A stretch of 64,000 nt of DNA from Eledone cirrhosa (Eukaryota), in contig OZ024740.1 of assembly GCA_964016885.1 (NCBI GenBank), positions 339,388,001 to 339,452,000 of the forward strand, read 5' to 3'. Positions 1 to 64,000 of the stretch are shown piece after piece; position 1 is the stretch's first letter; every line of letters begins with the position of its first letter. Position numbers and translations under genes: made by a program. Below the pieces are notes generated by a model that had not been told where the DNA came from, searched no databases, and saw only the letters and a list, made by a program, of their open reading frames with translations.

Positions 1-3000
1 ATCAAACCCAGAATGATAAACAGTAATGTAATGTTGTGCAGAACTACTACAAAGCATTCTTTCTGAGACTCTAACAACTCTGCCAATACACCACCTACCG
101 AGCTGTAGGATTATTTTTGCGTAAATCACAAAGAGAATGTATATGTTGAATAAGTAAACAGATTGTAAAATCTTTGCTTGCCTGGAGAGAAAAATCAATT
201 CCATATAAGAACTACTTGATCCTAAATGGAACCAAATAGAAGACCAGGAATTCTTTTCTAACAATGTAGGCATATATCATCCTTAAATTTTCCTCCTCCT
301 GATCCCCATCACCCATTTTACCTCAATTTTTCCATGCTATCATTGGTTAGATGAGGCCTTGCCAGTATAACATCTCTCCATTTGTCCTCTTCTTTGTATA
401 GATTAGCATTCTGAGATCTGTTTTCACCAATGCTACCCAAATATTCTGTGGTCTACCTCTAGCACATTTTCTTTCACCTTAGAACTTGAGGCCTTTCTTC
501 CCCCTACAATAATCATTACCTGTCCATACTAGTGTAATATTCTTACACACACCATCTAATTCCTCTTATACCCAGTTAATAAAAATAGTGTGTGTACATT
601 TATGCATATATATGTTAGGAAAAAATATGAAGATGGATGATAGATGATAATGCAACTGTTTTCAATGTACACTATACACAAAGAGATGGCTGAAATAAAA
701 GAAAAACATGAGAAAACATCTCTATTTATTTCTTATAAATATGAACTAGATTTGATTGGTAAAACTTGTCTTTATGAATTCTGAAGAGGAATTGATTTTC
801 TTTCAATTTTCAATTGATTCTTAAGTCTGTGGTGTTGGAACACAAAAGTGTTAGTTTGTTGAAAACATACAGAATATATATTATATATAGCTTATCATGA
901 CAGAATATATCAAGTGTTTTCTTGTAGTGGCAGGGACTTTCATCATTTTTGTTCAGGCAGCTGTAGGTCTTATAAGTAATGAACTTTCTAATCTGTTTGC
1001 TCTTGTTTGTATTACATCTACTTTGGATTATCTTCAATCTCCAGTCACCTCTACAACTTTATTAAGAATATACTTTTCTATTAGATGTTCATATCATTAG
1101 ATCTATCAAAGATTGTACTTTTTCAACAAATTGACAGCTGATTTGAAGAGGAGACACGGAGACAGGAAAACACGATTTTTTTTCTTTTCTAAAAATCATG
1201 TTTATAGAATAAACAAAACATTGTGAATCATCATCATCATTATCATCATTATCACTTTACCATGCTGGTGTGGGTTGAACAAAATGTTTTCAAGGTAGTT
1301 TTTATACATCCATATACTTTTCCTAATACCAACCAATGCTTTATTTGTATAAGATGGTATATTGTCAGAACGGTTAACTACAGAAGGCATTGTTTCCATG
1401 GGACATAGATATATAGCAGCATTTGCTTTGAACTGTGTCTATATGAGGACACACAGAGAGATACATATCATCATTGTTATCATCATCATCATGTTACGTC
1501 TATTTTTCCATACTTACATGTGTTAGATGAGTGTCTTCACCCACACAGCTTCCTTTCACTTATTCTGTTCCTTTATCATCTTCTCTGTAAGTATTTCTCA
1601 CCACTTCCTCCCAAGTTTTCCTCTTCTGAAGCTTCCTTCTACATAGATCTCTTAGCACTTTTTTGCCCAACCCATGCTAGTGTGGAGAAGGGATATTAAA
1701 CGGTGATAATGATAATATACACATGATGACTTTCCTTACAGCTTTTGTTTATCAGATTCCCTCACAAGGCATTTGTCAGTAGAAGACATTGCACAATGAG
1801 ATCAAACTATATGGTTGCAAAGTAAAGTCCTTAACCACACAGCCATGTCTGTGCCTGAAATGAAAATAATGATAACAACGGTAATAATAATTGTTCTTCT
1901 CTTCTTCTTTTGTCCATTTATTCTTGAAAGAGTTGTCAGAGCAGACACATCAGATATGCTTTCCAGATGGTCCTATCAAAAGCAAATATCTCCAAATGAT
2001 CTGACTGGACCACCAAGTAAGACCAACCAAGAGTATGGATTTTATGCAACCATGTTGCTGGTGATCTGCCCCTGGGTTTCCTGCTGGTTAGCTATGCCCA
2101 TAAATTCCGACCAGTAATTCTTTCCCTAGATAATCTAACCACATAAAGAAATAATAATTATTTATTGTAAAATACTTTGTGGTGTAGTTATAACAATATA
2201 AATGGTCAGTTCACTATAGAAACATTGTTCTTTAATAAAACAGTATTTTGGAAAGATTTATTTTGCTACTCTTGGGGCAACATATACTGAAAATATATAC
2301 CAAGGTTGATTCAATAAACTCCACAAGAATTGGCAATGTACATTAGTAAAATATCATATTGCCATTAATCTATATTTTTATTATATCATTGCATGATGGA
2401 AGTGAATGATTCATAAGAGTGGAAGAGAGATAGAACAAATACTTGAATACTAAGCATAAACTAAGAATGTATTGAAATCAAGTAATTAGCATAAATATGA
2501 ATATCTTTGAAACAGAGTATCATCAGCCTTAAAAGTAAATCATTAAGACAGACTTGGAGACACTGAATACGAACAAGATAAAAATCTTACCTAAGCTTTC
2601 TTTTAATTATTTATCATATTCTATCAATAAAACTACCATTGTAAATCAGTTTTTTTCTATTTTGTTTGGAGTTTTTTTCTTAACAATAAAACATGTCAAA
2701 GATTTTCACTCATTTTTCTAGAATCTATCTTTCATCTGTCTCCATTATTTTTAACAGTCATTTAGAAAATCTTCACTACTTATTTTTAATGTAAAACTTT
2801 GTAAGATTTTCAATAAAACTTTTCTTTTTTTTTCCTATCATTTTAATCTTCAATCTTTATTTCTCATGATGTGTCTATCTGAAGTAGAATTCTAACTCAG
2901 AAATGTTTATTTTCCAAATATATCTATTCATATTTTCAGTTTGATACTCATTCATTGTTTAAGAAAAATATATTTTCTTTAAATTTTTTTTCTATTTGTT

Positions 3001-6000
3001 TGTTTGGTGTTTATATATATATATATATATCTTTCTTTCCCCCTTTCCATTTCTCTCTCTCCTCCTCCCTCTCTCTTTCTTCCATGTGCTTCTGTTTCAT
3101 GGTTTTTAATAAAAAAAATAGTTTTTCCTGTGATATAAAGATTGCTTTGATATTGTCTATGTAATGTTATAATCTCAATACATAGCTATTGTTTCTTTGT
3201 AATTTTGCACTGCTTCCTAAAATTTAAATTCTGATTCTTAGTAATTTATTTTAATTCATTTCCATTTTTTTTTTTAATTTGAATTCTTTAATTCTATACA
3301 TGCAAACATGAATATCAAGTTGGTCTTTATTTTTTAGTCTAATCTTTCACCAATCTTTTTCACTGACTATATATATACTTAACATCATTCCCTAGTAGCG
3401 GTTTCAGTGCAAACATAGACAAAAGACCTTATTACATTTGGCTATATTCCTTTATATTCTGAGTTCAAATTATACCAAGGTCAACTTAGCTTTTCAATAA
3501 AATAAAATAACAGTGAAATACTAAATGAAAAAAATCATTACAGCTCACACTTATGTAGGTTTAGCTGGTCTCCTATGAGGTTCCATCTCATAGAAGGCTT
3601 CTAGAGGAATTTAATGATAAGGTTTCCAGCCCTATCATAAAAAGCAATGTGGAATGAAGTGTTTTTCTCAAGAACAAGATGTACCACCATTAGGCCACTG
3701 TAAAGTGGTTGTTTTGGTGCCATGATAAAAAGCACCCAGTGCATACTGTAAATGTTGTTTGAGTTAGGAAAGGCAGCCAGCCATAGAAACCAAGCTAGAA
3801 TCAGTTCTGTATGAGCAAGACAAGGTCATCTGATATGGCATGTCTCACAATGGGACAACTCATCTAACCCATGCTAGCATGGAAAAATGGAAGTTAAATG
3901 GTGATGATCATGATCATGATCATGCTCCATATTACCCACAATATTTTTGACTTTAAAGTTTGTTGGAAATTATCATTTATGTCTGTTTTCTATGCTGGTA
4001 TAGTTTGGATAGATTATCATATATTTAGTATGGTTTCTACAGCTGGATACTCTTTCTAATGCTGACTAATCTATAGAATGTATTGGGTTCATTTTATCAT
4101 GGCATCTGCACTACCAATTTGCAGAGTGTATTTTATAATTCACACAAGAGAAGTTGTCATGTACTCAACAAGACTAAATAGTCCTCTCTATCTTATATTG
4201 CCTCACCAACCACTTTACAGGGTGTAGTTGGGAAATTTTATTGTGGCACTATCATCTCTGTTTGTTTGTCAACCATTTTACAAGGGTACTGAGTGCCATT
4301 GTTGTTATTATTAAAAGTGCAGTGGATTGGCAGTTTTGGTAGAACATCGGACAACCTGCTTTGTGGCATAGAGTTACATCCTTTTATGTTCCGACTTCAA
4401 ATCCTGCTGAAGTTAGCTTTTCCTGTCATCATTACAGGCTCACTAAAATGAAGTACCAGTAATGCACTGGGGTCAATTTAATCAACTTTTCCCTTTCCTT
4501 CAAATTGTTGGCCTTATGCCAAATGTAGAAACAATTATTTTTATTTGACAGAATCATAAGAAAATTGGATAAAATGCCTCATAGTATTTGTTATGAGTCT
4601 TTAAAATCCGAGTTCAATCCCAACTTGCCTTTTGCCCTACCAGGTTTGATACAAATTAATGTCATTAACTTTTTGTGCTTGTTTTAGGAACCATTATTGT
4701 TGTTACTACTTCTACTACTACCAAAAACTGTCTTTTGACTCCCTTGTACTAGATTTTCTTGCAATACTGTCTATCATTTCTCTCTGGGGTTTTCCAGTAA
4801 CTGTAGTTGGGTCTCACCATGTGGGAAGGATAAATAAAATTACCAAAATATATACAAAAAAACAAGGTTTTTGTTAATGCCAAAATATGTATATGAAGAA
4901 GAGATAACACCTTTAGCATTTAGGATAATCCTTAGACAGATAAATGTCAGCCAAACTACAATATATTATGTATACCACGGGGGAGAAAAAATGTTTAGTG
5001 ATAAATTTTCACTTTGTTTTGAAGCTGTTGAAAGGCAGAGAAGATACTAATAAATGAGATTGGTGTTGTTAATAAGAAGCTTGTGGAACAGTGAAATCAA
5101 TATAGAAACAGTTGTAGAGCTGTAGTGATCTATTCTATATGATAGTACACATAGAAGTGCAGGTATAGTCATGGGGTTAAGGAGTTTGCTTCAGAACAAT
5201 GTGTTTTCAGGTATATACTACTCTGCATAGTAGTGTAGTAGTATATATTCATATATATAAAGTTTGGGTTGGCGTCAGAAAAAGTAGCCAGTCATAGAAA
5301 AGCTGCCTCAGAAAGTCTCATCCAATCCATGCTAGCATGGAAAAGCAGACATTGCTGATGATGTTGGCAAATGTCATATACTACAGAGCTTCCAAAGCCA
5401 ATAAAAGAAACCCCAGCTAGAAGTGGTAGCCAAATCTCCCTCAGACATCTACTACTTTAACAGAATAAAAGAAAACATTGAACAATGTACTAGTCACTGG
5501 TATACAAAAAGAGAGAATGCTTGTCGCCTTTGATCACAGATCTGCTTGGTTTGGGCTGACCAGGGGTTAAACAACAGCAACTACACAGTACATCATGCAC
5601 AAATTCACAGACCAGACTAAAAATTATATATCTTGTATTTTAGGCAGGGACTCCCAAATATACTATAGGCTTCCCTATATATTATAAGTGTTGTCTGATT
5701 CCATAGCTCCATATGTTATTTATCTCCTCTAGGAGACACAAAAAACAAATTCTCACTATTAACATAGAAACCCCTCATCTTCTCTCTCTTTTCTCTTTCA
5801 TGCCTCCATTCGTTATTTTATTATTTATCCTGCTCGCTGTTTCTCTTAGGCTTCTGTGTATATGAATGTAACAGTAGCAGCAAGTGTTTTAAGGTCATTT
5901 TCCCTTCTCAAGCAAGGGTTAGGTTTATGGGCCCCATTAAAGGTTCATGCTCATAATGGAGTTCTTTGTGAAGCCATGTTTTACAACCTAATGCCCTTCC

Positions 6001-7246
6001 TGACACTAACTTCTTATGACATGCAGGGATAAAGTGTATCTCTTCTAAAGCAGATGCACACAACATTCAATGTGTATGAATATCCTTGTATTATTTTCTA
6101 TTATTTGTGAACAATACTGCTATTTGTTACAGGTTTCCACTGAACTGATCACTGGTTCACTGCATTTATAATGGTGAAAATGACAAAAGAGTGTCTAATC
6201 TGATGCAAGCAGTTTGGCTATTTTATGTTTCTCATTGTTGTATGTAACTTACGCCATGACAATGTGGTTAAGGAGTTTGCTTCACAAACAAGCTATGTGT
6301 CACTTTTGCCAAATGTCTTCTATATAGCCATGTATTGACTGATGCTTTGCAAGTGAAATTTGGTTGGCAGAAACTGTGTGGAAGCCTGTGATATATATAG
6401 TAATAATAATAAATTTGAAGACTAAAATCCAAAGAGGGCTCGATAAGGATAAATATATATCAAATATATAAGAACCGTAGAGCAAATATTTATTAAAATA
6501 ACAGATTATATATATATATAATGTATGTGTGTGTCCTTGCCTGGGTTTATTCGTCTTATAACTTAGTGGTTCAACAGAAATAGCTTGATAAAATAATAAC
6601 CAGACTTGAAAACAAATATATAAACACATACACATTTAATGAGGGATAAGATTAGCTTTATGATTTTAATGGTGGCCAGGTGCCACTTCAGGCCTCTTTG
6701 GTGATAGAAATAAAAACTAAAATAAATTTAGGGAAATAAGTTTCATAAATGAACATTTAATCACACTAATGGGAAAATTAGATTAAGTTTTGTCCATTTA
6801 TGAAATTCATTTATTCATTTTTTTTTATTATTTCCTTCATCAAGGCCTTATAGAAAAATGAAATAAATAAAACAAAATGAACGCCTGTAGTTTAATGGTG
6901 AAGGTATTGAAGGCATGATGATAAGGCCATAGGTTTGATTCCCAGACGAGGTGACCTGTTTCTCCTTGAGCAAAGCACCTCATTTCATGTTGCTCCAGTT
7001 CACTTAGCTGAAAATGTGTACCAGCGGCAGCTTGTAATTAGTAATGTGATGAGTCGACATCCCATGCAGGAGTGAATTTTGGTCTCTCAGTCACTTAATT
7101 CCCATTAAACCATTAATTTCCATGAAAGCATGGAAAAATAGCCATAAAACTTTAAATTATCTTAAACTTAATATGGTTCAGAACTTATCCCAGGTAAATA
7201 TAATTGAATACAATCAATCCAGTTGGCAAACATTATGTATCTTTAG

Positions 7247-7437
7247 GGTGGTGGGTTGGCAGTATCGGTAGAGGGGCGGACGCCATGCTTTGATGCATAG
7301 AGTTATGGCCCTTGCCATTCTGAGTTCAAATCCTGCCGAGGTTAACTTTGCCTTTCATCCTTACAGGGTTGATAAAATAAAGTACCAGTAATGCACTGGA
7401 TTATTGCTGACCTTGTGCCAAAAGTAGAAACAATTAT
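7247..7437 (+). mobile_element. tRNA-derived SINE family 1 (MetaSINE-like core)
   Basis: A-box-like GGTGGGTTGGCAG, B-box GAGTTCAAATCC, core GCCTTTCATCCTTACAGGGTTGATAAAATAAAGTACCAG, tail AAGTAGAAACAATTAT; many copies in window, older ones at ~4320-4535 and ~7490-7650. Confidence 0.8.
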
Positions 7438-9231
7438 GTATCTTTACATAATGTTAGAGAGAAAAAAAAACTTGGATAAAAAAAGGAAATAGATGTCCCT
7501 TTATGTTCTGAGTTCAAATCCTGCCATGGTTAGCTTTACCTTTCATTCTTATGGAGTCGATAAAATAAAGTACCAGTAACATACTGGGATTTAATTCACT
7601 TTTCCTCTCGAAAAATTGTTGACCTTGTACCTAAATTAGAAACCATTATTTAGAATCATTTCAAAATGATAAATATTTAAATTCCAATACAAACTGTTAC
7701 ATGAGATGTAGAGATTCATGATCAAAATACATGGAGTAATTTTAGTAATTGTGTATGAAGTGTCAGTATATGGCTGAGTAGTTAAGGGGACAATGCATGA
7801 GTGAGGGCTTTAGAAGTTTTCTTTATAATCATGTAGTACTGAGTTTGATCCCACTACATGGTAAATGTTTTTAGAATAGTCTCAGGTTTACCAAAGCCTC
7901 GTGAATGAAATTTGGTAGAAGGAAACTATGTGGAAGTGCATTTGGTGGTTTTTACCTGTAATTCAAAGGTCTAGCCTTGCTACATATTGTATCATGCTGG
8001 TTCTGCCAGAGAATTATGTTAAGAGTACATGTGTCTGAGGAATAGTCAACCACATACACATGTTTAATTGGTGAGACAGAGGAGTCATCCTCTCCATGGA
8101 ATTGTAAGATAAGACGGAGATAAGGCCCTACAGGGAAGGTGATTCTCTACTAGTCTGAAGGCTAGCAATGTTTTGATTCACTTTGAAAGGTATTTGATTG
8201 GTCACCAATAACACAGATACATCACATGACACTAGAGTGATAGTATTCTGCAATATCTGATTTTGTAGTCAAGTGCTATGACACGATGAAAATAGTTCCT
8301 AAATTTGGTCATGTGATCTATATCCACAGAAAGGTACCACAGGCAAGTTTAATGTTTTGTTGGTGTAATTAGTAAAATAGCATCTTGTGGTGAGAGGATT
8401 GGGGTCAACAAATGAGAGAAAATTTAGGTAATTGTGTGGGGGTCTGTGTGAATGTATGCAGATGCATATATATATATATATATACATACATATATAACAT
8501 ATAGACTCTCACATACACAGATATTAAGTAAGCATGAATGTATATATTTATCTATGCATGCTCCAATTTGTAGGTTGAAATTTTGCACAATTGCACATTT
8601 TTCCGAAGAGTGGGCCATGGGCTATATGACTTTTTCTGCAATTTGTTCATTTTAGCGCCAAACAGAAAAACTAAGAATATCATATTCCCCCAAGCATTGC
8701 AATAGACAGTGGAAAAAAATTACTGATTAAAAAAATAATTAATTTAGAGTAATTATGTAAATTAGTACAGTATAGCATGTTTTCCCAGAAAATAAAAATA
8801 ATGTAAGAGAAAAATGTTGTTTTATGCTAGTTTTTATTTTTATTTTTTTGTATTTTGCAGTTTTTTGGGGGGCTATTTTTATGAAGCTTAATTTGAATCA
8901 TTTCAGTATGGCTTAGATACAACAATTCCGAGTGAATCAACATTCCCAGATGAACTGAACATTGTTAGTATTTTTTTTATAGCAATTTATCCAAAATATA
9001 TTGAATTCATCTGATTATATTATTTTAGGAATAAATAAACCTTGGTACAGCTGCTAGTTTTAAACATATATCATCATAATCGTCATCCTTTAATGTGATT
9101 TATTTTTCCATGCTAGCATAGGTTGGATGGATTAATACAAAGTCAGTCTTTACAGACAGGCTGGGGATCATGTCTTGGTTAACACCGTTCCAGTTTTGGC
9201 ATGGTTTGTTCACATTATTTGTAAAGCACAA

Positions 9232-9473
9232 GGGCGGTGGATTGGCAGTATCAGTAGAGGGTCGGACGCCATGCTTTCCAGCATAGTTACGTCCCTTTAC
9301 GATCTGAGTTCAAATCCCTCCGAAGTTGACTTTGCCTTTCATCCTTACGGGGTCGATAAAATAAAGTACCAGTAATACACTGGGTAATTGCTGGCCTTGT
9401 GCCTAAAGTAGAAACAATTATTTGTAAAGCACTGGATAATTGCTGGCCTTGTGCCAAAAGTAGAAACAATTAT
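9232..9473 (+). mobile_element. SINE family 1 with duplicated 3' tail
   Basis: Same head and core as the 35133 copy; tail ATTGCTGGCCTTGTGCC..AGTAGAAACAATTAT occurs twice. Confidence 0.85.
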
Positions 9474-9799
9474 TATATGTCAGTTTTTCATGCTGGTGTG
9501 GATCAGGCAGGTTATCAAGACTTGTTCCACTTCAGGAATTGTTTTTTTTATGGCTGGATGCTTTACCTAATGCCAACCATGTTATAGGGTGTATAGGTGC
9601 TTAATATCATGGCACCACCACTATGTTTGTTACATGTAAGCAAATCAGTCAAACTACAACCACTTTAATAAGGTCTCAAAATGATTTAAGCTTGGCTGTT
9701 GGCTTTACATGCAGTAAATAATATCAACATCCTACATATTTAAGGTATCACGTATTCAGTTGAATAATGGTCTTACTAGTCCCTTGACATCTTATCCAT

Positions 9800-10062
9800 A
9801 TAATTGTTCTACTTTTGGCACAAGGCCAGCAAATACCCAGTGCATTACTGGTACTTTATTTTATCGACCCCCTAAAATAATTGTTTCTACTTTTGGCACA
9901 AGACCAGCAATTACCCAGTGTATTACTGGTACTTTATTTTATCGACCCCATAAGGATGAAAGGCAAAGTAAACCTCGGCGGGATTTGAACTAAGATCATA
10001 AAGGGCCGTAACTCTTTGCTGCAAAGCATGGCGTCTGACCCTCTACCGATACTGCCAATCCA
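9800..10062 (-). mobile_element. SINE family 1 (reverse) with duplicated 3' part
   Basis: Reverse complement of family 1; 3' ~75 bp repeated in tandem. Confidence 0.85.
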
Positions 10063-10624
10063 TCAATGTACACATGTATGTATGAACTCATAACTCCTGA
10101 TGGAGTTGAAGTAGCGTTGTCATGAAATACAGCATGTCTTAGGTATTTTAAACCTGGCAAAGCCCATCCCTTCTCCAAGTCTGATTACAGGTGATTTCTT
10201 CTAGAGAAGGGGATAGAGAGAGAAGAAGTGAGTAACAGGTACAGAAGAAGAATCGACCCCAGTACTGGACTTAGTACAGTTTTTTATGTATTGACTTGCT
10301 AAGGTTGAAAGGCAAAATTGGCTTCAGTGGGATTTGATCTCAGAGAGCACAGATAGCCAGAACTGGTACCTCAAAATATTCTATCCAATGTTCTAATGAC
10401 TCTGCCAATTTGCTGCTTGCATACGTATGTATATACACACACATTGAGTGGTTCAGTAGATGTGTGCTTTACTGAGAAAGCTACCAAAATCAGCACTCTA
10501 TGTGGTGGCAGAGGGTATATAGTAAAAACAAACCGCGGTTTCACATTAAGGTCTTTCTTGACTCTACAGTTATGACCATTTCACTGATGGGTGACTTTGG
10601 ATCTCACTTTGATTTTAATATATA

Positions 10625-11098
10625 TCATCATCATTTTACGTCCGCTTTTCCCTGCTTGCAAGGGTGGGACGGGTCTTATTCAGCACAGCATCTCTCTCTT
10701 TGTCATGGTCCATCGTCATCTCAACCGATCTGAGGTCTGTTCTCACCACCTCCGCCCATGTTTTTCGTGGTCTACCTCTATCACGTCTTCCTCCAACTGG
10801 CATTTCCTGGCACTTCTTCACCCATCGGTATTCCTCCATGCACATCACATGTCCATACCATCTCAGTCTCCTCTCTCGCACACTACATTCTATCCCTCTC
10901 AGACACAGTTTCTCTCTCAACACATTCATGCTGAGTCGTTCACACACATTGACATTGCACATGCAATGGAGCATGCTTGCCTCATTTCTCTCCAGCTGTC
11001 GCATGTCCTCTGCGGTTGCTTCTCATGTCTTACTACCATGCAGCATCGCGCTCCTCACACAGGCATCATATAACCGGCCTGTCATATGCAGGGAGAAA

Positions 11099-11100
<2 letters not shown>
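10625..11100 (-). mobile_element. RTE LINE 3' fragment (lineage D)
   Basis: ORF 10636-11004 [27 protein letters not shown]; very short 3'UTR ending GGACGTAAAATGATGATGAT; 5' end abuts (TA)n. Confidence 0.9.
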
Positions 11101-11132
<32 letters not shown>

Positions 11133-11282
11133 ATTATGTAATAAACAACACGATATAATTATTTCATTACCCAATGGAATAATATATATATATGTTGGCA
11201 TATATATTTGTGTATATATATATAATATTTATATATATATATGTATATGTATATATATATATATTTGTGTATATATATATAT

Positions 11283-11470
11283 TTGTTTCTACTTTTGGCA
11301 CAAGGCCAGCAATTACCCAGTACATTACTGTTACTTTATTTTACCGACCCCGTAGGGATGAAAGGCAAAGTTAACCTCGGCGGGATTTGAACTCAGAATG
11401 GAAAGGGCCGTAACTCTATGCGTCAAAGCATGACGTCCGATCCTCTACCGATACTGCCAATCCACCGCCC
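11283..11470 (-). mobile_element. SINE family 1 (reverse), young copy in TA tract
   Basis: Near-identical to the 35133-35327 copy. Confidence 0.9.
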
Positions 11471-11488
11471 TTATATATATAATATTCA

Positions 11489-11533
<45 letters not shown>

Positions 11534-11535
<2 letters not shown>

Positions 11536-12016
11536 AAGGCGGGTAAAATTCCCGAGATCCATGGACGAGTTCTCTCCAGCGGTCTCTGTCCCTCATTATC
11601 GCTGCCATGTCCTGCGTCTCCAATAGACCAGTATCTGTCCTTAGGGCATCAACATACGTTAACCTTGGTCTTCCTCTTCTAGTGTGTCCATGTAGGGGCT
11701 CCCAAAGGAACACTGAGTGCAATGTCAACTCTGGATGTCGGTGAGCATGTCCAGCTAACCTCAGTCTCCTCTGTGTCACTTTTGAGCTGACTTTTGGGAT
11801 GCTCCCATACAGCTCTGAGTTTTTCATCCTCAGTATATACTGATTAATGTTCAGAGCCATCCTCAGCGTTCTCGTGTAGCACCCATCCTCCATTTGAGTG
11901 AGTTTCTTGGTCAGTGTCCAAGTCTCAGACCCATACAGCAGCACAGACTCCACTACAGCAATGAAGAGGCGGATTTTCAGGTCTCTATGAAGGTCCGACT
12001 TGCACACCAATCTCAA

Positions 12017-12018
<2 letters not shown>
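11534..12018 (-). mobile_element. RTE-X-like LINE 3' fragment (lineage C)
   Basis: [45 protein letters not shown]; both ends abut (TA)n. Confidence 0.85.
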
Positions 12019-12054
<36 letters not shown>

Positions 12055-12055
<1 letters not shown>

Positions 12056-12444
12056 TGGAAAGTTATATTTAAATTGTTGGGTTACAACTAGTAAATATTT
12101 ATAACTGATATAAAAGCACTCGACAAGTATTTGGAGTATATTTACAATATTAAATAAATGGAAACTATATTTATAAAACCATATTTATTTCATTATATAT
12201 ATTTCAGGGATATCATATTAACAATATGCTATGCCTTCCTCAGACAAAATACAATATAAACTGCCAATTCAACTTTTTCAAATACAAGTCGATGTTGTTA
12301 CGGTATGTCAAATCTATTTATCTATAAAACTGTTTATATTGTATTTTGTCTGAGGAAGGCATAGCATATTGTTAATATGATATCCCTGAAATATATATAA
12401 TGAAATAAATATGGTTTTATAAATATAGTTTCCATTTATTTAAT

Positions 12445-12450
<6 letters not shown>
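12055..12450. mobile_element. PLE-type pseudo-LTR with 119-bp inverted arms, each carrying a hammerhead ribozyme
   Basis: Arms 12143-12261 and 12332-12450 are reverse complements with a 70-bp spacer; flanked by (TA)n; homologous to 28130-28526. Confidence 0.8.
12342..12407 (+). ncRNA. Type I hammerhead ribozyme (mirror copy on - strand at 12186-12251)
   Basis: Stem I TATTTTGT/ATGAAATA; CTGAGGA 12350-12356; stem II AGG.ATA.CATATT-GTT-AATATG.TAT.CCT; GAAA 12388-12391; palindromic TATATA; TA cleavage site. Confidence 0.8.
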
Positions 12451-12906
<456 letters not shown>

Positions 12907-12907
12907 A

Positions 12908-14528
12908 TATTAATGATGCCCTCTTCCTTGTGAGGCAATTACAGGAAAAGTACCTAGCTAAAAGTAAGCCACTCTACTTGGCATTTGTCGACCTTGAGAA
13001 AGCCTTTGACAGAGTTCCACGTGCAGTAATCTGGTGGGCTCTTAGAAAACTAGGAGTAGATGAATGGCTTGTGAAAGCGGTACAAGCCATGTATAGGGGA
13101 GCAGTCAGCAAAGTTAGGATTAGCAATGAATATAGCGAGGAATTTAGCGTACAGGTTGGGGTCCACCAGGGCTCTGTTCTTAGCCCTCTCCTGTTCATCA
13201 TAGTCCTGCAGGCAATAACGGAGGAGTTTAAGACCGGATGCCCATGGGAACTCCTGTATGCTGATGACCTCGCACTCATAGCTGAATCTATGGTAGAACT
13301 AGAGAATAAATTCCAAACCTGGAAGCAGGGACTAGAGAGAAAGGGTCTCAAAGTCAACATGACAAAGACTAAGGCCCTTATAAGTAGACGAGAAAACAGA
13401 ACCCAGATCCCCTCAGGGAAATGGCCTTGCTCAGTATGTAGGAAAGGTGTAGGTAGGAACTCCATTCTTTGCCCCAAATGCAAACAATGGGTACACAAGA
13501 GATGTAGCGGGATCTCAGGAAGCTTAATTAAGAATGTAGGATTCACATGCAGCAGCTGTGCTGAAACAGCAAGCAAACAGCCACAGGAAACAAGTACCAC
13601 CAATCTCTGGGAGGGCCCTGTAGAGACAGTAGACAGCTTCTGCTACCTAGGTGACCGAATTAGCAACGGAGGTGGGTGCTCAGAAAGTACAATAACTAGG
13701 GTAAGAACGGGATGGAAGAAGTTTAGGGAACTACTACCACTGCTAGCTGCAAAAGGCTTCTCCCTCAGAATGAAAGGCAGACTGTATGATGCGTGTATCC
13801 GAACAGCGATGTTGCATGGTAGTGAGACCTGGGCGCTGAAGGTGGAAGACTTACGTAGATTAGAGAGAAACGAAGCCTGCATGCTCCGATGGATGTGTAA
13901 CAGTAATATACGTGAACGACAAAGCATAAAGGAATTGAGAGAGAGACTGAGCATAAGAGGAATCAAATGCTGCGTGCAGGAGAGGCGGTTACGCTGGTAT
14001 GGACATGTGATGCGTATGAAGGATGACAGCTGCATAAAAAGGTGCAGAGCACTAGAAGTTGATGGAAACTGCGGAGTGGGGAGACCCAAGATGACTTGGG
14101 ATGAGGTGATAAAAGCCGACCTTACCCAACTACACCTCTCAAAGTCAATGACACACGACCATGACTTCTGGCGTCACGCAGTAATACAGGGTACCCGACC
14201 TCCCATGGGTACATGCTGAAGCATATAAACAATATGCCCCCACTCCCTCCCACCGCAAGGTGGTCGTGGAGGTGCCACGGCAAAAAAGCACCCAGCCCAC
14301 ACTGTAAAGTGGACGTGTAGGCGCCACGAAAAAGCACCCAGCACTCACTGTAAATGAGGTTGGTGTTAGGAAGGGCATCCAGCTGTAGAAATCAAGCCAG
14401 ATCAGTTCCTGTATGAGCAAGGCATGGTCATCCAACCAGACACTGCCCACAACAGGACAACCCGTCTAACCCATGCTAGCGTGGAAGAACGGACGTAAAA
14501 CGGTGATGATGATGATGATGATGATGAT
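12908..14528 (+). mobile_element. RTE LINE lineage A, 5'-truncated, RT frame open to stop at 14219
   Basis: [44 protein letters not shown]; 3'UTR and (GAT)n tail; the ORF-track start lies inside the microsatellite and is an artefact. Confidence 0.95.
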
Positions 14529-14965
14529 ATATATATATACAAGATAATATAAATTAATATATTTGATAAACACAAATACCAACATATCTGTGTTTGTATT
14601 GTAAATGACTAAGTTAGCTAGATTGAAAAATACTAATTATAATAATACAGTTTGCCTGTCTCAATTTAAAATAATAAATCAACAAAAACAAAGCATATTG
14701 GCAAATGGCCGTGGTGCTTGAACAAATTTAAATTTCAAAATCAAACCTGTTCCTTAGACAGGTTTAAACCTTAAAATCCAAATAAGTTTCGAAAAATGAA
14801 AAAGTGAAAGAATACCGCATTTAGATCTCCTCAGCAAGCGCTAAAAAAATTGGTATGTTTCACTTCAAAATATTTAAAAAGACTGTTTAACGCACATGGT
14901 TTTTCACACATGGTTATACTCATGCTGCTAGAAATAACAGCCGTTTATATGGGGCTAAAATTAGC

Positions 14966-15001
<36 letters not shown>

Positions 15002-15026
15002 CATATATGTATATATATATGTGTAT

Positions 15027-15626
15027 ATCATCAACGTTTAACGTCCGTGTTCCACGCTTGCATGGGTTTGGACGGGGGTTTTCCCACTTGAGGCAAGAGT
15101 GATTGTCTTGCTCGCATAGGACTGTCTGGCAGGTTTTCTACAGTTGGATGCCCTTCCTAACACCAACCACATTTACAGTGTGGGTCTGGGAGGTTTTTAC
15201 CGTGTTGCCTACACGGCCACATTACAGCGTGGACTGTGTGTTTTTTTGTCGTGACACCTACACGATCTCATTTGTTTCGGCCTGGATGGTGTGGCACCAA
15301 CATAACTTTACATAGAAGGGGGCGGTGTGGATGGGGTGGGACGGGGGTGTATTTTGTTAGAGATGCCTACTGACTGTAGTAGGTTTTACTTTGTATTTAG
15401 GTAAGGCGGGTCTTCTCTATTACTGAGTACCACCAAAGGTCTCGGTCCAGTGACATTGTCTTGGTGAGGTGTAAGTGTGTGAGGTCGGAGTTTATCAGCT
15501 CATCCCAGGTTTTTCTGGGTCTGCCTATTCCGTGGCTACCGTCTATCTTTATTGCCCTGCACTTTGTTATACAGCTATCGTCCTTCATGCGCATCACGTG
15601 ACCATACCAACGTAGCCTTCTCTCTA
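15027..15626 (-). mobile_element. RTE LINE lineage B 3' fragment
   Basis: [16 protein letters not shown]..; 3'UTR near-identical to the reverse complement of 18920-19290. Confidence 0.93.
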
Positions 15627-15885
15627 ATACATATATATATGTGTATATATACATATATGTATATATATATGTATATATATATATATATATATCTGTATAT
15701 CTGTATATATATATATATATCTGTATATCATCATCATCATCATCATCGTTTAACGTCCATCTTCCACGCTTGCATGGGTTCTGTATATATATATATATCT
15801 GTATATATATATCTGTATATATATATATATATATCTGTATATATTTATATATATATATATATCTGTATATATATATATATATCTG

Positions 15886-15916
<31 letters not shown>

Positions 15917-15921
15917 GTATG

Positions 15922-16044
<123 letters not shown>

Positions 16045-16170
16045 GTATAAATGTATATATATGTATATATATATATGTATATATATGTAGGAGGTGAGTT
16101 TTATTGTAAATATGTTGATTTAATACTGCACTATTCACAAGTGTTTTTTAACCTTCATATCATGTCTCCC

Positions 16171-16241
16171 TATTTTATCTGACGAAAACGCAAATGTCAT
16201 CGCATGATGATATTTGTTTTTGAAATGCGCATAATAAAATA
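16171..16241 (+). ncRNA. Type I hammerhead ribozyme in a short TA-flanked insert (~16088-16275)
   Basis: Perfect 8-bp stem I TATTTTAT/ATAAAATA; CTGACGA 16179-16185; 16-nt stem II arms with GCAT loop; GAAA 16222-16225; palindromic TGCGCA; TA. Confidence 0.88.
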
Positions 16242-16377
16242 TATGGAACTCTTTTAACCATCTTTTGATCTTATATATTATATGTATATATATATATGTA
16301 TATATAATCAAGGTTTAGCAAATAAGAAAAAGTTTCAAAATAAATTTTAAAAAATTAACTTTACTTACTATGGTTAC

Positions 16378-16451
16378 CTTTACCGAATTGGTTTCGATTC
16401 TCAAAAATAAACGGAGTCCATACGGCCTTCGTTGCAAAGAAAGAATCTAGT

Positions 16452-16458
<7 letters not shown>
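16378..16458 (-). ncRNA. Degenerate hammerhead ribozyme
   Basis: On - strand: CTGACTA GATTCT...AGAATC GAAA CC AATTC GG TA; core G8 mutated and stem I weak. Confidence 0.5.
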
Positions 16459-16516
<58 letters not shown>

Positions 16517-16847
16517 GTATATATATATATCTGTATATATATCTGTATATATTTATATCTGTATATATATATGTATGTGTATATATATGTGTATATATAT
16601 GTATGTGTATATATATGTGTATATATATATGTATGTGTATATATGTATGTGTATATATATATGTGTATATATATATGTATGTGTATATATATGTGTATAT
16701 ATGTATATATGTATATAATTGTGTGTATATATATATATGTGTGTATATATGTATACATATATATGTGTATATATGTATATATATATTATATGTGTATATT
16801 TATATATATATATACATAATATGTGCATATGTATATATACATACATT

Positions 16848-17345
16848 GGGAATACGAAGGTGATGTGGTTGAGAGGGAGAGCAAAGCCTGGGTGGCGTGC
16901 CACAGCTTGAGATCGGTGTGGAAGTCCTGACCTTCGTGAAGACCTGAAAATCCGCCTCTTCATTGCTGTAGTGGGGTCTGTGCTGCTGTACGGGTTTGAG
17001 ACTTGGACACTGACCAAGAAACTCACTCAGATGGTGGATGGGTGCTATACGAGAATGCTGAGGATGGCTCTGAACATTAATCAGTATACACTGAGGATGA
17101 AAAACTCAGAGCTGTATGGGAGCATCCCAAAAGTCAGCTCAAAAGTGACACAGAGGAGACTGAGGTTAGCTGGACATGCTCACCGACATCCAGAGTTCCT
17201 CCTGTGCGAGCGCCTACATAGACACACTGGAAGACGAAGAGGAAGACCAAGGTTAACGTATGTTGATGCCCTAAGGACAGACACTGGTCTGTTGGAGACG
17301 CAGGACATGCCATGGATCTCGGGAATTTTACCCGCCCTAGATAGA
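16848..17345 (+). mobile_element. RTE-X-like LINE 3' fragment (lineage C)
   Basis: Homologous to 11534-12018 with internal deletions; ends CCCGCCCTAGATAGAT then TA tract. Confidence 0.85.
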
Positions 17346-17488
17346 TGTGTATATATATATACATTATATGTGTATATGTATGTATATATATACATTATAT
17401 GTGTATATGTATATATATATATACATTATATGTGTATATGTATACATATGTATACATTATATGTGTATATGAATATATATATATACAT

Positions 17489-17522
<34 letters not shown>

Positions 17523-17559
17523 CATTATATTTGTATATGTATATATATATATACATATA

Positions 17560-19304
17560 AAGAGAGCGAATTGATCTAGATGAAATGCAGTTCGGGTTTG
17601 TGTCAGGAAAAAGTACCACAGACGCTCTTTTCATTGTACGACAACTACAGGAGAAGTACCTAGCTAAAAGTAAACCCCTATACTTAGCTTTCGTCGACTT
17701 GGAGAAGGCCTTCGACAGAGTCCCCCGTTCCATTATCTGGTGGGCTCTTAGAAAACTAGGTGTCGATGAATGGCTTGTGAGAGCTATACAAGCCATGTAT
17801 AAAGAAACAGTCAGCAAGGTTAGAATTAACAACGAATATAGTGAAGAGTTTAGTGTAAAAGTTGGTGTTCATCAGGGCTCTGTTCTTAGCCCCCTACTAT
17901 TTATTATTGCCCTCCAGGCTATAACAGTGGAGTTCAAGACCGGCTGCCCATGGGAACTCCTATACGCAGATGATCTAATGCTCATAGCTGAATCAATGGC
18001 CGAGCTAGAGAAGAAATTCCAAACATGGAAGCACAGGCTAGAATCAAAAGGCCTTAAAATTAACCTGGCTAAGACTAAAGTTCTAGTTTGTAAGAAAGAA
18101 AATAAGGCGGCGGCCACCTCCGGGAAGTGGCCATGCGCAGAGTGTAGGAAAGGCGTAGGCAGAAATTCCATTTTGTGTCCCAAATGCAAAGTTTGGGTTC
18201 ATAAAAGATGTAGTGGGATCACAGGTAAGCTAACTAAGAACATAGATTTTACTTGTGGCCGGTGTTCTGGGGCAATAAGTAGCAGCAAGTGCCCACAAAA
18301 TACTAGCTCTTTCAACTGCGCAGAGGGTTCTATAGAAATAGTGGACAGCTTCCGCTACCTGGGTGACAAAATCAGCAGTGGGGGAGGGTGCTCTGAAAGT
18401 ACAGTAGCTAGAGTCAGAACTGGGTGGAAAAAGTTCAGAGAGCTTATACCACTATTAGCCGCTAAAGGGTTCTCCCTAAAAATGAAAGGCAGGTTGTACG
18501 ATGCCTGCATACGAACAGCAATGTTGCATGGCAGTGAGACCTGGGCATTGTGTGCAGAGGATATACGCAGACTAGAGAGAAACGAAGCTTGCATGCTCCG
18601 CTGGATGTGTAATAGTAATATACGTGAACGACAAAGCATAAACAAACTAAGGAAAAAATTAGAAATAAGAGGGATCAGATGTTGTTTACTAGAGAGAAGG
18701 CTACGTTGGTATGGTCACATGATGCGCATGAAGGACGATAGCTGTATAACAAAGTGCAGGGCAATAAAGATAGACGGTAGCCACGGAATAGGCAGACCCA
18801 GAAAAACCTGGGACGAGCTGATAAACTCCGACCTCACACACTTACACCTCACCAAGACAATGTCACTGGACCGAGACCTTTGGCGGTACTCAGTAATAGA
18901 GAAGACCCGCCTTACCTAAATACAAAGTAAAACCTACTACAGTCAGTAGGCATCTCTAACAAAATACACCCCCCGTCCCACCCCATCCACACCGCCCCCT
19001 CTATGTAAAGTTATGTTGGTGCCACACCATCCAGGCCGAAACAAATGAGATCGTGTAGGTGTCACGACAAAAAAATACACAGTCCACGCTGTAATGTGGC
19101 CGTGTAGGCAACACGGTAAAAACCTCCCAGACCCACACTGTAAATGTGGTTGGTGTTAGGAAGGGCATCCAACTGTAGAAAACCTGCCAGACAGTCCTAT
19201 GCGAGCAAGACAATCACTCTTGCCTCAAGTGGGAAAACCCCCGTCCAAACCCATGCAAGCGTGGAACACGGACGTTAAACGTTGATGATGATGATGATGA
19301 TGAT
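17560..19304 (+). mobile_element. RTE LINE lineage B, 5'-truncated, RT frame open to stop at 18919
   Basis: [24 protein letters not shown], Cys/His finger, FRYLG; 3'UTR and (GAT)n tail. Confidence 0.95.
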
Positions 19305-22300
19305 AAGTATATGATGATGTGCTTAAGTGCAGAGATGCTATAAAATAAGGTGAAAACCCTTGAAAGACAGAAACAGATATGCCATTGCCCTCTATCTATC
19401 TATCTATCTCTATCTCTTTCTCTATATATATATATGTGTGTGTATGTGTTTATATATATATATGCCTGTGCGTGTGTGTGTATGTATATATATATATAAA
19501 TATATGTGTATGTATATATAAATATATATATATGCGTATATATAAATATATATATGTGTATATAAATATATATATATGTATATATAAATATATATATATG
19601 TATATATGTAGGTATATGTATCGATGTGTATATATATATATATATATATATTCACATATGTATGTGTATATGTATGTGTGTATATGTATTGGTGTATATG
19701 TAACTGTATGTATGTGTATATGTGTATGTATGTGTATACACACACACACGCACATATTTATATATATGTTAAATTGAAGCTACAAAGAAAATTATATTCA
19801 TACAATGATATATCTAAAGTGGCATGTGATTTATGGGAGCAAGTTAAATATGTACATTTATTGCTTGTATAAGATCTAAAGCAGATGTAAGTAACCTTCT
19901 AATAGGTTTCTTTGGTCTCTTGTAATGTTGGATTTGTCAGAAGCTATGTATGGATTAAGATAATATGGGATTATGCTGTAAGTGATAAGATATTGTCTTG
20001 TTATAGTGATGTACTTGTAGCTTAGCTATTTAACTCCTGCTATATGCTTGATTTGATAAGACATGGATTAATGCCCTAGTTGATAATAGATGTAGATGTA
20101 TTCCTACTATTGTGCAGGTGTTAATAAGAAGAGAATTATTATATCATTGTCTTCTACTGTAGCTAATTATTGATATTATTTTTGCCTATAAATATATCTT
20201 TATAATATGCAGTGATGTTTTTAACTAATGTAATTGAAACATAGAAGTAATTCCAAACACGAACAAAACATACATTTAATATATTCAATAGTATGATAGA
20301 TATCTTTTAATGGCAACAAATATATATATTATATATTCTTCATAACCGAACAGATTTAAGCAGAAGAAAAAATAATATGGAATACTGAGGTTTCTGTCAG
20401 AGTTGTTCACTTTCATAACTAGAATATATAATAAACATGATAACATTTTTCTGTTTTATTTCCTTAAATGTATTTTTCTGTAAATTTGATACTACTTGAA
20501 GCAATGAATGTGTTTATCATTATGATATGAGAATATATTTCACTCGTCATCTTATGTACAGTGTAACATTAAATGTAATAATTTAATATGTATCTATTTT
20601 TTATGCATTCATTCAGTTACAAATATATGTTGTTTTCCTATATTGGAAACATGGATTTCAAGCTGATTTCTTCTAAGCTTAATATATCCACATAAATAAT
20701 CTATATGTTCACTTGACAAATCTCTATTTCTCTCAAAGAAATTATCTTTTATGGAAAAGGCTTTATCTTTATAAGATGCAATAATTGGTTTATATGTGTC
20801 AGAGAACATAAGCTGCATGTTGCATTACTGATCTTTTCTCCTCGAGTAAATTCTCAATCAGCCTTGTAGTATGGAGCATTTCTTAATGATACAGGCACCA
20901 CCATGTCAGTGAAAACAGGCCTTTAATGGATTGTAGGGCCTAACAACACTCTAAACGAAAAACCCAGCTGATGGATCTGGAATTAAGATTACAAAATCTT
21001 GTTGGATAAAGCATATGATATATTGCTAATGGCAGCTTCTAGAGGATGAACTGAGGAAATATCTGGGCAAGTGTTGTTACAACAGGCTTCAGTTCAGATC
21101 ATAATGTCAAAGTAGTGTCATTGGCAGTAGCTATAGCACTTTAGCAAAAAACAGGCAGCTGTCAATTCTTAACCCTTTTATTAACAAGCTACCTGAAACC
21201 ATCCTTATATATTATCATCTGGGTTGAATGGATTGTCACATTCTGAAACTAGACATGTCAGATGACCAAATCTTGTTCTTATGTTCTATTTTGGCATTGT
21301 TTCTACAGTTGGATGCCCTTCCTAATACAAACCACCATACCACATTTGTTGAGTGCATTTTATTGTTGCACCAGCACTACCATTTCCCAGAGTTGATTTA
21401 GTGCATTTTATCATGGCATCAGCATTATCACTTTACAGAGTGTACTGGATATATTTTATCATGACACCAGCACCACCACTACTTTACAGAATGTATTAGG
21501 TGTATTTTAACCTAAAGGGTTTCCATCATAGTTTTATGCAAGAACCTTTGTTAAGTTATGCTCCAAACACTAGCTAAATGACAAAGTTATCTATTTTATT
21601 AGATCCTTGGAAATTTTTTAATATTTTCAAAATTAATTGAAGATTATGGGCAGATTTTTTATTAGAAGTACAAAAGGGGTCAGTAACTCTGATTTAGAAT
21701 TTTTCCAAAATGTACAGGAAATATCTATATTATTTCTGCTACTTTGCAGCTTCACTTTGATGTGTACAATTTTTACATTAAATTAAACAGTTGAAAGTAG
21801 ATCTTTAGACAAACTTTAATCACATTTACAGGAGTGTTGCTGTATGCTCTAGGAAAATGTTAACTCATATGTAAGGAATTAATCAACAGATATTTTGATC
21901 TAACCAGTCTTCGCTATTTTGATATTTTTTATTGATAGTGTTAATATCATTCAGTAAATTCTCTGGAGGATCATTGCTAAACTTCTCTTCTTTTTTCAAA
22001 TCTATGCTCAAAACTCTTGATCTTTAAGCTTGAAACTTCTCTCACCTTTTCTGACTTGTGACATTTACTTCTCGTCAGCACATGTGTTTTTATTTCCAAA
22101 GATGTGTAGTCAATAGTTTTAGTATATTTTTTTGTCTGTCTAACACGAGACGTTTGAAAATGTTTTCATTCGAACTTTGACTAAGTAGGTATTCACCATA
22201 TGAGGAATACTAGATCTTTTGAAAGGTTGTGTATTATTTGAGGTACCAGGGTAGACATACTGCCAAATACTTCCTGGGTGGAGCATTGACACCCACTCAA

Positions 22301-23039
22301 ATAATAAAAATCATAACGTCAATACATATATGTATCCATTTGCAAACTTTAAATATATATGCGTATGTGTATGTGGGGGTGTGCATGTGTGTGTTTGTGT
22401 TTATACATGGTGTGGATGTAGGTGGCGTGGTTAAAAAAAAAATGTGAGTGTTTGTTCATGGGTAAGTTCCTAAGGTAGTTCCGTGGAGTGTGCGATGAGA
22501 TGTTGGATATTTTTCATGTTATAGAGTGGATAGCTGGAACGTTGACCGGTGGTGTGGAATCCATTAGTTGTGGTCGTCGGAAGTGGAGAGATGTGGGGTG
22601 CACACGCAACAGGAAGTGGTCAGAGGGTCAAGGCAGGGTGAAGAGATAGCAGTAGAGGAGGATGGCAGGTGAAGAATGGTCTGTGTGTGGTGTGGACTGT
22701 GTGTCTGTGTGTGTGGAGGTGCGGTGGAAAGGGGAGAGGATGGGTAGGTGTGAAAGGTGTTGGTGTGGGGGGATGGGGTGTACATTAGTAGAGGTGTTAG
22801 TGGGATGTGTGTGTGTGAAGGGGTGTAAGTGGAGCGGGGAGAGGGAGAGAAAAGGTGTTGGGGACGGAGGAGGGAGTGTAGTGTACTGGTGTGTGTGTGC
22901 ATGTTTGGATGAGTGTGTGTGGTAGAGGGGGTGTTAGTGGGTGTTAGTATTACTGGTGGTGGGGAAAGGGTTCAATGTGGGTGTGTAAGTGGGGGTTAGT
23001 GGTGGTTGGGTGTGTGGGCTGAAGGAATAGGGGTGGGGA

Positions 23040-23222
23040 ATTAAGCCCGGGGTGTGTGTGGGTCTGTAGAGTGAAGATGGTGCGTTGTTCGACCGTGAGG
23101 CAGGTGGCGGGTGTTCCGTGGCATTGGAGTAGGCCACATACTATGAGGTGGTGGGCGGAATGTTTCAGGGGAGCAAAAGTGGTGGGCAATGGAGGAACTG
23201 CCGCCAAGACGACATCCCGGAT
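23040..23222 (-). pseudogene. C-terminal part of a PLE GIY-YIG endonuclease (frameshifted), followed by a C-rich 3' region to ~22440
   Basis: Joined frames give [41 protein letters not shown], the usual PLE EN C-terminus pattern (HF..H..GL..E..I..L.T..P.GLN). Confidence 0.7.
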
Positions 23223-23255
23223 GTACATATATATATATGTATATATATATGTAAG

Positions 23256-23287
<32 letters not shown>

Positions 23288-23901
23288 TATATGTATGTAT
23301 ATATGTATGTATATATATATATATATGTATATATGAATAAAAATAGACCGTAAAACAAGATGTCCATCATCAGTAGCCTGCTGATTATCATTGGTATTTC
23401 TTTGCATTAAAGACTAGATACCTAAAATCAGTGCAAGTGATAACTAAATTGAGTTATCGGGACAGAGGAAAACAGAGGAAAGGAAACAAACAACATGGTA
23501 GTAATGCAATGTAAAGAGAGGAAAAGAGAGACAAGTCAATGAATCTTGTGGGCTTAAGTCCGACAAATCAAATGACGAGAAGAAACAGACGCGTCCGAGC
23601 TACGAGAAAAGTGAGAGAGGAAAGAATATTTCACGCAGGTCAGACGGGAGGAAGTAAGAGAGGAGGAGTAGCAGAGAGTGAGTGGGTGAAAGTGTGAGGA
23701 AGGGGCCAGCCGAGAGTGAGTGACCAGCAGCGGGAGTGGAGGAAAGCAAGAGGTGAAGGCGAGAGAAGGGGGAGAGAGAAAGAGGATAGCAGTAAGGTGA
23801 CAGAAAAAGTAAGAACCACAGTGAAGGGAAAAAATGTATACATATATATATATATACATATATACATACATATATATATATATACATATATACATATATA
23901 C

Positions 23902-25801
23902 ACTTGACTGCTGTCAGCCAGTATCGCACGTAGAACAGAGCATTGAACATACAGATCCGGCGCAACTTTTCCATTTTAGCTTGATCGTAATTGAGTCGCT
24001 CACCAAATGCATACATCTTTACACTCTAGATGATTGTGGACATCCACTCACTGAGCGTTATGATGTGCACCAGGCAGCATCCAATGAATTCCACGAAGAG
24101 GGGTGACACCAAGCAAGATCAATATCAACTCGGCACATTCTCGGTAGTCGTCCCATGGAAGAGAACTCATTTTCCCGTCGTCAGATGTCAGCAAATCTTG
24201 GAGGAACTTAATGTTCTCAAAACACAGACGCTTGAGTATCCGGTCGACAATGTTCAATGTTTTAAAGTTAGTTTTGTCCGTGAGTGACACCCAATCTTTT
24301 TTGAACTCCTTGAACTCTAGGGTGTCTGGACTGGACATTGCTCCGAATAGTTGTTGCCACACTGCACACAAGATACACTCCATGACATGGTGTCGACAAG
24401 CAAAATGAAACACCATTTTGTTGAGCATCTATTCTAGTTTCATGCAGGCACCATTTTCAAAGACGAAGCCCACCACAGACCCATCAACATTCCAATCTTT
24501 AACAAGATCAAATGATGCTTTGGCTTGGGTGGTTCCACTGCCATCAGGAATTATGGGAAAACCAAGGAGTTTACCCTCTCTGAAGTCTGGAGTTCCAGTA
24601 ACTAGCACACCTAGCCTCTCGTGGTCACCAGGAATTATTTTGCCATCCCAATACAAGGTAACAAAGTCTGGTATGACAAATTGTTCCTTTATGTATTCAG
24701 CCCCCACTGTTCTGATCTTCTTAGCTGCACACCTGCTACTATTATTGGAGAGAGTTGTGGCATCTATGTCAGTCCCACCTCAGAAATAATCGATGCCATA
24801 AATGCTGTTCTCTGGCCCAGTGTCAGGTTTAAACGATCAGCCATTAGAGAAATGTTTGGACTTTGAAATGAATTCTTTGGGAGTTCCAGCTGAATTTTTC
24901 GTTTCCTGTCTGACTTTGAGCTGTCTCTGGGTGGGTTTGAGGCCTGAAATTCAGGATCCTGTTCATCTTCAGTTTCATCATTGGTTCAACTTGAATCACT
25001 CAGTTCATTACGTGGAAGTTGTGCTGCTACAGATCCTGACAAACGCTTTCTATGGTTCTTTGACTCACGACGAGCCACAGAAGCCTGATCACGCTTAAAC
25101 GTTGAAGATACCTTTTTCTGGTAACCCTTGTCTTCAGCACACAGAGATACTTTTTTTGGCAACGCAGGGCTTCATGAAATGTAGCATCTTCCATTTTCTG
25201 TTCATTATTACGAAGACGGTCTTTCAAAATTTTCTTTTCAGCACCAGTATGTGCAATGTAGAAATACGAATCCAATTCAGAAATAAATAGTGCTTCCTTT
25301 TCTTTGTTTGACTTAGAACCTTTGTTTTTTTGTAAATTTCTGTATTCACTATACATGTTCATAATTTTCAGTTTCACTTTGTCTTTTCGTTGAGTCGCCA
25401 CACCGCTTTTTCCCACTGACTAACTACTTCCATCACAAGCCTATCCACAATAGCACCGTTGAAGCTCACATGCTTATCGTGTTTCATAGGACCATCTTTC
25501 AGGTAGTAGAAATATCTTAGAACATCCCCCTTTGTTGGTATTATGTTTGGTGAAAAGGATGTAACATATTGCCCCAGGAACCATATTTCTCGATCATCAC
25601 AACGGAGCGAGTAGCTACAACTAGGCCCACTGGTTTTCGCCATTATTCTGCCAATTTGCAACTATTAGGTAAGGCTTAAATTAGTCTGAAATAATCAAAA
25701 TTACATTATAAATTGATAATATACAAAATGGCATGAGAAAATGCATAGGGAGCTAAGAAAAAAACACTTTTGTGTAAAATGTGGGATTCTGGAACACCCT
25801 A
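23902..25801 (-). mobile_element. hATm-like DNA transposon, 5' end intact, 3'-truncated, transposase decayed
   Basis: Terminus TAGGGTGTTCC at 25801; ORF pieces PTKGDVLRYF, LYWDGK, HFACRHHVME, DDYRE..PGAHHNA, FYVRYW; frameshifts and stops. Confidence 0.75.
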
Positions 25802-25822
25802 ATATATATGTAAATATATATG

Positions 25823-25899
<77 letters not shown>

Positions 25900-25933
25900 G
25901 TGTATATATATCTATGTATACATATATGTATAT

Positions 25934-27669
25934 ATCATCATCATCATCAACGTTTAACGTCCGTGTTCCACGCTTGCATGGGTTTGGACGGGGGTTTTCC
26001 CACTTGAGGCAAGAGTGATTGTCTTGCTCGCATAGGACTGTCTGGAGGGTTTTCTACAGCTGGATGCCCTTCCTAACACCAACCACATTTACAGTGTGGG
26101 GCTGGGAGGTTTTTACCGTGTTGCCTACATGGCCACATTACAGCGTGGACTGTGTGTTTTTTGTTGTGACACCTACACGATCTCATTTATTTCGGCCTGG
26201 ATGTTGTGGCACCAACATAACTTTACATTGAAAGGGGCGGTGTGGATCGGGTGGGGGGGGGGGTGTATTTTGTTAGAGGTGCCTACTGACTGTAGTAGGT
26301 TTTACTTTGTATTTAGGTAAGGCGGGTCTTCTCTATTACTGAGTACCGCTAAAGGTCTCGGTCCAGTGACATTGTCTTGGAGAGGTGTAAGTGTGTGAGG
26401 TCGGAATTTATCAGCTCGTCCCTGGTTTTTCAGGGTCTGCCTACTCCGTAGCTACCGTCTATCTTTATTGCCCTGCACTTTGTTATACAGATGTCGTCTT
26501 TCATGCGCATCACGTGCCCATACCAACGTAGCCTTCTATCGAGTAAACAACATCTGATCCCTCTTATTTCTAATTTTTTCCTTAGTTCGCTTATGCTTTG
26601 CCATTCACGTATGTTACTATTACACATCCAGCGGAGCATGCAAGCTTCGTTCCTCTCTAGTCTGCGTATATCCTCTGCACACAATGCCCAGGTCTCACTG
26701 CCATGCAACATTGCTGTTCGTATGCAGGCATCATACAACTTGCCTTTCATTTTTAGGGAGAACCCTTTAGTGGCTAATAGTGGTATAAGCTCTCTGAACT
26801 TTTTCCATCCAGTTCTGACTCTAGCTACTGTACTTTCAGAGCACCCTCCCCCACTGCTGATTTTGTCACCCAGGTAACGGAAGCTGTCCACTATTTCTAT
26901 AGAACCCTCTGCGCAATTGAAAGAGCTAGTATTCCATGGGCACTTACTGCTACTTATTGCACCAGAGCACCGGCCACATGTAAAAATCTATGTTCTTAGT
27001 TAGCTTACCTGTGATCCCACTACATCTTTTATGCACCCATACTTTGCATTTGGGACATAAAATGGAGTTTCTACCTACGCATTTCCTACACACTGAGCAT
27101 GGCCATTTCCCAGAAGGGACCATCGCCTTATTTTATTTCCTACAAACTAGAACTTTAGTCTTAGCCAGGTTAATTTTAAGGCCTTTTGATTCTAGGCCGT
27201 GCTTCCATGTTTGGAATTTCTTCTCTAGCTCGGCCATTGATTCAGCTATGAGCGTTAGATCATCTGCGTATAGGAGTTCCCATGGGCAGCCGGTCTTGAA
27301 CTCCACTGTTATAACCTGAAGGGCAATAATAAATAGTAGGGGGCTAAGAACAGAGCCCTGATGAACACCAACTTTTACACTAAACTCTTCACTATATTCG
27401 TTGTTAATTCTAACCTTGCTGACTGTTTCTTTATACATGGCTTGTATTCCTAGTTTTCTAAGAGCCCACCAGATAATGGAACGGGGGACTCTGTCGAAGG
27501 CTTTCTCCAAGTCAACAAAAGCTAAGTATAGGGGTTTACTTTTAGCTAGGTACTTCTCCTGTAGTTGTCATACAATGAAAAGGGCGTCTGTGGTACTTTT
27601 GCCTGACACAAAACCGAACTGCATTTCATCTAGATCAATTCTCTCTCTGATTAGTTGCGCTATAACTGT
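25934..27669 (-). mobile_element. RTE LINE lineage B, truncated and disrupted
   Basis: ORFs 27133-27510 and 26430-26891 match the 17585 ORF; small deletion removes VDEWLVRA; (ATC)n tail at left. Confidence 0.95.
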
Positions 27670-27894
27670 ATATATATATATATAGACAGAGATTTTGAGT
27701 TTATGTTGGTTGTATACCAACACCTCAGTATGCAGGCTGGAGCACTCGACGAAGTGCGCAGGTTGGTTTGGTTACTCCGGAGTAGTGTAAAATAAAGTTA
27801 AATAAAAGTCAAATGATTAAAATTTAGCTTCGTTTATTACTGCTATATATATTTCAGTGACATATATATGTATATATATATGTATATATATATG

Positions 27895-27925
<31 letters not shown>

Positions 27926-27934
27926 GTATATGTA

Positions 27935-27983
<49 letters not shown>

Positions 27984-27998
27984 GTATATGTATATATG

Positions 27999-28129
<131 letters not shown>

Positions 28130-28526
28130 GTAAAAGTTCTATTTAAATTGTTGGGATACAACAAGCAAATATTTTTATAACCGATATAAAGCACTCAACA
28201 AATATTTGGAGTAAAAATACGATATTAACAAATGAAAACTATATTTATAAAACCATATTTATTTCATTATACATATTTCAAGGACACCAAGTTAAATTAT
28301 GGTGTGCTTTCATCAGATATAAAATACAATATAGATCAGTTTTATGAATAAATATTGACATACCCTTAAAAAATGCAACCATTACTGTTGGAATTTATTT
28401 ATAAAACTGATCTATATTGTATTTTATCTGATGAAAGCACACCATAATTTAACTTGGTGTCCTTGAAATATGTATAATGAAATAAATATGGTTTTATAAA
28501 TATAGTTCCCATTTGTTAATATTGTA
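28130..28526. mobile_element. PLE-type pseudo-LTR with ~134-bp inverted arms, each carrying a hammerhead
   Basis: Arms ~28218-28352 and ~28394-28526; same family as 12055-12450. Confidence 0.8.
28420..28484 (+). ncRNA. Type I hammerhead ribozyme (mirror on - strand at ~28260-28326)
   Basis: TATTTTAT/ATGAAATA stem I; CTGATGA 28428-28434; stem II AAG.ACACCA-loop-TGGTGT.CTT; GAAA 28465-28468; TATGTA TA. Confidence 0.85.
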
Positions 28527-28542
28527 TATATATATTTATATA

Positions 28543-28637
<95 letters not shown>

Positions 28638-28699
28638 GTGTATATATATATATATATGTATATATATATGTATATATGTATATATGTATATATATATAT

Positions 28700-29185
28700 G
28701 TAGATGGAAACCGCGGAGTGGGGAGACCCAAGATGACCTGGGATGAGGTGATAAAAGCCGACCTTACCCAATTACACCTCTCAAAGGCACACGACCGTGA
28801 CCTCTGGCGTCACGCAGTAATACAGAGTACCCGACCTCCCATGGGTACAAGCTGAAGCATATAGACAATATGCCCCCACACCCCCCACTGCAAGGTGGTC
28901 GTGGAGGTGCCACGGCAAAAAAGCACCCAGCCCACACTGTAAAGTGAACGTGTAGGCGCCACGAAAAAGCACCTAACACTTACTGTAAATGAGGTTGGTG
29001 TTAGGAAGGGCATCCAGCTGTAGAAATCAAGCCAAATCAGTTCCTGTATGAGCAGTTCCTGTATGAGCAGTTCCTGTATGAGCAAGGCATGGTCAGCCGA
29101 CCAGACACTGCCCACAACAGGACGACCCGTCTAACCCATGCTAGCGTGGAAGAACGGACGTAAAACGGTGATGATGATGATGATG

Positions 29186-29186
<1 letters not shown>
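28700..29186 (+). mobile_element. RTE lineage A 3' fragment with 15-bp triplication in UTR
   Basis: [21 protein letters not shown]; CAGTTCCTGTATGAG x3 at ~29038-29082; (GAT)n tail. Confidence 0.93.
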
Positions 29187-29230
<44 letters not shown>

Positions 29231-29233
<3 letters not shown>

Positions 29234-29612
29234 CAAGATCCGGTGGTGGAGAGAGAGATGTAAGTGGTGTACGTTGAGATGCGTGGTGTGTATAAGACGT
29301 GTAGAGGAATGAAGGGAAGAGTATAAAGGATAAAATAAAAATAACAACACGAGAGAGAGTTACCTTGGGAGAGATTTAATTGTCCCTATATATTTCGGAT
29401 ACACATCCATCAACTGGGGCTTTTTTCCGGGGTGGGGGAAAGGTTGTCTGTCGGAAAGGTACGAAACGCGTCCTCCGCTGTTTGTTGTTTTGAATATCTG
29501 AGGTATTCAGCAGAGCGCGCGTGCGCGTGAAATGGGGTCGGTCGGGCAGAGGTCAGCGGCCGAATGTAGGAGTGGAGTGGCGCTAGCTGTCAGTCCATTC
29601 TCTGCCTGTTTG
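29231..29612 (-). mobile_element. Probable PLE pseudo-LTR fragment with degenerate minimal hammerhead (~29382-29419)
   Basis: - strand CCC CAGTTGA T GGAT-GTGT-ATCC GAAA TATA TA GGG (2 core mismatches); flanked by (TA)n. Confidence 0.5.
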
Positions 29613-29701
29613 TTATATATATATGTATATATATGTGTATATATATATGTATATATATATATGTATATATATATGTATATATATATATATGTATATATAT
29701 G

Positions 29702-29732
<31 letters not shown>

Positions 29733-29743
29733 GTATATATATG

Positions 29744-29774
<31 letters not shown>

Positions 29775-30101
29775 GTATCTATATATATGTATATATATAT
29801 ATATATGTATATATATGTATATATATATATGTATATATATATATCTATATATATGTATCTATATATATGTATCTATATATATGTATCTATATATATGTAT
29901 CTATATATATGTATCTATATATATGTATATGTATATATATATGTATATATATATATATGTATATATATATATGTATATATATATATGTATATATATATAT
30001 GTATATATATATATGTATATATATACATGTATATATATATATATGTATATATATATATGTATATATATATATGTATATATATACATGTATATACATACAT
30101 G

Positions 30102-30245
<144 letters not shown>

Positions 30246-30249
30246 TATA

Positions 30250-31268
<1,019 letters not shown>

Positions 31269-31277
31269 GTATATATG

Positions 31278-31378
<101 letters not shown>

Positions 31379-31415
31379 GTATATATATATGTATATATAT
31401 ATATATATGTATATA

Positions 31416-31468
<53 letters not shown>

Positions 31469-31477
31469 GTATATATG

Positions 31478-31560
<83 letters not shown>

Positions 31561-31569
31561 GTATATATG

Positions 31570-31762
<193 letters not shown>

Positions 31763-31793
31763 GTGTATATATATATATATACATATATATACA

Positions 31794-32134
31794 GGAGGCA
31801 CATGGCTTAGTGGTTAGAGCATCGGCCTTGCAATCGAAAGGTTGTGAGTTCAATTCTCAGACCGGGTGATGTGTTGTTTCCTTGAGCAAGACGCTTTATT
31901 TCACATTGCTCCAGTTTACTCAGCTGTAGAAATGAGATGATAGGGACTGGGGTCCATATCATTCCACTGCAAAGTGGTCGTGCAGGTGCCACGGCAAAAA
32001 AGCACCCAGCACTCACTGTAAATGAGGTTGGTGTTAGGAAGGGCATCCAGCTGTAGAAATCAAGCCAGAATCAGTTCCCGTCCCACCCTTGCAAGCAGGG
32101 AAAAAGTGGACGTTAAATGAAATGATGATGAATG

Positions 32135-32138
<4 letters not shown>
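31794..32138 (+). mobile_element. tRNA-derived SINE family 2 with RTE-derived tail
   Basis: A box TGGCTTAGTGG, B box GAGTTCAATTC, core CCTTGAGCAAGACGCTTTATTTCAC, RTE 3'UTR tail, (GAT)n; copies at 48689-49012, 61950-62090 and 34050-34228 (-). Confidence 0.88.
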
Positions 32139-32203
<65 letters not shown>

Positions 32204-32292
32204 GTATATATATATATGTATATATATATATATGTATATATATGTATATATATATATGTATATATGTATATATATATATATGTATATATATG

Positions 32293-32323
<31 letters not shown>

Positions 32324-32334
32324 GTATATATATG

Positions 32335-32410
<76 letters not shown>

Positions 32411-32412
32411 TG

Positions 32413-33258
32413 TATTGTTATACTTGGGGAGGGTCATATTTGTGTAATATTGCCAGAATTAATAACAGAACACACTCACTGTTTGGTTGGTTTTCGCTTC
32501 TCGCTGTCTTTTATATCTGTAATCTAACTTATGTTGCCATTGACTGACCGACGGTCAAAAATAATACAGATACAATATAGACACAAACACATATATATAG
32601 TTTACATAAATCTTTCGTTGCACATCTGCAATATCGTCAGTGGTGTTATATTTTCCTCCTGTTGTGTTGTATGTCTACGCCATTTTTTATTCAGTCTGTC
32701 TATATATTTATTTATTTATTTGCTTGTTTGTTTATTTTATTTTGTCTTCTTTGCGCATGCGTTTGCGTGTGTGTATAGTGCTATGTTTGCTGTGTGATGG
32801 GTGACTAGTGTGTGTTTATGTGCTTGTTGTTATTGTGCTTGTGTATGTATTTATTTATCTTATTTTATTTACTTAGTTATACTTCTCTTAGGTCAGTGTT
32901 GTTTGTTTGGGTGTTGTTGTTATTCCACTCATTCTTTCTGTTTAGCTTTGGTCTTCTAATTTCTATTTCACTGGCCTCTCTGATTTGTCTATCTGCTGGG
33001 TCATTTCTATGTTTAGATATTATTCTAATTTCTATGTTGTCTATGTTACCGTCATGTTGTTGTCTAGCATGTTCATATAGTACTGACCCGTTTTTTTCGT
33101 CCTTTTAGTTCCCTCCAGTGTTGGTCTATCCTTTCACCTATGCTACGAGCTGTCTCACCTATGTATGTTGTTGTCATGTTTCTGCAAGTACCCTCTGTAC
33201 ATCTGATGCTATAGACTACGTTTCTAGTTTTACAGTTTATCCGGGGGTTCACCTTACA
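32413..33258 (-). mobile_element. 5'-truncated Penelope-like element: GIY-YIG domain, 3'UTR and hammerhead-bearing pseudo-LTR
   Basis: EN coding at 32877-33258; - strand CTGACGA TA TTGCA-GATG-TGCAA C GAAA GATT TA at ~32595-32643; pLTR homologous to 48172-48628; TA-flanked. Confidence 0.85.
32877..33258 (-). pseudogene. GIY-YIG endonuclease domain (one frameshift in an A run near 33095)
   Basis: Manual translation: [48 protein letters not shown] / GSVLYEHARQQH..DPADRQIREASEIEIRRPKLNRKNEW. Confidence 0.88.
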
Positions 33259-33494
33259 TATGTTTATATATATATATGTATATATATATATATGTATATG
33301 TTTATATATATATATATGTATATGTTTATATATATATGTATATGTTTATATATATGTATATGTTTATATATGTATATGTATATGTTTATATATATATATA
33401 TGTATATATATATGTATATGTATATGTTTATATATATATATGTATATGTATATATATATGTGTATATATATATATATATGTGTATATGTATATG

Positions 33495-33525
<31 letters not shown>

Positions 33526-33687
33526 GTGTATATGTATATGTATATATATATATATATGTATATATATATGTATATGTATATATATAGATATGTATATGTA
33601 TATATATATATATGTATATATATGTATATGTATATATATGTATATGTATATATATGTATATGTATATGTGTATATATATATATGTAT

Positions 33688-33721
<34 letters not shown>

Positions 33722-33731
33722 GTATATGTGT

Positions 33732-33765
<34 letters not shown>

Positions 33766-33779
33766 ATATGTATATGTGT

Positions 33780-33829
<50 letters not shown>

Positions 33830-34049
33830 GTATATGTATATATATATATATGTATATGTATATATATACATATACATATATATATATGTATATGTATATA
33901 TATGTATATGTATATGTGTATGTGTATATATATATATGTATATGTATATATATGTATATGTATATATGTATATGTATATGTGTATATGTATATGTATATA
34001 TATATATGTATATGTGTATATATATATATATGTATATGTATATATATAT

Positions 34050-34228
34050 TCCTAACGATCGACTTTCGTCAAATCGAACTATCTATCGGTCGCAACTCCA
34101 GGTAGAAGGAGCAACGTGAAATAAAGTGTCTTGCTCAAGGACATAACGCATCGCCCGGTCCAGGAATCGAACTCACAACCTCACGATTGAGAATCCAGTT
34201 CTCTAACCACTCGGCCACACGCCTTCAC
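34050..34228 (-). mobile_element. SINE family 2 relative (head and core)
   Basis: Reverse complement of GGCGTGTGGCCGAGTGGTTAGAG..GAGTTCGATTCC..CCTTGAGCAAGACACTTTATTTCACG. Confidence 0.85.
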
Positions 34229-34553
34229 GTATATATATATATATGTATATATATATTTATATGTATATATATATATATGTATATATATATGTATATGTAT
34301 ATGTATATATATATGTATATGTATATATATATGTATATGTATATGTATATATATATATATATGTATATGTTTATATATGTATATATATATATATGTATAT
34401 GTATATATATATGTATATGTATATATATATGTATATGTATATTTATATGTATATATATATATATGTATATGTTTATATATGTATATATATATATATATGT
34501 ATATGTATATATATATGTATATGTATATATATATGTATATGTATATTTATATG

Positions 34554-34584
<31 letters not shown>

Positions 34585-34682
34585 GTATATATATATATAT
34601 ATGTATTTGTATATATATATATATATATGTATATGTATATATGTATATGTATATATATATGTATATGTATATATATATGTAT

Positions 34683-34849
<167 letters not shown>

Positions 34850-34908
34850 TACACACATACATTTATATAATCATCATCATCATATCTTTTTTTATTAAGG
34901 CCAAGAGA

Positions 34909-34965
34909 GAGTCCTGTTATTGTGGAGTTTCACTTGTATAATAACAAGGTTTTCAGACAAGACTC
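34909..34965 (-). ncRNA. Degenerate hammerhead ribozyme in PLE-type pLTR remnant (~34888-35040)
   Basis: Stem I GAGTCTTGT/ACAGGACTC; CTGAAAA (G8 mutated); stem II CTTGT-TATTAT-ACAAG; GAAA; older relative at ~52795-52955. Confidence 0.6.
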
Positions 34966-35132
34966 AAACTTGGCCCGGATAAATAAATATTAATCTCAAC
35001 TATGGTATTGAGTACTCATTCTCAAGACTGTCAGTACTAAGAGGACATAAAATAAAGTACCAGTAATACACTGGAATAATTGTTGGCCTTGTGCCAATAG
35101 TAGAAACAATTTTATTATATATATCTGTATAA

Positions 35133-35327
35133 TTGGCGGTGGATTGGCAGTATTGGTAGAGGGTCGGATGCCATGCTTTGATGCATAGAGTTACGGCCCT
35201 TGCCATTCTGAGTTCAAATCCCGCCGAGGTTAACTTTGCCTTTCATCCTTACGGGGTCGATAAAATAAAGTACCAGTAATGCACTCGGTAATTGCTGGCC
35301 TTGTGCTAAAAATGTAGAAACAATTAT
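35133..35327 (+). mobile_element. SINE family 1, full length
   Basis: GGCGGTGGATTGGCAG head, GAGTTCAAATCCC B box, core and tail; extra tail copy at ~35047-35112. Confidence 0.9.
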
Positions 35328-35355
35328 ATTATATATATCTGTGAATGTATGTATA

Positions 35356-35387
<32 letters not shown>

Positions 35388-35389
<2 letters not shown>

Positions 35390-35526
35390 ACGAAGGAAAT
35401 GTGGTAAGGAACCAGGTGGACCATAACGCACCAAAGTACTCAATACTTAGGGTAGTAGAGTGGGTAAGATAGTCCAGAATTAGCCGTCAAAACGGCTTGA
35501 GCTCAGCCGTCGGGATCCTACTCGTT

Positions 35527-35530
<4 letters not shown>
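35388..35530. mobile_element. Rearranged pLTR remnant of the 44765-44967 family
   Basis: 35388-35467 matches the reverse complement of 44890-44967; 35472-35530 is the 3' half of the hammerhead (AAAACGGC TTGAGCTCA GCCGTC GGG). Confidence 0.7.
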
Positions 35531-35623
<93 letters not shown>

Positions 35624-35625
35624 GG

Positions 35626-35663
<38 letters not shown>

Positions 35664-36176
35664 GGGTGTGTGTCACAATGTCTCTCTCTTTTTGTCATTA
35701 AATTACAGTTAATGTATTCTTTAGACCATTTTACAAATTAACAAAGTTTCACTGTTGAGATTACCAACAAAATTTCTAATGCATTGTTTACAATTATCTC
35801 TGATTGAATTATTGTTGCATTTAAGTTTAGTGACGAAGAGAAGCTGTGTGAATGTTAGAATTAATCTAAAGAAGAAAAACACATGTTTCATAGAAAAATT
35901 CCACCATTCTACTTGTTTTGCAGGTTTGATGATGTGTTCTTGTTCTTCTGCCTTTTTTATTTCCTACCATTTGCAGCAATCTAATTTGAATTTTACTGAT
36001 TGATTGCAAAATTACTTGAGTCATTTGCTCTCTTTAGTTTTCTCTTCAGGTTTTTACTGTTTAACTGTGCTAAATAATTATTTCTAACATCGGCACAAGG
36101 TCAGCAATTTTAGGGGAGGGAGAAGTCAATTATATTGGCCCCGGTACTTTACTTTATTGACTTTAATCCTTTAGAA

Positions 36177-36828
36177 TTTACATTACTCTATATATACTAT
36201 TATATTTCCATGGTAAAGGCTTTACTTCACATAGTTATCTCACATAACATTTATATTACTCTATATATACTATTATATTTCCATGGTAAAGGCTTTACTT
36301 CACATAGTTATCTCAAATAACATTTATATTACTCTATATATACTATAATATTTTCATGGTAAAGGCTTTACTTCACATAGTTATCTCACATAACATTTAC
36401 ATTACTCTATATTTACTATAATATTTCCATGGTAAAGGCTTTACTTCACATAGTTATCTCAAATAACATTTATATTACTCTATATATACTATAATATTTT
36501 CATGGTAAAGGCTTTACTTCACATAGTTATCTCACATAACATTTACATTACTCTATATTTACTATAATATTTCCATGGTAAAGGCTTTACTTCACATAGT
36601 TATCTCACATAACATTTACATTACTCTATATTTACTATAATATTTCCATGGTAAAGGCTTTACTTCACATAGTTATCTCACATAACATTTACATTACTCT
36701 ATATTTACTATAATATTTTCATGGTAAAGGCTTTACTTCACATAGTTATCTCACATAACATTTACATTACTCTATATTTACTATAATATTTCCATGGTAA
36801 AAGCCTCACATAATTATCTCACATAATA
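36177..36828. repeat. 73-bp minisatellite, ~9 copies
   Basis: Unit ATTACTCTATATWTACTATWATATTTYCATGGTAAAGGCTTTACTTCACATAGTTATCTCAMATAACATTTAY; starts at 36181, 36254, 36327... Confidence 0.97.
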
Positions 36829-37091
36829 TCGAATCTACAAGATTTTGATATTATTTATTTTGAGAACAATACCTTAACATCAGTATGTGTGGCCAGTTAC
36901 AGCTGGTTTGAACAGAAAGAGGTGAGAGAATTCTGGCTGGATATGGCTGGTTTAAATGCTAAAGGGTTAAAGGGATGAAAAGCAAAGTTGACCTCGGCAG
37001 GATTTGAACTCAGAATGTAAAGAAGAAGAGATGTAGTTTGTCTGACACTCTAACATCTCTGCCAATCCACTACTCCCATTGCTAAATAAAT

Positions 37092-37236
37092 AATTGTTTC
37101 TACTTTAGGCACAAGGCCAGCAATTACCCAGTGCATTACTGGTACTTTATTTTATCGACCCCGTAAGGATGAAAGGCAAAGTCAACCTCGGCGGGATTTG
37201 AACTCAGATCGTAAAGGGTCGTAACTATGCTGGAAT
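37092..37236 (-). mobile_element. SINE family 1, 5'-truncated, with apparent target-site duplication
   Basis: TGCTAAATAA(A)TAAT on both sides (~37080 and ~37237). Confidence 0.8.
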
Positions 37237-38469
37237 GCTAAATAAATAATGATCTTATTTTGTACTTTCTAATAAAATAGGTCTAGTCCTGCAGCTATCT
37301 GGTATATTTCTACTACTACTTGTATTTTGGTTTATCATCATAATTATCATATTCATCTTCATCATCTTTATGATCATCATCGACTTTATCATTATTATCC
37401 CCTACATTTAACATCCGTTTTTCCATGTTGACATAGGATGGATGGGTCCTTACAGACGAAGTCTGTACTTAATTGGAGTGACTGTCAAAGATGGATTAGA
37501 GGGACCAGGTCTTACTCAATATATACCACAGAAGTTGAACTCAGCTAAACAATTAGTTTACTGTATATATATTTTTCAGTGTGTTGTTGCTACCATGCAC
37601 TAGCACCTGTTTACAGCTAGCTGGACTGGGCTATTTGAAAGTTAAGTGCCTTTGTCGTAGACATAATACAATGTTACTTCCAAGGTATGAACCACTAACC
37701 TTTCAGCTGGTTATTTAATGCCATATTATCCACTCAGCTACCTATGTTCACCTCACATGTTAAATGACAAGTGAAATCAACTGTTGCAAGATTTCCACCT
37801 AAGATTGTTAGTCCATGAAACATTGATCACTGATCAATAGCTGTCTGTTCCTCTAAAGTCTGTAAGGTCTTGAAATGATTGAAATAGACTTTTTTAATCT
37901 CCAACGATGCAGAAAGTTCTTACTTCTAACATTTAAAAGATCACCTTAACATTCTTAGCAACTATTGATACAAGATTTTCAATCTCTAAATTAGACAAAG
38001 CATTAAAACTTCTCTCGAATAAGGCCTGTGCGTTGAACCTATCAGATCAGTATTCTGAGCCACAGGATGTTTGACTATATCCCACCAGTCCAGTATTCCA
38101 TTTTGCCGTGCACTTCTGTTTATTGCTTGTTATTTGTACTGCTTTCTAGAAAGGAAGCTATACTCAAACTGGTTATCTAGTATAAATACTTGCAACAGAG
38201 TGGACTCTGCTAAAGGCACCCAAAGGGCCAGGTGTTGCTGTTAAATCAGACATGACCCCTGCCCTCTTTTCCTTTGTCCACTATTCCAGCTACTTCTTCT
38301 TCCACATTCCTGTAATGGATAGAAAGACTGAAATACACAACCATATGAAAAGAAGTCACTTGGCCTTTTATATAGAAGATATAGGAAGAACATAAAACAT
38401 CCATTCATTACTTCTCTTCTTTCTCTTCTACTTCCCTATTTTAGATTCTCTCTCGCTCTCCTTTTGTCA

Positions 38470-38520
<51 letters not shown>

Positions 38521-40020
38521 GCCGTCTCTCCCCCCCCCTCTCTCTCTCTCCTTTTGCCGTTACTTTCACTCTTTCTCTCTCCTTAGTGCTACCTGTCAAA
38601 TACACATATCATTCATGTATGGTTTGGAAATTCTCTACAGAGAAACATCAAATATATTCAGTCAAATTATGCCTATCAAAAAATAAAATAGAATTACTAT
38701 GTGAGACTGACATGCTATTAAAGACCTACACAGTAGAGAGCAGATAAAGCAATAGGATGTACAGACCAGACTTATAACTACAACAACAATAATAATAACA
38801 TTATAGCGTGTTAGATTTATTAAGTGGTGTTAAAACCTATATTGTGAAAATCATTTTCAGAGGTCAGTTATTAAAAATTTGGAGGAAGAGAAATCAAGGA
38901 AGCAAATATGGAATAAAAAGAAAAAAGAGAAAAGGAGAAATGAAAGAAAATTATCATTTTTATTTTATTTTATTTGTTTATTTTTGTCCAATGATGATTA
39001 GCTGAGGGTGTTGAATCAATTATTCTATTCTCTGTTCTAAATCCCATCCAATGCCATGAAATGTCATGAAATTATTGGTTTAGTATTTTTATATTCTAGT
39101 TTCTGACACTAACTGGGATTACGGTGTCACAACCACACACGCACACAACACTGACCAACCAAACCTAACTTTTCATGTTAGCAACTTTTTACAAAAGAAT
39201 CATAACTGTTGCATTATGCAACCTTTCACATTTCATGATGGGCTGCTATCATTTGATACTACTTTACCAAAGCTCATCATTTTACAAAAGCGACATTGTA
39301 TGTGTGTGTGTAATGTGTATATATGTGTATTTATGTATGTGTATATATATATTTATATATATATAGTCTTCAACATTCAAGCTCTCTTCGGATTTGCATA
39401 ATTATGGAATGACTGAAGCAGAAGATATATATCTAACAATTCATAGTTATTGCTGTATAATTTATTGAACTGCAAATATGACTAAGAGGCAAGCTCACAA
39501 AAATAGTCCCATCTTTTCTACTTGATAACTATTCATACTCACAAGACTCATACATATTTCTCAATCTGTTTTGTATTCGATGTTCTGTAGTGACTATATT
39601 ATACAATATTATAAAGGCTTGAGAAGAGAGTGAAAATGTCAAAAGTGATCATACTCTTTAACATCACCATCTTTTTATTTTGTTTTGTTTGTGAAGTTTA
39701 CCAGTTTCAAACTAAACACATTTTGATTATTAACTTTAAAGATTATTTAGTATTTTTAATGAAATGACAAATGATATTTAATCAAGAATTATTAATTTGG
39801 TACTAACATCAAGTTAATATTTAGATTAAGGAATTATTGGAATTTATATTATATAATATAACATAGGAAGACGTATGTGTAGCAGTGTTATTAAAAATGT
39901 TACTTCACAACCCTATAGTTTCAGGTTCTATTTAACTGTATGACACCTTAGCAAGTGTCTGACAAATGACTTGTGAAGGAATTTGATAGACAGAAGCTAT
40001 AAGGAAGTCTATCATATATA

Positions 40021-40109
40021 CAGGGTGTCCCCATAAAATGAATACACACTTTCATTACCTGTACAGGCAATATTTATTAGAATGATGTATACTTTTTGGG
40101 GGATGCCCT
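40021..40109. mobile_element. Tc1/mariner-type MITE
   Basis: TA-flanked imperfect TIRs CAGGGTGTCCCCATAAAA..TAC / GTATACTTTTTGGGGGATGCCCTG. Confidence 0.65.
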
Positions 40110-41108
40110 GTATATATATATATATATATGCATGTATTGTGTGTGTCTTTGATTTTCATTTCATATCATGAGCACAATTGATGTTTCTTTTTAGATTCTT
40201 CAACAGAAGTCTCATGACTCAATGGTTTTGACATGTGAAGATAAATATTTTACTTAAAAGACAAATGAGTCAGGAAGGGCATCTGGCCTAAGAAAACCTA
40301 TCTTAAAAAATGCTATCCAACCCATGCCACCAACATAAACAAACGTAATAATGATGACCATGATGATTGGAAAACACACATGTACTATACATGCACCTTT
40401 GATGAGTTGTAGTGCACCTGAGCACTGTACAAAATAATTTCATTATTATTATAAGAAACTCTACTAGAATTACATCAAATAGAAAGTTATTTAATTATCT
40501 ATAGTAACATTCTTTACATGTTGAAAGTCATCACAGCAATGTAATCAGAAAATAGTTAGAAAAATTTAACCATTCTTTTTTTCAAAGATGTTTCTCTCAC
40601 AATTTTTATTACTGGTTATGTCATGGGAGATGACACAGATTCTGGTAGTACATGTTCAATAAGTAAAACATCATTTCATATTTTTCTTTTATTCTTTTAC
40701 TGATACCAGTCATGAGGCAACAGTTATGCTAAGGCACTGTCTTAAAGGGAATTTTATCTAATCACTTTGATGCCCCCACCCCAGTACTTAAAGTTTACAA
40801 GTCTGGTATTTATATTATTGATCTCATTGTTGAACTGCTAAAATATGGGACAGAGACAAATGTAAATGCAGGTATAGACACACGCACCCACAGGGTGTCT
40901 CAAACATCGCTATCTTTTCTGAATAGCAATAACTACATCGAAACCTTTGAGACATGCAATATATACATACACATTCAACCCTTGCTAGCAGGGAAAGCAG
41001 ACGTCAAAATGACAATGATAACAATGATGATACATACATATATCATCATCATCATCATCATCATTTTAACATCTGCTTTCCCTGTTAGCAACTGAGAATA
41101 TATATATA

Positions 41109-41709
41109 TCATCATCATCATCATCATCATCACCGTTTTACGTCCGTTCTTCCACGCTAGCATGGGTTAGACGGGTTGTCCTGTTGTGGGCAGTGTCTGG
41201 TCGGCTGACCATGCCTTGCTCATACAGGAACTGATCTGGCTTGATTTCTACAGCTGGATGCCCTTCCTAACACCAACCTCATTTACAGTGAGTGCTGGGT
41301 GCTTTTTCGTGGCGCCTACACGTCCACTTTACAGTGTGGGCTGGGTGCTTTTTTGCCGTGGCACCTCCACGACCACCTTGCGGTGGGGGGAGGGGCATAT
41401 CGTTTATATGCTTCAGCATGTACCCATGGGAGGTCGGGTACCCTGTATTACTGCGTGACGCCAGAAGTCACGGTCGTGTGTCATTGACTTTGAGAGGTGT
41501 AGTTGGGTAAGGTCGGCTTTTATCACCTCATCCCAAGTCATCTTGGGTCTCCCCACTCCGCGGTTTCCATCAACTTCTAGTGCTCTGCACCTTTTTATGC
41601 AGCTGTCATCCTTCATACGCATCACATGTCCATACCAGCGTAACCGCCTCTCCTGCACGCAGCATTTGATTCCTCTTATGCTCAGTCTCTCTCTCAATTC
41701 ATTTATGCT
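41109..41709 (-). mobile_element. RTE lineage A 3' fragment
   Basis: ORF 41413-41697 matches the C-terminus of the 12908 copy; UTR and tail present. Confidence 0.94.
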
Positions 41710-41756
41710 AACAGTTGCTAACAGGGAAAGCAGATGTTAAAATGATGATGATGATG

Positions 41757-41816
<60 letters not shown>

Positions 41817-41820
<4 letters not shown>

Positions 41821-43162
41821 AACTAGGTGTTGATGAATGGCTTGTGAGAGCTATACAAGCCATGTATAAAGAAACAGTCAGCAAGGTTAGAATTAACAAC
41901 GAATATAGTGAAGAGTTTAGCGTAAGAGTTGGTGTTCATCAGGGCTCCGTTCTTAGCTCCCTACTATTTATTATTGCCCTTCATGCTATAACAGAGGAGT
42001 TCAAGACCAGCTGCCCATGGGAACTCCTACATGCAGATGATCTAACGCTCATAGCTGAATCAATGGCTGAACTAGAGAAGAAATTCCAAACATGGAAGCA
42101 TGGCCTAGAATCAAAAGGCCTTAAAGTTAACTTTAACAATAAGTAGCAGCAAGTGCCCACAGAATACTAGCTCATTCCATTGCACAGATGGTTCTATAGA
42201 AATAGTGGACACCTTCTGTTATCTGGGTGACAAAATCAACAGTGGGGAGGGTGCTCTGAAAGTACAGTAGCTAGAGTCAGAACGGGATGGAAAAAGTTCA
42301 GAGAGCTTATGCCACTATTGGCCGCTAAAGGGTTCTCTCTAAAAATGAAATGCAGGCTGTATGATACCTGCATACGACCAGCAATGTTACATGGCAGTGA
42401 GACCTGGGCATTGTGTGCAGAGGATATATGCAGACTGGAGAGAAACGAAGCTTGCATGCTCCGCTGGATGTGTAATAGTAATATATGTGAACGGCAAAGC
42501 ATAAACGAACTAAGGGAGAAATTAAAAATAAGAGGGATCAGATGTTGTTTACTCGAGAGAAGACTACGTTGGTATGGTCACATGATGCGCATGAAAGACG
42601 ACAGCTGTATGAAAAAGTGCAGGCCGATCAAAATTGACAGAGGTTATGGAGTAGGCAGATCCAGAAAATCCTGGGATGATTTGATAAATTCCGACCTTAT
42701 ACACTTACACCTCTCCAAGACAATGTCACTGGACCGAGATTTTGGCGCTACACAGTCATACAGAAGACCCGCCTTGCCTAAGTACAAAGCAAAACCTACA
42801 GTCAGTAGGCACCTCTAACAAAATACACCCCCGTCACACTACCCCACCCCATCCACACCACGCCCTGAAATATGAAGTTATGTTGGTACCACAACATCCA
42901 GTCCGAAACAAATGAGGTTGTGTAGGTGTCACGACAAAAAAAACACACAGTCCACGCTGTAATGTGGCCGTGTAGGAAACACGGTAAAAACCTCCCAGTC
43001 CACACTGTAAACGTGGTTGGTGTTAGGAAGGGCATCCAGCCATAGAAAACCCGCCAGACAGTCCTATACGAGCAGGAGAACCAATCTTGCCTCAAGTGGG
43101 AAAACTCCTGTCCAAACCCATGCAAGCATGGAAGATGGACGTTAAACGATGATGATGATGAT
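41817..43162 (+). mobile_element. RTE lineage B variant, truncated, with internal deletion of the Cys/His finger (~42132)
   Basis: [21 protein letters not shown]; frameshifts; UTR and tail. Confidence 0.93.
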
Positions 43163-43214
43163 GTACATATATATATATATTTACATATATATATATATAT
43201 GTATATGTACATAT

Positions 43215-43440
43215 ATCATCATCATCATCATCAGGTTTAGCGTCCGTGTTCCACGCTTGCATGGGTTTGGACGGGGGTTTTCCCACTTGAGGCAAGAGTG
43301 GTTGTCTTGCTCGCATAGGACTGTCTGGCGGGTTTTCTACAGTTGGATGCCCTTCCTAACACCAACCACATTTACAGTGTGGGGCTGGGAGGTTTTTACC
43401 GTGTTGCCTACACGGTATGCTAGACCATACCAACGTAGTG
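43215..43440 (-). mobile_element. RTE lineage B 3'UTR fragment
   Basis: Matches 15030-15215. Confidence 0.9.
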
Positions 43441-43482
43441 GCAACATATGTACATATACATATATATATATATATATGTATA

Positions 43483-43523
<41 letters not shown>

Positions 43524-43526
<3 letters not shown>

Positions 43527-44762
43527 TTAACTTGTCTAAGACTAAAGTTCTAGTATGTAGGAAGGAAAATAGGGCACAGGGCCCCTCTGGGAAATGGCCA
43601 TGCTCAGTGTGTAGGAAAGCAGAAGGCAGAAATTCCGTTTTATGTCCCAAATTCAAAGTATGGGTGCATAAAAGATGTAGTGGGATCACAGGTAAGCTAT
43701 CTAAGAACGTAGATTTTATGTGTGGCCGGTACTCAGGTGCAACAAGTAGCAAGTGCCCACAGGATACTAGCTCCTTCTACTGCCCAGATGGCTCTATAGA
43801 AATAGTGGACACCTTCCGTTACCTGGGTGACAAAATCAGCAGTGGTGGAGGGTGCTCAGAAATTACAGTAGCCAGAGTCAGAACGGGATGGAAAAAGTTC
43901 AGAGAGCTTATACTATTATTGGCTGCTAAAGGTCTCTCTAAAAATGAAAGGAAGACTGTATGATGCCTGCATATGAACAGCTATGTTACATGGCAGTGAG
44001 ACTTGGGAATTGTGTGCAGAGGACCTGCGCAGACTGGAAAGGAACGAAGCATGCATGCTCCGTTGGATATGTAATATACGTGAACAGCAAAGCATAAATG
44101 AACTAAGTTAGAAATTAGGTGTAAGTGGGATCAAATGCTGTTTACTCGAGAGAAGACTACGTTGGTATGGTCACGTGATGCGCATGAAAGACGACAGTTG
44201 TATAAAAAAGTGCAGGGCGATCAAAATTGACAGAAGTTATGGAGTAGGCAGATCCAGAAAAACCTGGAATGATTTGATAAATTCCGACCTTATACACTTA
44301 CACCTCTCCAACACAATGTCACTGGACCGAGATCTTTGGCACTACGCAGTAATACAGAAGACCCCCCTTGCCTAAGTACAAAGCGAAACCTACAGTCAGT
44401 AGGCACCTCCTAAGCAAAAATACACCCCCATCTCACTACCCCTACCCCACCTCCATCTACACCACCCCTTTCTCTGTAACGTTATGTTGGTACCACAATA
44501 TCCAGTCCTAAATAAATGAGGTCGTGTAGGTGTCACCACAAAAAAAAAATACACAGTCCACGCTGTAATGTGGCCGTGTAGGTAACACGGTCAAAACCTC
44601 CCAGTCCACACTGTAAACGTGGTTGGTGTTAGAAAGGGCATCCAGCCGTAGAAAACCCGCCAGAGAGTCCTATACGAGCGAGAAGACCAATCTTGCCTCA
44701 AGTGAGACAATTCCCGTCTAAACCCATGCTAGCATGGAAGATAGATGTTAAACGATGATGAT
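43524..44762 (+). mobile_element. RTE lineage B variant, truncated and decayed
   Basis: [25 protein letters not shown]; stops; UTR and tail. Confidence 0.93.
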
Positions 44763-44764
44763 AT

Positions 44765-44967
44765 ATAGGAAAATGTTTAACCCCGACGACAGAGCTGAAG
44801 CTGTTTTGAAGGCTATTTCTGGACTAAGGGTCCAGAAATAGCCCCCGAAAAGGCTTGAGCTCTGCCGTCGGGGTTAAACATTTTTCTATTACCCACTCTA
44901 CTACTCTAAGCATTGAGTACTCTGGTGCGTTATGGTCCATCTGGTTCCTTTCCACACCTCCTTCGTT
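44765..44967 (+). mobile_element. PLE-type pLTR folded back at hammerhead stem II (125-bp hairpin 44765-44889)
   Basis: GGCTATTTCTGGAC-TAAGG-GTCCAGAAATAGCC, GAAA 44847-44850, (C)GGC-TTGAGCTCT-GCC GTC GGGGTTAA; the 5' half is replaced by an inverted copy of the 3' half. Confidence 0.65.
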
Positions 44968-45029
44968 ATATATATATATATATACATATATATATACATT
45001 TATATATATATATCTATTCTATTATATCC

Positions 45030-45650
45030 GACTTCAACGAGGTCTCCGCGTGATCGGTTATAGGTATGGCTTACTATAACGTTCGTTTTATGAGGGGGGT
45101 GGTTTCTAGAGCTAGCGTTAGGGATGTATGAAATTCCTCGGTTAAAGCCGGCGCTTATCAAGGCCCTATTGTAGTAATCCGCCGCTTGGTTGAAGATATC
45201 CTCATTGGCGGATAGCCTCGAGATTCTATGTGAGATACTATAGACTATGGAGTTGAGAGTCTGCTTAGGGTGGTTGGAGGCATAATTAATATAAGAGAGG
45301 CACTCTCCAGGCTTATGGTATGGCTTGTATAAGCCCGTACTCAATTCCAGGGTCACGTCCAGGAAATTGACAACCCTGTGGTTGAGGTCCATAGTTACGG
45401 ATAGGCCGTATGACTTGAAGAACCTGTGTATATGTTTGTTAAGGTTCTCTATCCTACGTGGGCTATGGTTCCTAACGGTAAACAGGGCGTCGTCCCTATA
45501 TACACCTCCTTGTAGGGCCGGTATCTCTTCCCTAAGCTTATATAGGAGGTATATCCCAACCAGGTCAGTTGCTTGCGCTGAGTCACTGGACCCCATCGTG
45601 ACATCAAAGTTATCAGGACGGTTGGTTCTGGTCCAGTGGGAGCCTTCGAA
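45030..45650 (-). pseudogene. Penelope-like reverse transcriptase fragment (palm and thumb)
   Basis: [59 protein letters not shown]; both ends in (TA)n. Confidence 0.9.
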
Positions 45651-45653
45651 TAT

Positions 45654-45810
<157 letters not shown>

Positions 45811-45811
45811 T

Positions 45812-46301
45812 ATCATCATCATCATCATCATCATCGTTTAATGTCCGTGTTCCACGCTTGCATGGGTTTGGACGGAGGGTTTTCCCACTTGAGGCAAGAG
45901 TGGTTATCTTGCTCGCATAGGACTATCTGGCGGGTTTTCTACAGCTGGATGCCCTTCCTAACACCAACCACATTTACAGTGTGGGGCTGGGAAGTTTTTA
46001 CCGTGTTGCCTACACGGCCACATTACAGCGTGAACTGTGTGTTTTTTTACGTGACACCTACACGATCTCATTTGTTTCGGCCTGGATGTTGTGGCACCAA
46101 CATAACTTTACATTGAAAGGGGTGATGTGGATGGGGTGGTGGTGGTGGGACGGGGGTGTATTTTGTTAGAGATGCCTACTGACTGTAGTAGGTTTTACTT
46201 TGTACTTAGGTAAGGCAGGTCTTCTCTATTACTGAGTACCGCCAAAGGTCTCGGTCCAGTGACATTGTCTTGGTGAGGTGTAAGTGTGTGAGGTCGGAAT
46301 T
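45812..46301 (-). mobile_element. RTE lineage B 3' fragment
   Basis: [22 protein letters not shown] plus UTR and (ATC)n. Confidence 0.93.
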
Positions 46302-46333
<32 letters not shown>

Positions 46334-46346
46334 CATATACATATAT

Positions 46347-46397
<51 letters not shown>

Positions 46398-46445
46398 TAT
46401 AGATAGGTAAATATACACGGGTGTGTATGATTGTGTATAGAAGAT

Positions 46446-46832
46446 TATATTAATAAGAGGAATTCCAACTTTGTTTGATTTACTCGTTTTATTTACAATC
46501 CTTTAAAATATATAATGGTATTATAATGAAATAGTATGATAGAATATTAAATTCTAAGTGTTAATTGAACAAGTACTTTCATGCTTTCGCAATCTTCAGG
46601 TTCATAATATGTGGTGACAGTCGAGTTTGCAATTTTCATTGAAAATTGCAAACTCGACTGTCACCACATATTATGAACCTGAAGATTGCGAAAGCATGAA
46701 AGTACTTGTTCAATTAACACTTAGAATTTAATATTCTATCATACTATTTCATTATAATACCATTATATATTTTAAAGGATTGTAAATAAAACGAGTAAAT
46801 CAGACAAAGTTGGAATTCCTCTTATTAATATA
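46446..46832. repeat. 387-bp near-perfect palindrome (193-bp arms, 1-nt centre at 46639)
   Basis: Arms are reverse complements, with one mismatch seen; hammerhead on each arm. Confidence 0.95.
46674..46712 (+). ncRNA. Minimal type I hammerhead ribozyme (mirror at 46566-46604 on -)
   Basis: TGAAC/GTTCA stem I; CTGAAGA 46679-46685; T TGC-GAAA-GCA T; GAAA 46698-46701; palindromic GTAC; TT. Confidence 0.8.
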
Positions 46833-46864
<32 letters not shown>

Positions 46865-46880
46865 CATATATATATATAAT

Positions 46881-47077
<197 letters not shown>

Positions 47078-47947
47078 GGGGTAACAGATTATTGTTATAG
47101 GTAGTCCACTTAAGTGTAGTCCAGTTATGGTACTCCGAGTAGTGGATGATATCAACGCTTGGCTAAGTTTGACTCAACAAGGCGTTTCCATAGTGATGCT
47201 GTGAGTACGCGGTAATTTCTATGTTGTATTCTCACAAGCTCTGATGAATTGACTGGTTACAACTATGTATTGGTGATCGAATGACGTGAAAACAAGTGGG
47301 TAGCGATCTCTAGACCTACCAGTTCAGAGAAACAATTGTCAGCAATGAGATTAAAAACCTTTTTTGTATAGCAAACCATGTCACTCTTCTTTCCTGATAA
47401 ATTTTAGTACAGCATTGACGAAGCTTTAGAATACGGCCAAGCTAGCGTATATGCATAATCGGTCTGTAGCTTGAGCACTCAGATGAGGAAAGACCCCAGA
47501 GTAATTACATTACGTTCAGACAGCTTAGCAAATCAGATATAGTCGTCGGCAGTCCAGCCACATCACTAGAGCAACGAAAATACAGGACCCAGGAAAAGAT
47601 TTTATACTGACCCGGACATAGCAGTGAGGCTGAGTGCAAAATATATAACTTACATCGTATATCAACGATATACATCATATATAGCATCCAACATCAGCGC
47701 TAAGTTTCCTGCAAATCCAAGATCGACAAATTCCTATTGCAGGAGTCTGCAATATAATGGTTTTTTACGACAGAACATAGGATTTACTTCTTCAGCAAGT
47801 CTTTCGTTCTTAGCCTGAGCGGGTATGTTGTAGCTTTATATATATCCCAATTTAAGATGAATTTAAATCAAAATGAATTTAATCTAAATCAAATTATAGG
47901 TGTCATGCCAGAAAGACATGCACCATATCACCCGTAAAATAAGCTCT

Positions 47948-48010
47948 AAGATTCTAATGAATAGGTCCTGTTGGAACAGCTGGAGCTCAGCCATCGGGGT
48001 CCTGAATCTT
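47948..48010 (+). ncRNA. Degenerate hammerhead of the 44.8/35.5 kb family
   Basis: AAGATT CTAATGA ATAG-GTC-CTGT T GGAA CAGC TGGAGCTCA GCCA TC GGGG..GAATCTT. Confidence 0.5.
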
Positions 48011-48171
48011 TTCATATATATATATGTAATGACAACATAAGAGCAAGAATGATGGGGTCATTCTACTGAAATGGCTTTAAAGAGGCTTTTTGCATAATTG
48101 CAAACAAATCAAATATTATTATTAATATTCGAAAAACTCAGATTACATTTATTATATATATATATATTGTT

Positions 48172-48628
48172 TTGTTATACTTGGGGAGGGTCATATTGTA
48201 ATAATATTGCCAGAAATAATAACTGAACACACTCACTGTTTGGTTGGTTTTCGCTTCTGTATCTTTTATATCTCCATATTTAATTCATCCGGCCATCAAT
48301 GTTTATCATTCACTGACCAATGGTCAAAAATACATATATATAGTCTAACAAAGTTCTTTTGTTGCACATCTGCAACATCATCAGTGGTACTATTATGTTT
48401 CCACTGATGATGTTGCAGATGTGCAACAAAAGAACTTTGTTAGACTATATATATGTATTTATATCTGTATTTTTGACTGTTGGTCAGTGAATGATAAACA
48501 TTGATGGCCGGATGAATTAAATATGGAGATATAAAAGATACAGAAGTAAAAACCAATCAAACAGTGAGTGTGTTCAGTTATTATTTCTAGCAATATTATT
48601 ACAATATGATCCTCCCCAAGTATAGCAA
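48172..48628. mobile_element. PLE pLTR inverted pair (~216-228-bp arms, 13-bp spacer) with inactivated hammerhead on both arms
   Basis: Arms 48172-48387 and 48401-48628; CTGATGA T GTTGCA-GATG-TGCAAC AAAA; same family as 32413-32656. Confidence 0.8.
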
Positions 48629-48688
48629 TATTTGTTTCGACACACGATTTCATATCAAAAACCTCACAAAACATATATATATATATAT

Positions 48689-49012
48689 GGAGGCACATGG
48701 CTTAGTGGTTAGAGCATTGGCAATCGAAAGGTTGTGAGTTCAATTCTCAGACCGGGTGATGTGTTGTTTCCTTGAGCAAGACACTTTATTTCACATTGCT
48801 CCAGTTTACTCAGCTGTAGAAATGAGATGATAGGATTGTGGTCCCTCTCATTCCACTGTAAAGTGGACGTGTAGGTGCCATGGAAAAAAAGCACCCAGCA
48901 ATCACTGTAAATGAGGTTGGTGTTAGGAAGGTCATCCAGCTGTAGAAATCAAGCCAGAATTAGTTCCCGTCCCTTGCAAGCAGGGAAAAGTGGACGTAAA
49001 ATGATGATGATG
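48689..49012 (+). mobile_element. SINE family 2 with RTE-derived tail
   Basis: Close match to 31794-32138. Confidence 0.9.
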
Positions 49013-49235
49013 ATATATATATATATTCATCACCATTTTACGGCTATTTTTTCACAGTAGCATGGGTTAGATGAAGCATGGGATATATAAATATCCGTAT
49101 GTAGTTGCCCGCTGAGAAAAAAGAGTGCTCAATACTGAAGCAAAGTTTAAATATTCATTTTATTAAGGCTAAATAGTGAGTAACAAGACCCACTCTAAAA
49201 CCTTAATAAAATAAATATGTGTGTGTGTGTGTATA

Positions 49236-52200
49236 TCATCATCATCACCGTTTTACGTCCGTTCCTCCACGCTAGCATGGGTTAGACGGGTTGTCCTGTT
49301 GTGGGCAGTGTCTGGTCGGCTGACCATGCCTTGCTCATACAGGAACTGATTTGGCTTGATTTCTACAGCTGGATGCCCTTCCTAACACCAACCTCATTTA
49401 CAGTGAGTGCTGGCTGCTTTTTCGTGGCGCCTACACGTCCACTTTACAGTGTGGGCTGGGTGCTTTTTTGCCGTGGCACCTCCACGACCACCTTGCATTG
49501 GGGGGTGTGGGGGCATATTGTCTATATGCTTCAGCTTGTACCCATGGGAGGTCAGGTACTCTGTTTTACTGCGTGACGCCAGAAGTCACGGTCGTGTGTC
49601 ATTGCCTTTGAGAGGTGTAATTGGGTAAGGTCGGCTTTTATCACCTCATCCCAGGTCATCTTGGGTCTCCCCACTCCGCAGTTTCCATCAACTTCTAGTG
49701 CTCTGCACCTTTTTATGCAGCTGTCATCCTTCATACGCATCACATGTCCATACCAGCGCAACCGCCTCTCCTGCACACAGCATTTGATTCCTCTTATGCT
49801 CAGTCTCTCTCTCAATTCATTTATGCTTTGTCGTTCGTGTATATTACAATTACACATCCATCGGAGCATGCAGGCTTCGTTTCTCTCTAATCTATGTAAG
49901 TCTTCCACCTTCAGCGCCCAGGTCTCACTACCATGCAACATTGCTATTCGGATACACGCATCATACAGCCTGCCTTTCATTTTTAGGGAGAACCCTTTAG
50001 TGGCTAATAGTGGTATAAGCTCTCTGAACTTTTTCCATCCAGTTCTGCCTTTCATTCTGAAGGAGAAGCCTTTTGCAGCTAGCAGTGGTAGTAGTTCCCT
50101 AAACTTCTTCCATCCCGTTCTTACCCTAGTTATTGTACTTTCTGAACACCCACCTCCGCTGCTAATTCGGTCACCTAGGTAGCAGAAGCTGTCTACTGTT
50201 TCTACAGAGCCCTCCCAGAGATTGGTGGTACTTGTTTCCTGTGGCTGTTTGCTGCTTGCTGTCTCAGCACACCTGCTGCATGTGAAGTCTACATTCTTAA
50301 TTAAGCTTCCTGAGATCCCGCTACATCTCTTGTGTACCCATTGTTTGCATTTGGGGCAGAGAATGGAGTTCCTACCTACACCTTTCCTACATACTGAGCA
50401 AGGCCATTTCCCTGAGGGGATCTGGGTTCTGTTTTCTCGTCTACTTACAAGGACCTTAGTCTTTGTCATGTTGACTTTGAGACCCTTTCTTTCTAGTCCC
50501 TGCTTCCAAGTTTGGAATTTATTCTCTAGTTCTACCATAGATTCAGCTATGAGTGCGAGGTCATCAGCATACAGGAGTTCCCATGGGCATCTGGTCTTAA
50601 ACTCCTCCAACCTCTACGCTAAATTCCTCGCTATACTCATTGCTAATCCTAACTTTGCTGACTGCTTCCCTATACATGGCTTGTACCGCTTTCACAAGCC
50701 ATTCATCTACTCCTAGTTTTCTAAGAGCCCACCAGATTACAGCACGTGGAACTCTGTCAAAGGCTTTCTCAAGGTCAACAAATGCCAAGTAGAGTGGCTT
50801 ACTTTTAGCTAGGTACTTTTCCTGTAATTGCCTCACAAGGAAGAGGGCATCAGTGGTGCCTCTTCCTGGTACAAACCCAAATTGCATCTCGTCTATTTTC
50901 ACCCGGTCCCTAATCAACTGTGCTATAACTCTTTCTGTTACTTTCATGACCTGGTCCATCAACTTTATACCTCTATAGTTTCCTCTATCTAGTGCATCGC
51001 CTTTACCTTTGTAGCAGTTGACAATGATGCTACTGCACCAATCTTTTGGTATGGCACCTTCTAGTATTACCTGGTTAACAATACGTGTGGTTATAGTGTG
51101 ACCTACAGACCCAGATGCCTTCAGCATCTCGGCAGCTATACCCGATGGACCGGTTGCCTTCCCCATCTTCATATCTTTGATTGCCTTACTTACTACGCTG
51201 CTGCTGACTTGTACTGCTGGTCCCTCTGTAGGGTCTACTTGGGGTAGGGTCTCTTTTCCCATGCATTCTCCTCATTTAGTAATCCATCATAATGACTCTT
51301 CCATGCATCTTTCTTCTCAGCACTTGTGAGGGCAAGCTCACCTGTATCATTCCGGATACACTTCTCTCCAATGACATCACAACTATCTCTGACACACTGC
51401 CTCGCAATCTTGAATACCTCCTGTTTCTGGTCCTCACGTTGCAAAACATGCTTGAATTTTCTATCCTCTGCATCCCTCCTAGCTAAGTATACTTGTCGCC
51501 TAGCTTCCCTCTTGGTCTCTATGTAATGTACCCTGCTCCCCCCGTTCTTTCATTCTTTCCATGCCTGTCTCTTGGCCTTAACTCCTTCATCTACCTTATT
51601 GTTCCACCACCAAGTCACTCTCCTCCTGCTTGAGGTCTTACTCCAGCCACAGACCTCATCTGTCGCCTCTAGTAAATTATTTTTTAGGAACTCCCAGTTC
51701 TCTTCTACATTAAATGTCTCTATCTGTTCTTCTTTACTGTCGTAGGCGTTGAGTAAAATATCTTTAAATCTGTTACTGGTTGAGGGGACTTTCAGCTTCC
51801 AGATCTTTCTTCTCCAGGTTGGCCTCTGTTTCCGGGTTCGTCTAGTTCTGACCGTGAGGTCGCTGACAACTAAGCTATGTTGGGATGTACATTCCTCACT
51901 AGGGAAGGCTTTTGTGTTTACGACCGTCCATCTGTCACGTCCTCTGATGAGGATAAAATCTAACTGACTAGAGTGCTCCCCTGATCTATAGGTGATCAGG
52001 TGGTTGTCGGGTTTTTTAAAGTTTGTGTTACATATCGACATGTCATTGGTGTCGCAGAATTCTAGAAGTCTGAATCCTTCCTCATTCCTTGTGCCAACCC
52101 CATGGCCTCCATGTACTCTATTGAAGCCATCGCAGTGTTTACCTACGTGTCCGTTAAAATCTCCTGCGATGATTAGGAAGTCATTGTCGTCTGTTAGAGC

Positions 52201-52362
52201 AGTAGTATGCATTAGGGACTCGTAAAACCCATCCTTAAGTTCGTCTGGCAGCCCCGATTGGGGTGTGTAAGCTGATATTATTGTGGTAATTGTTTTATTC
52301 AGGACTAGTCTGATTTTAATGATTCTTGCATTTACCCTGTACACTGAGATTACTTTATCTAC
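49236..52362 (-). mobile_element. Longest RTE lineage A copy: APE endonuclease plus RT, disrupted
   Basis: APE motifs ISAYTP, IAGDFNGH, QLDFIL, SQH (51550-52344); [24 protein letters not shown]; deletion of the QGSVLSP region at ~50607; frameshifts. Confidence 0.96.
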
Positions 52363-52989
52363 CCATATATGTGTATATGTGTATGTATATATACTTTATC
52401 TACCCATATATGTATATATGTGTATGTATATATATATATATATATATAAGGTGAGTTGGCAGAATTATTTGGATGTCAGATAAACTGTCTTGCACAATAC
52501 ATTCTACTATCTTTGTTCTGAGTTGGAATCCAACCAAAGTCAACATTGCATTACATCCTTACAGTCAAGGGCTAAGTTTGATCTTCTTCTCTTGCTCTTT
52601 CATGTTCTGAAAGAAATTTGTTTTCTTTAGATGTGGAGAAGGCTAGGCTCCAGAAGGTTGAAAATGCTGAAGACATGAAGTATGCACCCCTATGATTCTA
52701 TTAGTTGGGGGTCCAATCCGTTCTTGCATGGGTTATATAGATAGAAAAGCAGATGTAAAAAGATTGATTACGTGTGTGTGTTTGTGTATACATTTAGTAT
52801 TGACAGTCCCAAGAATGAGTACTCAATACCTTAGTAGTGATTAATAATTTTTATTAAGGATGAGTCAGTGTCCTGTTTGTTGGGAGTTTCATCTCTAATC
52901 ATATAAACAAAACTTCAGAATAACAGGCCACTGACTTAACCTTAATAAAAAAAAATATGAATTTTTCTCCTCACCAGATTGCTGAGAAA

Positions 52990-53330
52990 GTTTGTGAGAA
53001 AAATTATGAACTGCATATGGTTTTATCCGTAAAATCTGTCCAGTGAGACATTCTAACCACATACCCATAGTATTGGAGCTGTAATGCCTCAATTCGGAGA
53101 AGTAGCAACTTTACCTGAAGCGAATCTCTTATCTCCGAGCTACACACTCTATTGAGTAACGCTAATCCAAAGACCCCTCTGCGGAACCCTATTTTAGCTG
53201 CTTGTATTTGCAATTGCATTCTTTTGGTCATTATCCAAGATTCATGATCATAGGTAAGGGTTGGCACAGATACCAAATTGAGGATTGCGAATTTCGCTTT
53301 TATGCCTACTTCCCTTCTTCTGATTCCCGA
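52990..53330 (-). mobile_element. Old RTE-clade RT C-terminal remnant
   Basis: VPTLTYDHESW..IQAAKIGF..SSEIR..LQV..QLQYYGYVVRM. Confidence 0.75.
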
Positions 53331-55655
53331 ATGCTGAAGCTGACTACATTACATAACATTATACAGTCACTCACAAATGCACACACACACACACACACAC
53401 AAGTATAATTTTTTTGTCACTTGTAACATAGTCCATATGAAGAGACTCTGGGCAGCTGCAATGAAATGCATCACCATTCAAGAAAATACATATATAAATA
53501 GTTGCACTTGGTTAAGACATAAATACGTTTATCATATTTCTAATGAAAATACAATGATTGTTTATATTAATTAATTTTTTTTAATTCGAATTTGAGGAAA
53601 TGACTACTAATCTTTGCATTAGTAAGCTGCTATTTGAAACATTACATAAATTTCTTAAATAAATTATGATTGATAGTTTTGATGTAAGTATGAACGTTAT
53701 AAAATAAGCAGTAGTGTATCATAAAACTAGGGTGGTTTCATGCAGTTGGTTCTGAAAGGGTTAACAAGAAACAGGTGGTATTTCAGCCTGTAATGTCATT
53801 TTTCTATCTAAATTTCCTACCACTGCAGAAAGAAAAAAATAATATAATAATTAATAATCTTTTAGATTTTATTCTAATTCCTTAATCTTATCAAGGAAGA
53901 GGGGATGCTCTCAGATGATTAAATCCATGTTAAATCATGTTTTCTAACTTGCTTAAGTCATTCTGGTGTCTGCTTAAGTTTTATCTTTCTGGGGCTTTTC
54001 TCTGTCTCTCTTCTTCCTCTGATACTTTTAAAACACTAAAGTGCTTCTATTCAAACATCTTCATACTTTTATCTTGTCATCTATACCTTCACAATCAATA
54101 AATAAATACCCTTACCATTTCCCCCACTTATATACATGCCTACTAACTTCCCCTACCATTTCCAAGAATTTATAGCTTTTATGATCCCCCCCACACCTTA
54201 TCAAGATTATATCTCCCTTTTTTTCATGCCACAGATACTGTCCCATAATTTTCTTTGCTGCTTTCTTGAAACTTCTCTGCTTTATCATCCCTTAACATCC
54301 TGTATCACCTCCCTCCCTGCTCGCCCCACACTCTCCATAGTTGATTCCACTCCTAATGCTGCTTATGCTGCTACTACTGCTGCCATTGTTGTTGCTGCTG
54401 TTCACTCTCATATGCAACAGTTTTCTATCCTAACTTCTATCATTGCTGACAATCTTTATATTTTTCCTCATCCCTCTTTCCCTCTCCATCCTCCCCTGTG
54501 TGTATGTGTGTGTTTCTTTCTCTCTCTCTCCTCATCCTTCTTCTACTTGCCCCATACATGCTGCCTGCCTGTTTGTTGTCTTGGCAAAAGGATGAGTCAG
54601 ACAGAATGAAGCTTCCTGCAGATAATGGTGTGGATATCCAACAGTTGTTCATAGAATTGTCTGGGCCAGTCTCTTCTTCTTCTCCTCTGACACATAACTT
54701 AATATATACTGGCAACTAAGCCTGGAGACTTGTTGAACACTCTGCTAGTATTGGCACCACCATTATTTCTACAGGCTTTCAGTCCTACACAGTTTCCTTA
54801 GAGGGAAATAGGCAGAGTAGAAAGGGATTTGATTAAGGGAGTTGTTTAGAGAGTAGATGCAGTGACAAGGAAAGATTATATATATACAGAGAGAGATAGA
54901 TAGAAATTGAGAATGGGAGAGAGAGTTTCTGTTTGAATGGGAGTGGAAACATAAATAATGGTGTTGGAGAGGCAATGGGGGAAGAGAGCAAGATATTAAA
55001 AGGGGAGGAGCTACAAGAGATATTGGAGAGAGAAGAGGAGGAGGAGGAGGTGTGTCTTCGGAGAATGAACTAAGTAGATTGATGTCTGTGGGATATTAAC
55101 TCTGGATTCTCTCCTATGTATATACTTCTCCCCACCACCAACACATTTGTGTAGCAACTATTAATGGATGATGATGGTGGGTAGTGTAGCATGGTTGTGT
55201 TGTGTAAGTGTTGGGTGGTGGATAGTGAGGGAAGATTAAGGGTAATGTTGTGTGGCATTGGGTTGTGATGGTGATGAATGATGATGGATGGTGATGGGAA
55301 GATAGAGGGTAGTTTTGCATGGTATTGGGTGGTAAAGGAAGATATAGGATGGCATTGGTGGTGGGGCGGCAGGGGGAGGTGGGGTGAAGAAAAATATGGG
55401 ATAATGTTGTGCAACATTGGTTGGTGATGGTTGTTGTGGCAGTGGGTAGTGAGGGAAGATGTGGGTGTAATCTTGTGTGGCACTGGTGGTAGTATGGTTG
55501 TCATAGACATAATCTCATCATCACAGTCACCATCATAGTGTTGATAGTGATGGGGGTTGGGGGGGGGGTAGTGATAGTGAAGAAAGAAGTCCTTCCACAT
55601 TGAATTTTGATAGAATTCAAGCAATTCACTCCTAGTCAGTTGTGATTCTTCAATA

Positions 55656-57390
55656 TTAACCCTTTCATTACAATATTTCTAAAGACACTGCCTAGGATTT
55701 TTAAATCATTTTGAAAATAATCAAGAATTTGGAGGGCTTTATTAAAATAGCTAATATTCTTATTAAGCTGGTGTTTGGAACATAACTTAACAAACGTTCT
55801 TACATGATATTGTGATAGAAGTTTTTAGACAAATATAAACCCAGTCTACACTGTAAAGTGGTTGTTTAGGTGACAACAAAAATCACCCAGCACACACTGT
55901 AAAGTGGTCATGTAGGTGTCACAACAAAAAGCACCCAGCACACACTGTAAAGTGGTCATGTAGGTGTCACAACAAAAAGCAGCCAGCACACACTGTAAAG
56001 TGGTCATGTAGGTGTCACGACAAAAAGCACCCAGCACACACTGTAAAGTGGTCATGTAGGTGTCATGACAAAAAGCAGCCAGCACACACTGTAAAGTGGT
56101 CATGTAGGTGTCACAATAAAAAGCACCCAGCACACACTGTAAAGTGGTCATGTAGGTGTCATGACAAAAAGCACCCAGCACACACTGTAAAGTGGTCATG
56201 TAGGTGTCATGACAAAAAGCACCCAGCACACACTGTAAAGTGGTCATGTAGGTGTCACAACAAAAAGCACCCAGCACACACTGTAAAGTGGTCATGTAGG
56301 TCTCACAACAAAAAGCACCCAGCACACACTGTAAAGTGGTCATGTAGGTGACACGACAAAAAGCACCCAGTCCACACTGTGAAGTGGTCATGTAGGTGTC
56401 ATGACAAAAAGCACCCAGCACACACTGTAAAGTGGTCATGTAGGTGTCACAACAAAAAGCACCCAGCACACACTGTAAAGTGGTCATGTAGGTGTCATGA
56501 CAAAAAGCAGCCAGCACACACTGTAAAGTGGTCATGTAGGTGTCACAATAAAAAGCACCCAGCACACACTGTAAAGTGGTCATGTAGGTGTCATGACAAA
56601 AAGCACCCAGCACACACTGTAAAGTGGACATGTAGGTGTCACAACAAAAAGCACCCAGCACACACTGTAAAGTGGTCATGTAGGTCTCACAACAAAAAGC
56701 ACCCAGTCCACACTGTAAAGTGGTCATGTAGGTGTCACAACAAAAGCACCCAGTCCACACTGTAAAGTGGTCATGTAGGTCTCACAACAAAAAGCACCCA
56801 GCACACACTGTAAAGTGGTCATGTAGGTGTCACAACAAAAAGCACCCAGCACACACTGTAAAGTGGTCATGTAGGTCTCACAACAAAAAGCACCCAGCAC
56901 ACACTGTAAAGTGGTCATGTAGGTGACACGACAAAAAGCACCCAGTCCACACTGTGAAGTGGTCATGTAGGTGTCATGACAAAAAGCACCCAGCACACAC
57001 TGTAAAGTGGTCATGTAGGTGTCACAACAAAAAGCACCCAGTCCACACTGTAAAGTGGTCATGTAGATGTCACAACAAAAAGCACCCAGTCGACATTGCG
57101 AAGTGGTCGTGTAAGCATCACAACAAAAAGCACCCAGCACACACTGTAAATGTGGTTGGCATTAGGAAGGGCATCCAGCCATAAAAAATAAGCCAAAATC
57201 CATTCTGTGTGAACGAATCACGGTCCCCCGACCTGATCTCTCACAAAGGGACAGCCCATCCTACCCATGCTAGCGTAGAAGATAGACATTAAACGACGAC
57301 GATGATGATGATGATAAACACTTGAAAATAAACTGCTTTGTATCATAAAACTAGTGGTGGTTTCAGGGGGTTTGGTATCAAAAGGATTGA
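55656..57390. mobile_element. piggyBac-like MITE interrupted by the 48-bp array insertion
   Basis: Left end TTAACCCTTT; right part 57320-57390 matches the MITE end at ~53700-53764 (..GTATCATAAAACTAG..AAAGGGTTAA); relatives at ~21168-21685 and ~58600-58840. Confidence 0.55.
55841..57150 (+). repeat. 48-bp tandem array (~27 copies) derived from the RTE 3'UTR module
   Basis: Unit CACACTGTAAAGTGGTCATGTAGGTGTCAYRACAAAAAGCACCCAGCA; continues directly into RTE terminal box and tail (57150-57315). Confidence 0.97.
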
Positions 57391-57589
57391 TAGCTGCTGT
57401 TTTATGTTTGAATAAATAAGTCAGCGCCAGTCAGTTAGGGTTGCATTGGTCATTTCACTGACTTAGGTGATCATGATGATGATGATACAACAGGAGGGGG
57501 GGGGAGAGGTTCCAAAATTATAATGAGGAAATAGTAGAGATAGTATTAGTATCTTGGTTATCGATTGGTTTTTTGCAGTCATGGTGGCA

Positions 57590-57865
57590 GAGGCAGTGGT
57601 GGAGGTGGCAGCAGCCGCAGTGGTGCCAAGGGAGTTGTGGTGGTGGTAGTAGTAGTAGTGGTGATGGTGGTTGTGGTGGTGGTGGTGGTGATGGTGGTGA
57701 TAGTAGTGATAGTGATGTTAATAGTGGTGGTGGTGGAGATGGTGATGGTAGTAGTAGTAGTGATGGTGGTGGTGATGGTAGTAGTAGTGATGGTGGTGGT
57801 GATGGTGATGGTAGTGATAGTAGTGGTGGTGGCGATAGTAGTGATGTTGGTGGTGATGGTAGTAA

Positions 57866-57900
<35 letters not shown>
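57590..57900. repeat. Compound trinucleotide repeat (GTG/GAT/GTA)
   Basis: Direct inspection. Confidence 0.95.
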
Positions 57901-59529
57901 TGTTTTTTCACTACACTAAGTATTTCTTTCTAACTAAAAAGACTCATTTCATGCATGCCACCAGTCTGTATGTGACTCAGTCATCTCCATCTCAAAAGGG
58001 CTTCATGTCCTTTTTCCTCACCACTTCCCAATCTTTTCCACTAATAATGTTTATTTCTATCATTAACTATATTGTTATTTATAGCACAAGCTTATTGAGA
58101 TTTGTCTGGTGGGTGGGGCTTACAGTTATACCAGTATTATTGTTGTTGTTGTCTTGGTGGGAGTGAGATATCCAGACTATGAGAAGTCATGTGTGTGTGT
58201 TTAGTTTTTACATTTGTTTTTAATGGTTTCAGTTAAGGAAGGAAGGAAGGAAGGAGCAGTGATATTAACCATTTTCAGGACCAACTGGAGTATGGTAGTA
58301 AACTAGAGTATGGTAATACTGTAAAACTGGACACTTGATCCAGATGCTTGCAACAGAGTTGCTTCTACTAAAAGCTCTCAAACAACAGGTGATGGTGTTA
58401 AACTGAGCAATGAATTAATACTTTTTATACTGTAAATGAGGTTGGCTCTAGAAAGGGCATCCAACTGTAGAAAATAAGCCAAAATTATTTCTGTATGAGC
58501 AAGGTATGGTCATCTGACCTAGCATTGCTCACAACAAGATAACTCATCTAACCCATGCCAACGTGGAAAAGTGGATGTTAAACGGTGATGATGATGATAA
58601 TATACTAGCCTGCCTGAAACTGGTCCTGCTTTTATGATACAAAATTACCCATTTTAAAGTGTTCATATTTATATCAAAACCTTCCATCATAATTTTATTT
58701 CAGAAAATGTTATTCCAAACATTAGCTTACTTAAGTCAAAGTTAGTTATTTTATTAAATTCCTCAAGACTTTTGATTATTTTCCAAATTTATAGAAAAAT
58801 AAAAGCAGTGTATTTCACTAATATGGTAACAAAAATGTTTTCTATCATCTATGTAGACACAGCAGGATTTGAACTCAGAACAGAAAGAGCCAAAGCAAAC
58901 ACTACCCAGCCTCTTGTCTAACAATTCTGCTTGTCCATCCCTTGAGACTGGTACTTTATTTTAACCCTAAAAGAACGAAAGGCAAAATTGGCTTGGTGGG
59001 ATTTGAGCACAGGAATCCAGAACAAATGCCACAAGGCATTTTGTTCTATGCTCTAACAACTTTACCAATTACCCACCTGTTTCATACTAAATGCTGAGTG
59101 TGGTTGTGATTGTTCAGTGAAAACTTTGATCTCAAAAGCCTTCCAGTCATGACCATCCCATCTATTTTTCTAGTACTTTTTAGTAACCCAGACAACGATA
59201 TAAAATCTGACATTTTCTTTAAATATGATAAGGTGAAATTTGACGGAGGTTTGGCTGCTATTTTTAACATGTGAAACAATGTCTTAGTGTGGTTAGTTCT
59301 TGTGTTAATGGAAATATTGTTCAAATTGACATGGCTCAGTAGTAGTAGCAGTAGCAGCAGTAACAGCAGCAGCAGTTGTGGTTGTGGTGATAATAGTGAA
59401 TTGAAGGGTAAATCATAAGTCATATGATAAGAGTGGGTGGTAGCAACCATGACTTCTCCACATTTGGAGTTAAACGCTAATAAATGTCAGAAAAATTTAC
59501 AATGAGTTGAAGTCAGATTTCTAAATGAA

Positions 59530-59945
59530 TGCTGTTGTTGTTTAGCCCTAGGCCTGGCATGATCCAGCAGAAGACCTATGGCAAATAAATAATCAGTAAT
59601 ATGATTGTGTTCCAGCACAGTGACTGTTATTGTTGTTTAGCCCTAGGCCTGGCTTGATCCGGCAGAAGACCTATGGCAAATAAGTAATCAGTTGTATGAT
59701 TGTGTTCCAACACAGTGACTGTTGTTGTTGTTTAGCCCTAGGCCTGGCTTGATCCGGCAGAAGACCTATGGCAAATAAGTAATCAGTTGTATGATTGTGT
59801 TCCAGCACAGTGACTGTTGTTGTTGTTTAGCCCTAGGCCAAGCCTGATCCAGCCGAAGACAAATAAACAGTCAGTTGTATGACTGTCTATGTGTTCCAAC
59901 ACAGTGATTGCTGTTGCCTTTGTTTAGCCCTAAGTCAGCCATCAT
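59530..59945. repeat. 95-bp tandem repeat, ~4.3 copies
   Basis: TTTAGCCCTA at 59541, 59636, 59731, 59826, 59923. Confidence 0.95.
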
Positions 59946-60151
59946 CCAGTAATACTTTCCTTTTCTCTATCCTGATTTAATCCAACACCCTGTTTACCAC
60001 CACCACCTGTCTCTTGGGTGACTTTAGAAGAGTTCTCTCTGATATAAAGATTGGAGCCAAGTCTCCTGTGACCCCAAAGAGAGTCATAGATACAGCCCTT
60101 CCTTTCCTGACAGAACAATTTAAAAAATGTCTTCCATGATTGTGGAATAGG

Positions 60152-60300
60152 CACAGGCATGTCTATGTGCTGGAGAAGTGTGTCTCATGATCATGTCCCA
60201 CAGTGCAGAAACTTTGACAGGTTTCTTCTACCATAGCTTTAAGTTCACCAAGGCCTTGTGAGTGAAAATTGGTAGATGGAAACTGTGTAGAAGCCCATTG
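60152..60300 (+). mobile_element. Old SINE family 3 (CORE-like)
   Basis: ..CTTGTGAGTGAAAATTGGTAGATGGAAACTGTGTAGAAGCC; decayed copies at ~1730-1852 (-), 6255-6390, 7810-7940, 39875-40012. Confidence 0.6.
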
Positions 60301-60419
60301 TATGTATGAATATGAATGTGCGTGAGGGTGCTTAACCTGACTGTTTTTGGCGTCCTATAACAACAGTTCTACAAAAAGGAATCGATGCAATAAACACCAG
60401 ACTTGAAAAAGAAAATATA

Positions 60420-60575
60420 TGCTGGGTTTGATACAATCAACTAAACCCCCTTCAATGTGTACTGGGTTTGATATCAACTAAACTCCCTCAGTATGTATTG
60501 GGTTTGATATAATCAACTAAACCCCCTTCAATGTGTACTGGGTTTGATATAATCAACTAAACCCGTACAATATGT
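60420..60575. repeat. ~39-bp tandem repeat, 4 copies
   Basis: TGTACTGGGTTTGATATAATCAACTAAACCCCCTTCAA-like units. Confidence 0.9.
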
Positions 60576-61239
60576 ATCAGTATGCTCCCAGTCAAATGAC
60601 TGAAACTAGTAAAAGAATAAAAGAACAAAAGAATAAACACTTTAACCCTCAACATCTTGTACCACATGAAACCACATTAGCAAGACTTTCTTGAAAAGTA
60701 CAAATCATTATTATAACTACATCACATTAAAAATGCTTGTCTTTACTTTGGTTTACTGCAAATTTTCACAACAATCTGTCCACTAGTAAAGATACTATAA
60801 ACATTTTAATTAACAAATCTATTTTTAGATAGTTTCTGTTAGATCATTACAGAATGGTAAGAGTTGAGTCTCTATATTCTGTATTATTTTTTTTACACTA
60901 TCTACACATATAAGACAGTTTTATAGTTTTATATAATTTGAAAGTAAAAGAGACTAGCTTGATAGTATAAACTCCTCGCCTACAATACAATAAATAACAC
61001 TGGTTACTGGTTGCTGCATCGACTAGCCAGAACAATTAGCATCAATGAATCAAAGAATTTTACTGAAGGCATGTAATTTAGCGAAATGAGATGGAACACT
61101 CATATATTACCTCTGTTACTACAGTGCAGGTCATCACATCGTTATTAAAACCAATATAATAGTCATAGGAGGAAATCTAGAGAGGAAAAATTTCTCCAGA
61201 AATTATATTTCTACTGCATTCTTTCATTCATACTACTAT

Positions 61240-61485
61240 CTCTCCTTCCTCTTCTTCTTCTTCCTCCTCATCCTCGTCCTCCTCCTCCTCCTCCTCCTCA
61301 TCATCATCATCATCCACTTCCCCCTCGTAATCCCCACCTCTTCTCCCTCTTCTCCCTCCTCCCCTCTCTTCTTCCTTATACACCTCTTCTTTTCTCCTCA
61401 TCCCCCTCTTACTTCCTCCTCTTCTTTCCTCCTCATCCTCTTCCTTATACCACCTCTTCTTTCCTGCTCCTCCTCCTCTTCCTCT
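61240..61485. repeat. Pyrimidine-rich low-complexity tract (CCT/CTT)
   Basis: Direct inspection. Confidence 0.9.
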
Positions 61486-61900
61486 TTTGTACATTGGTTT
61501 GGTTTATAGTTGTGTAGTGTGATATTACCATTCGGTGATATCAGATATCTATTGGATATGGCCATGACTAATAATAATCAATAGATATCTTATTAGACTA
61601 AATTATTTGCTCAAGCAAAGTTTGTTAGTTATTTCCTCCATACAGTTTTTCTTCTCTCCTTCTGGAACGGACTGTGAAAGTATTCTGCCTTTTTTTCTTT
61701 CTTTTTGTTTATTTTTTTATTTTCTTTTATTTTTTCTTTTGCTTTTTGCTTTCTTTTTTTAGAGGGTGGGGAATTGTTGGTTTTTATGTGTGTCTTGGTG
61801 TATCTACATGTGATTGTGTGTGTTTGAATGTGTGTGTAGAGTGAGAGAAGATTAATGTACTCAGAATTCTTAAACTTACATACACACTCACCCTGTCTCA

Positions 61901-61934
<34 letters not shown>

Positions 61935-62345
61935 TAATGTGTGTGTGTGAAGGCACATGGCTTTGTGGTTAGAGCATTGGGCTTGCAATCATGAGGTTGT
62001 GAGTTCATGGACTAGGTGATGTGTTGTGTCCTTGAGCAAGAAACTTTATTTCACATTGCTCCAGTTTACTCAGCTGTAGAAGTGATGATGATATACCATG
62101 TGAATTTCAATTTTAGAAATTACTAAATTGTATGTCATAAGAGGTGACTAAAGAGACTGGCAACAGAAAGAGCATCTGGTCATCATCCAACACATGCCAG
62201 CATGGAAAAATGGACAAAATATATATCATCATGATATATTTTATACTGAATAAAACTGATAGAACTGACAAATAATAGTAGAAAAACCAATGGAAACAGA
62301 TTTTTCAGTCCAATCTGATATGAAAGACAAGGTTCCATGTTAATT

Positions 62346-62530
62346 GTGGATTGGCAGTATCGGTAGAGGGTCGGTCGCCATGCTTTCCAGCATAGTTACG
62401 TCCCTTTACGATCTGAGTTCAAATCCCGCCGAGGTTGACTTTGCCTTTCATCCTTACGGGGTCGATAAAATAAAGTACCAGTAATGCACTGGGTATTTGC
62501 TGGCCTTGTGCCAAAAGTAGAAACAATTAT
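62346..62530 (+). mobile_element. SINE family 1
   Basis: Near-identical to the 9232 copy. Confidence 0.9.
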
Positions 62531-63213
62531 TAGCTATGTCTTAGTTTATCAAATTTTATATTTGGATAAGTTTTCTAAAGAATTTAACTGATAGTAAACA
62601 CAGTCTCTATACTCATCATTTATACTTCATTTCTGTCTTTAGTTTGTAAAACTTCACACTCACCCTCATTATCACCATCATCATTTTTACATACATTATT
62701 TTATGCCTGCATGAGTTTTACAAGCTCTTTCCAGGACAGCTATTCTCTACATGTTTCTTTCTCCTGTCATCTGAGATCAGCTTCCACCACTTTGACCATC
62801 CACTACATCTTCCTTCCATTTGGAACTCCTGGCAATTCTTCACCAAACAACTATCATCCATATGAATTACATATCTTTGCCATTACAATTTTCTTCCTTA
62901 CACACTACATCTGATTCTACTTATACCAAGTGTTTCTCTCAACTCATGCACACTAACATTACATATCCAATAGAGAAAGTCTGCTCAATTCAGTTTCGTT
63001 CTGTTTTTTGCACATCCTCTACATTCAATGTTCATATCCCACTGCCATTACATTTTGTACACAGAGCTCATACAATCATTTAAATATATTTTGATCCACA
63101 GAATTCTTATCATATCTCTTACCTTTATATCTAGAAGATATGGTGATGTGATTAAGTAGATTCTTGTGTAATTATATGGCTTTGTGACCCACTAACACAT
63201 TCACATAATATAT

Positions 63214-63268
<55 letters not shown>

Positions 63269-63703
63269 CATACATATTTATACTCATATAATTCATACAA
63301 TTTTTATGGATCTTTCCAAATATACTTATTTTCACATACACTTATATATTTACACATGTAGCTCTTCCACATTCACTCACTCATTCAAAGCCCATAAGTG
63401 TATGATTGTATGAGTATATGTGTGTATATAGAGATACATGGAAACAGACATATGCACATATATATGTGTGTGTGTGTATATATATATATATACACACACA
63501 CATATACATATGCAGACAGACAGAGAAAGAGAGAGAAATATACATGCACACACACACACATATGCACATGCATGTATGTATGTATATATGTATACGTTTG
63601 TTTTATATAGAAATTACTTCTACAGGTCTAGAATATTTCATTTATATGATTTCATATGAATGAAACAGTTGTTAGAAGTCATTTCTATATAAAATAAGTA
63701 ATA

Positions 63704-64000
63704 CAGAAAACCCACCTTGCCTAAGTACAAAGCGAAACCTACAGTCAGTAGGCACCTCTTAATCAAATATACACCCCCTCCCACTACCCCAATCCCCCAC
63801 CCCCACCCATATCAACACCACCCCTTTCTCTGTAAAGTTATGTTGGTACCACAACATCCAGTCCTAAATAAATGAGGTCGTGTAGGTGTCACGACAAAAC
63901 AAAACACACAGTCCACGCTGTAATGTGGCCGTGTAGGTAACACGGTAAAAACCTCCCAGTCCACACTGTAAACGTGGTTGGTGTTAGGAAGGTCATCCAG
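63704..64000 (+). mobile_element. RTE lineage B variant 3' end (runs off window)
   Basis: Matches 44350-44645. Confidence 0.9.

What the first reader, a model, noticed from the sequence alone, without database searches (positions are those of the whole stretch)
14250..14412. Covarying tandem GNRA-hairpin and H-type pseudoknot modules in RTE 3'UTRs
Seen: each ~48-nt module has a hairpin CACC-GCAA-GGTG (elsewhere CACT-GTAA-AGTG, CACT-GTGA-AGTG, CACT-GCAA-AGTG, so the loop stays GNRA and the stem covaries). It is followed by stem 1 GTCGTG/CACGGC, whose loop GGTGC pairs with GCACC after an A-run linker. In lineage B the pairs change together (TCGTG/CACGA with GTGT/ACAC; GCCGTG/CACGGT with AGG/CCT). 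The terminal box GTTGG..CCAGC has loop AGGAA complementary to downstream TTCCT in A, and TAGGA to TCCTA in B. Inference: a multi-pseudoknot 3' domain reminiscent of plant-virus upstream pseudoknot domains, possibly for RT recognition, nuclease resistance or translation of non-polyadenylated RNA. It is retained in SINE tails.
Basis: partly seen in the sequence, partly recalled or inferred. Interest (0 to 1): 0.7.

Follow-up and report, generated by a model that had tools for sequence, protein, structure and literature searches.

The report
Start-codon pseudoknot moved to retrotransposon tail
The repeated, predicted RNA knots at the tail of this jumping gene are likely a transplanted copy of a segment that related jumping genes carry at their front, a nearly fixed distance before the start codon, where it likely helps ribosomes begin translation.

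Summary
The stems are present at 14250-14410, in the 3'UTR of an RTE-type LINE (lineage A). The cassette is not a native 3' domain. It lies in the 5'UTR of sister lineage C and of 13 of 16 relatives from other sources, and in 0 of 33 metagenome 3' ends. The 3'-carrying families form one nested clade (95/88) and lack it at 5'.

Hairpin GGA/TCC covaries (GCA/TGC, GTA/TAC), and its loop pairs with TGCY after an 8-11-nt linker. GTTGG/CCAGC scores like shuffles (272/500), and AGGAA/TTCCT is not conserved.

In 12 of 13 outside 5' copies the ORF's AUG lies 26-38 nt after the hairpin; A and B keep an AUG there. Upstream modules are supported between hand-picked families (0/500 shuffles) but not by a tree-aware genome test. 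The GNRA register holds in 5 of 10.

Best reading: an RTE 5'UTR pseudoknot that likely positions the start codon, moved once to the 3' end through a bipartite element. Function is untested.

The parts
12906..14219 (+). 5'-truncated ORF of an RTE-type LINE (lineage A): RT, PHD finger, C-terminus, TGA stop at 14217-14219
   Evidence: Pfam RVT_1 and PHD; a full-length sister ORF of 1040 aa has endonuclease, RT and PHD
14193..14209 (+). Likely remnant of the original 3' tail, overlapping the last codons
   Evidence: Resembles the lineage-C tail that starts in the same T-R-P codons; inference
14250..14263 (+). Hairpin 1, CCACC-GCAA-GGTGG (5 bp, GNRA loop)
14263..14292 (+). Module 1 predicted H-type pseudoknot: S1 14263-14268/14276-14281, S2 14271-14275/14288-14292, A6 linker
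14300..14311 (+). Hairpin 2, CACT-GTAA-AGTG (alternative register CCAC/GTGG)
14314..14338 (+). Module 2, weaker predicted pseudoknot: S1 14314-14317/14325-14328, S2 14320-14324/14334-14338 with one mismatch
14344..14358 (+). Hairpin before the box, CTCA-CTGTAAA-TGAG (the GNRA register fails here)
14358..14398 (+). Conserved RTE 5'UTR box, revised fold: P1 14358-14361/14381-14384; 7-nt bulge 14362-14368; P3 GGA 14369-14371/TCC 14378-14380; loop AGGGCA, whose GGC 14374-14376 pairs GCC 14396-14398 after an 11-nt A-rich linker
14406..14410 (+). TTCCT: complementary to AGGAA in A and B only; competes with P3
14413..14469 (+). AUG 32 nt after P3, opening an 18-codon frame; likely the vestige of the donor's start codon
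   Evidence: same spacing as the 5' copies
14460..14528 (+). RTE 3' tail and (TGA)n end
   Evidence: similar to the lineage-C and metagenome tails

Best explanation
The cassette is a predicted RNA pseudoknot array that related RTE retrotransposons carry in their 5'UTR, likely to seat the ribosome on an AUG about 10-15 nt beyond the last knot, and that was likely moved once to the 3' end in the ancestor of lineages A and B. Shown: 5' position in relatives, fixed AUG spacing, compensatory changes in P3, one nested 3' clade, absence of the box from the 5' regions of A and B. Inferred: a bipartite non-autonomous RTE (5'UTR piece, AUG, tail) was appended behind the old tail; the 48-nt unit then duplicated by slippage; SINEs and the 3' copies keep the knot because it would still bring their RNA to ribosomes making the RTE protein. 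None of the functions is tested.
For: Position: 5'UTR box in 9 of 20 lineage-C copies fetched (the other 11 do not reach that region or lack it), 11 of 13 metagenome loci with 5' flank and 2 of 3 elements from contigs filed in prokaryote MAGs; 0 of 33 metagenome 3' ends. A and B 5' regions: none inside the shared element in 30 and 30 loci. Tree: 5 of 5 3' families form one clade, 95/88, sister to C. Fold: P3 paired in 54 of 54 cells, middle pair GC 14, CG 2, UA 1, GU 1; P1+P3 0/500 shuffles; loop pairs downstream after an 8-11-nt linker in 16 of 18 best helices, 14 of them of 3 bp or more (Fisher p 2e-5 over 16). Spacing: in-frame AUG at +26 to +38 in 12 of 13 outside 5' copies, while AUG-to-endonuclease distance varies over about 110-290 nt (uniform null about 1e-12 for the first 12). 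An in-frame stop lies between box and AUG in 6 of 12, so no frameshift into the ORF. A bipartite copy (box, ATG, tail) exists (L124). Type IV IRES pseudoknots position the start codon at a set distance (PMC11157119 passages).
Against: No functional or probing data. Lineage C itself has its AUG at +59 and L262 at +48. The loop side of the second helix is nearly invariant, so only L241 covaries there, and L242 and L268 pair poorly. P3 covariation rests on one column and at most four events. The 48-nt modules show no significant covariation in the tree-aware test. A and B translate without a 5' box, so it is dispensable there. No domain-II or eIF3-binding equivalent was seen; the element is far smaller than 180-420-nt type IV IRESs. 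Complementarity to 18S rRNA (9 nt) is within chance (p 0.07-0.21). Outside sequences are not phylogenetically independent and their hosts are unknown.
Confidence: 0.5

Rival explanations
1. Same 5'UTR origin, but the knot is a binding site for the RTE protein (as the 5' pseudoknot of R2 RNA is), needed for RNP assembly or second-strand steps, and works from either end of the RNA.
For: Retained in non-coding SINEs and at the 3' end of A and B for long enough to diverge (A and B about 76-80% aa identical); invariant bulge and loop bases; R2 precedent (PMC6765202 passage).
Against: Does not by itself explain the tight AUG spacing; other LINE-associated SINE boxes (L268) lose the downstream helix.
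Confidence: 0.24
2. One reading: a native 3' multi-pseudoknot domain, like the TMV upstream pseudoknot domain, for RT recognition, nuclease resistance or translation of non-polyadenylated RNA.
For: Tandem predicted knots upstream of a non-poly(A) tail in A and B; family-level pairing; A and B lack a 5' box, so a 3' enhancer role may have been gained secondarily.
Against: Absent from 33 metagenome and 30 lineage-C 3' ends; 3' placement is derived; 5' ends of 21 A-like and 28 B-like insertions show no clear pile-up at a module edge beyond chimeric junctions (low power); unit number is labile (1, 2, 3, up to 27.3).
Confidence: 0.11
3. The conserved box is a DNA-level element (internal promoter or factor site); the 3' copies are passengers and the modules a minisatellite.
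For: Very high sequence conservation; Kojima 2018 speculates on regulator binding for RTE 5'UTR pieces; pure module arrays with decayed stems exist; one search is negative.
Against: Changes on both sides of the P3 pair and of module S1 pairs; spacing is tied to the AUG, not to the element's 5' end.
Confidence: 0.1
4. The box is an undescribed self-cleaving ribozyme.
For: RTE 5'UTRs carry HDV-like and twister ribozymes; compact knot with invariant unpaired bases.
Against: No Rfam ribozyme match at E up to 1 in 14 loci. Cleavage would cut ORF from tail in A and B and head from tail in the SINE, yet joined copies abound. It lies at the AUG, with up to 380 nt of contig upstream.
Confidence: 0.05

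Closest known systems
Bipartite non-autonomous RTE elements and RTE 5'UTR-derived SINE bodies (Kojima 2018, PMC5786205; Kojima 2020, PMC7245038)
   Same: An RTE 5'UTR piece joined to an RTE tail, kept in SINEs behind a CORE-like body; L240 even begins with the end of Kojima's Ceph/RTE domain.
   Different: This box is a different segment (0 hits for AAGGGCA in the supplement text; Fig. S4 unreadable). Here it is captured into the 3'UTR of an autonomous LINE, and a fold and AUG spacing are proposed; the parts read propose neither.
Type IV (HCV-like) IRES core: IIIe tetraloop hairpin, IIIf pseudoknot, IIId GGG loop (PMC11157119)
   Same: Hairpin plus pseudoknot at a set distance before the AUG (9-19 nt in 8 of 9 outside copies with a clear knot); a GGG-containing loop.
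   Different: About 60-110 nt instead of 180-420; no four-way junction or domain II seen; the GGG here is predicted to be paired; no sequence homology.
R2 5' RNA pseudoknot, and HDV-like or twister ribozymes at retrotransposon 5' ends (PMC6765202, PMC8501958)
   Same: Structured 5'UTR of a single-ORF non-LTR element, linked to cap-independent translation or protein binding.
   Different: No ribozyme family match; sits next to the AUG; occurs 3' in A and B.
TMV upstream pseudoknot domain (PMC4683447, listing and abstract start only)
   Same: Tandem small H-type knots upstream of a non-poly(A) end.
   Different: Derived from a 5'UTR, interleaved with hairpins, variable in number, absent from the 3' ends of relatives.

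Membership tests
RTE-clade non-LTR retrotransposon | Single ORF with AP-type endonuclease and RT | tested here: met
   1040-aa and 1024-aa ORFs with PF03372 and PF00078, plus PHD
RTE-clade non-LTR retrotransposon | Short-repeat 3' end, frequent 5' truncation | tested here: met
   (TGA)n ends and truncations; feature from PMC2887409 passages
RTE-clade non-LTR retrotransposon | Very short 3'UTR | tested here: not met
   A and B have about 290-390 nt; lineage C and most relatives have short tails
RTE-clade non-LTR retrotransposon | RT groups with named RTE or Rex3 references | not tested
   No named reference in the tree; the RTE and Expander/Rex3 labels rest on architecture and recalled motifs
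Bipartite RTE derivative | 5'UTR piece joined to a 3' tail without the ORF | tested here: met
   L124; cassette, AUG and tail in A and B
H-type pseudoknot | Two crossing stems, short L1, A-rich L3, supported by compensatory change | tested here: inconclusive
   Positive between families, negative in the tree-aware genome test; second stems mostly invariant
H-type pseudoknot | Structure shown by probing | not testable with these tools
   Needs SHAPE or DMS
Type IV IRES | Pseudoknot at a fixed distance before the AUG | tested here: met
Type IV IRES | Domain II and branched domain III, 180-420 nt, Rfam IRES match | tested here: not met
   No Rfam hit; no such domains seen. Not a member.
Type IV IRES | Direct 40S binding and cap-independent initiation | not testable with these tools
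   Needs toe-printing and reporters
Known self-cleaving ribozymes | Match to a twister, HDV-like, hammerhead, pistol or hatchet model | tested here: not met
Frameshift or readthrough pseudoknot | Knot inside a frame that continues into the main ORF | tested here: not met
   In-frame stop between box and AUG in 6 of 12
TMV-type upstream pseudoknot domain | Conserved 3'UTR position across the group | tested here: not met
   0 of 33 and 0 of 30 related 3' ends

The most novel reading that the evidence does not exclude
A whole branch of RTE retrotransposons uses a minimal (about 60 nt) ribosome-binding pseudoknot that positions the AUG like a viral type IV IRES. One lineage moved it to the 3'UTR, where it works as a cap- and poly(A)-independent enhancer, and SINEs keep it to ride on ribosomes making RTE protein, as Alu does through its SRP domain.
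Probability: 0.25. Interest if true: 0.8.

Novelty: new variant of a known kind. Interest (0 to 1): 0.56.

Why it matters
Why distant RTE elements and their SINEs share conserved 5'UTR pieces is an open question (Kojima 2018 leaves it at speculation). This gives one such piece a fold, natural compensatory variants and a measurable spacing rule, so reporter and binding tests can be designed directly. It also records a rare 5'-to-3' move of a cis element in an active LINE lineage. The box is abundant: 114 pattern matches in 1.254 Mb sampled (a few of them chance; the sample leans to small chromosomes).

Tried and rejected
Rfam: 0 gathering hits in the window; only sub-threshold miRNA and lncRNA matches in 14 loci. 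Viral contigs: 45 pattern matches, none near an RTE ORF; protein scan empty. Tree-aware covariation of modules: nothing significant; one alignment, a crude tree from 50 columns, many decayed copies, low power. AGGAA-far pairing: kept only as a possible alternative fold in A and B. 18S complementarity: within chance. 5'-end pile-up for nuclease resistance: none clear, low power. No RNA holder listed, which is no evidence on expression; contigs laid only show that box and module occur in other organisms' runs. ARAGORN: 0. One search hit an unrelated, more distant RTE-like family, later used as outgroup. One search used a faulty pattern and was replaced. Literature searches listed no paper describing this fold; subscription papers and Repbase entries were not searchable, and Ruminski 2011 was not held.

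Full report
Setting. The window lies in a 3.0-Gb genome. Its 2.87-kb 18S gene and repeat content suggest a coleoid cephalopod (inference from recalled features). The finding sits behind the stop of a 5'-truncated LINE ORF, 12906-14219 (RT and PHD). Full-length sisters have one 1040-aa ORF with endonuclease, RT and PHD. The element ends in a tail and (TGA)n at 14460-14528. The RTE label rests on this architecture; no named reference was placed in a tree.

Observation. Module 2 is weaker than module 1. In 1.254 Mb of sampled genome a fuzzy pattern found 114 boxes; with targeted loci, 227 distinct contexts fell into lineage A (51), a SINE (29), lineage B (28), lineage C (9), five small clusters (one a chance match) and 91 near-singletons. 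Units number two in A, up to three in B, one in the SINE and in C, and 27.3 in the array at 55848-57156.

Position. Lineage C (window 10640-11100, minus) runs from ORF straight into the tail in 30 of 30 copies. Its 5'UTR carries hairpin, module, hairpin and box (9 of 20 copies fetched show it; 8 were aligned). A scan of metagenome contigs by protein alone returned 79 relatives. Of 13 with 5' flank, 11 carry the box in the 5'UTR (L256 and L284 do not); 0 of 33 3' ends carry it. Contigs filed in prokaryote MAGs add two elements with the 5' box (both on L315) and one without (L314). The 5' regions of A (tandem monomers of about 290 bp) and B lack the box in 30 loci each; boxes further upstream in five A loci and two B loci lie beyond the shared element, and three of these were read as neighbouring insertions (part's output was cut). 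In a 26-row RT tree the five 3'-carrying families form one clade (95/88), sister to C and nested among 5'-carrying relatives (four rows under half filled). The 3' position is therefore derived, most simply by one move.

How it moved (inferred). The ORF end of A and B keeps a tail-like remnant. Cassette, an AUG at the 5'-type spacing (+32 in A, +28 in B) and a second tail follow; 136 of 227 own-genome boxes have an ATG at +21 to +42, peaking at +28 and +32/33 (targeted copies included). L124 is a bipartite element: box, ATG, tail (one copy). Appending such an element behind an autonomous LINE gives the A/B anatomy. The SINE at 31794-32140 has a tRNA-like head and CORE-like body (both recalled labels; ARAGORN found nothing), an A-type module and box, and the C tail. 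Kojima 2018 (parts 1-4 of 5 read, supplement part 1 of 15 and two searches; Fig. S4 is an image and may bear on novelty) describes bipartite RTEs and conserved RTE 5'UTR pieces in SINEs, without a fold.

Fold of the box. On 18 sequences (three own, 15 outside) hairpin P3, GGA-AGGGCA-TCC, pairs in 54 of 54 cells. Its middle pair is G-C in 14, C-G in 2, U-A in 1 and G-U in 1; with P1 (GGTT/RRCY) it beats 500 of 500 shuffles (the tool warns that related sequences can do this). The loop's best downstream helix follows an 8-11-nt A-rich linker in 16 of 18, with 3 bp or more in 14; combined p is 2e-5 over 16 sequences; L241 changes both sides of one pair; L242 and L268 pair poorly. A hairpin of unrelated sequence usually precedes the box (combined p 0.003, weak singly). 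AGGAA-far pairing of five or more Watson-Crick pairs occurs in 3 of 18.

Fold of the modules. Fifteen hand-picked representatives, two from outside the genome, give 79% pairing, 7 of 11 pairs changed on both sides and 0/500 shuffles; an alternative inner S1 pair scores alike. Selection by pattern biases this upward. The unbiased tree-aware test on 288 rows found nothing. The GNRA register holds in 5 of 10 family hairpins. The modules are plausible knots, less secure than P3.

Link to the start codon. In 13 outside 5' copies the first in-frame AUG after the box lies at +26, 26, 28, 28, 28, 29, 30, 32, 32, 33, 34, 38 and 48 from P3, although the distance on to the endonuclease domain varies widely. 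That is 9-19 nt past the knot in 8 of 9 outside copies where the knot end is clear. Lineage C is an exception (+59). Six of 12 have an in-frame stop between box and AUG, which excludes a recoding signal. Type IV IRES pseudoknots position the AUG at a set distance (PMC11157119, passages), and structured 5' ends support translation in R2, L1Tc and Perere-3 (PMC6765202, PMC8501958, passages). The element lacks the other IRES domains, so it may work like one but is not one.

Mechanism. Most likely (0.5) a 5'UTR knot that seats the ribosome on the AUG, kept in SINEs and in the 3' copies because it would still engage ribosomes. Rivals: ORF-protein binding (0.24), native 3' domain (0.11), DNA element with passenger repeats (0.10), ribozyme (0.05). 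Origin and position are well supported; function is inferred only. No RNA run was listed.

Novelty. Nine literature searches listed nothing on this fold, spacing or relocation; other papers seen as passages only were PMC7245038, PMC13282606 and PMC2887409. Repbase and subscription papers were out of reach. Verdict: new variant of a known kind, interest 0.56.

Noticed in passing
window 55848-57156: Minisatellite of 27.3 copies of the 48-bp module ending in a box and tail; similar arrays occur in L078, L342, L381, L143 and L373, and L368 repeats module plus box.
   Followed up: partly
window 31794-32140 and about 48700-49030: SINE with tRNA-like head, CORE-like body, A-type module and box, and lineage-C tail; some copies (L176, L007) carry the lineage-A 3' end instead, showing tail exchange.
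   Followed up: partly
L167, L177, L189 (5' of lineage A): Lineage A begins with tandem monomers of about 290 bp, reminiscent of mouse L1 promoter monomers (recalled); lineage B has a different 5' region of about 900-1100 nt.
   Followed up: no
L150 about 2170-2225: Lineage-C 5'UTR stem with an inner hairpin (AGAGAGG...GTCT-AGTA-AGAC...CCTCTCT) has the same layout as Kojima's Ceph/RTE domain although the sequence differs.
   Followed up: no
L240 60-95, L260 about 235-275, L315 about 3945-3985, L237 about 70-170: A shared motif GCCTT...AAAGGCTAGG upstream of the box encloses a TGGTG-type loop with two exclusive pairings; duplicated in L237; no Rfam match.
   Followed up: no
L260 1-150 and L315 about 3700-3850: Two distant relatives share a conserved 5'-terminal segment beginning CAGGTGGCGGATAG; possible structured RNA.
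   Followed up: no
L446 (18S, position 2443 of the gene) versus the box core: The invariant core has a 9-nt complement in 18S rRNA; within chance (p 0.07-0.21).
   Followed up: yes
L314-L325: RTE-like contigs are filed inside prokaryote MAGs, most likely eukaryotic contamination.
   Followed up: no
L268, L273, L276, L283, L306: A SINE-like repeat in another organism's contigs carries the box; in L268 and L273 the downstream TGCY partner is missing.
   Followed up: partly
window about 16500-17300 and 11537-11980 (minus): A second, distant RTE-like family (about 26% aa identity to lineage A) with its own short tail.
   Followed up: partly
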